A stretch of 64,000 nt of DNA from Podarcis pityusensis (Eukaryota). Positions within the stretch are counted from its first letter, which is position 1. The number at the start of each line of letters is the position of its first letter. The stretch lies in NCBI GenBank assembly GCA_964106645.2, contig OZ067040.1. One strand, given 5' to 3'. A program made the position numbers and the translations under genes. This document shows, piece after piece, positions 1-64,000 of the stretch. The notes under the pieces are model-generated. The model was not told the origin of the DNA. It ran no database searches and was given only the letters and a program-made list of their open reading frames with translations.

Positions 1-91
1 GTTGTTCCAGCGAATCGTTTATTTTCAATAATGCAGCCACTAAGGCCTCCTCTGTCGACATCCCGTCTGTTTTTTCCTTCCCGTTTGCCAT
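1..91 (-). CDS. Probable N-terminus of ORF1 of the L1-like element (partial)
   Basis: ATG at 91-89 is open to the window edge: MANGKEKTDGMSTEEALVAALLKINDSLEQ. It follows a ~940-bp 5'UTR. Confidence 0.45.
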   Translation of the reverse strand, partial: MANGKEKTDGMSTEEALVAALLKINDSLEQ

Positions 92-1030
92 AACACTTTA
101 GAGATTCAAGGTCAATTCCAAAGTCTCACACTTTTTTATCTTGCAGCTGGAAATTCCCCTAGCCCAGCTCCTATAAAGTAACCAATTTCAAAAGCTTCCA
201 CTAGGGGAAAACAGGTTGTATTTGTATCGGTCAGTATGTCCTCTTTTAAACACAGTTTCAATAATCCAAAGTTAGTTTCAATTTTCAGTTACTTTCCTCC
301 TTTTTTAAAAACAACCGGAGACAGTAGAAACAATGTATTCTCTTGATTAGCTACCTGTCAATGAACGTTCTAAACACTGTCAATGGACGTTCCAAAAAAC
401 ATCAATCCTGCTAGCAGCCCGTTTCCAGGGTCAGAGCGGCGGTATTTTAACTCTCTTAACTCTCTCCTACAGGCATATTCAGTCCACCACTTCCCCCCCT
501 TTTCTCCTGCCTCCAAAAAGGGGGGATTTAGTTCTTTACCGATGGAAATTTAGTCCTTTACAAAAGGCTTTCCAAGACTTTAGCTTGCAGTCTCCTTGCT
601 TCAATTAATCTACAAAAGAGGGAGGCGGACTTCCTGTATTGAACCTCCCCGTTTTGATGCCAGATTAAACATTTAAAAATCCAATTCTTCCCAATTCAGC
701 TCTACTCACGGGTAATTACTTTAGAGTCAAATTGTCCACAGGAAAGAGTCAGTGCTCTCCGACAACAGCTATGCGGCTTCGCTCCGTGGAAGAAGCAGAC
801 GATTCGAAGCACTGCGCCACTCACCCCACATCGCTCCGGATCCCCGAAACCGGGTTTCCCCGCGAGTAGGGGAGGCGCAAAAGGTGCCTGCCGAATCCCA
901 CGTTCACAGGCTTCTCCCGCCTGTGATTTTTACGGGTCTCCGCCTTCGCTGTGAGACCCAAAGTCCCACGGGGCAAATTCCTCCCGATCAGAGGAATTCC
1001 GCCATTGCCGGAGGCACCAACCCGGAAGTC
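1..1030 (-). mobile_element. 5' end (long 5'UTR plus start of ORF) of an L1-clade retroelement running off the left edge
   Basis: About 195-1030 is colinear and similar to 3310-4177 of the TSD-flanked element. Both begin GACTTCCGG on the minus strand. CpG-rich 5' end. Confidence 0.75.
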
Positions 1031-1978
1031 TCTGCACAATACTAATCTCACTGCCCTCCAGCTAATTAATAATAATAGCAAAATTGGTGGGATATCAAAA
1101 ATAGCCCATAGTGACTGTATTCCATTATTCTGGAGAACACACATGCCAATTTTGACCTAAGTCTAAATTAAAAGCAGAGATATCAGTCTTGGAGTAGCCA
1201 ATCTTCTACATAATATAGCTGAAAGATGCACAAATTCAGCCCAGTAGAGATTCTGGATCATGTCATTTTTAGATAACTGGATACATATTCAACTTTCATT
1301 GTTTGTGAGAAGAAAGAGTGATGGCTTTGGTCCAAATATTGTCATGCGCTACAGGCTGCCATGTGCAACAATTGGCCCAAGAGAATGCATAGTGGATAAT
1401 TACAACTGAGAGAGGAATGATTTCTAAGCTTTGGCAGCTTCCAATTGGCTGCAGGAGCTTTCTGCGGCCAATCAGAAGCCGCGCTTTGGTTTCCAAACTT
1501 TCTGGAAGTCGAAACGGATTCCGTTCAACTTCCAATATACAACTGTACCTTTAATAAGGTACATGCTTTATAGCAGTTCGTGAAATAAAGGCTATATGTT
1601 TGAATATCATAAATATTTAAAAGCTTCCTGTGAAGTGATTTAAGACTTACTGTCTCAAGAAATAAGTGTTGTTGTCAGTTAATTCTCTCTCTCTCTAACA
1701 CACATACATATACAAGCATTTATAGAAAACTATTGTCCAAATTACCTTACTGATCCAATAAGAGTGCAATATGTGAAAGAAAATGCTGGGATTTGCACTG
1801 GGATGACAGAGACAGTTTCTAATCTCTGCTTTGCCATGGAATTCACTAAGGACAGGCACATTAATGTATTTCATTTGATTTTCACTCCATAGGATTCATG
1901 TGCAATTTGTAGCATTTATGCAGTAACACTGTCAACTGCATTGTTTTTGAGGTGAGTGAGGTTCTGCCTACTGTTCTT

Positions 1979-4177
1979 TTTTTTTTAATGATATTTATTA
2001 AGAGTTTTAAAGTTACAGAAAAAACAGAGAAGAAAAAGAAAGAGAAAAAACAAAAGAAAGACAAACCACAATCCAGCAATACAAATTGATAAAAATCAAA
2101 ATCAAAAAATAAGAACAAAGCACGTAACAGAACAGAATCAAAAAACAAAAATAAGCCACAAAAATTTAAAAACAAATCCAATATTCTCATATCCTTGACT
2201 GTCATTACCTTCTTTTTTTGACCTCCTCACTCCTCCCTTTTTTTTGTATCCTAGTTATTAATAGTCACAGCAAATCCTTTCCATTTTTCATAATATTCTG
2301 TCATTACATTACCTTAATCTGTTTTAACCTTATCTTACTATAAAAGACCTTAAGACTTAAAACTTAGATCTTATTTACACCAATTTCTCATAACCATAAC
2401 ATATTCTTACATAATTCTTTTAACATTTTTGCTAAAGCCAAATAATTTCGTTCCAACATTTTTCTAACATTCATCAATTTTATAAAACAATCCTAATAAA
2501 AAAAATTTCTTCCAATCTTCATCCAGCGTCTCTTCCTCCTGGTCCCGGGTTTTGTCAGTCCTTTCTATCCCATCAATCTAGTTCATTAACCTGGTAATCT
2601 TATGTCCAAGGCCCTTAAATCTCTTCCATGTCCCTTCCGCAGCTCTTCTTCATATTTATACCTGTACTTTACTTTATCTCCTGCTCCTTTCACTCGTGGA
2701 AACTCCAACTTAACAGTGTTTTTGACCCTTCTCGACAAATCAGCCCCTTTTCCATAGTCCACACTAGACTCCATGTGGTATTTAAAAACATGTTTCAAGA
2801 TCCCTCCAGAATTAAGAGCCCCCACAACCCCAAACATCTCACGGCCCATTGCCAGACTTGGAGAGTCAAAACATCCCTGCATGGGGGGGGGGTCTATCCA
2901 ACCCCCCATTTCCAAACCAAACAAAACTCTATCTCTCCAAGCCTGGCTTTTTCCAAGTTCATTTGTCAAATCCAACAACTCATGTTCCTGCTGGGCCACA
3001 GCTCCCTCCATCTCTGGCGCCCGAGGTTCAACAACATCCTCTTCCCTCATCTGATCTGTCAGAGCACACTCCTGATTTAATTCCTGGATGGGCTCTATAT
3101 AGTTACCCACTACCTGTCCGAAATTTCCATTCGCTGCAGTCATCAAGTCCGTCTTCTCATGTAGCTGTTCCAGTAGGGCACTTGTTTTGCAGAAGACACA
3201 CATCAGAGCTTCTGAATACATTGTTCTGCAAGGTCAGATGACTATTCCCACGATCGTAATCTGCTGCAGCTGCAGAGCTTCCCGATTCAGATTTAGTAAC
3301 AGTTTCACAGGCTCCCTCTAGGGGAAGAACTTCTATTTGTTCTTTTCTTTTAAAAGCAGATCTAACAACAAAGTTTCCTTTTTCAGATATTTTGTCAATA
3401 TTTGTTCCTTTAAAATGCGAAGGAGAACAATGGAATCACTATGTTTCTCTTCTTTTAACTATCTGTCAAAAACGTTTGTCTCTGGTCAATGAGCTTCCCA
3501 AAGAACGTCAGTCCTGACACCCGCTCCCAGGATCAAGACGGTGGAAAATTACTTTGCTTTACACTCTTTCTGCAGGTTTAAACAGTCCGGGGAAAAAATC
3601 CCCCCTCTTCTCCTGCTTCCGAAGGGGGTTCAACAATTTTAAATGATGAAAGTTAATCCTTTACAAGCGATTTTCTGAACTCTAGTTTGCCATGTCTTTG
3701 CTTTAATCTATCTACAAGAAACAGAAGGCTGACTTCCTGTTTAGACCTTCCCGTTTCAGTGCCAAATTGAGATGAATTTCTTAGTCCAATTTTCCTTTCT
3801 ACTCGCAGGTCATTATTCAAAGTCCAATTGTCCGAAATTAAAGTACTCACGGGTAATTGTTTTAAAAGCCAAATTGTCCCAGGAAAAAGGCAGTGCTCTC
3901 CGGCAACGGCTGTGTGGCTTCGCTCCATGGAAGAAGCAGTTGACTCTCAGCACCGTGCCACTTCCCCCTCTTCGCTCCGGAGCCCGTGAATGGGTTCCTT
4001 ACTGGGTTGGGGGGGCGCTAAAGGTGCCCGCCGAGTCCCATGGTCACAGGCTTCATCCGCCTGTGATTTTTGAAAGGGTCCCCGCTTCGCCGTAGTGGGA
4101 AAGACCCGTTTTCCGTGGAGCTGGTCCCTCCAGATCAGAGGGAGTCCGCCATTACCGCTGGCGCCACCCCGGAAGTC
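1979..4177 (-). mobile_element. Complete 2.2-kb non-autonomous L1-derived retroelement (HAL1-like)
   Basis: TSD TGCCTACTGTTCTT at 1965-1978 and 4178-4191; poly(A) tail at 1979-1986; AATAAA at 1999-1994; L1-type 5'UTR; ORF2 C-terminal vestige at 2464-2577; no EN/RT. Confidence 0.85.
2586..3221 (-). CDS. 211-aa ORF of the 2.2-kb element, possibly a diverged L1 ORF1p derivative
   Basis: Uninterrupted ORF in the element's sense orientation, between the 5'UTR and the ORF2 vestige. Acidic, heptad-like N-half and basic C-half. Confidence 0.55.
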   Translation of the reverse strand: MYSEALMCVFCKTSALLEQLHEKTDLMTAANGNFGQVVGNYIEPIQELNQECALTDQMREEDVVEPRAPEMEGAVAQQEHELLDLTNELGKSQAWRDRVLFGLEMGGWIDPPPMQGCFDSPSLAMGREMFGVVGALNSGGILKHVFKYHMESSVDYGKGADLSRRVKNTVKLEFPRVKGAGDKVKYRYKYEEELRKGHGRDLRALDIRLPG

Positions 4178-4237
4178 TGCCTACTGTTCTTGGATCTCTC
4201 ATGGCTAAGTCACACATTTAGCTGGATGTTGCAGTTA

Positions 4238-4723
4238 CAGTGGTACCTCGGTTTTCGAATGCACAGTGGTACCTTGGGTTAAGAACTTAATTCGTTCTGG
4301 AGGTCCGTTCTTAACCTGAAACTGTTCTTAACCTGAGGTACCACTTTAGCTAATGGGGCCTCCCGCTGCCACCAGGCCGCCACCGCACAATTTCTGTTCT
4401 CATCCTGAAGAAAAGTTCTTAACCTGAGGTACTATTTCTGGGTTAGCGGAGTCTGTAACCTGAAGCATCTATAACTTGAAGCATCTGTAACCCAAGGTAC
4501 CACTGTAATCCTTTCCGGAAGACCGTTCAAGTTCTGAAACGTTTGAAAACTGAAAACTCAACAGCCGACACTTAGGCCTCAGGATCTTGCACTCAACAGA
4601 AGCTGCGTGCCATGTTTGACTTCTGAGGCGTGTTTGAAAACCACAGTATTTACTTCCGGGTTTACAGCGTTCGAAAACTGAAATGTTCGTCAACGGTGAC
4701 ATTCAAAAACCGAGGTACCACTG
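4238..4723. mobile_element. Tc1/mariner-type MITE (outer element of a nest)
   Basis: TIR CAGTGGTACCTCGGTTTT...AAAACCGAGGTACCACTG with TA on both flanks. Confidence 0.85.
4264..4505. mobile_element. Tc1/mariner-type MITE nested in the previous one
   Basis: TIR CAGTGGTACCTTGGGTTA...TAACCCAAGGTACCACTG. A sister copy lies at 42762-42973. Confidence 0.85.
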
Positions 4724-7700
4724 TATATGAAAACACATGCATGAGCTAGCCTTTGGAAGGGGCCATAGCTCAATGGTAGACTGTAGGCTTTGTAGGCAGA
4801 AAGACCATGGATCAACCCCTGGTATATATCAGTTAAAATGATAATGTGATGGGAAAAACTCTGGAGAGCTACAGTCAGGCAGCAAATGTGTCAGCTTGTC
4901 TGACCTGGTTTATAGCAGCTACCTATGTTTCAGTGACCTTGGTGATGTTGCTAACACTTTATGCTAACTTTCTCATGGAGTTGTTGCGAGGTTATAAACC
5001 TTGGATGCTTCTGACTGAGTGAAAAAAAAAAGGGGGGGGAACGATCCAAGTAATAAAATTATGCCTTTCCCCACAGAAACCTCTGGAATGTTTTCTCCTC
5101 ATTACAAATTATAATCTATTGTTCCAACTAGCAATATAGTTCAGGGTTGCTCTACATATCATGATTTTCTGCATCAGATCAAGTTCTTCTTGGATGCAAG
5201 CCACCTCCCACTGAGCTCACTGGCAAAAATCCCACTGTTTCTGGATCGTATTCCTTGTGTCAAAATTCCATACATTTCTCAAGTGTAGCAACTTTTAATA
5301 GCAATAGAAATAATAAAGATAATAAGATCTCATCGCTGTTTAAAATGTTCTAAACACGTAAGGCAAGCCCAGGAAAAAAAAAAGTTGAACTCTGTCATAA
5401 CTGTCAAGGGAAAAGAACACATACTGCATGTATTATCAGGTTTACTCGACATACGGGAACAATACCAGTTATAGAACTACATTTGCATGCAGATGCAAAT
5501 ATCTGCATATGTTATCTGCCTGGATATGAGCTTTAAATATTATAGACCTCAGAGGAAATAAGCCATAGAAATGTACTCAGATATCATCCCTGAAAATCAT
5601 CCAATTACTTGGAACAACATTCCTTGTATATATAAAGATATTTTTGATTTGAAAAGAGTTCCAGTGAATATGCAAACACTTTGCAGAAAGGTATTCATCC
5701 TTAGGATGGGAGCAACAGGCAAAACACCATTGCTATACATCTCAATTTATTTTAGTGGGGCAATGGAAGAGTTTTGCACAGAAAAAGAACAGCAGATGTT
5801 CTTAGCCACTTCTGCCCCATCACTGACCTTGCTTGTATGTCATTATAAACCATAGCTAAAAGTTTACTGTGAACATGCCAATCTTAGCTGCTTTGCTTTT
5901 CCTGCTATTGCATGGGGGGAACACAAGCCATGATCCCTAACTCAGTGTTATGTCCAATATGGGAATCATGTTTTGTTTTTCTCCCAACAACCATGATCTG
6001 TAGGCCAAGGTTTATTCCAGGCTTACTGATTGTGACTTCTTTTGAAATAAACCACAGTCTCCAAGTTGGATGTAACATCACCCTGGGGTTATGGTTTGTT
6101 TTCCCTACTCTCAAGAGGAGAGAAATAAAATTGCCTAGATTGGAGCGCTCCTAGTAAACCATCAACTATGATGCACTGGGTCACTGTAATAGTCCCTGTT
6201 TAATGCTGAACAAGAAGTATTTTTCTTAAAGAACTATGCATAACAGGTCCTTTAGCTACTTTCTCACTGGCCTCTCCCTATCCTCCTTACCTAGATATTG
6301 GAGGCATCCTTAAAGGTATAGTCACGTTTATCCTCACAGCCGCTGCTATGATCTGTTTAAGTCCAAGAAAGTGAACCTGCTTGCAGGTCAACAGGATACA
6401 GGAATAGAAACTAATGGGTAATTAATATAAGTGTTGCAGGACCTGAGCTACTTAGAACAAACCTTTGCAAGAATATAGAACTCCTTAAGATTTCAGCTCT
6501 AAATATGAGAGAAATTAATTCATTGGCAAATGGCAGTGGAGCATTGCCGTTGCAGAACATCATTGTGCACTGGTTTACAAATTAAAGAATTAGTGGTATG
6601 TGAGATCTGGTCAGAGATATCAAATAAGAAAATGGGAAAATCCAAATGAAAGTATTTGGGTACCTGAAGATGGACTAGGCAACAGAAGTGGCGTGAACAC
6701 AAGAAATGCTGGATTTAGGAACAGAAATGGCAAGTTTGTGATATTTCAAAAGCTGGAGGGCACTGGGTAGAGCAACAAGAAATTGCACACTTACTGCCCA
6801 AGATTGTAAATCTTAAGAACAGCCTGTACATGTATAAAAGAACATTCATTTCTCATAATCCATGGAGGATATAGCACTGCAACAATCTGTTATGGTGATG
6901 TTGCAGACAATGAAAGAGCTGTTCCACAAGCTGTTACTTTAAGTTATACACCAAGGAGTATTAATACAGTGAATCTCATTCAAGGAGCTGAAAACCTGTG
7001 ACAAAGGCAGGTAAGCCTTTCATTGTGATTACGCTTAGCAGATGGAAAACATTGCATGAACCATCTGGGGTCATGCAGTGCTGCTGGGTTTTGCTGTTGT
7101 ACAATCATTTTGGTCCTGTGTCAAGGCTGAAAGACAACAGAAGATGAAATGCACAATAAAAAGCAAGTAAATGACAAAGAAGCGAGTAAAACAGTAGGCA
7201 GGTGTCCAATGCAGTTGAAAGGTAATTGCCTCCAGAGCCTGTCCCAGCCCTACCTAGAGATATTGGGGATATATTCACAGGCAAGATATGTGTTCTGCCA
7301 CCAGTGAGCCTTTCCCTATACTGTATTTATGCAAAAAATGGATTTGGAGGTCCACCATCATTTTGCCTCCCTGACCTCCTTTGGAAGGAAGCGCAGGATA
7401 TAAATGTAACAATAAATTAATTAAATAAACAAATCATTTTAATTGTATTTACTTCTTTAACCATCCTCCACAATATTAACCCAGGGTAGTCTACAAGGCA
7501 AATGAAAGCAACAACATAGACTCAACCCATGAAGACCAAGAAACAAGTGAAACAATTAAATATCAATTAAAACAACAGTGATTCTAGATTTCCACTGTTT
7601 CATAGACAGCACTGTTCCAATACTTTATACATACAAACCCAAGAATAACCCAATGCCTATGATGCACCTAGTTCCATATCTGGGGCACTACAAATGAGAA

Positions 7701-7976
7701 AGCATACTAATTTTGGACTTTCTGTTCATACCATAGTCAAGAGAAGGGCTTAGTGTAACCTTCAGCAAATCTGTCAATGGCTTTTTACCATGATGGCTAG
7801 TTGAAAATAGAGAGTGCCAAATATGTCAGTTTTGGTTTTTCTCAGTTTCTCATTTCTCATAAGTTGAGTTCTCTACTTTTCTGAATCAGTTTCTTTATAC
7901 AAACATACACATATATTCAGCAACATTTTAATGCAAATTTCTCCTAATATACAAATTTTTGTATGTAATTTCACCA

Positions 7977-8205
7977 GGTGTAGTGGTTAAGAGCGGTAGT
8001 CTCGTAATCTGGTGAACTGGGTTTGCTTCCCCGCTCCTCCACATGCAGCTGCTGGGTGACCTTGGGCTAGTCACACTTCTCTGAAGTCTCTCAGCCCCAC
8101 TCACCTCACAGAGTGTTTGTTGTGGGGGAGGAAGGGAAAGGAGAATGTTAGCCGCTTTGAGACTCCTTAGGGTAGTGATAAAGCAGGATATCAAATCCAA
8201 ACTCT
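7977..8205 (+). mobile_element. tRNA-derived SINE, copy 1 of 3 of a young family
   Basis: A-box GGTGTAGTGG, B-box-like GGTTTGCTTCC; highly similar to 31386-31625 and 39093-39345. Confidence 0.85.
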
Positions 8206-8940
8206 AATATGCACATTTTTGCAAAGCTATTCCCTCAAATGGAATGCACTTTTGGATGCTATTTGCACTAATATCCATATTTATATGCATTTTTAATGCA
8301 CACTTTACCCTAGTATGTGGATTCCGGGAGAGCAGCAATTGGGAGATGCACTCTGATAAAAGAAAGAGTGATTTAACCAAGTGAAAGCAAATTGGGCATG
8401 CTGATAGTATAATAAGGCAATTCAAATATTTATTGGTGGATAATTTTTCATCATTCACACCCTGTGTTATTGACTACTTCCTCTGTCGGTGCTGACAGAG
8501 CTCATTGTTTATGGCTTGCAGTGTAACACAAGGTTTTGGTTGAGGCTGCAGGATGTTCGAAAAACCCTCATGCTGTTTCAGCAGCCAACCTGAAGTTGCA
8601 GTGCTTGATTCGGCTAGGAAGGAAGGGGCTTGGCTCAGACCTTGAGATTAGCTAGAACAGATTCTAGGTCTTAAAGCAGTTCAGGATGTCAAATTGAGAT
8701 CGACCAGATAAAGCTGGATTTGCATTCTGCAAATTTGGAAACAAATTCTTTTTGGCATTTTCCAGCAACAATGTGGGCCAAGAGGGGAAGTGCATTTTCC
8801 ACTTGTCTTCTCTCTCGCTTCCTTCTGGACACACAATGACTATCCTAGAGGCCATTCACAGAAGTGGCTATTGATGCTAGAATGTGAACATTTATCCTGC
8901 ATTGTGACTTTTAAAAAGTGGCAGCACTGTACTAGATATA

Positions 8941-9199
8941 CCGTATTTTTTGCTCTATAAGACTCACTTTTTCCCTCCTAAAAAGTAAGGGGAAATGTGT
9001 GTGCGTCTTATGGAGCGAATGCACGCTGCGCAGCTATCCCAGAAGCCAGAACAGCAAGAGGGATTGCTGCTTTCACTGCGCAGCGATCCCTCTTGCTGTT
9101 CTGGCTTCTGGGATTCAGAATATTTTTTTTCTTGTTTTTCTCCTCCAAAAACTAAGTGCGTCTTATTGTCTGGTGCGTCTTATAGAGCGAAAAATACGG
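8941..9199. mobile_element. Tc1/mariner (Tigger-like) MITE
   Basis: TIR CCGTATTTTTTGCTCTATAAGAC...GTCTTATAGAGCGAAAAATACGG, TA flanks, internal inverted repeat. Confidence 0.85.
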
Positions 9200-11581
9200 T
9201 AATACACAGCAAAGCACAGGTCATGTCAGTCTTGTCAGATCTCTTAGTGAGAGCCAGATGCAAAAGACATACAGATAGAGCTAAAGAAGAGGGTGCCTCT
9301 GAGCACATTTGTTTTTAGTACCAGAACTGAACTCAGCTTATTCAGTCCTTTCACACAAAACCCCCCTTCCTGGTTTGCTGTCTTCATTTCAACAGTCTAT
9401 TTTAGTTGTTTCCCCCTGTCAACCTTTATTAAGTTAAAATGAATACATCCATACAGTATTTGCCATTACAAGCTTACAACATAAGAAAGAAAAGAAAAAT
9501 GCAAAATAAGGACAAGTGTATAAAAATCAAGGAAAAAAGAAGAGAAAAAATATGCGTAATTATGAGATTCCTCAACACTGAGTATTTTGTTAATACAATG
9601 ATTATTCACACAATTAGAAATAAAAAGTGCTGCAAACATTTAAAAAGACTTCCAAGTATTCTCATTGTACTTTATCTGTTATGTACATTATACTGCACAG
9701 TTACCTGTTTCTTGTGATTTTTCGTTATACCTCAGTTACCTTTTATGAATTTCAAGGATTAGTCTAATTCTGCCAGGAGATTTCTGTTTACAGCATAATT
9801 TTTTAGGTATTCTTTATACAGTATATTCTCTATGAAAAGAGTGAACTCCTTACCCACCCATCTAATGAATTATCAGATTCCTTCTCCATGGGCCCCACCT
9901 GCTAAACTGCTTACAGGTATCAGTATAATAATACAATGATAGGTGATGGAAAACAGACAGACTTCAAGAGAACTTCTGCAGAATAAGCTATTTATGGACT
10001 TCAGTGTTCACATGTGCTATTTTTTTTTGTTTTTCCACTGCTTCTCAGTAACTTTTTGATATTACATGAATGATGGCTAACTTTGATCTTCCTCTTCAGC
10101 AAAATGCAGCCATCTGTCCCAGAGCTGTTTTAAGAAAAATAGCATTCACTTCCATTATTTGGCAGTGTTTCAAAAATAATAATAATAAAATTCCAGTATT
10201 CTGCTACAGCTAATGTTACCTTGGGGCATTTTTGGCATGCTTCTGATGTAAATGCATTGTACATGTGGCCAGGAAGAACAACATCGTGTTGCATCATGTA
10301 AAAAGAAAACACTGTTTCTTCCCTGATCGCTCATTTCCAATCTATATAAGCAGATGGCTGAACAAAGAAAAAAGACCTGTCTTGGAACAAAATAATTAAA
10401 CCCACAAAACAATGGCATGCATGAGGCCCAACTTAAAAGCACAAGGTCAAATCATTCTACGTTTCCCCTTTTTAAAAATTAAACTCTATTTATTATATTT
10501 AACTCTTAGAAACCTGACAATATTTTCCTTTTCTTGGTTGACCCCAAGTTTTATTTGCGATATATAGTTGTGTTTTCGTCTAGTATTTAGAAGATGTCCT
10601 TAAATGTCATTTGTATTTTTATTCTTGTTCTGTAAACTGCATACAGATTTTAACTAAGCTGCACGGAAACTGTATAACTTAGCTAAAAAAGAAGAAGAAA
10701 GAAATAAGAGGCTAGCCTGGCATGTAACAGCAGCACCTCTTCCTACTTGGGGGAGTGTCGCCTTATTTATTTATTTCACAAAATTTATACACCACTTACT
10801 AGAACAAAAGGCTTCTTCTCAGTTTCCAGTAGACAGTCTAAAATAATCAAAAACATGTTACATAACGTTTTGAAAATATCAAATAAAATCAGTAATATCA
10901 TGTGCTAAAATTACAGGCCTGGGTAGTCTTGCTGGAACAAAAAGGTTCTTAGCAGGCGCCGAAAACAATACAGCGAAGGTTTTCTCCATAATCCAGTTAG
11001 AACTGGCTAGGGTGTGTTAGTCTGTATGCCTAGTGAGCACAAGCTGTGTGGTTTTGTTGGTGTCTGTTGTTCTTGCATGAAGAAAATTGAATAAAGAACA
11101 TTAACCGTTACTCCTGCTGTTTCTTGGCTTGGAGGAGGCTAGCTGGAAGGTCATCTCACAACAGAGAGCACTCTCCTCCATGCCCAGTGGCGAAGGATAC
11201 ACGGGCCTGAGGATTGCTCCTGGGGTCTGGCAGAAAACACCTGTGGCAAAGCTCTGTGCTTTTCTCCATTCCTGTCCTGACATGGCTGGGAGCCCCTAAC
11301 AAGAAAGCTTTTGTGGTCTTTCCTCCTGACCAAGAGGGCCCAAGGGTTTGCTTGGGTGGCTGGAGACAGTCAAGAGGAGCCTGGGAGTACATGAGGCCTA
11401 TCACTTCACTTACACTATCGCAACCTCATACCTTCCAAGCACCCTGGGGGAGAAAGGGACATCCCATTATTATTTTTTGCACAAGATCTTGGCAGCCTTG
11501 GTAATCTGCACTGGGGAAGGTGAACATAGGAAGTTGACTTATAGCTAGTCAGACCATTGATCCATGATGATCAGCATTGTC

Positions 11582-12728
11582 TTTTTTTTTTTTTAAGAAT
11601 AATTTTTTATTAACCGACCAATCACATCAAATCAAACCAAATTACATAAATTCCAAATTACACAGCCGAATTTTAAATTTTTGTTGGGGTTACCCATATT
11701 TCAAGTTCCGAAGGGATCCAATCAACTTCTTGCTTCTTACTGCTGTTTTAATGTCCACAAATCTAACCTTATGATGTTCACAGTACTATCCAGTCCTTTC
11801 TTATTATTTTTCCACATCTCTTGTTGTTATTTTCATATATTTTTCCTTTCTCTTTGTGACCTCTGATAGTCTCCGCAAGCTGGTTAGAACAGTTTGTAAT
11901 CCTGCGTGGATATTAATTTTTTTATCCAGTAGCCATATTCAGACGTTTTCCATATAACATCACTTCCATACATCAAAACAGTCTTAGTGTCATTAATCTT
12001 CACCAATCTGCCTCCTTTCTCAAAACCTCTGAGGAGATTCACTAGGAATGCAGTCTGAAAACAAATCCATTCTTCCTCCCGGCTATAAATCCTTTGGCAA
12101 GATGGCGACTCCGAATTAATTGCTGCGCCATTCCCAAAAGCTCTTATTGCTTCTCGGTCTCCATAAAGCATACTTTTGGTTAAAGTTTATCTCCACACAG
12201 ACCTTGATCATCCTGCTTGGGTCAGTTCAACCGACGGTTCTAATGAGGAGGGGTTCTTGTAAATCACATAGAAGGAAAGTAAAAAAGGTTCCCCCCCCCA
12301 TTCAGCCCCATTGTCAACATACCCCGCCTTTGGTGTATCTTCATCGTAAAATATTCCTGTTTCTCCAGCCCGTCGTCTTCTTTTGCAGAGGTCACTTAAA
12401 TTAGCAGACTTCACTCCCCTTCTTCACTTGAAATATGTGCATTTGCTTCTTTTGTAATTAATTATTCCAAATTGCTGCAACTAGTGCGCGATCAGAAACA
12501 GCGTCCAGGAGAGCCGATGTCCACACGGGGGCATTCTGCCTAGGGCCCTCACCCCCTTCTTTCGAATTAGGGGGTGATTTATGGGCACAGCAGGCAAGGG
12601 CAGTGTTCCCCATTTCCTTGGGGCAACAAGGGAGGCTGCCTACTCCCATAACAGCCTCTTAATTACCCCGTGTGGGTCGGAGAGATCGTATTGTCGGCCA
12701 TCTTCCAATGCGCCCCCTAGTGGCCCCC
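11582..12728 (-). mobile_element. Complete 1.15-kb non-autonomous L1-mobilised retroelement inserted in an older SINE
   Basis: Perfect 17-bp TSD TGATGATCAGCATTGTC at 11565-11581 and 12729-12745; A13 tail at 11582-11594; AATAAA at 11611-11606; 5' end GGGGGCCACTAGGGGGCGCATTGGAAGATGGCCG. Confidence 0.85.
12695..12723 (-). promoter_or_regulatory. CTCF core motif plus YY1 motif at the retroelement 5' end
   Basis: CCACTAGGGGGCGC at 12723-12710 and AAGATGGCCG at 12704-12695. Confidence 0.65.
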
Positions 12729-15702
12729 TGATGATCAGCATTGTCAACAATGACAGGCAGCAGCATGTAGGCAAGAATCTCCAAGCCCTTCCCAGAGACA
12801 CCAGGGATTGAACCTGGGACCTTTTGTATGCAAAACATGTGTATCTGCTGCAACCCCCGCCAACGCTTCCTGCCTTACCCACTTGAGTAGAAGAGGCAGT
12901 GTGGGGAAACTGGAATGTTGATGGTGTTGCCACATGTTGACAGATGCCTTTCATTCAGGCTGGTATAAGGGTGTCATTGGCAAGTGATCTTGTGAGTTAC
13001 TAGGGAGCTACACTGTGGAAATAGTTGCTCGTGTTGCTACATCAGCACTGGTTTCTGCAGCTGTTGAACTTCTGGCTTTGTTGCTGGTTGAGCAACAGAT
13101 CATGAATCGTTCCCCACCTACACTATACATTTAAAGCAGTGCGATTCCACTTTAAATAGCCATCGCTTCCCCCTAAAGAATCATGCGAATTGTAATTTGT
13201 TAAGGGTGTTGTCAGGAGACCCCTACCCTCCCTCAAGCTACAATTCCCAGAGTTCCCTGGGAAGAGGGACTGATTGTTAAACCACTCTGGAAACTGTGGC
13301 TCATAGCAATCGTCATCTTAGTTGACCCATTGGTTGAATACAAAGTTACCTTATACATCAATATGTATGTTTATGTGGAATTGGAATTGCCACAGCTACT
13401 ATTCTTTAAATAAAACAAACCGATATTTTGTTTTGAATGCATATTTCTTTAAACACTTTCAATTGTGTCTTGCAATGACAAACTGGTGTTACCTACCATC
13501 TCCTCCCACATTCTTCTTTGACCTTTTTGGGATGAAGTCTTCATCCTTAGTATTAGTATAACAAAGCCTTAAGAATTGCACATAAATTCCCAGTCTATCA
13601 CATCCTTCCTTTTGCCGAATACTGAACATTCTTTTCTTGCCCTAGCTGTTGTCTTTGGCTATAAAAACCGGTCTTTCCATTTAAAAAAAAAATCATGGAG
13701 GCTTTAATAGTGTATATATAGTTTCTGAATAAACATTTGCTTTCTATCAAAACAGCTGTTCTCCGTCACTCTACTAATTATTTCAAACTGATTAGTTTAT
13801 AATCAGTTTTCCAGTATATGTATAAGGGTGCTTAATACTCTCCACAGTACAGATTCAATTAAAAACCAGATTTCCGAAGTATTGTGTAAATAACCTTCAG
13901 TGTTAAAATTGTAGTGTACTCTGGGCTGAACCTACCATTAGGCAGGCTTAGACAACCTGACCTGGATGCCAGATTTTGAAGAACCATCCAAGCACAGCAA
14001 ATAGTCAATAATTGGGTTTAATATAATATATTTTGCTACCATGAGAGAACCTTTTTATTTTCTTCTTTGGGTTCCAAAGTGCCTCAAACCATTTGTATGG
14101 TGCAAAGTCAGAGGTGTCTGCATTTCAACTAGTAGATAAGATAGTTTCTGTTTTCACAGTTTTGAACCAGGACTCCCAAATTCCAGCACATTACTTCCTT
14201 GGGCCACCAACACTCTCATTTCTGTAGTAAGCCTGATAGGTAGTGTTCTGGACTCCAAGAGAACCTCTCAGTCTGCTAACTCCTAGGATCAATTCTGGTG
14301 CACTATAAAGCCCTGGTCTCAAAGGGTGCTCCATCACAAAACTTAGAGTGCTGAGGAGTAGACAGTCAAGTTGGTTTGAAAAATGAAGTATAAACAACTC
14401 AGATAAATACTTTTAAACTTCCAAAACCAGGTTTCTCACAATATCGGTTTAACGCAGGAAATTCTACCCAAGCAATCAATGTAACGGATAGTCACTATAT
14501 CAAAAATTATCACATTAATTAGCTGGAGAGAAATTTTCTACACCACTCTTCATATTCCCATTTCAACATTTGATTCTTAAGTGGGAATTTGGAGTCAAGC
14601 CTCCCAACCCTGCCAAAAGCAGAAATAACATGGCATATATGATGCTCCTTTGGTTAAACAGACTCCACTGGCTATTGCAGAGGCCCCCTTAGAAGGGAAA
14701 ATTAAAACCAGAAACACAAATCCAGCCATCATGTGGGAGGTGATTAACAGTTTAAATAACCCAGCTGTACATGACCTGTTCAATATTCCAGAAACCGTAT
14801 GAATGTGAATTGGACTCACTGCATTACGACTTCAAAAGTAGATACTGACCACACTTATGGGCCCCCCTGATTTAATCTAGTGATGTCATGAAGGAGGAGG
14901 CATATATCCAGAGGACAGCATATAATTGTCCCTATGCTACACTCTATTGAGGATCCAGCAACAAAGGGCACCATTTGTTATGCGGCATATCCAATGAACA
15001 AGCCAGGTGGTAATGAAAAGAACAGACGTTAGGAGCAATTTGAGTCTAGTGAGCTGCTCATGGTTTTAGATTGGAAACGGCAGGTATGCGTGGGAAGGGC
15101 AGGACAATAAAATGAACAAATATTTAAAAACAGATGTTAAGGGAATAGGGACTCCACTCAGGAACACTTACGCTTTGGTTGCTGTAAGAACTATGGATGA
15201 ATCCCAGTAAAGGCAATGAAGTACCGGATTACTGTTCTTTTATAGTACAAAGGATGTGTACTGCAGCCCCTTCCCGTGTTATTAATCTGGCTCCTCTCTG
15301 GTTACAAATGCAAAAACATTCCAGTCAACATGAATCACAGCATGCAGAAATGGAAAAGACCTAGCAAGCCATCCACTTTATCACTTAAGCAAAGTAGCAT
15401 TGCTCTTTGCATGGCTGCACACATGCTCTACAGAATAAATGTTATTGTGTTGCTGTTTTTAATCTTGAATGCTTTAGCATGGGAACCCAAAGTCTATACC
15501 CAAAATAACCATGCAGCTGCCAGTTCAATTCTATAGTTTCTTGCGCAAGCAAAAAGGAGGACAGCTTCAAGCTCAAGAGACATATCACCAGTGTCTGTTG
15601 CAGCAGAGCACAGAGAACACCCTCCTGGTTTTATATATCAGGGCAAGTGACCAGTGGAACTATGCTGGCATGGCCAAAAGCATGATGCTGGTGATCACAA
15701 TT

Positions 15703-15797
15703 AATTTATTATTCACCTTCCAAACCACTGTCTCAAAGCAATTTACCCATCTGGTAAATTGCTTTGAGACAGTGGTTTGGAAGGTGATTAATAAATT
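15703..15797. repeat. Near-perfect inverted repeat (45-bp arms, 5-nt loop)
   Basis: 15703-15747 pairs with 15753-15797, with one T:T mismatch (15712/15788). Confidence 0.95.
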
Positions 15798-16834
15798 GAA
15801 AGCAGTTAAAGCAGTTAAAGACTTAAACTAATGTTGCCACATTTCAATAAGTTAAAATTTGGCATAGTTGCTCAGCTATGGGTAATCATCCAAAGTTGTT
15901 GACCTTTTCTAGGGAGATAGGCAAGTGCTCTGAGCAATGTGGGGGCATGTTTACTCTCCGCCAGGGTTCTCTCACCAAAGAGTACTTGCCCCAAACTTGG
16001 GTCCTGGCTTCCAGGATTTCCAACACGTTGCAAGCTGGACAGTGTTTGCAGATGTCTATCCAAAGGCAAGTTACAAAATCTGGGCCTTTTTCATTTCGAA
16101 AAATGTAAGAGGAGACTTGATAAAGTGTTTTTATTTAATTAAAAAAAAAACAACCCAGTTAAAACAACAACTATTTTTGTGCTGGAGCTTCTCCAGACAT
16201 TCATGCTTCATCCCCTCACACCATTCTCCAGGGATCATCTCTGATCTCTCTCATCCCAGTGTTTCCAGGAAACAAATGCCCCCACATTATTACACTGGCT
16301 ACTCTGGAGTTCTTGAAAATGACCGGCTGGAATGAAAACATTTCAAAGACCAGAGGAGCTTAAAGTTACTGATATTTCCGTAGAACTGGTGGAGAAGGCC
16401 CTGGAGTCCCATCTCTTTCCAGTGACTGCTGTAGATGACAAATGGTGGAGGATTCTGATGAAGCCCTTCATACAATTTGAACACTGTCTAAATGTTATGG
16501 GGCAAGCTAATTTTTTTACAATGATCTAGGCTTCTGTTTTCCCCATTTTTGGTGTGTGTGTGTGTGTGTAGTTTTAGAACCCCTTAAAATCTAATGGATT
16601 ATCGCACCTTTCAGATACATGAGATGATATCCCTAGTTTGCAAACATCCCCACGTGCACACACACGCAAACGCACCAGTGGAGGTTAAAGATCACGATTT
16701 GCCATAAGTACATGAAGCCTGCCTGACCTTTCAATGGAAATCGCAAATGTGTTGCGAGATAAGCGCAGTGACCGTTTACAACAGGAATAACACTCCAAGC
16801 TTTGCTAGCTTAACACTTAAGTGTTAAAAATAGG

Positions 16835-16924
16835 CATAGCTGTCAACGTTTTCCCTTTTTTAAGGGCAATTCCCTTGTTTCGAATAGGATTCCTCGCAAG
16901 AAAAGGGAAAAGTTGACAGCTATG
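16835..16924. mobile_element. 90-bp hAT-type MITE
   Basis: TIR CATAGCTGTCAAC...GTTGACAGCTATG; perfect 8-bp TSD AAAATAGG at 16827-16834 and 16925-16932. Confidence 0.85.
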
Positions 16925-17259
16925 AAAATAGGTAGCATTTTTGTGTGTGTGTGGTGGTGATTTTAATTATACTGCATTGGGGTGGGTGGGTGTGTTTCAG
17001 GGCATATAAAGCCACAACATTAAAAGAGGTAATTTCAAGGCACGGGAGAAATCCTTGTTCTTAATAACAACAACGGAGTGCCATAGTTGTGTGGCTCCAG
17101 CTTCAGGGAAGGAAAAAGAAAGAAGGTTGGTCCCTTGTTCTTTTATACAGAAGGCAGGCGTTGCTCAAAAAGGGCGGTATCTCTTTAAGAGAATCCAATT
17201 CCCCACGCGGGAGAGCGCGGAGATCACCTTGGCAACCGAAGCTCAGGCGACAGCGGACC

Positions 17260-17506
17260 GGAAGTGACCCGAGGGGGGGGGGAAGAGTTCGAAGGTCGAA
17301 GGTGGCGGCGGGAAGAAGATGGCGGCGGCGAGGGACTTGCCTTTGCATCTTAGCGGCTGGGACGCGCTGATGGGGGTCCTCGGCAGCCTGAGCCGGGGCT
17401 GAGGCGCCCGTTGCTGGTGACGCTTCGGAGCGTGGTGAAGGAGCCGCGAGGGCTGAGGCCTCCTTCTCCTCCTCCTCCAGCTGACGCTTCTGGGTCCGCG
17501 CATCAG
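17260..17506 (+). other. LCLAT1: Probable non-coding exon 1 of LCLAT1 (start approximate)
   Basis: Strong donor CAG|GTGAGG at 17506/17507 inside the CpG island. The first coding exon is preceded by a splice acceptor, so an upstream exon is required. Confidence 0.7.
17319..17402 (+). CDS. Candidate uORF, 27 aa (MAAARDLPLHLSGWDALMGVLGSLSRG)
   Basis: AAGATGG strong Kozak context; TGA at 17400-17402, before the exon 1 donor. Confidence 0.45.
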   Translation: MAAARDLPLHLSGWDALMGVLGSLSRG

Positions 17507-20500
17507 GTGAGGGGAGTGAGGCTGGAGGCGGAGAGGGCTGGGCTAGGCTGGGCAACGGCTCACCCTGCGGACGGGGGCGGGTCGTCTCCGGGTGAAGTGG
17601 GGTTGGTGGAGGCGCCAATGCGTGCTCTAAATGTATCCCCCTCCCCTTCCCCGGTACAAAACGGCCTTCGTCATTTTCCTGCTTCGGTTCCACCTCTTTA
17701 AACAGGCTTTTCTTCCTTTTGCTCTCCTGATAGCTGGGTGTTGCGCACGTGTGACGTGTTTTCATTTCCTCAGACCTTTTAGAAAGTGACGTTGACTTGC
17801 ATGCTGACGTGCCGGCATAGTGGTGGATTGTGGCAAGGGAAATCCAATTCAACCCCCTGGCCGGCTATGACTTCCTGGGGTAGCTTGGCCGCAATTGTCT
17901 TCTTGCAGCCCAGTCTGTTTCTCAGTGTGGTCGTGAAACGGAAACGCCAGCTTGAGATCTTTGGAGGAAGGGTTGGTGACGGATATAGGTGGGATTAAAA
18001 TATGTGCTAGTTTCGAGTCCTTGTCTTTCAATTCCAGGTTACAATGGGGTGCTTTAATTAAGAAAGTTGGGAGGGGTGCCTCATTTTGTATGCAGTGAGA
18101 CTCATGTTGTACATAATATAGGATTCTTTAATTAAACTGCCACCTGCCTCAGTTTCCTTACTAATATTGTTTAGCTCAGTTATGACACTGCTTTTGCTGG
18201 ATGAAGTAGACTGTTGATACTGAGGAAACCAGTATTTCAGATGTTTTTGAACCAACTCCCATCAGCCTCAGCTAGGCTGCTCCAATGGTCAGGGATGATG
18301 TGAATTTTAGCACAACAACATCTGGAGACCCACAGGTTCTCCAACCCTGCTGTATATTTCTGCTGATGTGCTAAAGTAGCACTCGCTCCCCCATGTACAC
18401 CTATGTAGTTACTGTCGTGTAAACTCAAGCTCTTACTGATCAGTGTATACATTTGGGTGCTTTTTCTTCTAGGTCCTTAAGTTCCAGCTTATAAAGAAGA
18501 TGTGTATTCAGAAATAAGTCCTACTGAGTTCTTACTCGAGCAAGTATGTTAGAATTGTTGCTAGCAGTGTATAATTAGGTAAAAGGAACTTTCCTGCTTA
18601 ATGTCTTGAATACTAATGTATATCCCTCACTCCCTTCAAAGAGTTCAAGATGGGATACATGGTTCTTCTCCTCCTCCTCATTTTACACTTACTGACATAC
18701 TGTGTGGTATGTTAGACTGCAAGACTGACTAAGCCAAGGTCATCAAATGAGCTTCAGGGCTGAATGGGGGTTCAAACCCCAGGTCCTGTCCAACACTCTA
18801 ACTATTAGGCTACACTTACTCTATTTAGGCTTACTTCTTCAGCGATGCCGATAGCTACCAATCTTACTTAAGCACAGATAAGATGACAGTGTCAAAGGAA
18901 AGCATGAAACACTAAGAACTTCCCCATCCGGGGCTGCCTTCAGATGTCTTCTAAAAGTCCGTTGTAAACTTGTATGATTTCAAAGAGAGAATTTTGTCAA
19001 TGTGTAAAGTCTGTTCTGTTGGACATACGATTTAATGTTTTTGTAAGGACATACTCAAAATAGAGCTTAATATTGGCTTTCTCACTTTAAAACATTTAAA
19101 AATTGTTAAATTTGTTTAAAATTTGTCTAATTCAAAATCTGATTGTGATTCATTTGAAAGAGTGAATAAAGCAATTATGTATTTGTCATTGTTAAGGTGT
19201 TCCATATCATTATCTAAAGTTTGCTAGATTCATATTCAGTGGCATGGAATGTTCTTACCTTGATCTTGTTTTGCTGGAACAGCCTTTGCTAATCTGGTGC
19301 CTTCCAGGTGTGTTGTACTACAGCCCATCAATCCCAGATGCTATGCCTGATGTGAATTGTACTTGAAAACATCTATAGGGCACCAGGTTGGCAAAGGCGG
19401 CGCTTGAGAGTTTGTGTGCCAGCAAGTGGGTGGTCCCTATTTTTTATCTTAATTCTGATGCATCACAGTACTGAAATCATGAGATAAAGCTGGCAGGCCA
19501 CTTCACAGGCTGGAGCTGAGCTGTCAGACAAAAACCAGTTTGTTACTTTTGCTATTCCATTTCAACATTAGATTATAAACAAACCACTTCTACATATTGC
19601 CTTAGGCTTATTAGTATGGCTTCACATGCTGCCCAAGAGCCAATTTCTGTCTATTGGTTAACAAGACATTCTTATTAACTCAATTATGCTTTTCTTCTTT
19701 GTTCATTAGCAGTCCATGTGTCAAGGTCTCTCCCAAAGGCAGGTTTTTTTTAATTATTATTACATTGGGAGAGGTTACACACAGATTTACTTTTCCACTG
19801 CTTCCATCTATCTTAGTTCATCTTGGCTACCCCAGAATTTGGGCTTGGCAGTATTGGATTAACAATGGTCACCCTCCCAATGGTGCCCTCATTGACATGT
19901 AGAAGTTGATACATGTCATGGCAAGCCCCATTTGCCTTTGGACTTCTAGTGCTTGTGGATTTGTGGGTGCCCTTGTGGTCTTCTACATCCTTGTGGACTA
20001 GGTCTGCACCAACTGATGAGGCTAGAAGCTGATTTCAATAAATATCTTATAAAAAAAGAAGAAGCTGAGAGACCTGTGGTGAGAATGAGTGAGGCTTGAA
20101 CTATAGGTTTTATTTTTAAATACTTAGATGTCGGCACCACATCTTTAGGTACCAGTTTTGTACAGGAGTGATGAGGGAAAATTAAACTACCTCATTTGTC
20201 CATTTAGCTTGGTATGGACTTCCACATACTACCTAATCCTTTTAAACTAGAGGCATTGAGGTTTGGAACAAAGACCTGTATACAAAGCATGAGCTGATAC
20301 AAAGCATCAGTTTTAGAAGCTTGAGAGACCAGGCTTCTAGGTTTGTTTCTTTCAGCTCTGACACTAGTCTTTAAGGATCTAAGCACACATTCTTTCTTAG
20401 GGGAATGGTGTTTCAAATAAGATTTCTTATTTGAGTTATGCATTTCCCCAAAACATGCGTGTCTCAATCTTGTCTTTTTCTTGTCAAGCTTTTCAGTTGG

Positions 20501-20600
20501 GTTTGATTATAGCTGTCAGTTGCTGTTTAAAATGGCTGTTTCACATTGCTTCATTGTAACTCTTTTGTAGCATTGTTTTCAAAGTGTTGCTGCTAACATA

Positions 20601-20743
20601 CTGTGGACCCTCGGGTTACGTTAGCTTTGGGTAACGTAGTTTCACTGTGTGCGCATGCGCAGAAGCAGCGCCTCTTCTTAGAAATTTTCGGGGTGCACAT
20701 GGACCCCCGGAACAAATTAAATTTGTATCCAGAGGGGCCACTG
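20601..20743. mobile_element. Tc1/mariner-type MITE
   Basis: TA-flanked imperfect TIRs; related to 46478-46660. Confidence 0.7.
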
Positions 20744-21114
20744 TATTAATGTAAGGCAGTAATGCAGATGTAGTTATGGGATGAGTGCATTTATAGTTTT
20801 GTGTCTTTTCAGGTTACACTCTAATTCCTCCGTTACGGATGTTATACTTCATGTTGTAATCATGTGATTCATATCTAGAAAAATAGTACTAACTTGTTTG
20901 TAGGGTTTAGTGTGTATGATTTGATAAGTCCAAAAGATACAAGTTGTAACATAGTATGGAGTTGCATATGCTGCTTAAATAACTGGACTTAAGTGCATAT
21001 CTTTAGAATGGTATAAACCTATTACTCTTTGACTTAAATGAATGACAGTGAGTGATGGCAACACATGGACACATGTGCTTCCATCTTCTTCACACGTATG
21101 AGAAGTTGAATCTG

Positions 21115-22280
21115 ACCCAATATGGAGGCTAAATGGCCAAAATATTGGGAAATACTAGAAAAAGATGGAGACAACTGGAAATTGCAGAGTTTGGAGAAAA
21201 TGAAGGATAAAGTGCGAGACTGGTTACATTACGCTCAGATTAAAGAAGTCTTTAAAAATGACAAGAAACTAGGGTTCCAGGTGGAGAAATCGAAACTAGA
21301 AACAGAACTGTTAGAACCAAAGTCTAAGGTACTTTCAAGGATGTATAACTTGCTGTTAAAATGGAATACACAAGATGAAATGGTTAAATCGGCTATGATA
21401 AGGTGGGCGCAGGACATTGGGTACAATATCATGTTTGAGGACTGGGAAAGGTTGTGGAGTACTGGGTTGAACTTTACTGCATGCAATGCTTTGAAAGAAA
21501 ATGTAATGAAAATGATATATAGATGGTATATGACCCCAGTCAAACTTGCAAAAATATACCACCTGCCTGATAATAAGTGTTGGAAATGTAAAGAGAGTGA
21601 AGGAACATTCTTCCACCTCTGGTGGACCTGCCCTAAAGTGAAGGCGTTCTGGGAAATGATTTATAATGAACTGAAAAAGGTATTTAAGTATACCTTCACA
21701 AAGAAACCAGAGGCCTTTCTTTTGGGTATTGTCGGCCAAGGGGTGGTAAAGAAGGACTGGACATTCTTTATGTATGCAACAACAGCAGCAAGGATACTAC
21801 TTGCAAAGCACTGGAAAGCTCAAGATCTACCCACACTGGAAGAATGGCAGATGCAACTGATAGACTATATGGAACTGGCCGAGATGACCGGCAGAATTCG
21901 TGACCTGGGAGAAGAGAAGATGGAGGAGGACTGGAAGAAATTTAAGAACTATTTACAAAAACATTGTAACTTGAGTGAATGTTAAGCAGGATGCTAGATC
22001 ATAAATAATTGAGCACCACTAAATTAGATGATTTAAGATAATAAGTGAGATTGAGAAAATATAAACCTTTTTGAGAATTATAAGATTATAAATATACAGA
22101 TGGGACATAAGAATGCAAATAAGATAATAAATTGCTGGCAAAAAGTTACAACGATGAAAGTGGGAGCGGGAGATGTGAGGAAGTCCAAAGAAAATGTGAA
22201 ATTATGTTAAGATATATGTTATACTGTTTATTATATTTATTTTTATTGTAAACCCCAATAAATATTTAAAAAAAAAAAAA
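21115..22280 (+). mobile_element. 5'-truncated young L1 (LINE-1 clade) in LCLAT1 intron 1
   Basis: Perfect 15-bp TSD GAGAAGTTGAATCTG at 21100-21114 and 22281-22295; AATAAA at 22257-22262; poly(A) to 22280. Confidence 0.95.
21122..21985 (+). pseudogene. C-terminal 287 aa of L1 ORF2p (cysteine-rich zinc-knuckle region)
   Basis: CWKC-x8-HLWWTC CCHC motif, followed by TAARILLAKHWK, typical of vertebrate L1 ORF2 C-termini. Confidence 0.9.
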
Positions 22281-23362
22281 GAGAAGTTGAATCTGTGTTC
22301 ACTTTAGAACACGGTTGGCTAACCTGTGACCCTCCAGATGTTGGGTTCAACTCCTATCAGCCCCAACCCACATGGCTGGTGTTTAGGGGTGAGGGCCTAA
22401 GAACCAACCACAGTTCCCATTGCAAACAACCTAAAAACAAAAGCAAAAAAAAACACAAAACTGGCTTGAGATCCTGGTTTGTCCTCTGCATTTGTACATG
22501 ACATGGAACTGTGGTTTATTCTTAATTAAAAAGGAAAGCTTTCACTTCTCCTCTTGCACATGGCAGATGAGGCTGGGAAAGTGTGAAATCATGAAAGCAT
22601 GCAATGCCTTGCTTGTGATCACCTAAAAACTGTGGCTTAAGTGAGTGTCTGAAGCAGGTCTCTGTCATAAAAATGGAAACTTTGCAAAGTTTTTAAAAAA
22701 GTTTTTTTATGGTTATAAGGCACAAAATAATTTGCACATTGAACATATTTTCTTTACAAAGTTGTTTGTTTATAACATCTTTATATTACTTAATAGAATA
22801 ATATTTTAAGCAGTTTATAAAAATAATAAGTAATAAATTTTATTTATACCCCGCCCTCCCCAGCCAAGGCCGGGCTCAGGGCGGCTAACAAGCAGTAATA
22901 AAAACAAATTGACATAAAAATGGGTTAGTCCCAATGGAAGTAGACCCATTGAAATTAATTGACAAGACTAACTTAGGTCCATTAATTGCAGTGCTCTACT
23001 CTGCGTGGAATTTAGTTGTATACAACCCAATTGAAATACAACATGGAATAATATTGTAAAACATAACATTGCATAACATAAAAACTAGTTAAAATGAGAT
23101 TAAAAACAAAACACAACTGTATACCACATACAAAACCAATAGTGTTGAAAAGAAAATTAAAGTTCCCAAATCCAGTAGAGCTTGGATAAAAACGTTTTTA
23201 AGAGGCGCCTGGCTCAAGAATTCCCTGAGGGAGGGCATTTTTGAGGGTGGGTGTGATCACTGAGAAGGCTTGTTTCTGCGTTGTCACCAAGTGGTAATTG
23301 ACTGATCATGGAATTGATTGGCTGGTCTGCACCTAGGATGTCCTGTTTCCAAGTTGTTAAAG

Positions 23363-23526
23363 CAGAGGCAGATTTAGGTTCAGTCGCACTGGGTGCAGAG
23401 CCTTTGGGGTGCTGCAGGGGGCGCTGCAACTATGATATAGAATGGAAGGTGAGAGGCAGCCCTGCCCCCCAATTTTGGCGTCACACAGGGCGCCACTGAA
23501 ATTTGAGACCCCAAAGTCTGCCACTG
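23363..23526. mobile_element. Degenerate hAT-like MITE within an old LINE fragment
   Basis: Imperfect TIRs CAGAGGCAGATTT...AAGTCTGCCACTG. Confidence 0.5.
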
Positions 23527-24124
23527 GTTAAGACTTTAAATGTCAACAACCAAACCTTGAATTTGCCTTGGTAGTGAACAGGCAGCCAGTATAGATTTTT
23601 CAGCACCAGTGTTATATATGTGTAAAGCTTGTTAGATTATTCATTCTACTTAGATGCTTATATCTTGGGATGATTTCTGTAGGATATTTATATCAGTCAA
23701 GAATTGCAGTCTAAAATAATTCACGGAAAGGATCCATTCTATGTACAAGCAATGTAGAGCTGAAAAAGATAATTGCATATCAGTGCCAGTTTCATCTTGA
23801 AGTATTTAGAAATCAATTTTGGTTTCTCATAATTACAGTGTTTGAAGAAACAGGCATCTAAATGGAGGGCAGCATTTTGGAAGACATGTACTTGTTTTTC
23901 TAAAGTAGACCGTTTCTGTGGTGACATTTTCCATTCATTTTATAAATAGATGTAAATTTGTAGGAAAACTTTTTTTAAACATGTTCAGATGAGTTTCAGG
24001 AACATGCACTGCCAACAGAATCTTGCACATCTCCATGTGTGGAAGAAAAGCAGTAAAGAAACTCAATCCCAATGATACAGAAACACTGTGGGTAGACGGT
24101 TCTCATGTTTGGAGAGGTTTTATT

Positions 24125-24261
24125 CAGAGCTTTTTTTTCAGCCGGAAGTCGCCGGAATTCAGTTCCAGCACTTCTCAGGTGGGTGCCATTGCCATTCTAA
24201 GAGAACAAGGGAGGCGTTTGTGGTCAGTTCCAACACCTCTTTTTCTAGAAAAATAGCATTG
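24125..24261. mobile_element. hAT-like MITE
   Basis: Imperfect TIRs CAGAGCTTTTTTT...AAAAATAGCATTG. Confidence 0.55.
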
Positions 24262-24292
24262 GAATCATTCATTCATTCATTCATTGCATTTA

Positions 24293-24539
24293 CAGTAGAA
24301 CCTCTACTTACAACCGCCTCCACTCGCGGACGTTCCAAATTGTGACCACGGCAAACCCGGAAGTAACCGGTGGGTTTGCTGCTGTTCACGCATGTGCAGG
24401 AGTGGCGATCACTGTTTGCGCATGAGTAGGAGCGGCGTTTGCCGTTCGCGCCTGTGCACAATGGCCTCTCTCAGTGACCCGTTTCGCCATAAGGACGGGC
24501 CTCCCGAATGGATTGTGGTTGTGACTAGAGGTTCCACAG
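24293..24539. mobile_element. Tc1/mariner-type MITE
   Basis: TA|CAGTAGAACCTCTA...TAGAGGTTCCACAG|TA; CpG-rich core. Confidence 0.8.
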
Positions 24540-25616
24540 TATATACAACCTTTATCTTCCAAGGATCTCAAGGTGGTACCCATCTTTCTCCACCCCATTT
24601 CATCCTCATAACAACCTGTGAGGTGGGTTAGGCTAAGAGATGGTGACACTTCCTGGAAAATAGAAAATGTTCTGCAATAATAAATTGAAGGTAGGAATTT
24701 GGGAAAGATGTGCAAGAAAATCGTCCAAAACAGTAAGGCACAATCCAGAGAGCTTTGTTGGACCCAAGGGAGCTTAATGTTTTTTCTTCTCAAATGCCAA
24801 CCCCCAGATAGATTTCTATAGCATTTTGTGCTGTGCACAGGGAAAAATCCAACAGACGCCTTGCATAGAGATAATTGTTTGGATTTTGGTGTATGTGTAT
24901 ATTTGCAATGTGTTCGTGCATATATTGGGCTAGATCCAGAGTTGCTCTTAATGGTGTTCAGAGTGTACTGCAGGAAAGGGGCAGCCCAGAAGTTTTCACC
25001 AGTTTCTCCTTTGTCCTGCAGGGCTGTTCTGTGGGACTGAAGGACTCTCAGGCAGCATGGGATGTGGTGCTGGGGGCTGCGGGGGGAAAGAGGAATTGAT
25101 GAAAATTGCCAACCCACTCCCCTCAGTGGGAAGCCTTCACTGGATCCTACTTTGCTCTGTGAATGTAAAGAACCCTTTGTTTGTGAAGGGCAAGAATAGT
25201 TCCAGTCCATTCACTGTAACAAAATGCTCAGTTGAGAAATATAAATACACTGAACAAATAAAGTAAGATGCCTTTCAGGGCTATGGCTTCCCTCCCACAC
25301 ATTATGTCCGGATCTTGAATCCTATTTTCCATTGAAACACATTTCCTTCTGGTCTCCTGAATTTTGCACTGTGCACCGATCTGAGGAGTTCCTGACCTTG
25401 TTGAATATAATGCGATTATGGAAAATAAATGACTGTGAAATATGATAATGTGCATGGAAAATGTTTTTTTGCATGGTGCCTTAAATGCCAATAATTTGTT
25501 TCATTTTTAGGGTGTGGGTTTTGGTTGTAATTTGGTACATTCTTGAATTTTTCATTTTGAATGTTTGAAAATTAGTTTAATAATGAAAAGCAGCATACCC
25601 AAAAGCTATACTGATA

Positions 25617-26120
25617 ATAGAATCACAGAATTGTAGAGTTGGAAGCGCCTCCAGTAATCATCTAATGAACCTTCTGCAATGCAGGAATCTCAACTAACGC
25701 ATCCATGACAGATAGCCATGCAACCTCTGCTTAAAAACATCTAATAAAGGAGAGTCCACTGCCTTCTGAGAGAGTCCCTTCCACTGTCAGACCGATCTTA
25801 GCACCATCTAGTTCTTCCTGATGTTTAGTCAGAATCTCCTTTCTTGTAACTTGAATCTATTGGTCCAGGTTCTACCTTCTGGAGCAGGAGAAAACAGACT
25901 TGCTCCATCTTCCATGACAGCCCTTTAGATGTTTGAATATGGCTATCCTATCTCCTCTAGTCTCCTCTTCTCCAGGCTAAACATACCCAACTCCCTGAAC
26001 CGTTCCTCATAACTCTTGGTTTCCAGACGCCTGATCATCTTGGTTGCCCTCCTCTGCATACGTTCCAGCTTGTCAATATCCTTCTTAAATTGGGGTCCCA
26101 GAATTGGACACAGTACTTCA
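25617..26120 (-). mobile_element. CR1 LINE 3' fragment
   Basis: ATAGAATC-type CR1 tail; its reverse complement matches the CR1 fragment at 51720-51870. Confidence 0.85.
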
Positions 26121-26145
26121 GTTAATGTGTGAGATTAATCTAATA

Positions 26146-26281
26146 CAGGCATAGGCAAACTGCGGCCCTCCAGGTGTTTGGGACTACAATTCCCATCATC
26201 CCTAGCTAACAGGACCAGTGGTCAGGGATGATGGGAATTGTAGTCCCAAACATCTGGAGGGCTGGAGTTTGCCTATGCCTG
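26146..26281. mobile_element. Palindromic hAT MITE
   Basis: CAGGCATAGGCAAACT...AGTTTGCCTATGCCTG, almost fully self-complementary; perfect 8-bp TSD ATCTAATA at 26138-26145 and 26282-26289. Confidence 0.92.
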
Positions 26282-29200
26282 ATCTAATAGGTATATATTA
26301 CTTGAGGCATCTCCTTTGCAGCACATAAGCCATGTACATTCTTGGGAAAAGCCATAATTGAAAAAGTGGTTTAAAGTCCTGTTTGAAAGCATGTACTACA
26401 CAAACAAAGTGTAATACATTTAGAAACTACCACAGAAGCCCAGCTGCAAGCAACACACTTCAAATCATAAAAATAAATGAAAGATTGGAACCAAAATAGA
26501 ATGTACTGTGGAATAACAGATGCTGTGGGCATTCTGGAGGCTCCAACTTGCTTATTTGAAATAATAGCTGCCCACTGTTTGGTGTTCTACAAAGCAAATT
26601 GTGCACTTGTGGATGTTCTTCCACATGAAGGCTTTGCATTCATTTTTGTTAAGTTGGGTCTTATTGTTGGTGTACTTTTCAAATTTATTGAAGGACAATC
26701 CGAACATGATGTAACAAATTCATTCTTAGGGTCTCCCACGGGTCTCCCACGGCTTTTGCATTGCTGATTAGCACATTTCAGTGTAATATAGTATCAAAAT
26801 AAAATTACCTGCAGAATATTGGCAGATAGCTTTTCAAAATAAGAGCAAGAGCAAGGCTTTTTTGTGTTGATATTTGAGTTGTTTGTCTCTAGTTAGACTT
26901 AATATAAATGAGATAACCCAGCAAAAGCAAGTTCACACATCTTATTGAGTTTGTATATATATATATTTAAGGTACGTATGTAAGAGGCTCGTTTATAATT
27001 CTATTTTGGGAATGATTCATGTTCTTATGTAGCTGCATGGCTTAATACTTTCTGGATGTCCCATGATCATGTTATAAAGTAGTTGTGTTCTATTTTATAA
27101 ATCAAGTAGCGCTAGAAATTGTTTCTTTTTGTTTTCAATGTGTTTCTTATTAATTAAAAATTTGGTATGGCACAAGCAAATTTTTATTCTGAAAGTGTGA
27201 CCCGGACGAAAAAAGATTGAGAACCACTGGGTTAGCAAAAGAAAATTGGTATGGCTCCCAGATCGCATTAAATGCTTTTAAAGCATTGCTCATGCCATGG
27301 AATCATTTGTCAGTACAGATTGTTGACTGTAGAAAACAAACAAAAAATGATTTGCGTCTATTGTTGTATTGACCCAACACCCAAAGCTAGCATGTGTAGC
27401 TTAAACACAGATCTCCTTTAGCTCATGCATGAATCTAGACCTAGCCCTTGGTGGTCACAGGATTGTTCAGTCTTATGCTTGGGATTGGCACCACTGCTTG
27501 ATTCCTGTAACACTGGTTCTGGCACTTGTTTGGGAATATGTTCCAGTCCATTTTGCATATGTTACTATGTGGTAAGGGCTTTGTTCAGCTAGTAATGAGC
27601 TCTGGAATTTCAGATGAATATCTTGATATTATGGAAACAACCACATCTTGGCAAAACAGTATGCCTTTGACTGATTCAAATAAAAAGTACAAAATACTCC
27701 ATTAAGCTCTAGTTTGAAATATGAAGTGCTTCAGTTAAAACACTTAAAGTGCAAAATATATGTAATATATGTAATATGACCATAGGAAGCTGCTTCATGC
27801 CAAGTCAGACTATTTAGTCCTCTAACTCAGCACTGTCTGCACTGACTGGCAGCAACTCTCCAGGGTTTGCAGGCAGGAATCTTTCCCAGCCTTCCTTGGA
27901 GAAGTCAGGGATTGGAAATGGAACCTTCTGTGTGCAAAGCATTCCACCCAGTTATGACCCTTCCCGAATGCATTTCTGAAATAAAATACTGTCTTAATCC
28001 TGCAATGGTTTGTATAATTGAATCTTCAGATTGTACTGAAATTTATAGTTTAACAAGCACTCAAAAAACAGGGTTTCAGAAAATTGTGGTTGGCCTTGGT
28101 AGCCTACCCCCTTTTCTTTTTTCTTCTTGAATAGCAGTGCTGTTTCAGGGTTTTATCTTGGTCATTGAACAACTGAAATTCTTGGGTGATCTCCTATAGA
28201 GTCCATCTGCGAGTAGAATGGACTTCTTGCTTGTGCAGTCTGACTGCTTCTTCCTTCCTTTCCCCTACATGCCCCAAAATTTCTTCCAGGCGGCTCTCCA
28301 ACCCTCTGGAACACATTTTGGAAGCGTTCAGGGGGCTGCAAGGTGGAGGAAGGAGAGGAGAGAAGACTATTGCCTGAGTGGATTTCATCCCCACCCCCAA
28401 ATTTTTAAGCTGTCATTAATTTTGTAACTTGGCAGTTTTGCCTTTTTTTTTTTTTTGCAATAAATCTAATAAAAGCTCAAAAGTATACAACATCTTACAT
28501 TTTCTGGTATAAAACCTCCAAATGTGGAAAAGTTATGGAGCTGGGCCTTAACTTGCCTCTTTGTAAACCCTTGTTCACAAAAATTAGATTGTAAAAGTGG
28601 AGGGAAAACTCCTAAGCTTGCAGAGCTTCTATTCTTCAATATTCCCCAGTTCCTTTCTTAAAAGAGTACCTCTCCTACTACATGCTCTGCTCATCTGCCT
28701 GCTGCAGCACTGGAATTTATTAAAATATCAGAGAAATATCTACATTTTGCAGGACGGGTGGACAGGAAAGCAGTTGCTCTCTCATGCTGCAATAAGCATG
28801 TTACAGGAAGACTGCCATTTACAATACTGTGTATCATTTTTTTAAAAAAGTGAATGAGAGGGAGATCTGTGTGCTAGTGGTTGAGAGCACTGGCAGGTTG
28901 CAAAGGTATTTTTAAAAATGTGGTGGTGTTGTAGCAAGCATTTCTTTCTATTTTCCTCTCTTGCTGAGAATAAAGAAGCTTGGTATTCTCTCTTCTCTGT
29001 AACTCAACCGGACTTCATCATGCCATATAGCGGCTCATTTAAAATGGCACTAGACTTCACTACTCTCCCCTTTGAAATGTCAAGAGATACATTGGGTTTG
29101 TTTGGCGATCATCTGTTTGCCTTCTTGAGTACAGAAAATGAGAAGCTGTCTTGAGGTCTCCCTCTTACTGCTATTACTCTTTTATGCTGATAAATATTTG

Positions 29201-29689
29201 TGTATCCGTTGCCTAAAAGTAAAAGAAATGAAGCAGATGCAGTGTTAATATACTTGAAAGATTTCAAATACAGGTGACTCCCCACTTATGTGTGGGTTAC
29301 GTTCTGGGCCCATGTGCACATACAGTAAGTGAAATGCTTGAGCGGGGAACTAGGGTGATTTCTTCTTCTTTTACAACAAAAAACTTCAGAGCTATTTGGA
29401 ACGCTACATAACAAAAAGCAACCCATACTGTACCTTTGCCTACAGATTGCCAGAAAGGGCAGAGAACAATGCGTTTGAGTCTGCAGCAGTACAGCTTCCT
29501 GCCCGACAGCTGTTGAGCAGGGCAGTGCAGCAGCATTGAGAGCTCACTCACGCCATTTTGGAGCCCATAAGTTCCTCCCTCCCTCCCTTCCTTTTTCAAA
29601 AAAGCCTTTAAAACATCTTTGGGCTCTGGGGAGGATCTCCTCGCATGCTGTGAGGACTTTCCAGTTCTCTCCTGTCATTTCTAGCTTAC

Positions 29690-29768
29690 GTTGTTGTTTA
29701 GTTGTGTCGACTCTTTGTGACCCCATGGACCAGAGCACACCGGGCACTCCTGTCTTCCACTGCCTCCA
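29690..29768 (-). mobile_element. RTE/BovB-like 3' terminal fragment
   Basis: (CAA)-type tail followed by GTCGACTCTTTGTGACCCCATGGAC, a BovB-like 3' end. Confidence 0.6.
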
Positions 29769-31385
29769 GCTTTGAATTGATGTAAATTGTTAGATTGATT
29801 TCCCATCACTGCACATTCATGTGGTCACACATGTCGATCACGTGTAAGTCGAAGGATGTCCGTACATGAATTTTCGATGCTATGCAGCTCTAGAAACAAT
29901 ATTTCAGTGGTTTATCAAGATATCAACCTTTTTCCAGTTGGTGGTCCAAATGTAGTATGTCCGCCTGTCCACCTAGAATGGGGAGACTTGTGAGCGGTAG
30001 AGGAAATCATTTTGTTTCTATCAGGGATTGCAATTTAAAGCTTTTTTAAAAGGGCTTAAAAGGTGCTGCCATTCTTTAGCAGTACATTCAGCTACAAATG
30101 AATTATTGTGTAAAAATACTAATTTATAAAGCTTCTTTTAAAAGCCTTGCAATAGACCAGGCCTCTGAGGAGGCAGAGTTGCTGCACTACTAGTTCCATC
30201 AAGGGCATTCTTCAATAGGAGCAGTGAGGTAACCACATTCCAAGCAGCATTCACAATTGTAATTGTTCACTCACTGAGGATCCTATTTTTCCTGGGGATG
30301 TAATTGTTCCTATGCTGAATTTTTCATGGCATTGGGCCTACTGTTTCAACTTGCTATCTCTAGAAAAGCACTTCAGTTTTACACTATGTTATCTTGGAAA
30401 GAACTCTTTGTGAGTTGCAATAAGTTTCTAAAAAAATATTTCTAATGATTGCAAGTGACAAGAGGATGGCTTTCTCACAAAAACTTGATTTTCAGAGAAC
30501 AGAGTGTTGAGCTGTTGAGAACATAAGGTTTAAATTTATTTGCCTTCGAATAAAAGTTTCAAAGAAAACTTGACAAGTATCCACTGTTTCCAATGTTTAT
30601 ATCTGGCAACATTTTCATGCCAGAATGGACATTTCAATTTATAATTTTGTTATCCCACATCAGTGGTTATATCTTGGGTTTCAGGTCCCAGAGCTTAACC
30701 TTAAAAATACCTGTTTAAGTAGGAACTCAAGCCACTAGAAGCAATCTCTCACAACTTACAACTGCATTAATGGTAGGCATGGAGCTCTTTCATATGAAAA
30801 TTGTTTCATTCCTTCATTTAACACTACAGGGTGGCTCAACACAGAACCTAAGTTGAGTACAAATTCTTGTTTTGTTCCAAGGGTTGACTCTTATTAAATG
30901 TATATAAACTTTGGCCAAAGTAGAAATGAGATTGAATGAAGACATCAACCTGTTAATGAAATGGATGTGTGCTCCTTCAGTAGTCTTTTTGTCTTTTTAG
31001 CAGTTTGTTGTGATGGTTCATAAAATAGCAAGTACTTATCAGTACTGTAGAATGTTAAACAACTGTCAAGTATACCAATAGAAAACTTGACTCTCCAAAT
31101 GTCACTGCCCAAGGGGGGAGGTATTAGCAAGGAATTAGCATGCTCCGAAGTACCAACCCCCCCAACCCCTTTATGGGGGGGGCGCACTTTTAGTGGCAAG
31201 AGACGAAGCCCTAAGTGCCCCATTCAGCATGCTCATTGACAATGCTGACTGTTTGGGAGGAATTGGGGGGGGGAGGAAAGCTAGGGTGGGGGAGAGAAGT
31301 AGCCTATAATTGCCTGGAACACAGGAGCACTCCCTACTGCAACATTTTGTTGCAGACCCCACTTGTTTTACCTGTTCAAACACAT

Positions 31386-31625
31386 CAGTGTGGTGTAGTG
31401 GTTGAGAGCGGTAGTCTTGTAATCTGGGGAACTGGGTTCGCGTCTCCGCTCCTCCACATGCAGCTGCTGGGTGACCTTGGGCCAGTAACACTTCCTTGAA
31501 GTCTCTCAGCCCCACTCACCTCACAGAGTGTTTGTTGTGGGGGAGGAAGGGAAAGGAGAATGTTAGCCACTTTGAGACTCCTTTAAGGGAGTGAAAGGCG
31601 GGATATCAAATCCAAACTCTTCTTC
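31386..31625 (+). mobile_element. tRNA-derived SINE, copy 2
   Basis: A and B boxes; highly similar to 7977-8205 and 39093-39345; TCT tail. Confidence 0.88.
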
Positions 31626-33168
31626 ATCATCATCAAAGGAGCCTGATTTCATCTCTAAATCAGAGGAAAGAATTCTGCTTCGAGTGCATAAGGGGAAAAG
31701 TAGCCTAACTGATGTAAAATATGCCTGGTTCTTGAACAGTCCTTTCTATTCATTTTTTCCTAATCAGCGAGGTGGGGTGGAAAAATTCTCCCTGCTGTTA
31801 TTTTCATGGAAAATTTTCCATGTCTTAAAATACATTAAAAAAAAAAGCAATTAGCAACATAATGAATGGATGCAGCACCAGGTGGAGAATTTTCAAAGTA
31901 GTAATTACCTTTTTTCATGTTACTAGAGCAAATTGTCCCCTGTAATAGCTAAAATGAGAGCTGGTTCATTCACATCCTGGCGTGCAGATTGTGTACACAG
32001 GTGCAGGACAAACTCTTAGACCGCAGTCTTTTGCCCACTTACCTGGGAGTAAACTGTATTGACTTCATTTGGACTTTTGAGTAAACCTGTGCAGGATTTC
32101 ATCCTCCCCGCTTGTAAAGTGTGTTGTGTGATTGAGTGCATACCTGCACACATACTTAACCAATGTGATCTGCCTTCTTAGTTGACCTTATATGGGACTC
32201 TGCTTCATGAAGTTATTACAAGACCTCTAGATGCCCCAAACTAGGTATTTTAAGAGCACATGGGAAGCAAAGGCAGGAAAAAACAGGCTATGTAGTTTGG
32301 CTGAACTGTGCTGTTCTATTTACATCAGTTCCAGCTGCAGAATTCTTCAGAATATAGTGACATCAGGAAATTCTGTCTTTAAAGTAATGACTGGCATTTA
32401 ATTCTTTAGAATTAACAATTATGTACTTAAACTTATGTACTTAAAATGTCGTGTTTTATATTGAAATAAAAATACATAACATCAGATGTTTGTTCCATAC
32501 AGTTTTACACTAGAACTGCTACAGGAAATAAATAGTTTTCTGTTCCCCCAAAATAGAACTTTAGCCAACATTATATCTTCAGAAAAAGTCAGTGGGATAT
32601 TATAAAATAACATTTTAGAGCTAGTGTATCCCTCAAGACTAGAATTCCTGCACACTTTTAGTGCCTTAACATCTTACACTGAAAGGAAATTAATTCTTGA
32701 AAGAATGCTGTGCACAATCCGTTTGAGACAGTTTTGTTAAAGAAATACAAGCTGTCAAGAAAGCTGCAGCCAATGTTGAATTATTACAATAACATTTTAA
32801 AGGAAGTTTTCATTATGAGAATTCAAAGTAATATTTCCAGAACTGAGTTGCAGATCTGATTGGAATGCTTCATCAGTTGGTAGGCTAAGAGTCTTGTGTT
32901 AGATTAAAGGACTCTAGATGATCAAAATGTATGAAGGTAGCATGCAGACATCATTCATTCAAAGCTTTAGCTGGCATTAAAGTCAATGGTGGGGAAGCTT
33001 TAGCTCCTGTAATTCTGTGTATCATATATGGTTTAAAAGCACAGCAGGCAACCTATGAGTAAATTCCATGAAGATCATTGTTGCAAGTGAAAACTCAATA
33101 GACTGGATGTAAATTAAATTAGTTGCATTTAGATCCCATTGAAATCAGCAAACTTGGTTACCTCACTA

Positions 33169-33534
33169 AAAAAGGTAAAGGTACCCCTGCCCGTACGGGC
33201 CAGTCGTGTCCGACTCTAGGGTTGTGCGCCCATCTCACTTAAGAGGCCGGGGGCCAGCGCTGTCCGGAGACACTTCCGGGTCACGTGGCCAGTGTGACGA
33301 AGCTGCTCTGGCGAGCCAGCACCAGCGCAGTACACGGAAACGCCGTTTACCTTCCCGCTATAAAGCGGTACCTATTTATCTACTTGCACTTAAGAGTGCT
33401 TTCGAACTGCTAGGTGGGCAGGAGCTGGGACCGAACGACGGGAGCTCACCCCGCCGCGGGGATTTGAACCGCCGACCATACGATCGGCAAGTCCTAGGTG
33501 CTGAGTTTTACCCACAGCGCCACCCTCGTCCCTC
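33169..33534 (-). mobile_element. Full-length Sauria SINE
   Basis: ACCTTT-type tail and GGGACG..GGTGGCGCTGTGGG head; perfect 13-bp TSD GGTTACCTCACTA at 33156-33168 and 33535-33547. Confidence 0.9.
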
Positions 33535-36500
33535 GGTTACCTCACTACACTGCTGAAATAATTGCACTGGCTGCCAGTTAGCTACTAAGCTAAGCTCAAC
33601 TTTTGTTTTGAGGTACAAAGCCCATCGATGCCATTGATGCTTGACTAGCTGGTAACTGAAAGGACTAAGAGGACTGGCTAAGCTCCAACTTTGTTTCCTG
33701 GGCAGCATAAGACTGTACTAGCAAGGTTCTGGTTTCAGCCCTGCAAAGTATGCTAACATCCCACTCCCAGCTCACTGTTTGGTGTATGTCAGGAGATGTG
33801 AAAAGAACTATTTCCTTTATTAGGCATATAACTAGACTATCACTCTGGTTGGAGGCAAAGCATGGCCTTTAGTTCTTTTACAGGCATTTTCTCCCTTCTC
33901 TGCATGCATGCTCTCTGTTAAAAATAAGTTGTTTCGGAGTTTCAGCATCTATGCTTTTATCTCCTGAGGCAGTCTTCCAACTCCTCTGAGTCCAGGCAGC
34001 CTGGGAAATGGTCCTCAAGTAATCCGCTCCCCCCTCTGTTTGTTGTTCAGATTGAAAAATGTCAGCAACATGAACCAAAATAACAAAAGGATGAGAAGGT
34101 ATGCTCAGTCATTGCCAGGGTTTACTGAGCAAAATTCCCTTACTGCCCTCCTCCACCATCAACCATTCTGTAAAAAACGAACAACTTTTCTCTGTCTTCA
34201 AAATGTGTTTACTAAGGGTCTTTTCATACATTTACCTTTTAATGAGGAAATAAGTGTAACCAAGCCTCCCTCTGCATCTTTTGGCTTCTGGAAGCAAAGT
34301 TTATTTTCCTTTCCAGCTAATACCAGAAGTGCCCCTGAGCACTTCTTTCCCCAACCTTGCCTGATGCTCCGAGAATGAGAGGGTTTCTTAGACTTTCTCC
34401 CTTGCACACTCATCCCATATTGGAACTGTTCCCTTCCAATTTCCTGTGGTGGCAACAACTTTTTAATGAGCAAACTACTACACTCAACAGCTTTTGAGAT
34501 TAGGTCAAGGGGTATGATTTACCTGTACACAGTTATCTGTGACTGCCATCTGTCTGGCATTTCAAGGAATTGTCAAGGAAATAAGATACTACAAACTCAG
34601 GCAAATGTTTTCCATCACCAGTGTTTTCCACTTACCATTAGGAGGTTTTCTTTTCTGATGTCTAATCACACTTTACCTTTTCATAGTTTTAAAACAATTT
34701 CTTCTTGGTCCATTTTCTGTGCTGTTGAATAACTGTTTTGCCCATTTCTTTTAGGAAATATTTTGAGATGCTAAAGACATTCTCTTTCTCTTAGAAGTAA
34801 TTGGAGTTCACCAGGGGATGGAGCAGCCAAAAATATTCCACTCCCTGTAATCTAAAGTGGTAGAATCCAGAATTTGATCATTTTGTGCTGTTTAATGTGC
34901 CATTTGGCTCTCATATGAACATTTAACTATATTAAGTTCTCTACTAAGGGGAACAGCTTTTACAAAATTTTGTGATCTTCCTGTTCAAGTGGCTGCAGAT
35001 ATATGATGACTTCTTTCCATTATGCCAAGTTCTTGTAAATGTAAATAGGAGGTAATAGTCCTCAAAAATCCCTAGTTAAGTTTGATGAGCTAGCTTTCCC
35101 AGCTCTTGCAGGTGCCTTTGGACTGAGGTCATTGTTTTTCCTATGCATTGGACATTCCAAATTCTCTAAAATTAAATAAATGCACTTTTTACTGAAAGTG
35201 GAACAAGTGATGTCACAAATGTAATGCTCATGAAATAGAAGATTTTAGTGACCTGCTGGTTCAACATTTTATTGAGGAAAATGTCAAATATCTAATTGGG
35301 GATTGAGCTAAAAAGATGGTTCAGTTAAAAAATATGGTTATTTTAAACACCAGTTAAGGACAAAACCTTATCCAAACTCCATTTAAGAAGACTGTATACT
35401 TATATACACTTTATTGCTTATTTTTTCTTCAGTCCAAAGTTGCTGGTTTTTAATGGTAGTTTTTAATTGCTTCTTAACCCACCCTTTATGGAATGTTTTA
35501 AAAATACAAGATGCTTTTCACAATGAATTGGTACTTCAGATTGTCCCTGTTGTTGTCCTCGCCAAGATCATTACAGACGGAGCTGACAGGGAGATATGAA
35601 GTGATTTGATTTTTAATGCCGCAGAAATAGACATTGCTATTGTTTTCAATTTAAGGTGTGAAGGGATCAAAACCATACCCATATAGTTTAAAAATAACAT
35701 CCTGCTAACCAGGGTTGCCAGGATGCAACCTGTCGAGCAAGCATTTACATTCGATATGCATTTATAAAGCAGAAGTTGAGTCCCTACTGGAATTGATGGG
35801 AGCCACTGTAGGAAACAGACATTTTTTTTAAAAAAGGACAGAATCAGTAACTATGGCTGAGGGTTGTTTTTGTTTTTAACACCCCCCTCCCCAAATCTTA
35901 TTTTTTAAAAGTAAACTTCTCACATTTTTTGCATTTGAAAACTAAATTGCTAGAAAGCATAAAAGGGTTTTTTTGTGCCTGTTTAAAAAGGAGCTGTGTT
36001 CTTTTCATAGCAAATATGATTGCTGCATGTAAACTAGTCTTACACTGGTGTTTCCCAAGTTAAGCATGTAAGGCACCTGAGACCTATGTGCAAATACTGG
36101 GACCCTGATAATGCCAGCATCTGTGTGCTTTCTGTGAATCATACATTTTGCTGTGGAAAAGGCCAATTAACACTGGTGTCTTATGTGCCAAACACGTTTG
36201 GTGCTTAAAGTTTGGAGCTCCTATGTATGCATGGAAGCATGAAATGTTTAAAAATGCCCTCTCAAAATAGAGGACGCAATCCATTTCTTCTTTGTAAAAT
36301 AAAATTATCAGTGGAAATTTCACGAATAAGCCTTGCATTCCATTACAGATGTTTGTGGTTGTGACTATCCCAACAGAATTAAAAACAAAAACAAAACAAA
36401 ACTGAATCCCTTGGGAGGTAGTATAGTTGCTCTTTTTTGACTCATTCAATTTTTCAGAGCAAAAATGACCAAATAGCTATTGCATTTATTGCTGTTGAAA

Positions 36501-36585
36501 TGAGCACCATGAGATGGTAGAAATGTAAGAATGAGTTGACCAGGTTTGTGTCTAGAAAGCTGTGAAGCAGTTACATGGAATTGTT

Positions 36586-36625
<40 letters not shown>
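36586..36625. repeat. (CA)n microsatellite
   Basis: Seen directly. Confidence 0.9.
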
Positions 36626-36629
<4 letters not shown>

Positions 36630-39092
36630 TTAACAAACAGGAACAGTTTTGATGGGGGGGGGGGAAGCTACAAGCTGTGGCTGATTAGTTATTCCTCTCT
36701 GGACAATTCTTGCTACTGCTGCTCAAGTCCAGATTGTGTGAGATTTCATGAATAGGAATACAGCTGAGAATAAAAATGAGGCTTCTTTCCATCACTCTAT
36801 TTATGGAGCAGCTGCTTCACTGTTTGATACCCCTTTTACAACCATTTCTAAATAACTTACCTGGTGTTCTCAATATGGCTTTTTGGTTTAATGCTGCGTT
36901 CATTGAGAGTAAGGTCAAATGAGAAGAGGGAGGGAATATTGAGCCATTCATTGTCTTTCTGTGATTTCCTTTATTCTTTTAATGTGGGCATTTTCTTCCC
37001 TACTAAAAACTTATGACCTTCTTGATCTGTCCTTGGTATTTGAGAATATAATTAATATTTTCTTATATTTTAAAAAAAACACTCTGAGGTAGTTAACAAT
37101 GTTTTTAATAGAAACACAAATGAAATAACATAATCCTAAAACAACAACAACCCACTAAAACATCTGTCAAATCTGTCAAACATAATATATAAAACAAGAA
37201 AAGAACCAGCTTAACAGCATAAAAATCAACATTAAGCTACTGCCTGGGGGTGTTGGAAGTATGTACCAAGGCTGCTTTAAGGTCATATTTGTTTTTTTCA
37301 GAAATCAAGATGCTCCTTCCTTCTTATATGTGCCTTAATAAAACACTTCCTGATTTCCTCAAACTGTTGTTTGCCATGATGTCCAAACTGGCAAAACTGT
37401 GTGTGACTATCCCTCCAAACCAAGATTACAAATCAGACTCACATTCTAAATCTAGCAGAATGTGCATCACACTTCTGTATGAATGATATAAATCCAGTGA
37501 CCCACTCCCTTTTCGTCACCGCAATTTAATATTTGAAGAGCTTGAATGGAAGGGAGAGAGAATTCTGCCCAAGTCCTGCTGGGATTGTGATGGGAAGTGA
37601 TGAAGGCAAAAAAAAAGGAATAATGTTCTATGCCAGAATAGATAAGTTGGGACCAACAGATCAGCAAACTGGTAATGAAATGACTGTAAGTGGAAGAAGA
37701 TAAGTAAAACAAAGAATTAGTGTAACACGATTGTCAGAAAATATAAACTATATTCCATGTCACTAGCATAAATTTCACCCCAAATGTTCAGTTCAGGATG
37801 TGTCTCACATCTTTTATTGTCTTGCATAGTAAGGCAATTAACTATATGAAACCAGTTTTTGTCTTAAGTTTCAGAACTGATTTGTCATGTTCACAAAGTT
37901 CATAAACCTCAGAAAAGATCATGGGATTAAGTGAACATAAATTTATGCCAAAATAAATCTTGCTACTCTTTAAGATATCACAAGACTCCTTTGTTCGTTC
38001 GTCCTTTTTAAAGAATAGTACCTAGAGATGTTTGAGAAGAGATGCTGGTTTAGTTCTTGATATCCAGAGAAGTCCAGAAGGGTAAAAAGAGTTCAGCATC
38101 TGCTAAGGGGAGTGGATTGAAAGATGACATAGCAAAATATAAAGAAACCTATCTAATAATTATTTCAGTTTTTTTGATACTTGGTGGAGAAAAGTGCATT
38201 TATATTCCTTTGATGATGGTGAGGTCTGAGTTTGGGGGTGGGCAGAGACGTGGATTTCAGCTGATTTGAAAGTAGGCTTCTAAATTGGATCGATGGTTCT
38301 GAAGATTTTTCAGAAGCTGAAAATTCACTTGAACGTAGAGGTCAGATTTTGGCTACTGTGCAGCTGCTTGTACATTTCTTAATTTTAGAAACAGTTAAGT
38401 CTTTTATTTTTAACCAGAAGATAGGAATAGATTTCATATTGTTTCATGTATTTCATGGGATGCAATTCTTCGTGCGTGCATTCTCGTTTACTGTAGAGGC
38501 CAAGATCTTGTTTTAAAGCATTTTTGGAAACCATAAAAGGTTTTGATTTAGTTCAACTGAACTTTAGAATATGGGAAGAAATCATTTTTTGCCACAAACT
38601 CACAATAATATTTCTCCATGAATAGTAGTAGTAAAAATAAATATCTGAATATTCTCAAGCTAAAAGAATGGAAAATACATAATCACAAAGACTAGCACTA
38701 GCGAAGAATAGGAATAAGAAATCAATGTCACAGGAAACATTGAGATTATGTTTATCTTTTGTATATAGAAACCTGCCCGGAGAAGCAGGTTTCAAAAAGT
38801 TTGACGTGAAACTGATAAAAGTTAAGTTGACATTAAGGAATTAAAGGATTAGTTTAAGCAGCTAGGAACAATGGTGTACTGGTAAATTTTGATGGGTAGG
38901 ACTTAGAAAGGAAGCTGCTTTATACTGAGTCAGACCATTAGTCCATCTAGCCCAGTATTATCTACACTGACTGGCAGCGGCTTCCATTCCTCAACAGCAC
39001 AGCCTGGGGATAGATGCCAAGGATTGCATCTGGGTTCCTCTGCATTTAAGAGACATGGATGGTCTGCAACTGCTGTTCTACATGTCCCCAAA

Positions 39093-39345
39093 GGCCAGTG
39101 TGGTGTAGTGGTTAAGAGCGGTAGTCTCGTAATCTGGGGAACCGGGTTCGCGTCTCCGCTCCTCCACATGCAGCTGCTGGGTGACCTTGGGCCAGTCACA
39201 CTTCTCTGAAGTCTCTCAGCCTCACTCACCTCACAGAGTGTTTGTTGTGGGGGAGGAAGGGAAAGGAGATTGTTAGCCGCTTTGAGACTCCTTCGGGTGG
39301 TGATAAAGTGGGATATCAAATCCAAACTCTTCTTCTTCTTCTTCT
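39093..39345 (+). mobile_element. tRNA-derived SINE, copy 3, with (TCT)n tail
   Basis: A and B boxes; same family as the other two copies. Confidence 0.88.
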
Positions 39346-42312
39346 TTCTAAATATGACAGTCCCATAGCCCATATTCCTAGACGGAACTGATATACCCTC
39401 CACAAGACTTTGAATCAGCTGGCACTCATAGAATAGCTGCAAAAGGTGGGTTTTGTTAGTATGTTGGAATTTGTCTGGGAAGATAACTCAGATCACTGGT
39501 CAGTCAGGTGGCATGACTGCTATTCTGTGCATAGGTATCTGAAAAGCATGTTGAGCTTTAACAAAAGAGCTTGAGTCAGCTGCAATGCAGCTTTTAATTG
39601 GAAATGAAAGAAAGACAGCTTGCCTTTTAAACTGCTAGAATAAAGTAGGAACCCCATCGAAGGAAAGAAGTATCCAGCCCCTGCTTGATTATTTCCCCCA
39701 GGCTCTGACTTGTTCTGTGCTTACCTGGCACAAATAACAGCAAAACTAAAAGCCTCATTATCACATTGTTCACTTCCCAGAACCAGGAGGGCCTGTTAAT
39801 TACCCAGGCCTTCTAATGGAGTTATTTTTTCCATGTTAGTTTGACTGTAAACACAGGATGCATGAAAGAGCCAATCAGAGAAAGGAACATTGTGATGCAT
39901 GGACCATGACATCCATACTGCACACATGTTCCCACAATGGAGATCTGGAGAATGGAAATGAGAATTTCTGTCATCTAATCAGAAATTCTTATAAAATCAT
40001 TGCAAAATGGTAATTGACACTCTAGAAACTTAAGAAATTGTAAGAATCCTCTGTCTAATTGCTTGTGATGTGAAACCATAACAGTTAATTTGATGCATGT
40101 ATTGTGAAATTTCTTTTGCATTATTTTTTAAAAGAAAAATACAAGAAATAACAGGTTATACTGATGAATCCAGTAGCATTTATTTTAGGACATTGGAAGG
40201 TTTTTGCACAAACAGGAGACTGGATTGCTATTCCACTTGTTTAAAATCTACCAAAAAAAATCTTTCTCAATTTTGGAAGGCAATGGAGATACTATTTCTT
40301 GAATTATAGTAAACAAAAATTAAAATGATTTGTTCTGAAGAGATGGGAAAGTACAAACCTGAAATCTGGAGTTGCTGAATGACTAGGGCTGCAGTCCTAA
40401 CCCCACTAATATGGGAGTAAGTCTTATTTAATTCAGGAGGACTAAGTGGACATGGTTAGGATTGCACTGTCTGGCCGCATTCTTAACTCACCTAGGAGCA
40501 CACCTCATTGAAGTCAAGTAGGCTTGTTTAACATTGTACTGTACTGCTGATGGCCTGGTTTGGAAGCTCAGTTCCCAGCTTCCCAATTCATAGTTTAGCA
40601 GCCAGGTTAGGAAAGTGGTGATAAATCATGGCATCCCATTTCAAATGTAATGACTAACTTCAGTTTAATTAAACCAAGATGCAAGTACCGAGGAAGGAGG
40701 CAAAGGAGTACATGGTATTGCAAGTTAGGAACTGACACTGACTAGATCTAACAATTCGTTGAAGTTATTTTTGGAAGGTTATAGTCAATAAATAGTGTTG
40801 AATGATTTGGGAATATTTGTACATTAGGGTTTCTATATAGATTAGTATGCTTTTGATGCTCTTATGAGTTTTGGCTTTGAAATATTTTTGTTTCTTTTAT
40901 GTGATTTTGTTATGTGTGTTTTGTATGTTTATTACAATAATAAACACTGGAATAAAAATGCAACTGTTTTGGAAAGTTACTTTCTATTCTTAGCCAAGAA
41001 TGTTTAAAATTAACTGAAAAATAAAACAAAATATTTTAGGATTTACTGTCCCCTGTTACCTGGAAACAGAAAATGTTTTTCTCTTGCTATGGCAACAAGA
41101 AAATGTGAATGTACGATAAACCAATAACTTGGAGTTCTGCCACAAAATAGATGAGAAATCTGTTTAGTGCTGCAGTAGAGTTGTATCTCAAAATTTCCAG
41201 CCTCCACTTTGACCTAATTCATCCCCACACTTCTCAATCTTTTTGTAGAAGTGGAAAATTACTTGGAATAAAGCTTTTATATGGTATTTTAGAAGGTTTG
41301 CAAACTTAGTCCCGTTATAGGAAAAGATGGCTGTTGAGTGTAGGAAAAAATGTTTCCCTAAGCTGATTAACAAAATGGACCATATTGGGATGGAGTTGCT
41401 TTTGCTTTCTTTGGACAAAGTAGTAGCAATGTATTGAATTCAGATTTTGAATGACTACTTCTATTGTGTCATTCAGGAGTGGACATACTGTATATTTTCA
41501 AATTCCTAAGTAGCCTTAGATTTTCAGAAGCAAGCAGTGGATCATGGATAACTTTGGGCAGCCAAGTACCTGGGTTGAAGCTTTTTATTTAATTCACAGA
41601 CAGAGACAAAATGACAAAAAGGATGGTTTAGTATTTTTCGGTGACAGGAAGGTTTTAAGAATTTATGCTGAAAGCTCACTGAGAGTGCACTGTTCCCCAA
41701 GTTTACTGAATACATTTTAAGTTGACGTGAACCTAAGAAGACTGAGATAATGAAGAGCAGCTACTTTCAACCCAACTTAAGTTCCTTGTTGTTGTTGGCG
41801 TCTGTCTCAAGAGACAATGCAGTGCACCTCCAGGGGTGATTATTCTTACTTGCAGAAGGTGAAATGAGACAGAGTGACTTACTCAGGCTCTTACCCTGGC
41901 TGTATTCAGAGGCCATGCTTTTACTTCTGAACCTTTGTCAGCTCGCAAACCATCATTTAGGAGGGGCTTGCTTGAAAATTACAGTTTGTGCCTGCTGCTT
42001 ACTGTTATACTGTATATTTACTCACCCCACCACACAGCTTATCCAAAATGGAGATAAATAGAGAAAGAAAGGAGAATGAAATCAACTACATCCAGTCCTC
42101 ACAACTCCCTTTCCTTACCAAGTGCTTTCCTCTTTTCACACTGCACATGTATTGCCTATTATGTATTTGGAAGCATAAGCCATGGTGTCGGTTCCTAACT
42201 ATGGTTAGCAGAAACCATGTAAGGCATGATCCTTGAATGAAACCCATGGGTTGGTTGACAAATAACACTTTCCCATGATTTAATGCTACATAGATGAGCC
42301 TTAACAAGCCGA

Positions 42313-42640
42313 ATGCTCACCAGAACAAGATGGTTTGAGCATATAACACCAATCCTGGCCCAACTTCATTGGCTGCCAATTAGTTTCCAGGCCCAGTTCA
42401 AAGAGCTGCTGTTCACTTATAAAGCCTTACACAGCTCAGGACCTCAATACCCTAAGTACATCCTCTCCCCATGCAGACTGACCCAGACCCTGCACTTGTT
42501 ATCTCTATGTCCCCACTCCTGAGAGTTTTGGAGGGTGGCAACACAAAAACGGGCCCTTTCTGTGGTGGCTTCCTGACTGGAATGCTATCCCCAGAGAGGC
42601 TCACCTGGCACCATTATTTACATTCTTTAGGTGCCAGGGA
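42313..42640 (+). mobile_element. L2 LINE 3' fragment
   Basis: HITPILAQLHWLPI motif, characteristic of the L2 ORF2 C-terminus. Confidence 0.85.
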
Positions 42641-42761
42641 CATTTATTATGATTATTTTATCATATTGTTATGCTTTTTATTATGTTTTCACTATTGACG
42701 TTCTGTAAAACGTTTTCTTAATGCTGTACACCACCCTCGGATCTTTTGATAAAAGATAGTA

Positions 42762-42973
42762 CAGTGGTACTTCGGGTTAAGTACTTAATTCATTCCGGAG
42801 GTCCGTTCTTAACCTGAAACTGTTCTTTACCTGAGGTACCACTTTAGCTAATGGGGCCTCCCACCGCCGCACAATTTCTGTTCTCATCCTGAAGCAAAGT
42901 TCTGAACCCAAGGTATTATTTCTGGGTTAGTGGAGTCTGTAACCTGAAGCGTATGTAACCCAAGGTACCACTG
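42762..42973. mobile_element. Tc1/mariner-type MITE
   Basis: TA-flanked TIRs; sister of 4264-4505. Confidence 0.85.
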
Positions 42974-45496
42974 TATATAAATTGAAATGATGATGATGGA
43001 AGTGCAAGGCCCCTTGCATCCAGGAGGAGGACTCCTGCCAAGTTTAGTTTCAGCTTCAGAGAATCTTGGCTTTGCATTACTTGTGAACCAGTAATTCTGG
43101 CTTAAAGCAAACAGTGGTTAGTTTCTAAAACAAGCAGACCTCAAACCATGGGTTAGCTGGCATGTTTTAACTGCTGATTGTGTTTGCACATGATGCTAAG
43201 CCATCATGCTTTGACATTTAAAGTAAACTTGGCAGAGGAGGGCAAGGAAAGTAACATGTGAGCCTGATGCTTTGTTGAGACTTGTCTCCGTAATGCTGAA
43301 CCATGATTTAGTGTTACAGGCAAACAAGCCCAGCAGCTGCATACACCTCCTGCCCAATGTGCATGGACAATAAGCTTGTGCATTTCTACCTCCAGTGCAG
43401 CTGAGAAGAGGATATCAGAAACTTCTGCTTCCATCTTCCATTTTCAACTATCCATATGTTCTTGTTATGGCTGAATCTGGACAAACTGTACTTAGAGTTA
43501 GCTATGATTTATTGAAATAAGCAAAGTTCAAACCCTGATTATGGACCCTGATCTGATTTAGTAAATCATAGTTAGCATTGTGCACAAAAAGCTAAACCAT
43601 GGTTCAGCATTATGTGTGAACCAAGACAGTGAGTCAGTGGCAGAGGTGGAACTTCATGCTAGTCCTCCCAAATGCAAATTAGGTGGATTGGATAATATTT
43701 CCTGTATTGCTTACTAAAAATACTCTCTGGCATTCTGAATGAAAAGCTTGACAGACAGCCCTCTCCTTTATAAGCAGTATGTGTGTTTGTGTTTTGTAAA
43801 CAAGAGACTTTTTTTTCTTGTTCTGTTATTTACCAAAACTAAAAGCCACAATTTTCGAAATTCTGTGCTTGTTTGACACAGTGTATTTGTTAGATAATTC
43901 AGGCACCACTCCATTGTACTCACATCTTGATTTGCTGGAGAGAGCCAGGTTCTGCATGTTCATGCTTTACTGGAACTTGAAAATAAATGGGCTCCAATGG
44001 CTTTGCGTAATGGGTTGCTTTTCCACTGCTATTTCTCCCCACTTCCACCAAACTGAAAGCACTAGTTTCCTGCCTGTCTTGTGTGATTTCTTGCATGTAA
44101 TTTTAAAGCTGCCTTTTAGAGAGCTCTTCAGAGTAGTGAACAAGAAAAGCCTGTGCAAAGCTCCTCATCTTCTAAACAACCAATTTAATCCTAAATAATG
44201 GAAAACTGGCTATTTGCAGATTCTAATTTAGAAAATTAGTGTTTCCATATTTGTTTAATGATAACAAGGTGGCTGCTATGATGGAAAGTTTCCTAGACAA
44301 TAATAAGATACTCTTTGGTCCACATTTGGCCAGCAACATTTCTTATTGTATCTAGCACATTTAATAACAGATCTACATTATGGTTCTAACCGACAGTAGA
44401 GCTACTCTGATAGTCTTGTCATAATTTATATTATCTTAATTATATTTATAATTTTATTCTGATTATATCTTAATAGAGATTGCTGATGTATTGTATTCAT
44501 CCCAGAGTATGTTGCAATGGTGATTTGGGAATTGATGTAGCATTTTTTTCTTACAGAGGGGTCAGTTCTGCAGTAATATATTCTGCAGCAGAAGGTGAGA
44601 AAATTTTAGAGTAAACACAGACAGGGAGATATGCTCCCTTGGACACCCTCATTTGAATTCCCGTTAGGCTGAAGGCCAAACTAAATGTTATGCTAGTGCC
44701 GTACATGATTTATTCAAAAGCTGATTTGGGGGCCAGAGCTGGACCGGTACCTGGAGGGAGCAGGCTTTAACCCCTTGCCTCTGGTATGGCCTCATTTAGA
44801 ATCGCATATTCTCACTCCCACCTCAGCGTTTCATGTTCCTTTACTTTTTGAAGTAATGCTTTTATTTAATTATTTTAATTCAACAATTTATACACAGCTT
44901 AGCAGCGTAGTTTCTAAGCAGTGTACAGTGAGGTTACAAAGGAGATGCAACAGATAAAACAAGTTAAAAATTTTACCAAAAAAGCTTCCTTTTGTTCACA
45001 AAGTGCCTGTAGTTCAGGGAGGCAGGCGGCCTGTTTTGATTTCAACTGGGAAAGAGAATTAGGCTGACAATACTGAATGCACGGCTCCTGGCAGATGCAA
45101 GCTGTGCACCTGAGCCATGGGGGGACCATTACAGTTTGTGTCTGTTTCAAAACTTTTCAGGGCTCTCTTGGTGCAAAATCCACAAGATCTGTCTTTGCAA
45201 AATGGAATGAAAATCACATGCTGAGTACAAATTATAGGGTGGTGGGTTCAGTAATGGTACAAGTTATCTAGGCAGCTATATTGTGGGTTACACTGGAGGT
45301 ACTGAGTGGCTTTAAGAAACTGACCATCTCTGGCCTGAGGCTGACTTGCCAACAAACTGGTTTTCTTCTCCTCTCTCCAAAATGTATGACAGAAATTGAG
45401 TACCGTCAATTGAAAAGCATGGAGAGGAGCCAATTCAGGAAGACATCAGCATTGAAGCTGTTTCCATAAACACCTTTCTTTCTCTTTTTCAGAGCC

Positions 45497-45661
45497 ATGG
45501 TGTCATGGAAAGGAATTTATTTTGTACTTACACTATTCTTGGGAAGTTTTTTCGGAAGCATTTTCATGCTTGGCCCCTTGCTGCCATTGATGTTTTTCTC
45601 CCCAGCTTGGTATCGCTGGGTCACTGATCGCGTTGTGGCTACTTGGCTTACACTTCCAGTG
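45497..45661 (+). CDS. LCLAT1: Lysocardiolipin acyltransferase 1, coding exon 1 (exon starts 45493)
   Basis: MVSWKGIYFVLTLFLGSFFGSIFMLGP...ATWLTLPV matches the LCLAT1 N-terminus. Polypyrimidine tract plus AG at 45491-45492, GCCATGG Kozak context, donor GTG|GTAAGT, phase 0. Confidence 0.96.
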
Positions 45662-46477
45662 GTAAGTTGCTTATATATTACATCTTATGAAAAGTCCCAA
45701 CTGCTCAAACCACCCAGACTTTAAATGCCAAACAATGACTTTTTATATTCAATATTTGGACTTAGTTTCAGGTATAGAATTGCAGCCATGCAACACAACC
45801 TTGCTCTGTTCAGTAGACCTTATTATCCTAAGTGTAACTAGGATTGCAGGCATAATCTTCTATGTGCTGTCAGGATAAGCTTCAGAGCTAATGGCAGAGG
45901 GTGATGGACAACTGTGTCTAAACTTGAGACAGAGATGGGAGGTGTCTGGACTGGAAAGACTTTGGCAGATGGCCAAAATGACAACTATAGAAGAGCCAAG
46001 GAAGAACAGCTATCAGATAAGTTAACAGTACTCCTTGTTCTGTTCTGGAATGGAAAATTCAATTATAATATTCAGCAGTCTGCTTTATTGTAAGGTATCT
46101 TTGTTTCTTCATTCTTTGAATGATCCGCCTTTAATTATTCATCAACAAGTGGTCATGTTTTTTCCTTCTTTTCCATGTAAAATATAGTAATTTATTTGAG
46201 AGAGATAAAAAAAAATAGGATTTCCTGGTTGGAATGGTTTGAGATGAACTGCTATGCTTAACAGCTGTAACTCTCAGGTCACTTCTTTCCAGCACATAGT
46301 GTCCTCAGCCTGACAAGGTCACCACCTATTAACCCTAATATATCAGTGTAATGACAGTGAAGAGTCTTTTAAAAATAATTTGTAAGCTTTAGGTGGTTAG
46401 CAGACCAGTAATACATTTTTTAAAAGAAAATTTTTACCAGACCTCTTAAAGGTTACCTATATGTTTGTTTCACTGTA

Positions 46478-46660
46478 CATTGGACCGTCCAGTTACATAC
46501 TACTCTGGTTATGTAACTTTCAGGTTATGAACGTGGCAAACCCGGAAGTGCATCCTTCCGGGTTTTGCCACGTGTGCAGAAACGGCACCTCTGGTTACGT
46601 TTTTTTGGGGTGCACACGGACCCCCAGAATGAATTAAATTTGTATCCGGAGGGTCCACTG
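46478..46660. mobile_element. Tc1/mariner-type MITE
   Basis: TA-flanked TIR ...CCGGAGGGTCCACTG; related to 20601-20743. Confidence 0.72.
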
Positions 46661-47889
46661 TACTGATGAGTTTCTTGTTTTTCTGCTGTTTTAACTGTGT
46701 GGCCAAACAACAACTTTGTTGTTGTTGGTTGACATGACTTTTGTTTGTAAGCTTACTTGAGGGGTAAGGTGACAAGGCAGAGTAGCCATCAAAGCAATAT
46801 CCTATGCTGGGTATCTGTGTTAATCAGGAGTACATGCGCAAACATCCCATATAGACCCTAAAAACTATAGAAAAGAAGCACTGAGCGAATGAATGTGAAT
46901 GAAGCTTGACTATGGTTGCAGCAGACTGCTGACTGTTGAAGGAAGGGAAAATCAGAGGGAATGGAACATAGTGTCCTGTAAGATCCTGGTTGGCCAGCTG
47001 GAACCCTGAACAGGAACACTTAACACTGCAACATTTTGTTGCAGGTCCCACTTGGATTTTAACGTAATGCTGAAATCAGAATGGAAGAAAATGTATATTT
47101 AGGTCTGAAGTGCTGTAGTTCAACCATCTCATCCCCAGGACTATGTTTATGAACTGTAGTCTCACAGAAACACATGAACACTGCTGTTCACTGTTTAAAA
47201 AACAACAGCAGTGGGGAGTTATAATTGTGCCCTGAGACTGCAGCCCAAAGAAGATTAATTTGAAGCCAGTTCCATTGAACTCAGTGGGAACTTGGTGAGT
47301 CTTTGGAAATAAATCAATGTAGGAACAAACTGTTTTCTTCTGATCATGTATTTGATTCATTTCCTGAATTATCGTAATGCCAGCATTTTTAGAGACTCTA
47401 CCAGGTGTGCTTCCCTCCTCTACAATTCTATGATTCCTGCCTTCTTAAAATGGATTTCAAATATCTAATAATACTGCACAGAGGCTATGCATTTAGAGGT
47501 TTACAAATATTTAGAATCGGTAAAAAAATTGTACCATATAGTCACTTACATATTACTTTGTTTTCTCTGAGCAGAGCTCTGAAATAAAAATTCTGGCTAA
47601 ATAAGAAGTAAAATTCATTTTACTTCTTTCGTTCATTCTTTCGTTCAAGGCTGATAGCATATTAAAAACCTGTTTTTAATAAGGAACAACTTATTGACTG
47701 ATAGTAGAAGTAGTGGAACTTACAAATATGTCCCATTGTATATGTTTCTTTGACTGCTTTGTCATGCATAAGCCCTGAAGTGACTAATTCTCTAGTTCTC
47801 ATTTTTTTCATCAGATGATGATGATCTCATTTATATCCCACCTTTCCCCCAAGGAGCTCAAGGTGACGTAAATGTATAGAATTTTAGGT

Positions 47890-48070
47890 ACAGAATCATT
47901 GATTTGTACAGTTGGAAGGGACCCTGAGGGTCATCTACTCCAACTCACTACAATACAGGATTCTCAACTAGATCACACATGACTGATGACTATCCAAACT
48001 CTGCATAAAAACCCCTAAGGAAGGAGAGTCCACCACCTCTCATGGAAGTCTGTTCCAGTCTCAAACAGCC
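47890..48070 (-). mobile_element. CR1 3' end fragment
   Basis: Similar to 25617-25800. Confidence 0.65.
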
Positions 48071-50650
48071 CTGACCTTCCCCATTTTATCCTCATAACAA
48101 CCCTGTGAGGTTAATGAGGCTGAGAGGGAGATAATGGCCCAAGGCCACCCAGTGAGCTTCATGACTGAATGGCTCAGTCCCTAGTGCAGCATTCAAATCA
48201 CAGCACCACACGGGTATTACATATCAACAGAAGACACCCCAAAAAACCTCCTGTACCCTACGTATCTGATCCACTTCCTGTACCCCATGTGATCCAACCA
48301 TTGGAGGACAAAAGTGGCTTCACGTGGGATGGAAAACTTACCTTCTGTGAAATTCCTTAAGGTGTCTTATTTTAACATTTAAGCCATAGAGTCCAGCAAT
48401 CTTACCTGTAGCGGTGCACAGCCATTATTTATTTATTTATTTTACTTACTACATTTATGTACTGCAGGAAGCTCAGGGGTGTGTATGTGGCTCTTCACGC
48501 TCTTCATTTTATTAGTGTAACAACCCTTTGGGGTAGGTTGGATTGAGAGAGAGTGGCAGACTGGGGATTTGAATCTGTGTCTCCTCAGACCTAGTCCATC
48601 TGTTGCACCATGATGACCCCACGATGCCTTTAGAAAGCTTACAGGTGGGGCATGAGGGCCACAGTACCCACTGTTTTCATACTGCTTCTGAACATGGGAG
48701 CTCCAGTTATCTATTATTACTGATAGGGAAGACTTCCATGGGCAAAACTGAGGTTGAGAAAGTAGGAATGGTTTTGATGGATGAAGTTGGGCTGGGGAAC
48801 ACTTGCAGCACACACACTTGTTGGAGGCACCAGCTACCACTGTGTGTTAATAGTTGTAAGCAACATGTTAATGAGCAAAACTATCTCTCTCCCACCTCGA
48901 TAGATGGTCCGTCCGAATAGCGGTGCAGAGTTTGCTATGCTTTTATAATGGTTCATTTTTAACCTTGATCAATAATAACATGCCAGTACTGCAGTTAGCT
49001 GAGTCATCCATTAATGCTTTATGCTCTTTATATAGTTCATTTCACACAGGGAACTAAAAGCCCTTCACAGAGGTAAGTGACATCTCTGTTGATTAGATGA
49101 GACATTGTCTGTCTTATTTCCTTGTTCCTTCATCTTTTCTAATTCTAATGCTGTTTTATATTCCAAACGTCAAGGTTTATTTTGGGTTAGAAGGCTTCAC
49201 TTTTCCCCTTGGGTAGTTCAGGGAAGAAAATTGGTGTTTTGATTCTATTGTGGGTCTGGGTGCCTTCGTCACCTTTTCTGCCGTTGCAATTGGTTGTTTT
49301 TAACCATCATCTTTGTATTCCAACCTTTCTCTGAAAGGCTCAGGGTTGCATGTCCATAGTTACTTTATTCTCAAAGCAACTCTGTGATCAGTTAGGCAGG
49401 AAGAAAGTTATTTCCTCTATAATTTGAAGCTGGATAACTTTAACTGTTCAAATAGTGTAAATACTATTCCTTTGCGTAGTAATTTTAAAATGTCTTTTCT
49501 AATAACAATTCAAGTTGATGTGCAACTTTTTTATATAAAAAAGACATAACTCATACAGATTATATCAATACAGATAAATTATGTTGGGGTAGGGAACTTC
49601 TGACTTACAAGCCAATATTGGCCCGTTCTCAATTTGACCCACAAAGCCATGTTCCCAAAGTCACTTCCACCCTTCTGCTAATGTCACTCATGGCATCATC
49701 TGATGGATTGGAAGCTACAGTTAAATCCTGCATTGCCTGCATTCCTGTTCCGAGCAAGAAACAGGAGAGCAGCACAGCTGAAGCAGCAGGATTTGACCTC
49801 CATGCTTGTCAGCTGATAAATCCTGCTTGGTTTGGCTGGATTCCATGCAGCACCTTCCTGATTCAGAAAGGGGGCCTGTATGGAAATTCCTGCTGAAATG
49901 GAGGGGGGCACTGGCCTTGCAAGGTGCTCTGAAGTCCTGAGTTTGGGACTACAAAGCACCCTGCAGCTGACATAATAGGGAAGTCAGGAGATTGACAGAT
50001 GGGATGTCCTGTGAAGCGTATCATTATCAGCCCATGGAGCCGAAAAGGTTTCCAACCCCTGAGTTAAATGATTCTGCTGTGCAGCAAACCACAAGCTGAC
50101 CAGTCTATGGACAGAAAGAGCAGTGTCAGAGAAAGGCATAAAGAGATTGGTGTGGTATGAGGCTTCCCAGAAGGAATCATCCAAAGGGTAGATGCTATCA
50201 GGCAGGAGATCCCACAGCATAGGCAAATCTTGCTTCATGCATGGAAGGGTGAAGGTGTTCATTGTTTGGGGAGATAAATATGACTGCCTTGAATTAATGT
50301 GTCTATTTTCTGCTGCTTTCACCACAACCATAATGGTTCTTCTGAATCATGTGGTTATTTGACACTGAGTCCTTTGAGTATGCAAGGTCCACATTTTTTT
50401 CCTGCAGTGGGTGCTCTGTAATAGTCCCATTGGTACTGTACAGTTGAACAGTATGCTACTCCTCAAATGCTTTCCCCAAACCATTCTGCTAAATATTTTT
50501 TTAAAAAACTAGGTACATCTTAGAAACATGCACTGGCTACTATAAACCTTTGGTGCAAGATAATGTCTTGATTTATATCATTGTAAATTATTTGTTCTCA
50601 GATATTTGCATGTTTTCAAAGTTAATATAAAATCAAATTATTTCTCTTAG

Positions 50651-50849
50651 GCCTTACTGGAGATTGTATTTGGAGCAAAAGTGGTTATAACAGGTGATGG
50701 ATTCATCCCCGGAGAAAGAAGTGTCATTATCATGAACCACCGAACTCGAATGGACTGGATGTTCCTATGGAACTGCCTGCTGAGATATAGCTACCTCAGA
50801 CTTGAAAAAATATGTCTCAAATCTAGCCTCAAAGGCATTCCAGGATTTG
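50651..50849 (+). CDS. LCLAT1: Lysocardiolipin acyltransferase 1, coding exon 2
   Basis: ALLEIVFGAKVVITGDGFIPGERSVIIMNHRTRMDWMFLW...KGIPGF, containing the catalytic NHxxxxD motif. Acceptor TTTCTCTTAG, donor TTG|GTAGGT, 199 nt, phase 0 to 1. Confidence 0.97.
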
Positions 50850-51254
50850 GTAGGTCACCAACATGATAAAAACTTTCTTTTTTGTTTAGCTTTATATGAT
50901 GTTGTAATATTTGCTACCTTATATGGTAGTTCAGAATATTTGATTTTAGCTCTGCTGTTTTTATAATGATGGGTTTCATTGTTCTGTTTATTATTTTTCG
51001 GCATTATTGTTAGCTGTCTTAAGGGATCTGTGGAGCCATGCAGAAAGAGAAAAATTCCAAAATGATATCTAAAACCTTCTGTCTGTTAAGCATGTAAACT
51101 GCTTTCCAGCTCACATAGGCTAAAATAATTTGTTTTCAAAATATGTCTTAAAATATTATTCTCTTCAGATTAGTTGCATATTTGTTTGTGCTGTCTTGTT
51201 TTATTGCACAGTAGTCAAACTCTTAGAAGATAAATCCCATTTCTTTTTCTGATA

Positions 51255-51870
51255 GACATACAAGTTTGGTGGATCAGGGAATGCTGTGGACATAGTGTAT
51301 CTTGATTTCAGTAAGGCTTTTGACAAAGTCTCCCATGCTATTCTTGCAGAGAAGCCGGTAAAATGTGGTCTAGATGAGGCAACTGTTAGGTGGATTTGTT
51401 GGTCGGCTTGATGACCTTAAGCATACAGCTGACAGGGCCCAAACTAACAAAAGAAATTTCAATAGGGGCAAATATAAGGTTCTATACTTTGGCAGGAAGA
51501 ACAGCTGCACAAATATACGATGAGGGACACATGGATTACCAGTAGTACATGTGAGAAGGTCTCTTGGTGGACCACAAGCTTAACATGAATCAACAGTGTG
51601 ATGCAGCGGCAAGAAAGGCTAATGTTTTTCTAGGCTGCATCAACAGAAGTATAGTGTCCTTATCAAGGGAAGTAATAGTACTTCTGTATTTTGTCTTGGT
51701 GAGACCCACCTGGAGTAGTGTCTAGTTCTGGGTGCCACAATTTAAGAGGGATATTGACAAGCTGGAACATTTGCAGAGGAGGGCAGCCAAGATGATCAAG
51801 GGTCTGGAAACCAAGCTGTATGAGGAACAGTTGAAGGAGCTGGGTATGTTTAGCCTGGAAAAGAGGAGGC
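51255..51870 (+). mobile_element. CR1 LINE RT fragment, internally deleted
   Basis: VDIVYLDFSKAFDKV motif, then a jump near 51400-51435 to the C-terminal region ([25 protein letters not shown]). Confidence 0.88.
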
Positions 51871-53904
51871 CTAAGAAGCGCTCTGTTGGATCAGACCAAA
51901 GGCTGCTTAATTTTTAGCATCCTGTTTCCCATGATGCCTTTTGAGAAACTTGTAAGCAAGACCTATGGGCAGTAGCCCGCTCCTGCAACCATTATTCTGG
52001 GGCATGCTCCCTCTCTACCTGGAGGCAGCATATAGCTATCATGAGTAGTAGTCATTGATAACACTATACTTTTTTATTCTTGGTTTAAAAACTTACTAAG
52101 AACATTTATTCTTACCTACTCAGTACTGAAGATTCTGCTGTTCACAGCTGTGTTATTTTGATGGAATGTAAGTGACAGAAAGGAAATAACAAAGAGCCCA
52201 TTCAGTTGTAACAAACCATCACCTTTAAAGCCAACAATGCATGTTGGGCCTGGAGCGCTCCTCTCCCTTTTAAACAAACCACAATAGAATCTCTGAAGCT
52301 GATGTGTGCCATAATAAACTAAGGTTTATTAGGCCAAGTTCATCACGTCGCAACTGGCCTGTGAAGTAGTTCTTCCCTTTCCTTTTGCATTTAGAAGGGG
52401 CAGAAAATAAACAGCAACTCTTCAAATGTAGCCGTGGCACTGTCAGCCTCAATCAACAAGAGAAGTCTCGAGGCATTGTTTGTATTCTCTTTATCTTATA
52501 TACAGTATATCCTAGTGTGGTGATAATAGATAGTGTGGTACACATACCACTTTTGTAAGGGGCTACGCATGTAGCCTGTGTTGAAACTTTCTAAGCACAC
52601 AAGTGTAGCCCTCCTGGATCAGCTCCAAAGACCTATTTAGTCCAGCCTTCTGTTCCTCATAGTGGCCAGCCAGGTGCCTATTATGGGAAGCCCACAAGCA
52701 GGATGTTCATTTAGCAAAAGGTGCTCACTTCACTGGTTCACAAAAATATACTTTGTTTTATGTGTACACTTGTAAAAATTAAGTTAACTGGCCACCCTCC
52801 ACTAGTTTGACCTTTCAGAAAAGTTCTGATTGTATTTATTGCTTTCACTCACTATTCTACTATTACTTTGATTTCTCAGCTGATATCATCAGAAACTATT
52901 AAGGTACACCGGTTGCATTGTGCATACCAATCTTTAGTTTTGTTCTGTTGAACGTATAGGCTCTAACAAGCCTTCTATCTCAAACAAAATTTTCATCAGT
53001 TCAGTCATACCCCTTTATTGCTAGGTCACCTTTACTCTTTCACCAATTAACTTGTGGAATGTATGGTATGGTACAGTTCACTTACCACTGGTATAACTGT
53101 AAGAATTAACAAAGAGTACCTTGGAGAGCATTTCCCTTTTTTCTTTTAATTACTTACCATTCTTAAAACTTAAATTACCCATTAGAGCTTCTGCCAGTAA
53201 TAAGCAAATATCAGCATCATGATGATGATAACTTCAATTTGTTTTGCCAAAATCCTGGAGTCGTATTCAATGCTGCTGCAGTGGATTTCCATGCATACAT
53301 GTGGAGCTTCCTTTTTATCTCCTATCCTTTCCAGCCCCCCTTCTCACATTCTTATAATCAGCTCTGAAGGTTTGGGGATTTCTTCAGAGAAGATTTTGGG
53401 GGTGCACAAGGAAAGAGAGAAAACAGGGGTCCCATTGCACCTCTGGAACTCTGCACATGGAGCATTGGATAGAACCCTTGCTATTTACTGGCTGTTCATT
53501 CGTTCAGTCAATCAGTCAGTCAATCAGTTATTAAATCCTATCTTTGGGGATATAAATCCTTCCAAAAAAATACATTAACAAAATCACAATAACATTAAAA
53601 TGTAACATTTTATCAGTATCCTTCTCAGTTGGCAATTGATGCTAGATGACTCTGTATGAGGAATGGGAAGATCCAGATCGAGCAAGTTCTAAGTTGGCCT
53701 TTGCTTGCCTCTCTCTCTCGTCCTCTCCTGGTGTTCTTTCCACAGCGAAGTGGGAAGTTATATTAGGGTTTGTGGGTCACAGCTCCTTTCTGTGCAAGTG
53801 AAACGTGAGGTTACCAGAGCATGTTCCACTGTGGCCCATGCAGGAATGGCCACAGCTGATGGGTACTTTTCATCACCAAATCCACCTGAGCCTCAAGTGG
53901 TGAT

Positions 53905-54378
53905 AGCACTGGATAGCACCACTCCTAAGAGTATCCCCAGACTCTGAACCTGCTGCTTATGGATGAATGGAACTCTGGGAATCACTTACCAACAGCACCA
54001 CCATCTTGTCAAGATTCAACCTCAGTTTATTGGCCCTCATGCATTCCACTGCTGCCTCCAGACACTGGACTACCACCAAAGTAGTTTCACCTAGTTCAGA
54101 TGGTATGGAGAAACAGCGCTGGGTGTCATTGATGACACTGAGTCCCAAATCCCGTGATAACTCCACTCAACTTCATATAGATGCTAGATAGCACCAGGGA
54201 CCAGATGGAACTTTGTCAAACCCCACAGCCCAATTGCCAAAGGGCTGAACAGAAGTCACCCAATGCTACACGCTGGAAGCAGCCCTGCAGGTTGCAGCGG
54301 AATCATTATAATATTATGCCTCCATCTCCCAGCCACAGAGAGGATACCATGGCTGATGGTATCAAAACCTGCTGAGAG
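53905..54378 (-). mobile_element. L2 LINE RT fragment
   Basis: Degenerate YADD-like region and the ANKLRLNLDK motif. Confidence 0.8.
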
Positions 54379-55021
54379 CTTCAGGAAAATCCAGGAGTTG
54401 TTAAAGGTAGAAGGCTATGGTGGGATAACTTTCCCCGAAGTCTTTCAATGTTAGCTATTCCCTGATGGCTGCTTCCCTTGCAATTTTTTTAAGATAATAA
54501 CATTCTCAGATAGTGACTTTTGCAGGTTATTTTTGAATTGCATTTTGGATGTTCCACACAATACCACACATGTGGAAATAACCATGGCATGGCATTAGCT
54601 GCATCAGAAAATTGTATGGTTAGACCTTGGTCTGTTTTTCCAAGTTATGCATAATGCAGTAATAAAATTGTGGAAAGGGTCAAGTCCACAGCTCCTCCAC
54701 AGGGAGGCCACCTCTTTCTTTGTGAAAGATAGTATTTGAGTAGGGTCAAAGGTTTCTGTTAAGCATAGGCCTTCCATTATCTAAGTGCTGTATAAATAGC
54801 TTGTGGTTTGCTTTGTGGACTGGAGGCAATGGACTCTTTAAGTGAGAGTCTGAGCAACAGTGACATGTGATATCTTCCAGCAATTTCATCAAGGGCTGTC
54901 AGACTTAATTACTTTAGAGTTATTTATATTATGAGGTAGCTTTGGGAGTGTATGTTGGAAAGTGTTCTCTGTAGTGTTATCACTCTTGTAGAATTGTTTA
55001 CATCAGAAAGATGCATACCAG

Positions 55022-55022
<1 letters not shown>

Positions 55023-55058
<36 letters not shown>
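55023..55058. repeat. (TTA)n microsatellite
   Basis: Seen directly. Confidence 0.9.
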
Positions 55059-55061
<3 letters not shown>

Positions 55062-56143
55062 TTTGGAAGTTGGAACATTAACCCTGCTCTAAATTTGTGC
55101 TGGGAAAGGGGAATAAAATGACTATTGTAATAGCTTGTAATCCTGCTTTTTATGCTTTAAATAAGTCTGGTCTCATAAAGATCTGTGTTGTAAGGGAACA
55201 TTTTGTGAAAAGTGATGGCTTAGAATAATAATTTGAAGGGATCAAAACACAAAGACCAAAGGTTCGGTTTAAAAAGCATTCATCTAGTCTCCCATAGGTA
55301 AACTGAATTCAGGCCAGTGTGTTAAAATCACTAAAAACAACTAATTTGCATATTTTTGCCTGCTAAGCAAATGTGCCAGATGACTCAAGTAAGCAAATCA
55401 TCTACTAAACATCCTATAAAAGTTTTGTTTATACAAAATGGGGGCGGGGGAGAGGAAATAATATGTTCCGATTCACTTGAAATGTCCATACCTTCCAGCT
55501 CAAGCATCTTAATGTAGAGGGCAAGGAGCCAATGTACTACCTGATTAACTAGAGAGGTTGGGTCTTGTCGTCTGGGCAGCCCAGGATCTCCATGCACACA
55601 GCCCAGGCTAGTACCCTGGGGAGATCACTTTGGTGCCAGTAATGACTTCACCCTTGGAGACACATTCCATTGTCTCCTGAGACAGATGGATGCCAACAGC
55701 CTTATAGACTGAGAATAAGTAGGCAGACTTGAGGTTGCATGTCAAGCAATGAGACAAGCATCTGGATTAGAGGTGAATACCACATAGCAGAGTTCAGAGA
55801 AATAATAGATGGATATTCAGCTGAGGTTTTGTTTTGCTGCAGCAGTCCTTACTGATGATTAAACTGAACCTTACCTGCATGCAAGTCTTCCTCCATTCAT
55901 TCATGTCGTTTTGTTGGATCCTGGCTGTAGAGAAAGGATCAAACAAGGAAGCACTCACCTTTCCAGAGATGGCTGGTCATGAAAGATGCTAGTGTCCATA
56001 GACATAAAGTAGAATTGCAGAGGGATGCTTTTGCAATTTTTAAAAAATAAGATCAAAGCTGTAGCTTGTGTGATAATTTCTTTAATTCATAGCTAATTTT
56101 TCGTCTCATATATACCCCACAATATTGAAGACTTTCACATTTA

Positions 56144-56826
56144 CAGTGGTGCCTCGCAAGACGAAATTAATTCGTTCCGCGAGTTTTTTCGTCTAGCGAA
56201 TTTTTCGTCTTGCGAAGCACGAAATCCCATAGGAATGCATTGAAATTCAATTAATGCGTTCCTATGGTCAAAAACAAGAGTTTATTAAGTGCTCTTTAAA
56301 GCCAAATTTGGTACAACAAGAGTTTATTAAGTGCTCTTTAAAGTCACACCCACCACACAGAAATTCAAATCCAGAATTTTTTTTAAAAAACAGCAGAGTG
56401 GCCCAATGGTCACAGAAAATCATAAAAATGCAGAAAAAAACCACACAAGCTTCCAGATTCTTGCAAACCCCTCCCCAACACCAAATCCTTGAATTCCAAA
56501 CACCCCAACCCAAAATCCAAAAACCCCCAAAAAAGTTTTAAAAGTTTAAAAGAAGTTTTGGAAAAGCTTCAAAAATCACCAAAGTCTTCAAAAACTTCAA
56601 AAAAGGCTACCACACCGCGTTCTATGAGTTGCTCCTCGAAGTCAAGTCGCAGCTGTATTAACGGTGTTAAGAAAAAGGAAACAAACTTGCAAGACGTTTT
56701 CGTTTTTCGTCTTGCAAAGCAAGCCCATAGGGAAATTCGTCTTGCGAAGCAGCTCAAAAAACGGAAAACCCTTTCGTCTAGCGAGTTTTTCGTCTTGCGA
56801 GGCATTCGTCTTGCGGGGCACCACTG
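56144..56826. mobile_element. Non-autonomous Tc1/mariner-type element, 683 bp
   Basis: TA|CAGTGGTGCCTCGCAAGACGAA...TTCGTCTTGCGGGGCACCACTG|TA, with multiple subterminal CGTCT(T/A)GCGA repeats. Confidence 0.9.
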
Positions 56827-57438
56827 TACTTTCACATATAAAGGAGAAAAGAAGTAAATGTGTCTTGCACTTTGTGCAAGCTTTAGAAACGGCCAAATTT
56901 CTGCTTCCTCTCAAAAATCATCTATGGGAAACAAGCCTGAATATATTTTTTTCTAGAGAAAAAAAATTATTTCTTTCTTTTGCTCCACTTAGAGCGTTGT
57001 CTTTTGAAGCAAGTGACTTAACCTGAAAGCAACATAGAACTCATTGGCTTACTTCTGAGTCAATATATGTAGGATTCTTCTGTTAGAATTTGAGGGTTTC
57101 CTCAGTCATGATAGTGCATTTATTAATGGGATGGTTACTGCAACACCAGGAAAACAACTTTACATGGACTAAAATCATAGAGAACACAGAATCCAGTTCT
57201 CTTCCTTCCCTGAAGAGATAGGTCTTTATTGGGTCATCTGAATGCCCTTATTAGATCATAGTGTTGAAATTAACCTACTCTCAGCCATAGAAAAACGATG
57301 TAAAAGTCACTGATGCAATCTGTTGCATGCATATTTATTTATTTATTTATGCTTGTTCATAAATTTTCTTAAGATGTCTTTTGACTCCTGTGGTGCTCAA
57401 GATGATGAACAGTATTCCAAAATCCACTGTACACACAC

Positions 57439-57491
57439 AGAGAGAGAGAGAGACAGAGAGAGAGAAAGAGAGAGAGAGAAAGAGAGAGAGA
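57439..57491. repeat. (AG)n microsatellite, imperfect
   Basis: Seen directly. Confidence 0.85.
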
Positions 57492-58509
57492 GCGCACGTA
57501 GATACCACCCCCATTATAATTGAAAAACACATTTTCAATTTTTTTTCAATTGCCTACTTGTGGGAGCTACATAATGAGCTATTGTCTGATGTTCTGGAGT
57601 AAAGGAGTTTCTTCCAAATTTCTACAAGGAGAGATGGCTATGCAGCATGCCCTACAATAAATGATAGTATGTGCAACGTGGTCTCTGACACATTATGTGG
57701 TATCTTGTAGTTGTTTCCAGCTTGAGGACCCTTTAGCCAACATAGTGCTCTCCACATGCAGTAGACTACACTTCCTGTCTGACCCAGCCAATATGACCAG
57801 TGGTCTGGGATGATGGGAGTTGTAGTCCACAATATCTGGAGGACCTCTCATTTGCTTTCAAATGAAGGACTTTTTTTGTAGTGGCTTCTCCTGCAACTAG
57901 TTGGTTGGTGAAACTGTAACATTCAACATTTTCCCTTCAATACAACTATTAATAGTGCAGCAACTCTGCCCCATATTGAATCTGGCAATTGTTTGCCAGG
58001 TCACTGAGTTCACATGTGAAATGCATTAATTTATGCAGCACAGGTCAGATTCTGCAAAAAGAAAGGAAAGATCAAGTGGTGTGCATTTCAAGGACTTATC
58101 ACTTTACAATGATAGGCAGTTGAATTTGCAAATTGAAATGAGAAGGCAAGATGCTTGAGTTTCAGTAATGGTATTGAGCTAAAAAGCTGTAAAAATGTAC
58201 TTCTGCTAAAAAAAATCTTAATTATAAGAATTTTTTCGCCTGTGTATTCTTATTAGGTCCCAAGTATGTTATGTTCTAGCTCATGTTTTTAATGTTAGAC
58301 ATGACTCAGTCTCTTAGTGTTATTTTGCACCCCTGATTTAATATCATTAAGAATAACATAACACCTACTTTTTCCCACACCTTTCAGAGGGGTCACTAAC
58401 ACATCTGACATATTTTAGTGCTAGCCCATACACTTTTTTCTATAATAACTGTATTACATGCAAAGTGGTCTTCCCTAAGAAATTGGTTATGTTTTCACAT
58501 AAAATTATC

Positions 58510-59545
58510 TGTTTGTTTGTTTGTTTTTTAATATCCTTTTTATTATTTTTATTTTAACAAAGTAATAATAATAAATAAATACAAATAAAAATGTGCGCCC
58601 CCACCCCAAGACCATTCCATTGTAACTATCCAACCTCCCAAATTTCAACACCTCTTGCAATGATTTGACCTCTTTCCATTTTAACAATACAAATTCTACA
58701 AATACCTTCCATATTTCATCAAAATCATTTCTCCTGCATATTCCCTGTCTTACCTTAAGAGCACATGGTAATTTATTATTAATAGCTATATCTCACACCT
58801 CTTTAGACCATTCTTCCATTTTATATTCATCTCACCCCTTCCACTTCCAAGATATAACACCTCGTGCAGCTGTCAGTAAATTTGTGAGCAAGTCTTTCAT
58901 AGCCTGTGAACCTTCCACCCCATCATAAATTGAGAACAGTGCTACCTCTGGACATTTGGCCAGCTTTAACCCAGTGATTTCTGTTATCTCCTTAAACACC
59001 CTTTGCCTCTTTTAATTTGTTAATATTTTCTTGTTCTAAATCTTCTAAATTTCTTGTTATATTTATTCCCAAGTACTTTATTACATGTCTTAATTTTATA
59101 TCTATTTTTTTTCCTTCAAAAGTTTTTGGTTTACATCTTGATCGTAGTTAAATATCATCATCTCTGATTTGGACCAATTAATTCACAACCTTGTTTTTTC
59201 TCCACTTTTTTTTTCTAATGTGCCTCTATTGCCTGCATATTTTCCAACGGATTTTTGATTGCTATCAAGGTGTCATCTGCAAATAAGCTTATTTTCTCTT
59301 TTCCATTATTGCTTAATCCTTTTATATTTCCATCTTCTATAATTACATTGACCAGAGTTTCAATGACCAATACAAATAAAATTGGGGAAAGGGGGCATCC
59401 TTGTCTTGTACCTCGGACTAGTGTTATTTGTTCTGTTATACCATTGTTCACGATGGCATATGCCTTGTTCCTCAAGTATAATTGATTTATTAAACCCTTG
59501 AATCGTTCTACAAATCCTTTTTCTATAATCCTTTTTAACACAGTG
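58510..59545 (-). mobile_element. L1 fragment: RT core fused to the ORF2 C-terminus (internal deletion)
   Basis: RGTRQGCPLSPILF and ISLFADD motifs at 59215-59545; KCPEVALFSIY...LLTAARGVISWKWK below about 59005; (A/CAAA) tail at 58510-58529. Confidence 0.88.
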
Positions 59546-59647
59546 TTACAAAATTTATGTTTGATAATTTGAGAACTTAAGTTATGGATATGCACAAGCA
59601 AGAAATTTCCAGCACAGTATTTAAAAGACTCTTCAAAATTGTTCTAG

Positions 59648-59794
59648 GCTGGGCCATGCAGGTTGCTGCCTTCATTTTTATTCATAGAAGATGGGAAGAA
59701 GACAAAAATCATTTTGAAAATATGCTGGATTACTTCTGTGACATTAACGAACCACTGCAGCTCCTCATCTTTCCCGAAGGAACAGATCTGACAG
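59648..59794 (+). CDS. LCLAT1: Lysocardiolipin acyltransferase 1, coding exon 3
   Basis: (G)WAMQVAAFIFIHRRWEEDK...PLQLLIFPEGTDLT, containing the FIxR and FPEGTD motifs. Acceptor TTCTAG, donor CAG|GTACTT, 147 nt, phase 1 to 1. Confidence 0.97.
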
Positions 59795-60419
59795 GTACTT
59801 TAATTCAATTCTCTCCCCACCAATCTTCTCAGGGTAGAAAAAATTGTGTCACAATTATTCCATTTAAAAGTTTACAATTTAAAATGCAAGTTTGACCTGC
59901 CATGTGTTCAGTGGTGTTTTATCTTGAAAAGTTATGCTTTATGAGACTTCTACAAGTGATACTAGTACCCATAGGGCAGGAGCTTGAGAGGAAATACTGC
60001 ACATATTCTGAAGTGGGTTCAAAACGGCCACAACCTTTTTTTGATGTGGCATAGGGCACAGATCAACTGCGGATCATCCTTACTGCTATTTGATAGTACA
60101 GCCACCCAGCCCACATTGATGGGAGTAGCAGAAATATGATAAATTTCTAAGGTTTGAACGGCCTGGATGTTGGATGGGTATGGCAGCCCCCAAACTCGAC
60201 TGGGTTTTGAAGTGACATCCAAAGGTTCCTTAAGTGGATTAACTGTTTTTAATAATCTTATGTGTTAGTTGCCTTGAAACAACAATCTCCCAGTGGGGAG
60301 CAGGGAATCCCACCCGTTCTTATCCCTGCTGTACATCCAGCCCAGTGCTTCCAGTGTGTCTATAATGAGACATTGGCCTGGTTTGCGTGTCACATTAAGG
60401 CCAAGCTATGGTTTAACAC

Positions 60420-60777
60420 GGGACATGGGTGGCGCTGTGGGCTAAACCACAGAGCCTAGGGCTTGCCGATCAGAAGGTCGGCGGTTCGAGTCCCCGCAAC
60501 GGGATGAGCTCCCGCTGCTCGGTCCCTGCTCCTGCCAACCTAGCAGTTCGAAAGCACGTCAAAGTGCAAGTAGATAAATAGATACCAATCCGGCGGGAAA
60601 GTAAACAGCGTTTCCGTGCGCTACTCTGGTTCGCCAGAAGCGGCTTAGTTATGCTGGCCACATGACCCGGAAGCTGTACACCAGCTCCCTCGGCCAATAA
60701 AGCGAGATGAGCACCGCAACCCCAGAGTCAGCCACGACTGGACCTAATGGTCAGGGGTCCCTTTACCCTTTACCTTT
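60420..60777 (+). mobile_element. Full-length Sauria SINE
   Basis: B-box GGTTCGAGTCC, ACCTTT tail, degenerate 13-bp TSD TATGGTTTAACAC / TATAGTTTAGCAC. Confidence 0.9.
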
Positions 60778-61318
60778 TATAGTTTAGCACGAATGCACAA
60801 GTGTGTAGGTTCACTGATAATTTTGATGCTGTATCATACTGTCTGGACTTTCTTTTGTGTAAATCAAATAAAAGTGACTTTTTCCATGTGGAGTAGCCTT
60901 CAGAGAGGAATAAATGCCATTGCTTTGGGTATAGTCACTGCTTCCTGGTGATGGTCTGTGGCCCAAAAGTGCACTTTTGGAATGTGTTTTATAAATGTAT
61001 TTGAAGTGCTGAATGCTTCCGAGACACATTCGTACAATCTGAACATTACTACATTAAATTCAAAATTGTGGAATGCTCTCCCCAGGGCGGCTTGGTTGGT
61101 GCCTTCTACACATATATTTAGGCACCAGGCAAAAACTTTCCTTTACTCTCAGCCCTTTAACTAATTAAGCTAGGGTTGCCATATTTCAAAAAGTGAAAAT
61201 CTGGACAAATGTTGTTGAGCTTTTTCTTCTTATATTTTTCTGGCAAAAAAAAATGAGCTGACATGGGTTGCCGATTTTCAGAAATTCTGCTTGGACTTTT
61301 AAGCTCTCTGTCTCCCTC

Positions 61319-61321
<3 letters not shown>

Positions 61322-61351
<30 letters not shown>
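61322..61351. repeat. (GT)n microsatellite followed by (GA)n
   Basis: Seen directly. Confidence 0.9.
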
Positions 61352-61352
<1 letters not shown>

Positions 61353-61558
61353 TGAGAGAGAGAGAGATGGGGGGTATTGTTTTATATGTTATTATGTTTT
61401 GCATTTTTGTGTTTTTATATTGTAAACTGCCCTATGATCCTTGGATCAAAGGCGGTTTAGAAATCTAATAAATAATAAACAATATTTTCTTATGGGGTGA
61501 ATAGACTTACAGCTTTGTTTTTCACTAGAACTCCTAGATCTACCAGCCAGAGCTAACT

Positions 61559-61559
<1 letters not shown>

Positions 61560-61596
<37 letters not shown>
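61560..61596. repeat. (TAA)n microsatellite
   Basis: Seen directly. Confidence 0.9.
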
Positions 61597-61597
<1 letters not shown>

Positions 61598-63346
61598 TAT
61601 AATATAGTATAGTATGAAATTAAAGAATGTGGTGCCTACGAGCACAGTTAGCTTTCTTCAATTTTAGCAGCCTTATTTAGGAAAATTTACTTTTTACTAT
61701 TGTTAAACAACAGGGAATCAGAAATTCTTGTCAATCTACCACAGAGATGTCCCAGTATACTCACATTCATCCAGAGATATCCCAGTGTACTCACGTTCAT
61801 GCCTTTGAGGATTTAGTATTGCACTATTGTCAGGGAACATGGCAAAGAAATATAAGCAAAATTAATAACATGCTGCCCCAAAGAACTTACAGTAAGTTTG
61901 ACAGTAGGGAAGGGAGCGCAAGCTGGAGGGATGGGAGAGGATAATAAAAGAATGGCAGCAGGAAAGAAGGGGCAGAGATGCTTGAGAGAGCAAAGTGTGT
62001 TCCAAGGAACTGAGGGCAAAATTAGAAGAGCAAAAGCCTTGGGGATATACCTGGTGCATTTTAAAAATCGGGTCACAGAGTTTGCGTTGGTGTGAATGAA
62101 AATGAGTAGCATAGATTGGCATGGTCTGCACAACTAGAAAGAAATTATTTGTCAGCAGAGTTCTGGATTAACAAGGGAAAGGGAGGAATTTAACAGTAGT
62201 TCAAGATGAGAAATTGGATAGAGAAGACACACTTTTGCCAGAAGAAATGGCATTACTTGGTGATAAATTAAATAAAAGCAACAAGAGGAAAGATAATAGA
62301 AGAGAGTAAGACCTGAAAAGAAAGATGAGAAGTGCAATCATCTACATACTGAGCTTGGGGTGGCAATATAGGAATAATTTTTTTGCTGCAAGTATTTCTC
62401 TCTATTCCTCCTATTCTAGCACTGAAATAGTTTTTTATATACCAAGTGGGGGGTCCTGATGTCCCAGAATTAATCAAGCTGTGAAATAGGTCCAGAAGTT
62501 GGTCAGGTTGCTAGGTACTTAAAGACATTTTTTCTGTTATGTGTCTGAGAGTCACAAAGTTCGATTATTCTTAGATTGTGTTGCCAGGCAAAGTAGTGCT
62601 ATGTGACAGCAGGTAACAAGTAGCTTTTTTTCTTCTGTGCGCTCCATCATAAATAGAATAAATAATAAACCAAATGCAAATGTTTGCTCTTGCATATAGC
62701 AGCTAAGTTTACACGGGAAGTAAACTGAAATGTGTTCCTGTAAGGAAGACAGCACAAACAGAATACTTTCTAATGACAAAGAATATCATATTCTGTTCAG
62801 GTTGTTTTGATTATGAAGTTTCACACTATCCCCTTGCCCCCGGAATGTCATGATTTTCCATCACCACTACATATTTCTGTGAAGTTTAAACTCAGTACAT
62901 TTGAAATATTAAAGATACAAAAGCATTTCAGTACTCTCCTCCCAGATCTTAATTATTTTGTACATTTTGTTTTTCTTTTATACCATTACCTTAGCAGAAC
63001 CAAGTATTTTTAGGGGCTAATAAAAATATTCATTATTTATTTTATTACTATTTCATAAAATGTATACAATGCTTGATTGTTAAAAAAAAAATCTCAACAG
63101 TGTTTACAAAGAGAGCAAAACAATAAAATTATCAGTAAAAAAAACATAAAACTCTGTAAATCATTCAAAACATAAAATCAACAATAAACTAAAAAGGTTC
63201 AAATATATATCTGCACATTACACGTCTGAGTAAGCTTGGGTAAGAAAAGTGTTTTTAGCAGGGACTGAAAAACGTACAGAGATGGCGCTTGCCTGAAGTA
63301 AATAGGCAGGGAGTTCCTGATTGTAGGCACTGCCAACACCAAAATA

Positions 63347-63869
63347 CAGTGGTGCCTCGCAAGACGAAAAGAATCCGTTCTGCGAGTCTCTTCGTCTTGC
63401 GGTTTTTTCGTCTTGCGAAGCAAGCCCATTAGCGGTTTAGCGGATTAGCGCTGTTAGCGGCTTAGCGGGCTTAGCGGATCAGCTGATAAGCGGCTTAGTG
63501 GCTTAACGGATCAGCTGTTAAGCGGCTTAGCGGATCAGCTGATAAGCGGCTTAGTGGCTTAACGGATCAGCTGATAAGCGGCTTAGCGGATCAGCTGATA
63601 AGCGGCTTAGTGGCTTAACGGATCAGCTGATAAGCGGCTTAGCGATCAGCTGTTAAGCGGCTTAGCGGCTTAGTGGATCAGCTGTTAAGCGGCTTAGCGG
63701 CTTGGGAAAAAGGGGGGGGAGGAAAAAAACCCAGCAGGAACTCGCAAGACATTTTCGTCTTGCGAAGCAAGCCCATAGGAAATTCGTTTTGTGAAGCACC
63801 TCCAAAACGGAAAACCCTTTCGTCTAGCGGGTTTTCCGTCTTGCGAGGCATTCGTCTTGCGGGGCACCA
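63347..63869. mobile_element. Non-autonomous Tc1/mariner-type element with minisatellite core
   Basis: Same termini and subterminal repeats as 56144-56826. The right TIR lacks the terminal CTG. Confidence 0.88.
63428..63702. repeat. Minisatellite built from GCGGCTTA and GCGGATCAGCTG(A/T)TAA units
   Basis: About nine GATCAGCTG(A/T)TAAGCGGCTTA blocks seen directly. Confidence 0.92.
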
Positions 63870-64000
63870 AAATATTTATTTCTTACAAATGCAGAACAGG
63901 TATTATGTGGTAACTGTAACAGCGCCAGTTCTGCGAATCGAAGTGGTGAAATGGGCATATATGGGGTATGGTGATCTTGCAGGTGAAATGGCGCCGGGTT

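Follow-up and report, generated by a model that had tools for sequence, protein, structure and literature searches.

For what reason half-L1 elements retain ORF1p is answered only by inference in the excerpts of the literature drawn on here: action of the protein in cis, or multimerisation with that of a helper. Mammalian HAL1 elements, as described in such excerpts, derive from L1, carry ORF1 only and depend on L1 EN/RT (PMC5753468, PMC5786205, PMC3627910, PMC5322556). A locus of the lizard Podarcis pityusensis raises the question outside mammals. Within the window (the whole 64,000-nt stretch of contig OZ067040.1 that was analysed), a complete element of 2.2 kb combines L1-like ends with a single ORF of 211 aa. 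What is this element derived from, has it spread, and what might its protein contribute?

Structure of the element

The element lies on the minus strand, and the following features were assigned to it and to its target-site duplication (TSD).

1979..4177, minus strand: whole element, 2,199 nt (TSD spacing 2213; a contig with the empty site in run X7 skips exactly 2213 nt)
4178..4191, no strand: TSD copy on the element's 5' side, 14 nt (exact repeat; boundary from the lizard clade-1 L1 5' consensus)
1965..1978, no strand: TSD copy on the poly(A) side, 14 nt, plus 2 nt of microhomology (exact repeat)
4147..4177, minus strand: L1 5' terminal motif GACTTCCGG...ATGGCG (sequence against the consensus excerpted from PMC5381506)
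3222..4177, minus strand: 5'UTR, 956 nt (similarity to the L1-type 5'UTR at window 330-1031)
2586..3221, minus strand: 211-aa ORF, a degenerate derivative of an inferred ORF1p (relatives P0001-P0005)
2910..3212, minus strand: ORF residues 4-104, homologous to residues 56-182 of P0007, an inferred ORF1p coiled coil (BLASTP, hhalign, shuffles)
2589..2909, minus strand: ORF residues 105-211, without detectable RRM/CTD, C-terminal third basic (Pfam 0 families; charge)
2464..2592, minus strand: ORF2 C-terminal vestige in another frame, with an internal stop at 2580-2578 (local alignment and DNA alignment)
1987..2463, minus strand: AT-rich 3'UTR, 27% GC, with AATAAA at 1999-1994 near its end
1979..1986, minus strand: poly(A) tail, 8 nt (8 A beyond the TSD)

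An exact direct repeat of 16 nt brackets the element (1963-1978 and 4176-4191, spacing 2213); as a control, shared repeats longer than 10 nt were found in none of 3,000 random window pairs. The first bases of the element, GACTTCCGG...ATGGCG, match the 5' consensus of lizard clade-1 L1s in the available part of PMC5381506. The 5' end is therefore placed at 4177, the dinucleotide GA is counted as part of the element, and the TSD is 14 nt long, as the original prediction had it. The spacer within the 5' motif is 16 nt in the element versus 10 nt in the anole clade-1 consensus of the same source. The remaining structural claims of the prediction were borne out as well: AATAAA (1999-1994) precedes a poly(A) tail, albeit a short one of 8 A; the 5'UTR is full, with 956 nt and a clade-1 L1-type 5' end; one open frame of 211 codons runs from 3221 to 2586; and the element's strand encodes no RT.

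Over 760 aligned columns, the 5'UTR shares 68% identity with its L1-type counterpart at window 330-1031, with which it is colinear up to the start of the ORF. Its first 300 nt are CpG-rich (62% GC, 20 CpG), it contains six upstream ATGs, and it is likely to constitute an internal promoter. The sense frames other than that of the 211-aa ORF contain 15 and 16 stops, and no longer ATG-initiated ORF occurs on the element's own strand. No EN/RT coding was found there, the vestige being the sole significant match to the ORF2 C-terminal fragment at 21 kb. Pfam searches with three frames of 2464-2912 yielded no family at cut-off, and Rfam searches of window 1-4600 gave 0 matches. An autonomous lizard clade-1 L1, with full ORF1 and ORF2 in 6.1-6.7 kb, was considered and rejected, the element being 2.2 kb long and devoid of ORF2.

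One of the six upstream ATGs opens a 91-aa ORF (window 3928-3653, minus strand) without a Pfam match. A splice-donor-like GTGAGT at window 3850, minus strand, recurs in the neighbouring 5'UTR at 709, and an acceptor-like stretch lies just before the ATG of the main ORF (window 3240-3228, minus strand). Together these suggest a possible 5'UTR intron, with a chance match being plausible; no spliced 5'UTR joint is present among the 15 of 33 joints listed in public-run contigs. On visual inspection, donor-like words also occur some 300-370 nt from the start of several 5'UTRs of anole clade-1 families in the available portion of the PMC5381506 supplement.

Neighbouring elements

The neighbouring 5'UTR belongs to a second L1-type 5' end (window 1030-1, minus strand), 68% identical in its 5'UTR and with its ORF start cut by the window edge. 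Compared with the gene model P0007 described below, 41 codons are missing in frame from this ORF start, and the neighbour may be either a deleted derivative or a natural length variant of ORF1. Window 21115-22280, plus strand, is occupied by a young L1 that is truncated at the 5' end, has poly(A) and a TSD of 15 nt, and keeps the last 289 codons of ORF2 intact. Adjoining the insertion, at window 4233-4507, is a short high-copy element with inverted repeats, which looks like a non-autonomous DNA transposon and recurs at 42761-42975. At window 59581-59892, plus strand, a host gene contributes an exon for an acyltransferase domain (PF01553) that resembles LCLAT1; it is overlapped or abutted by an L1-type RT fragment (59643-59215, minus strand).

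Copies of the element and its empty site

We searched public sequencing runs for the stretch: 20 of the 24 listed hold part of it, and 14 run rows, under six organism labels and from six studies, contain 37-56% of its words. Contigs were compared for four of the 24 runs (X1, X5, X7 and X15), on the basis of 40 of 520 variant rows, 12 of 65 indel rows, 15 of 33 joints and 24 of 1,301 loose ends. In X7, a contig of depth 62.5 joins position 1968 to 4182 and thereby skips 2213 nt, precisely the spacing of the TSD copies. It is the orthologous empty site in another organism, with a flank differing by about 7%. Contigs of X5 lead from the left flank into the T run with 0 differences and cross the 5' junction with 2; X5 is possibly the window's own source and thus not independent evidence for the presence of the element.

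Summed contig depth at the ten listed ORF rows, taken relative to the flank contig, is 278-3,989x in X5 and 85-1,982x in X7, ratios that do not equal copy number yet exclude a single copy. The junction between ORF stop and vestige is crossed by at least five among the 32 listed contig pieces (X1, X5 and X15), with 12-22 differences, and since such diverged contigs cross the same junction, other copies share the internal deletion. The copies are 99% to under 90% alike. A one-off deletion in a single L1, the outcome that would have undone the original prediction, thus fails on depth, on the shared junction and on the empty site: the element belongs to a multi-copy, non-autonomous family derived from L1. 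The runs also reveal subfamily structure, in the form of a 1-nt deletion at 2902 that is common in X1 only and of a loose end at 3051. The latter, present in X1 and X5, fits an in-frame deletion of 18 residues in P0002, a relative of the ORF product. Run X15 is RNA by guess only, which makes its contigs uninformative on transcription.

Origin of the ORF from ORF1p

Two protein searches with the ORF returned 3 of 598 candidates and 3 representatives, which comprise four Podarcis lilfordi gene models and two Logan proteins. The connection to L1 is provided by another protein, P0007, a gene model of P. raffonei retrieved with the peptide of the neighbour at 1030-1 (1 match of 2 candidates, E 4e-3). 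Residues 188-319 of P0007 are L1 ORF2p (E 3.9e-15). Residues 54-175 are modelled as one helix (pLDDT 74-89) behind a disordered N-terminus, and hydrophobic heptads are present in residues 57-112. Position, fusion to ORF2 and the long helix suggest that residues 1-187 represent the N-terminal domain and coiled coil of ORF1p, and the helix itself is very probably the ORF1p coiled coil. The last residues of this part also resemble the start of the ORF1p RRM. The searched libraries gave no direct link of the first half of P0007 to ORF1p, Foldseek included (0 hits at E 0.001).

Residues 4-104 of the ORF align with residues 56-182 of P0007 at 36% identity (BLASTP E 4e-9; hhalign probability 96.9), with a 14-residue deletion and smaller ones. 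The relative P0003 matches P0007 at E 3e-17, and all six family proteins score above all 500 shuffles against residues 1-187, compared with none of the six against the ORF2 part. The first deletions relative to P0007 are of 7 or 14 residues, that is, of whole heptads, and prolines break the coil after about residue 45 of the ORF. The family begins at the methionine that opens the coil, which indicates the loss of the N-terminal domain. The ORF had been described as an orphan, possibly a novel protein; this description does not stand, its N-terminal half being related by descent to the very probable ORF1p coiled coil in an L1 from Podarcis.

A profile search with the N-terminal part for longer proteins returned only the five relatives already known among 8,000 candidates scored, and metagenome and viral scans for relatives of the ORF gave 0 of 437 candidate stretches. 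With P0007 as query, the metagenome scan gave 2 of 82 candidates, the distant RT-type loci L001 and L002, and the viral-contig scan 0 of 3. The Podarcis 'hypothetical proteins' P0001, P0003, P0005, P0006 and P0007 appear to be family copies or spliced L1 models and not host genes.

In the C-terminal half, the 107 residues following the coil contain no recognisable RNA-binding domain. Pfam searches with the ORF and its relatives gave no family at cut-off, a PDB profile search gave 0 matches at E 10, and in the ESM Atlas the best feature score was 0.83, with recognition too low for use. The absence of RRM and CTD is judged here from Pfam and PDB profiles and not from a full lizard ORF1p, and residues 105-211 may hold a highly diverged remnant of these domains. 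AlphaFold2 models the ORF product as helices only, with no confident fold (mean pLDDT 36). At 636 nt, the ORF compares with about 1,066 nt for lizard clade-1 ORF1 in the excerpts of PMC5381506. Judged by homology and domain searches, it would be a derivative of ORF1p in which the N-terminal domain is gone, the coil shortened and RRM and CTD undetected. The protein may bind RNA itself, since its C-terminal third is basic.

The ORF2 vestige and its junction with the ORF

The ORF at 21116-21985 in the young L1 encodes L1 ORF2p (E 2.8e-12 to human ORF2p), and its end aligns with the vestige at a local score of 68, reached by none of 300 shuffles. The aligned part of the vestige spans 2592-2503 and overlaps the stop codon of the 211-aa ORF. 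The match to the end of ORF2 claimed originally is therefore significant, whereas its boundary has to be moved from 2577 slightly upstream to 2592. About 40 codons of the ORF2 end are kept, with an internal stop. Frameshifted ORF2 as a source of the ORF body was rejected: no frame beat shuffles against the last 289 aa of the ORF2 at 21 kb, nor against the ORF2 part of P0007.

At window 2588-2584, minus strand, the sequence TAATG overlaps the ORF stop with an ATG in the vestige frame, followed by a stop two codons on. Overlapping ORF1 and ORF2 are reported for five of nine anole clade-1 families in the excerpts of PMC5381506. The overlap may be the parental junction of ORF1 and ORF2, in which case the conserved C-terminal peptide of the family would be the parental ORF1 end.

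Conservation of the reading frame

Relatives P0003 and P0005 share with the window ORF 44-47% identity, a common start, stop and frame, and 8-9 internal indels, all in frame, a count biased by searches that return open frames only and by the gene models P0001, P0003, P0005 and P0007, which may be spliced. Comparison of the two protein lineages shows uneven conservation, with identities of 0.55 for residues 1-20, 0.30-0.34 for residues 121-180 and 0.92 for the last 11 residues; the middle of the protein, at about 30% identity, accommodates indels of 18-34 residues. The frame of P0002, which derives from a Logan contig of 1 kb, stays open despite 4 indels. P0004 is 174 aa long and lacks the conserved C-terminus, and P0006 is read in mixed frames. 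Ten ORF variants listed among the 40 variant rows of 520 comprise seven nonsynonymous and three synonymous changes, close to neutral. The frame-shifting 1-nt deletion in the G6 run at 2902 reaches 53% of depth in X1, on 28 contigs, falls to 0.7% in X5 and is missing from X7 and X15; it is either a homopolymer error or a subfamily that has spread with a broken frame. The better conservation of the N-terminal helix and the deletion of whole heptads fit a constraint on protein shape. From these comparisons, the open frame has probably been maintained by selection in the source copies.

The signs of decay among these observations bear on a rather improbable alternative, in which the ORF is a decaying passenger: promoter, 3' end and poly(A) would suffice for the family to spread, as in a bipartite LINE without an ORF, and open frames would persist through chance and search bias. 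The frequent frameshift in X1, the near-neutral variants, the truncated P0004 and mixed-frame P0006, and a yield of only six relatives from two protein libraries all agree with it. It accounts poorly for lineages less than half identical that keep start, stop and frame across 8-9 indels, for the openness of P0002 through four, and for a frameshift that reaches at most 0.7% of depth in X5, X7 and X15. It is scarcely credible that a current full-length L1 gave rise to the copies through repeated insertion of a spliced or deleted transcript, with no self-propagating lineage behind them. Same-junction copies do arise in humans as SpIREs, dead ends of this kind (PMC5860796, in excerpt), but the ORF is 30-44% identical to the one L1 model found (P0007), from which several deletions and prolines separate it, the copies diverge from 99% to under 90%, and no well-supported continuation from the ORF into a longer L1 appears among the 24 of 1,301 loose ends listed.

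Two further alternatives accept the family and its open frame and differ in what the frame is for. Selection might act on translation itself, with a frame open as far as the 3' part keeping a stable RNA on ribosomes where ORF2p is captured, and not on the function of the protein. The long indels and low identity of the middle region and the lack of a confident fold speak for this, and the conservation of the last 11 residues, which abut the ORF2 vestige, could be due to a nucleotide-level signal or to 3' exchange between subfamilies. The conservation of the N-terminal helix above that of the middle, together with the initial deletions of whole heptads, speaks against it, and we consider it unlikely. 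The protein might instead be a dominant-negative inhibitor, of the kind named in the original prediction, that poisons helper ORF1p oligomers, lowers L1 copying and frees ORF2p for the parasite. Human ORF1p reduced to N-terminus and coiled coil suppresses L1 in trans to 4% of control, according to the excerpts of PMC5605252; the human coiled coil without the N-terminus, however, neither suppressed L1 nor heterodimerised with ORF1p, and the window protein likewise has no N-terminal domain. The young L1 3' end in the window, intact and with a 15-nt TSD, indicates moreover that L1 stayed active, and inhibition is very improbable.

A possible mechanism of mobilisation

The chances are evenly balanced that the element is an internally deleted L1 derivative which borrows ORF2p and for which its own reduced protein, descended from ORF1p, serves as an adaptor in cis. 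Under such a mechanism, the CpG-rich L1 5'UTR would drive transcription of a polyadenylated RNA, and an intact lizard L1 ORF2p acting in trans would copy this RNA by TPRT, as suggested by the TSD, the poly(A) and the absence of RT; these steps, jointly with the identity of the coil, are held with high confidence. The young 5'-truncated L1 elsewhere in the window, with its TSD of 15 nt, shows that a helper type has been active, and the excerpts of PMC5322556 predict lizard L1 to be relaxed. The retained N-terminal helix would then join helper ORF1p, and the helper would supply RNA binding, so that the element's own RNA is drawn into the helper's particle. This pair of steps falls a little short of an even chance. 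Proteins of HAL1, HeT-A and Ag-Sponge are proposed, in the excerpts of PMC5786205, to act in cis or to multimerise with those of the helper; the failure of the human coil to heterodimerise without the N-terminus (PMC5605252, in excerpt) weakens the adaptor reading, as the window protein shares this lack. 'RNP parasite', the other role named originally, would be the best reading of the protein.

A more far-reaching version of the adaptor is doubtful. The ORF product might be a docking protein remodelled under selection, with an N-terminal helix for entry into the ORF1p oligomers of the helper and a conserved C-terminal peptide for capture of ORF2p or of the element's own RNA, so that L1 cis-preference is defeated. 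The family would, on the same doubtful footing, be a long-lived, high-copy, protein-coding L1 parasite of lacertid lizards that has shed its RNA-binding domains. If true, this would amount to a natural dissection of the part of ORF1p that a parasite needs and to the first squamate half-L1.

With only the beginning of the coil retained, across two protein lineages of 45% identity and many copies, the family sets oligomerisation apart from RNA binding, and the reason for keeping ORF1p could be probed by dN/dS and by trans-mobilisation assays. The family would also extend HAL1-type elements beyond mammals, and a high-copy L1-dependent family would join a group whose anole L1 families are described as low-copy in the excerpts of PMC5381506. 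Presence or absence of its insertions would be informative for lacertid phylogeny, and several 'hypothetical proteins' annotated in Podarcis would be explained as repeat-derived.

Comparison with known elements

No squamate HAL1 was found in the literature searched, a body of text that excludes subscription journals and in whose excerpts HAL1 is ascribed to mammals or to no host; a search on internal deletion and ORF1 in squamates gave 0. A 'podarcis' Repbase library exists according to the available part of PMC10214862, which means that the family may already have an entry there under a different name.

Several systems share single traits with the element. HeT-A and Ag-Sponge (PMC5786205, in excerpt) are bipartite non-autonomous LINEs with a single ORF1-derived protein proposed to multimerise with that of a helper, but they derive from the Jockey and CR1 clades and not from L1. 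Truncated ORF1p (PMC5605252) and SpIREs (PMC5860796), again as excerpted, are coil-only or deleted ORF1p products of defective L1s; they are by-products of single loci or dead ends, whereas the window element represents a diverged and amplified family. Lyosin (PMC12129022, in excerpt) is likewise a partial ORF1p open in reptiles, with a coiled-coil N-terminus conserved in lizards. It is a single host exon, domesticated in sauropsids and retaining the RRM; the family described here is mobile and has TSDs and an empty site.

The closest autonomous relatives are the lizard clade-1 L1s, which, in the excerpts of PMC5381506, resemble the element in the 5' motif, in 5'UTR length (956 nt, range 792-1,465), in a GC content of 46%, in the coiled-coil homology of ORF1, in the ORF2 C-terminus and in a 3'UTR length within range. 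The element is about 4 kb shorter and has no EN/RT, and coiled coil, RRM and CTD are present in all L1 families examined in that source. Mammalian HAL1 shares with the element one ORF derived from ORF1, the lack of ORF2, poly(A), TSDs and multiple copies, and the coding capacity of guinea pig HAL1 is reported, in the excerpts at hand, to have been kept for long. By the same traits, the 5' motif, the shared 5'UTR and the ORF2 vestige attest the descent of both ends of the element from L1; ORF2 is absent; poly(A), TSD and the empty site (one X7 contig) attest insertion; the copies share a junction; and the ORF is connected to ORF1 by its homology to residues 1-187 of P0007, which very probably represent ORF1p. 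A complete ORF1p with coiled coil, RRM and CTD was not found. The original prediction of a lizard HAL1-like element thus holds in that the family is L1-derived, non-autonomous and multi-copy, and fails in that the protein is not a canonical HAL1 ORF1p, its N-terminal domain being lost and RRM and CTD undetected. Unlike mammalian HAL1, the element resides in a squamate host, has an independent origin from lizard clade-1 L1, encodes a shortened coil with no N-terminal domain and no detectable RRM/CTD, and keeps about 40 codons of the ORF2 end. On these features it would be best classed as a HAL1-like variant and not as a member of HAL1.

Follow-up and report, generated by a model that had tools for sequence, protein, structure and literature searches.

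An apparently young, putatively L1-mobilized retroposon family in wall-type lizards with predicted CTCF and YY1 motifs at its head

Introduction

What is the 1,147-nt insertion that lies at 11582..12728 on the minus strand of a 64-kb window from Podarcis pityusensis (the window being the whole stretch of 64,000 nucleotides that was analyzed), and what would it gain from the CTCF and YY1 motifs predicted at its first bases? In mammals, turnover of CTCF sites through SINEs has been documented by ChIP, according to the available part of the source (PMC3368268). YY1 is known to set the start of mammalian L1, as described in the available parts of two reports (PMC5381506; PMC7778262). The original prediction read the insertion as a mini Pol II non-autonomous retroposon. 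We asked what kind of element it is, how old and how numerous its family is, and what its head may do.

Results

The element reads from 12728 to 11582 and is a full-length copy of its family. It is flanked on both sides by an exact 17-bp direct repeat, and this 17-mer occurs only twice in the 64-kb window. The 5' copy of the target site duplication (TSD) lies at 12729..12745, with TT/GA as the target on the element strand, and the identical 3' copy lies at 11565..11581. The poly(A) tail (A13, read 11594-11582 on the minus strand; 11582..11594) is preceded by an AATAAA polyadenylation signal at 11606..11611 on the same strand, 17 nt ahead of the tail with 11 bases between. Thus, the perfect 17-bp TSD and A13 tail claimed in the original prediction were both found again. 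The insertion split an older SINE (11521..12838, with halves at about 11521-11581 and 12746-12838), which we take to be Squam3-like. When the halves are rejoined with a single TSD copy, the restored SINE can be aligned with two further copies elsewhere in the window.

Within these boundaries, the minus-strand element begins with a 250-nt leader (12479..12728; 58% GC, 11 CpG), becomes A rich from about +250, and has a G-run near +430. An A-rich stretch (11729..11928; 45 to 48% A at +800-1000) has an L1-coding-like composition with no homology detected and is followed by a T/G-rich 3' region of 130 nt (11595..11728), which is common to a diverged sister subfamily. The leader is likely an internal Pol II promoter/5'UTR. 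RNA folding gave z scores of -1.93 for the head and +2.39 for the tail, which indicates no special structure. Separately, the end of the leader (12437-12417, +292-312) and the start of the tail (11715-11695, +1014-1034) are complementary at 18 of 21 positions, a weak signal that was equaled in 4 of 300 shuffles.

The element sequence was present in 20 of the 24 runs listed (nine studies, six organism labels). Half or more of its words were present in 15 runs (best run, 0.69), and none of the listed runs containing it was recorded as RNA. We aligned 4 of the 24 listed runs (contig sets X1, X11, and X13 and RNA run X24) on 10900-13400 at 85% similarity. Summed contig depth over 14 element bins, relative to the unique flank, was 846 to 5,010x in X1, 484 to 2,988x in X11, and 628 to 3,137x in X13; this ratio is not a copy number, as overlapping short contigs contribute to it and the 5' bin takes in 19 nt of SINE. 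From these depth ratios we infer hundreds to low thousands of copies. The predicted multicopy family was therefore borne out (depth about 500 to 5,000x the unique flank in three genome runs), and the sequence is not single copy. We found that the ends of the element were two to five times deeper than its middle, which suggests that related subfamilies share their ends. The 5' bin was as deep as the 3' bins, which argues that heads are not preferentially lost.

We also looked for the insertion site without the element, a check in related lizards that the original prediction had proposed. X1 and X13 each contained a joint from 11538 to 12731 with one TSD copy, as in an empty site. In X1 the joint had a depth of 106.9, equal to that of the unique-flank contig ending at 11538, which marks it as the orthologous empty site. 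The X13 joint has just 22 letters on its short side. The X1/X13 flanks differed at 19 of 638 letters. The X11 flank (6 of 665 letters different) stops at 11564 and is followed by 95 further letters, which fits an empty site; the X11 joint was not among the 15 rows listed out of 105. Inside the element, we found three near-unanimous differences (12206, 12384, and 12497) among the 40 rows listed out of 230. The empty site in two related organisms and the three differences in the rows shown suggest that this copy is young and near its subfamily.

We found no lizard-derived copies of the element in metagenome contigs (three matches, none of them the element). In the paper listings examined, neither this family nor any lizard retroposon with a CTCF motif was described. 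This is apparently a lacertid repeat family so far undescribed, though it may already be annotated in a repeat library.

The head of the element starts with a G5 run (12724..12728, minus strand), as do vertebrate L1s. Sequence matching placed a predicted CTCF/BORIS core motif at 12710..12723 (minus strand, +6 to +19) and a predicted YY1 motif at 12695..12704 (minus strand, +25 to +34), 5 nt past the CTCF core. These coordinates confirm the order given in the original prediction. The CTCF pattern, CCACYAGRGGGCGC, was taken over from that prediction and has a single exact match in the 64-kb window, at the element head. When the first 250 nt were shuffled with dinucleotides preserved, the exact CTCF core arose in 1 of 20,000 shuffles and the exact YY1 motif in 36 of 20,000. 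Among the 40 difference rows listed out of 230, no near-unanimous difference fell within 12695-12728, and a motif private to this copy, which had been named as a reason for doubt, was not seen in the rows shown. One contig in X11 (86% alike over 12606-12715) departs from the element inside the CTCF motif, so some relatives may carry another head. Taken from these rows, the CTCF motif is probably the family state, although a variant within it may be common among the other 190 rows.

The 33-nt module formed by the CTCF motif, 5 nt, and the YY1 motif recurs in an unrelated animal repeat (L001 and L003), where 29 of 33 positions are identical and the spacer is again 5 nt. The pattern had 0 matches in collections of prokaryote genomes and viral contigs. 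The repeat itself is 470 bp long, lies on two animal-like metagenome contigs (L001, 773-1241; L003, 828-1298) whose copies are 92% alike, and bears more YY1-type words spaced 162 to 163 nt. Since the two copies are one family, the shared CTCF-YY1 spacing could be coincidence. We regard the repeat as a lead, at the level of sequence, suggesting that the module may be functional.

We found no reverse transcriptase (RT) or other Pfam domain in eight minus-strand frame segments and two family proteins, in line with the predicted lack of RT motifs. An autonomous L1 was rejected: the element has 1.15 kb between its TSDs, a longest open frame of 100 codons, and no RT, and the RT fragment elsewhere in the window was detected. 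The predicted lack of a Pol III head was upheld. By the usual A- and B-box patterns, the B box is absent and there is one weak A-box match with one mismatch at +64. We found six runs of at least four T's on the element sense strand, no tRNA in the element, and no Rfam family in the 64-kb window. With these T runs and no B box, the element cannot be a Pol III SINE. A processed pseudogene with a protein-coding parent was likewise rejected, as this is a high-copy family with subfamilies and its protein has no relatives outside the family.

The relationship to L1 rests on layout. The 17-bp TSD falls in the range of about 7 to 20 bp of L1, the family is interspersed and multicopy by depth ratio, and a long TSD with AATAAA and poly(A) forms the same 3' layout in the two other L1-type elements of the window. 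The long TSD, AATAAA, and poly(A) suggest that L1 mobilizes the element. The canonical L1 target is TT/AAAA. The element's TT/GA, a single site, differs from it, and the window's other L1-type sites are also loose. All 12 segment comparisons of the element with two L1 3' fragments, an L1 5' part (1-1031), and a 2.2-kb element of the window stayed at shuffle level, and no protein-level L1 homology to the window's L1-type elements was found. The predicted lack of kinship between the 5' regions of this element and the 2.2-kb element was thus upheld for DNA, with the control (2.2-kb element versus the L1 5' end) at 247. Lizard L1 clades are described as very divergent in the available part of the source (PMC5381506), so missing similarity to the window L1s is expected.

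The other repeats of the window were recorded as well. The 2.2-kb element (4172-1975, minus strand) is a second mini L1-type element, with a clade-1 lizard L1 start, a TSD of about 15 bp, and poly(A); in its 5'UTR, it is related to the L1 that starts near 1031. It contains a 215-codon orphan open reading frame (ORF) (3233-2586) with four relatives at 35 to 78%, two of them annotated in Podarcis lilfordi, and with no Pfam or PDB match, and it is a candidate HAL1-like element. A 5'-truncated L1 at 21116-22280 (plus strand) points to recent L1 activity: the C-terminal part of its ORF2 is open over 289 codons, and it has poly(A) and a TSD of 14 to 15 bp. An old L1 RT fragment (58510-59620, minus strand) adjoins an exon at 59581-59895. 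Small inverted-repeat elements, presumably Mariner-like, lie at 4229-4732, 42761-42975, 56142-56823, and 63345-63869, the last of which contains a 56-nt/8-nt tandem array (63429-63703).

RNA run X24 carries another organism label, and about 12% of this one run was used. First mates in X24 fell on the plus strand at 8.0:1 over 13 element bins, compared with 0.94:1 over five neighboring SINE bins. By the usual library convention, the family RNA is the element sense strand. RNA depth was greatest over the first 330 nt, which include the GC-rich leader, and over the last 170 nt. Most reads were less than 95% alike to the element (at least 95% in 151 of 770), so this is RNA of the family and not of the copy at 11582..12728. 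The strand bias fits transcription from the element's own promoter; oligo-dT capture of read-through RNA may be an alternative source of the signal, and a start pileup was not seen in the X24 reads. As a loose end, 40 RNA reads match the final 135 nt of the element and at 11715 run into a diverged version, which appears to be an expressed sister subfamily.

The element carries one orphan ATG ORF of 95 codons (11884..12171, minus strand, read 12171-11884). In a family variant that is 1 nt shorter at 12133, the ORF grows to 108 codons with its ATG at 12211; this form (proteins P0001 and P0003) accounts for 8 to 16% of DNA depth and 4 of 8 RNA reads from one run. ATG ORFs of at least 95 codons arose in 2.8% of 1,000 shuffles and those of at least 108 codons in 1.0%, which makes the length modestly unusual. 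Ten upstream ATGs precede the 108-codon start. A search of 1.84 billion representatives returned only the family's own cluster for the ORF protein, which had no Pfam, PDB-sequence, or profile match either, and no homologue longer than the ORF turned up among 42 candidates. The best ESM Atlas value was 0.81, for an unrelated family with low recognition, with nothing usable beyond. The ORF gave an hhalign probability of 0.07 against the ORF of the 2.2-kb element. The full-length model had a pLDDT of 46 and no fold match. The C-terminal 71 residues, modeled from single sequence, are predicted to form a helix and three strands (mean pLDDT, 70.8). A fold search with this model, run without a lizard ORF1p control, gave a best Z of 4.0 and weak rows of the dsRBD type (Z, 2.5 to 2.9), and ORF1p was not listed; this speaks neither for nor against an ORF1p origin. 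A helix followed by three strands is the order of the ORF1p C-terminal domain.

A CpG-island promoter lies at about 17.2-17.7 kb, 4.5 kb from the element, and downstream of it the exon at 59581-59895 matches Pfam Acyltransferase; we take this gene to be LCLAT1. The element had been placed 4.5 kb upstream of the LCLAT1 promoter. The distance stood. A link to the LCLAT1-like promoter has no support: related organisms lack the insertion, and the CTCF motif faces lower coordinates, whereas the promoter lies on its other side, at about 17.2 kb. A conserved role at the LCLAT1-like gene is unsupported, and we consider one at its promoter unlikely. Under the convergent rule, the motif would anchor loops on the side away from the promoter. 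Inside the CpG island, YY1 and ETS-type words occur together at 17260-17330, as they do at the starts of lizard L1s of clade 1 in the available text of one study (PMC5381506).

Discussion

We put at roughly 70% the reading that this is a young, non-autonomous Pol II retroposon of the L1 type, probably derived by shrinkage from a lizard L1 with a short leader. In this reading, the CTCF/BORIS and YY1 head would serve the element's own transcription and spread motifs as a by-product. The mini Pol II retroposon of the original prediction stands in that the family is multicopy and young, has no Pol III head or RT, and has strand-biased RNA. By composition, which is resemblance and not homology, we would derive the element from a shrunken, decayed clade-2-type short-leader lizard L1 or from a HAL1-like derivative.

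According to this model, YY1 would position initiation at about +1, as it does in mammalian L1, and the head would act as an internal Pol II promoter, so that each copy would regenerate its promoter. CTCF or its paralogue BORIS would keep the head open and unmethylated, to the benefit of the element. The available parts of the sources propose CTCF as a protection of retroposons that shields them from methylation (PMC3368268), describe BORIS as widely expressed in a lizard (PMC2515639), and report that BORIS can turn CTCF sites into start sites (PMC10832218). The RNA would be cut at AATAAA and then polyadenylated, and L1 ORF2p would take it and insert it by target-primed reverse transcription, leaving the 17-bp TSD. 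Because the element is short, copies would retain the 5' end, and every new insertion would bring an oriented CTCF core with it. At some copies, insulation or the anchoring of loops would follow as a side effect.

A rival reading concerns the CTCF motif. The retroposon would be real, but the motif would fit a G-rich L1-type start only incidentally, would be methylated and unbound in most copies, and would affect neither the element nor genome folding. Vertebrate L1 starts consist of G/C-rich, Sp1-like words in the available text of the source (PMC5381506), the motif contains a CpG, host flank would have to supply the upstream portion of the long CTCF motif, and one diverged X11 contig has no motif; the single exact core in 20,000 shuffles and the recurrence of the module at 29 of 33 positions in an unrelated animal repeat, with none in the prokaryote and viral collections, weigh against chance, and we hold this explanation to be possible but on balance doubtful. 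We are somewhat more skeptical of the boldest form of the favored model. In it, CTCF/BORIS would drive the core promoter of an L1-derived mini-retroposon of wall lizards, a fixed CTCF-5nt-YY1 module that an unrelated invertebrate repeat also uses. The element would have left about a thousand CTCF sites, oriented and bound, whose presence varies among closely related species, and would still be rewiring loop anchors.

Other explanations concern what the element encodes and how it moves. It could be a coding, HAL1-like unit whose ORF descends, with much change, from the RNA-binding C-terminal part of L1 ORF1p and still aids entry of the RNA into L1 particles. The modestly rare length, the 108-codon form in other copies and in half of the eight RNA reads, the moderately confident model of a helix and three strands in the ORF1p order, and the orphan ORF that the 2.2-kb element also retains across copies 35 to 78% alike are consistent with this. 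However, the ORF has neither relatives outside the family nor a Pfam or PDB match, 10 ATGs lie upstream, most DNA depth is the frameshifted form, the coiled coil/RRM part is absent, and eight reads of one run are few; we consider a coding unit unlikely. As for movement, a Tx1-clade or other poly(A)-type LINE, not L1 proper, would account for the noncanonical target and for a 3' sequence that shares nothing with the window's L1 fragments, but the TSD length and 3' layout are those of the window L1 copy with the intact ORF2 C-terminus, and such an enzyme seems very improbable to us. Least credible is an origin from a cellular noncoding or small-ORF RNA that was processed and amplified and that carried along a housekeeping-type CTCF/YY1 5' end. 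The missing L1 homology, the orphan ORF, and the YY1 motifs usual at housekeeping starts (for example, at 17316 in the window) would suit it; a depth of hundreds- to thousandsfold, diverged sister subfamilies with shared ends, a G-run start, an L1-type 3' layout, and the lack of protein relatives argue against it.

If the favored model of a young L1-type Pol II retroposon is right, such an element would be spreading CTCF sites in lizards, with presence/absence differences between organisms 1 to 3% apart. It would scatter potential genome-folding anchor sites, as judged from sequence, in wall-type lizards. These would be natural experiments on the origin of new anchors and on the element's own use of CTCF/BORIS in transcription, and L1 would join the LINE clades that yield short, nearly noncoding derivatives. 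If CTCF does not bind, the element would still represent an apparently undescribed lacertid repeat family and a phylogenetic marker.

Among known systems, mammalian HAL1 is similar in being non-autonomous and ORF2-less, with L1-type ends and an internal Pol II promoter (here inferred), as far as the available parts of the sources describe it (PMC5753468, PMC5786205). HAL1 encodes a recognizable ORF1p, whereas the lizard element is half its size and has only the 95- to 108-codon orphan ORF. SIDEs, or bipartite LINEs (RIME, NARTc, Bov-A, Vingi derivatives, and Persaeus), are short, LINE-dependent Pol II elements with a LINE-like head and tail, and their ends, like those of the lizard element, are more widely shared than the middle; in the available parts of the sources, ORF-less SIDEs are reported from RTE, Ingi, Vingi, R2, and CR1 and not from L1 (PMC5786205, PMC6740152). 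In contrast to SIDEs, the lizard element has a long, unexplained middle, and it had no match among the four L1-type elements of the window. Its head repeats the mammalian L1 order of a G-run and YY1 but has between them a full CTCF core, which is absent from the mammal, anole, frog, and fish L1 consensuses in the available text of the source, and it has no match to the anole L1 start consensuses there (PMC5381506). The same text gives lizard clade-2 L1s a 5'UTR of 216 to 238 bp, a G-rich spacer, A-rich ORFs, and a 3'UTR of 96 to 154 bp (PMC5381506), a layout close to the 250-nt leader, G-run near +430, and 130-nt tail found here. Rodent B2, dog SINEC-Cf, and opossum MAR_Mdo, in the available part of the source, are likewise lineage-specific waves of retroposons that spread a CTCF motif (PMC3368268). 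They are mammalian SINEs with CTCF binding proven by ChIP, whereas the lizard element is of the Pol II type and carries its predicted motif at its very start, beside YY1.
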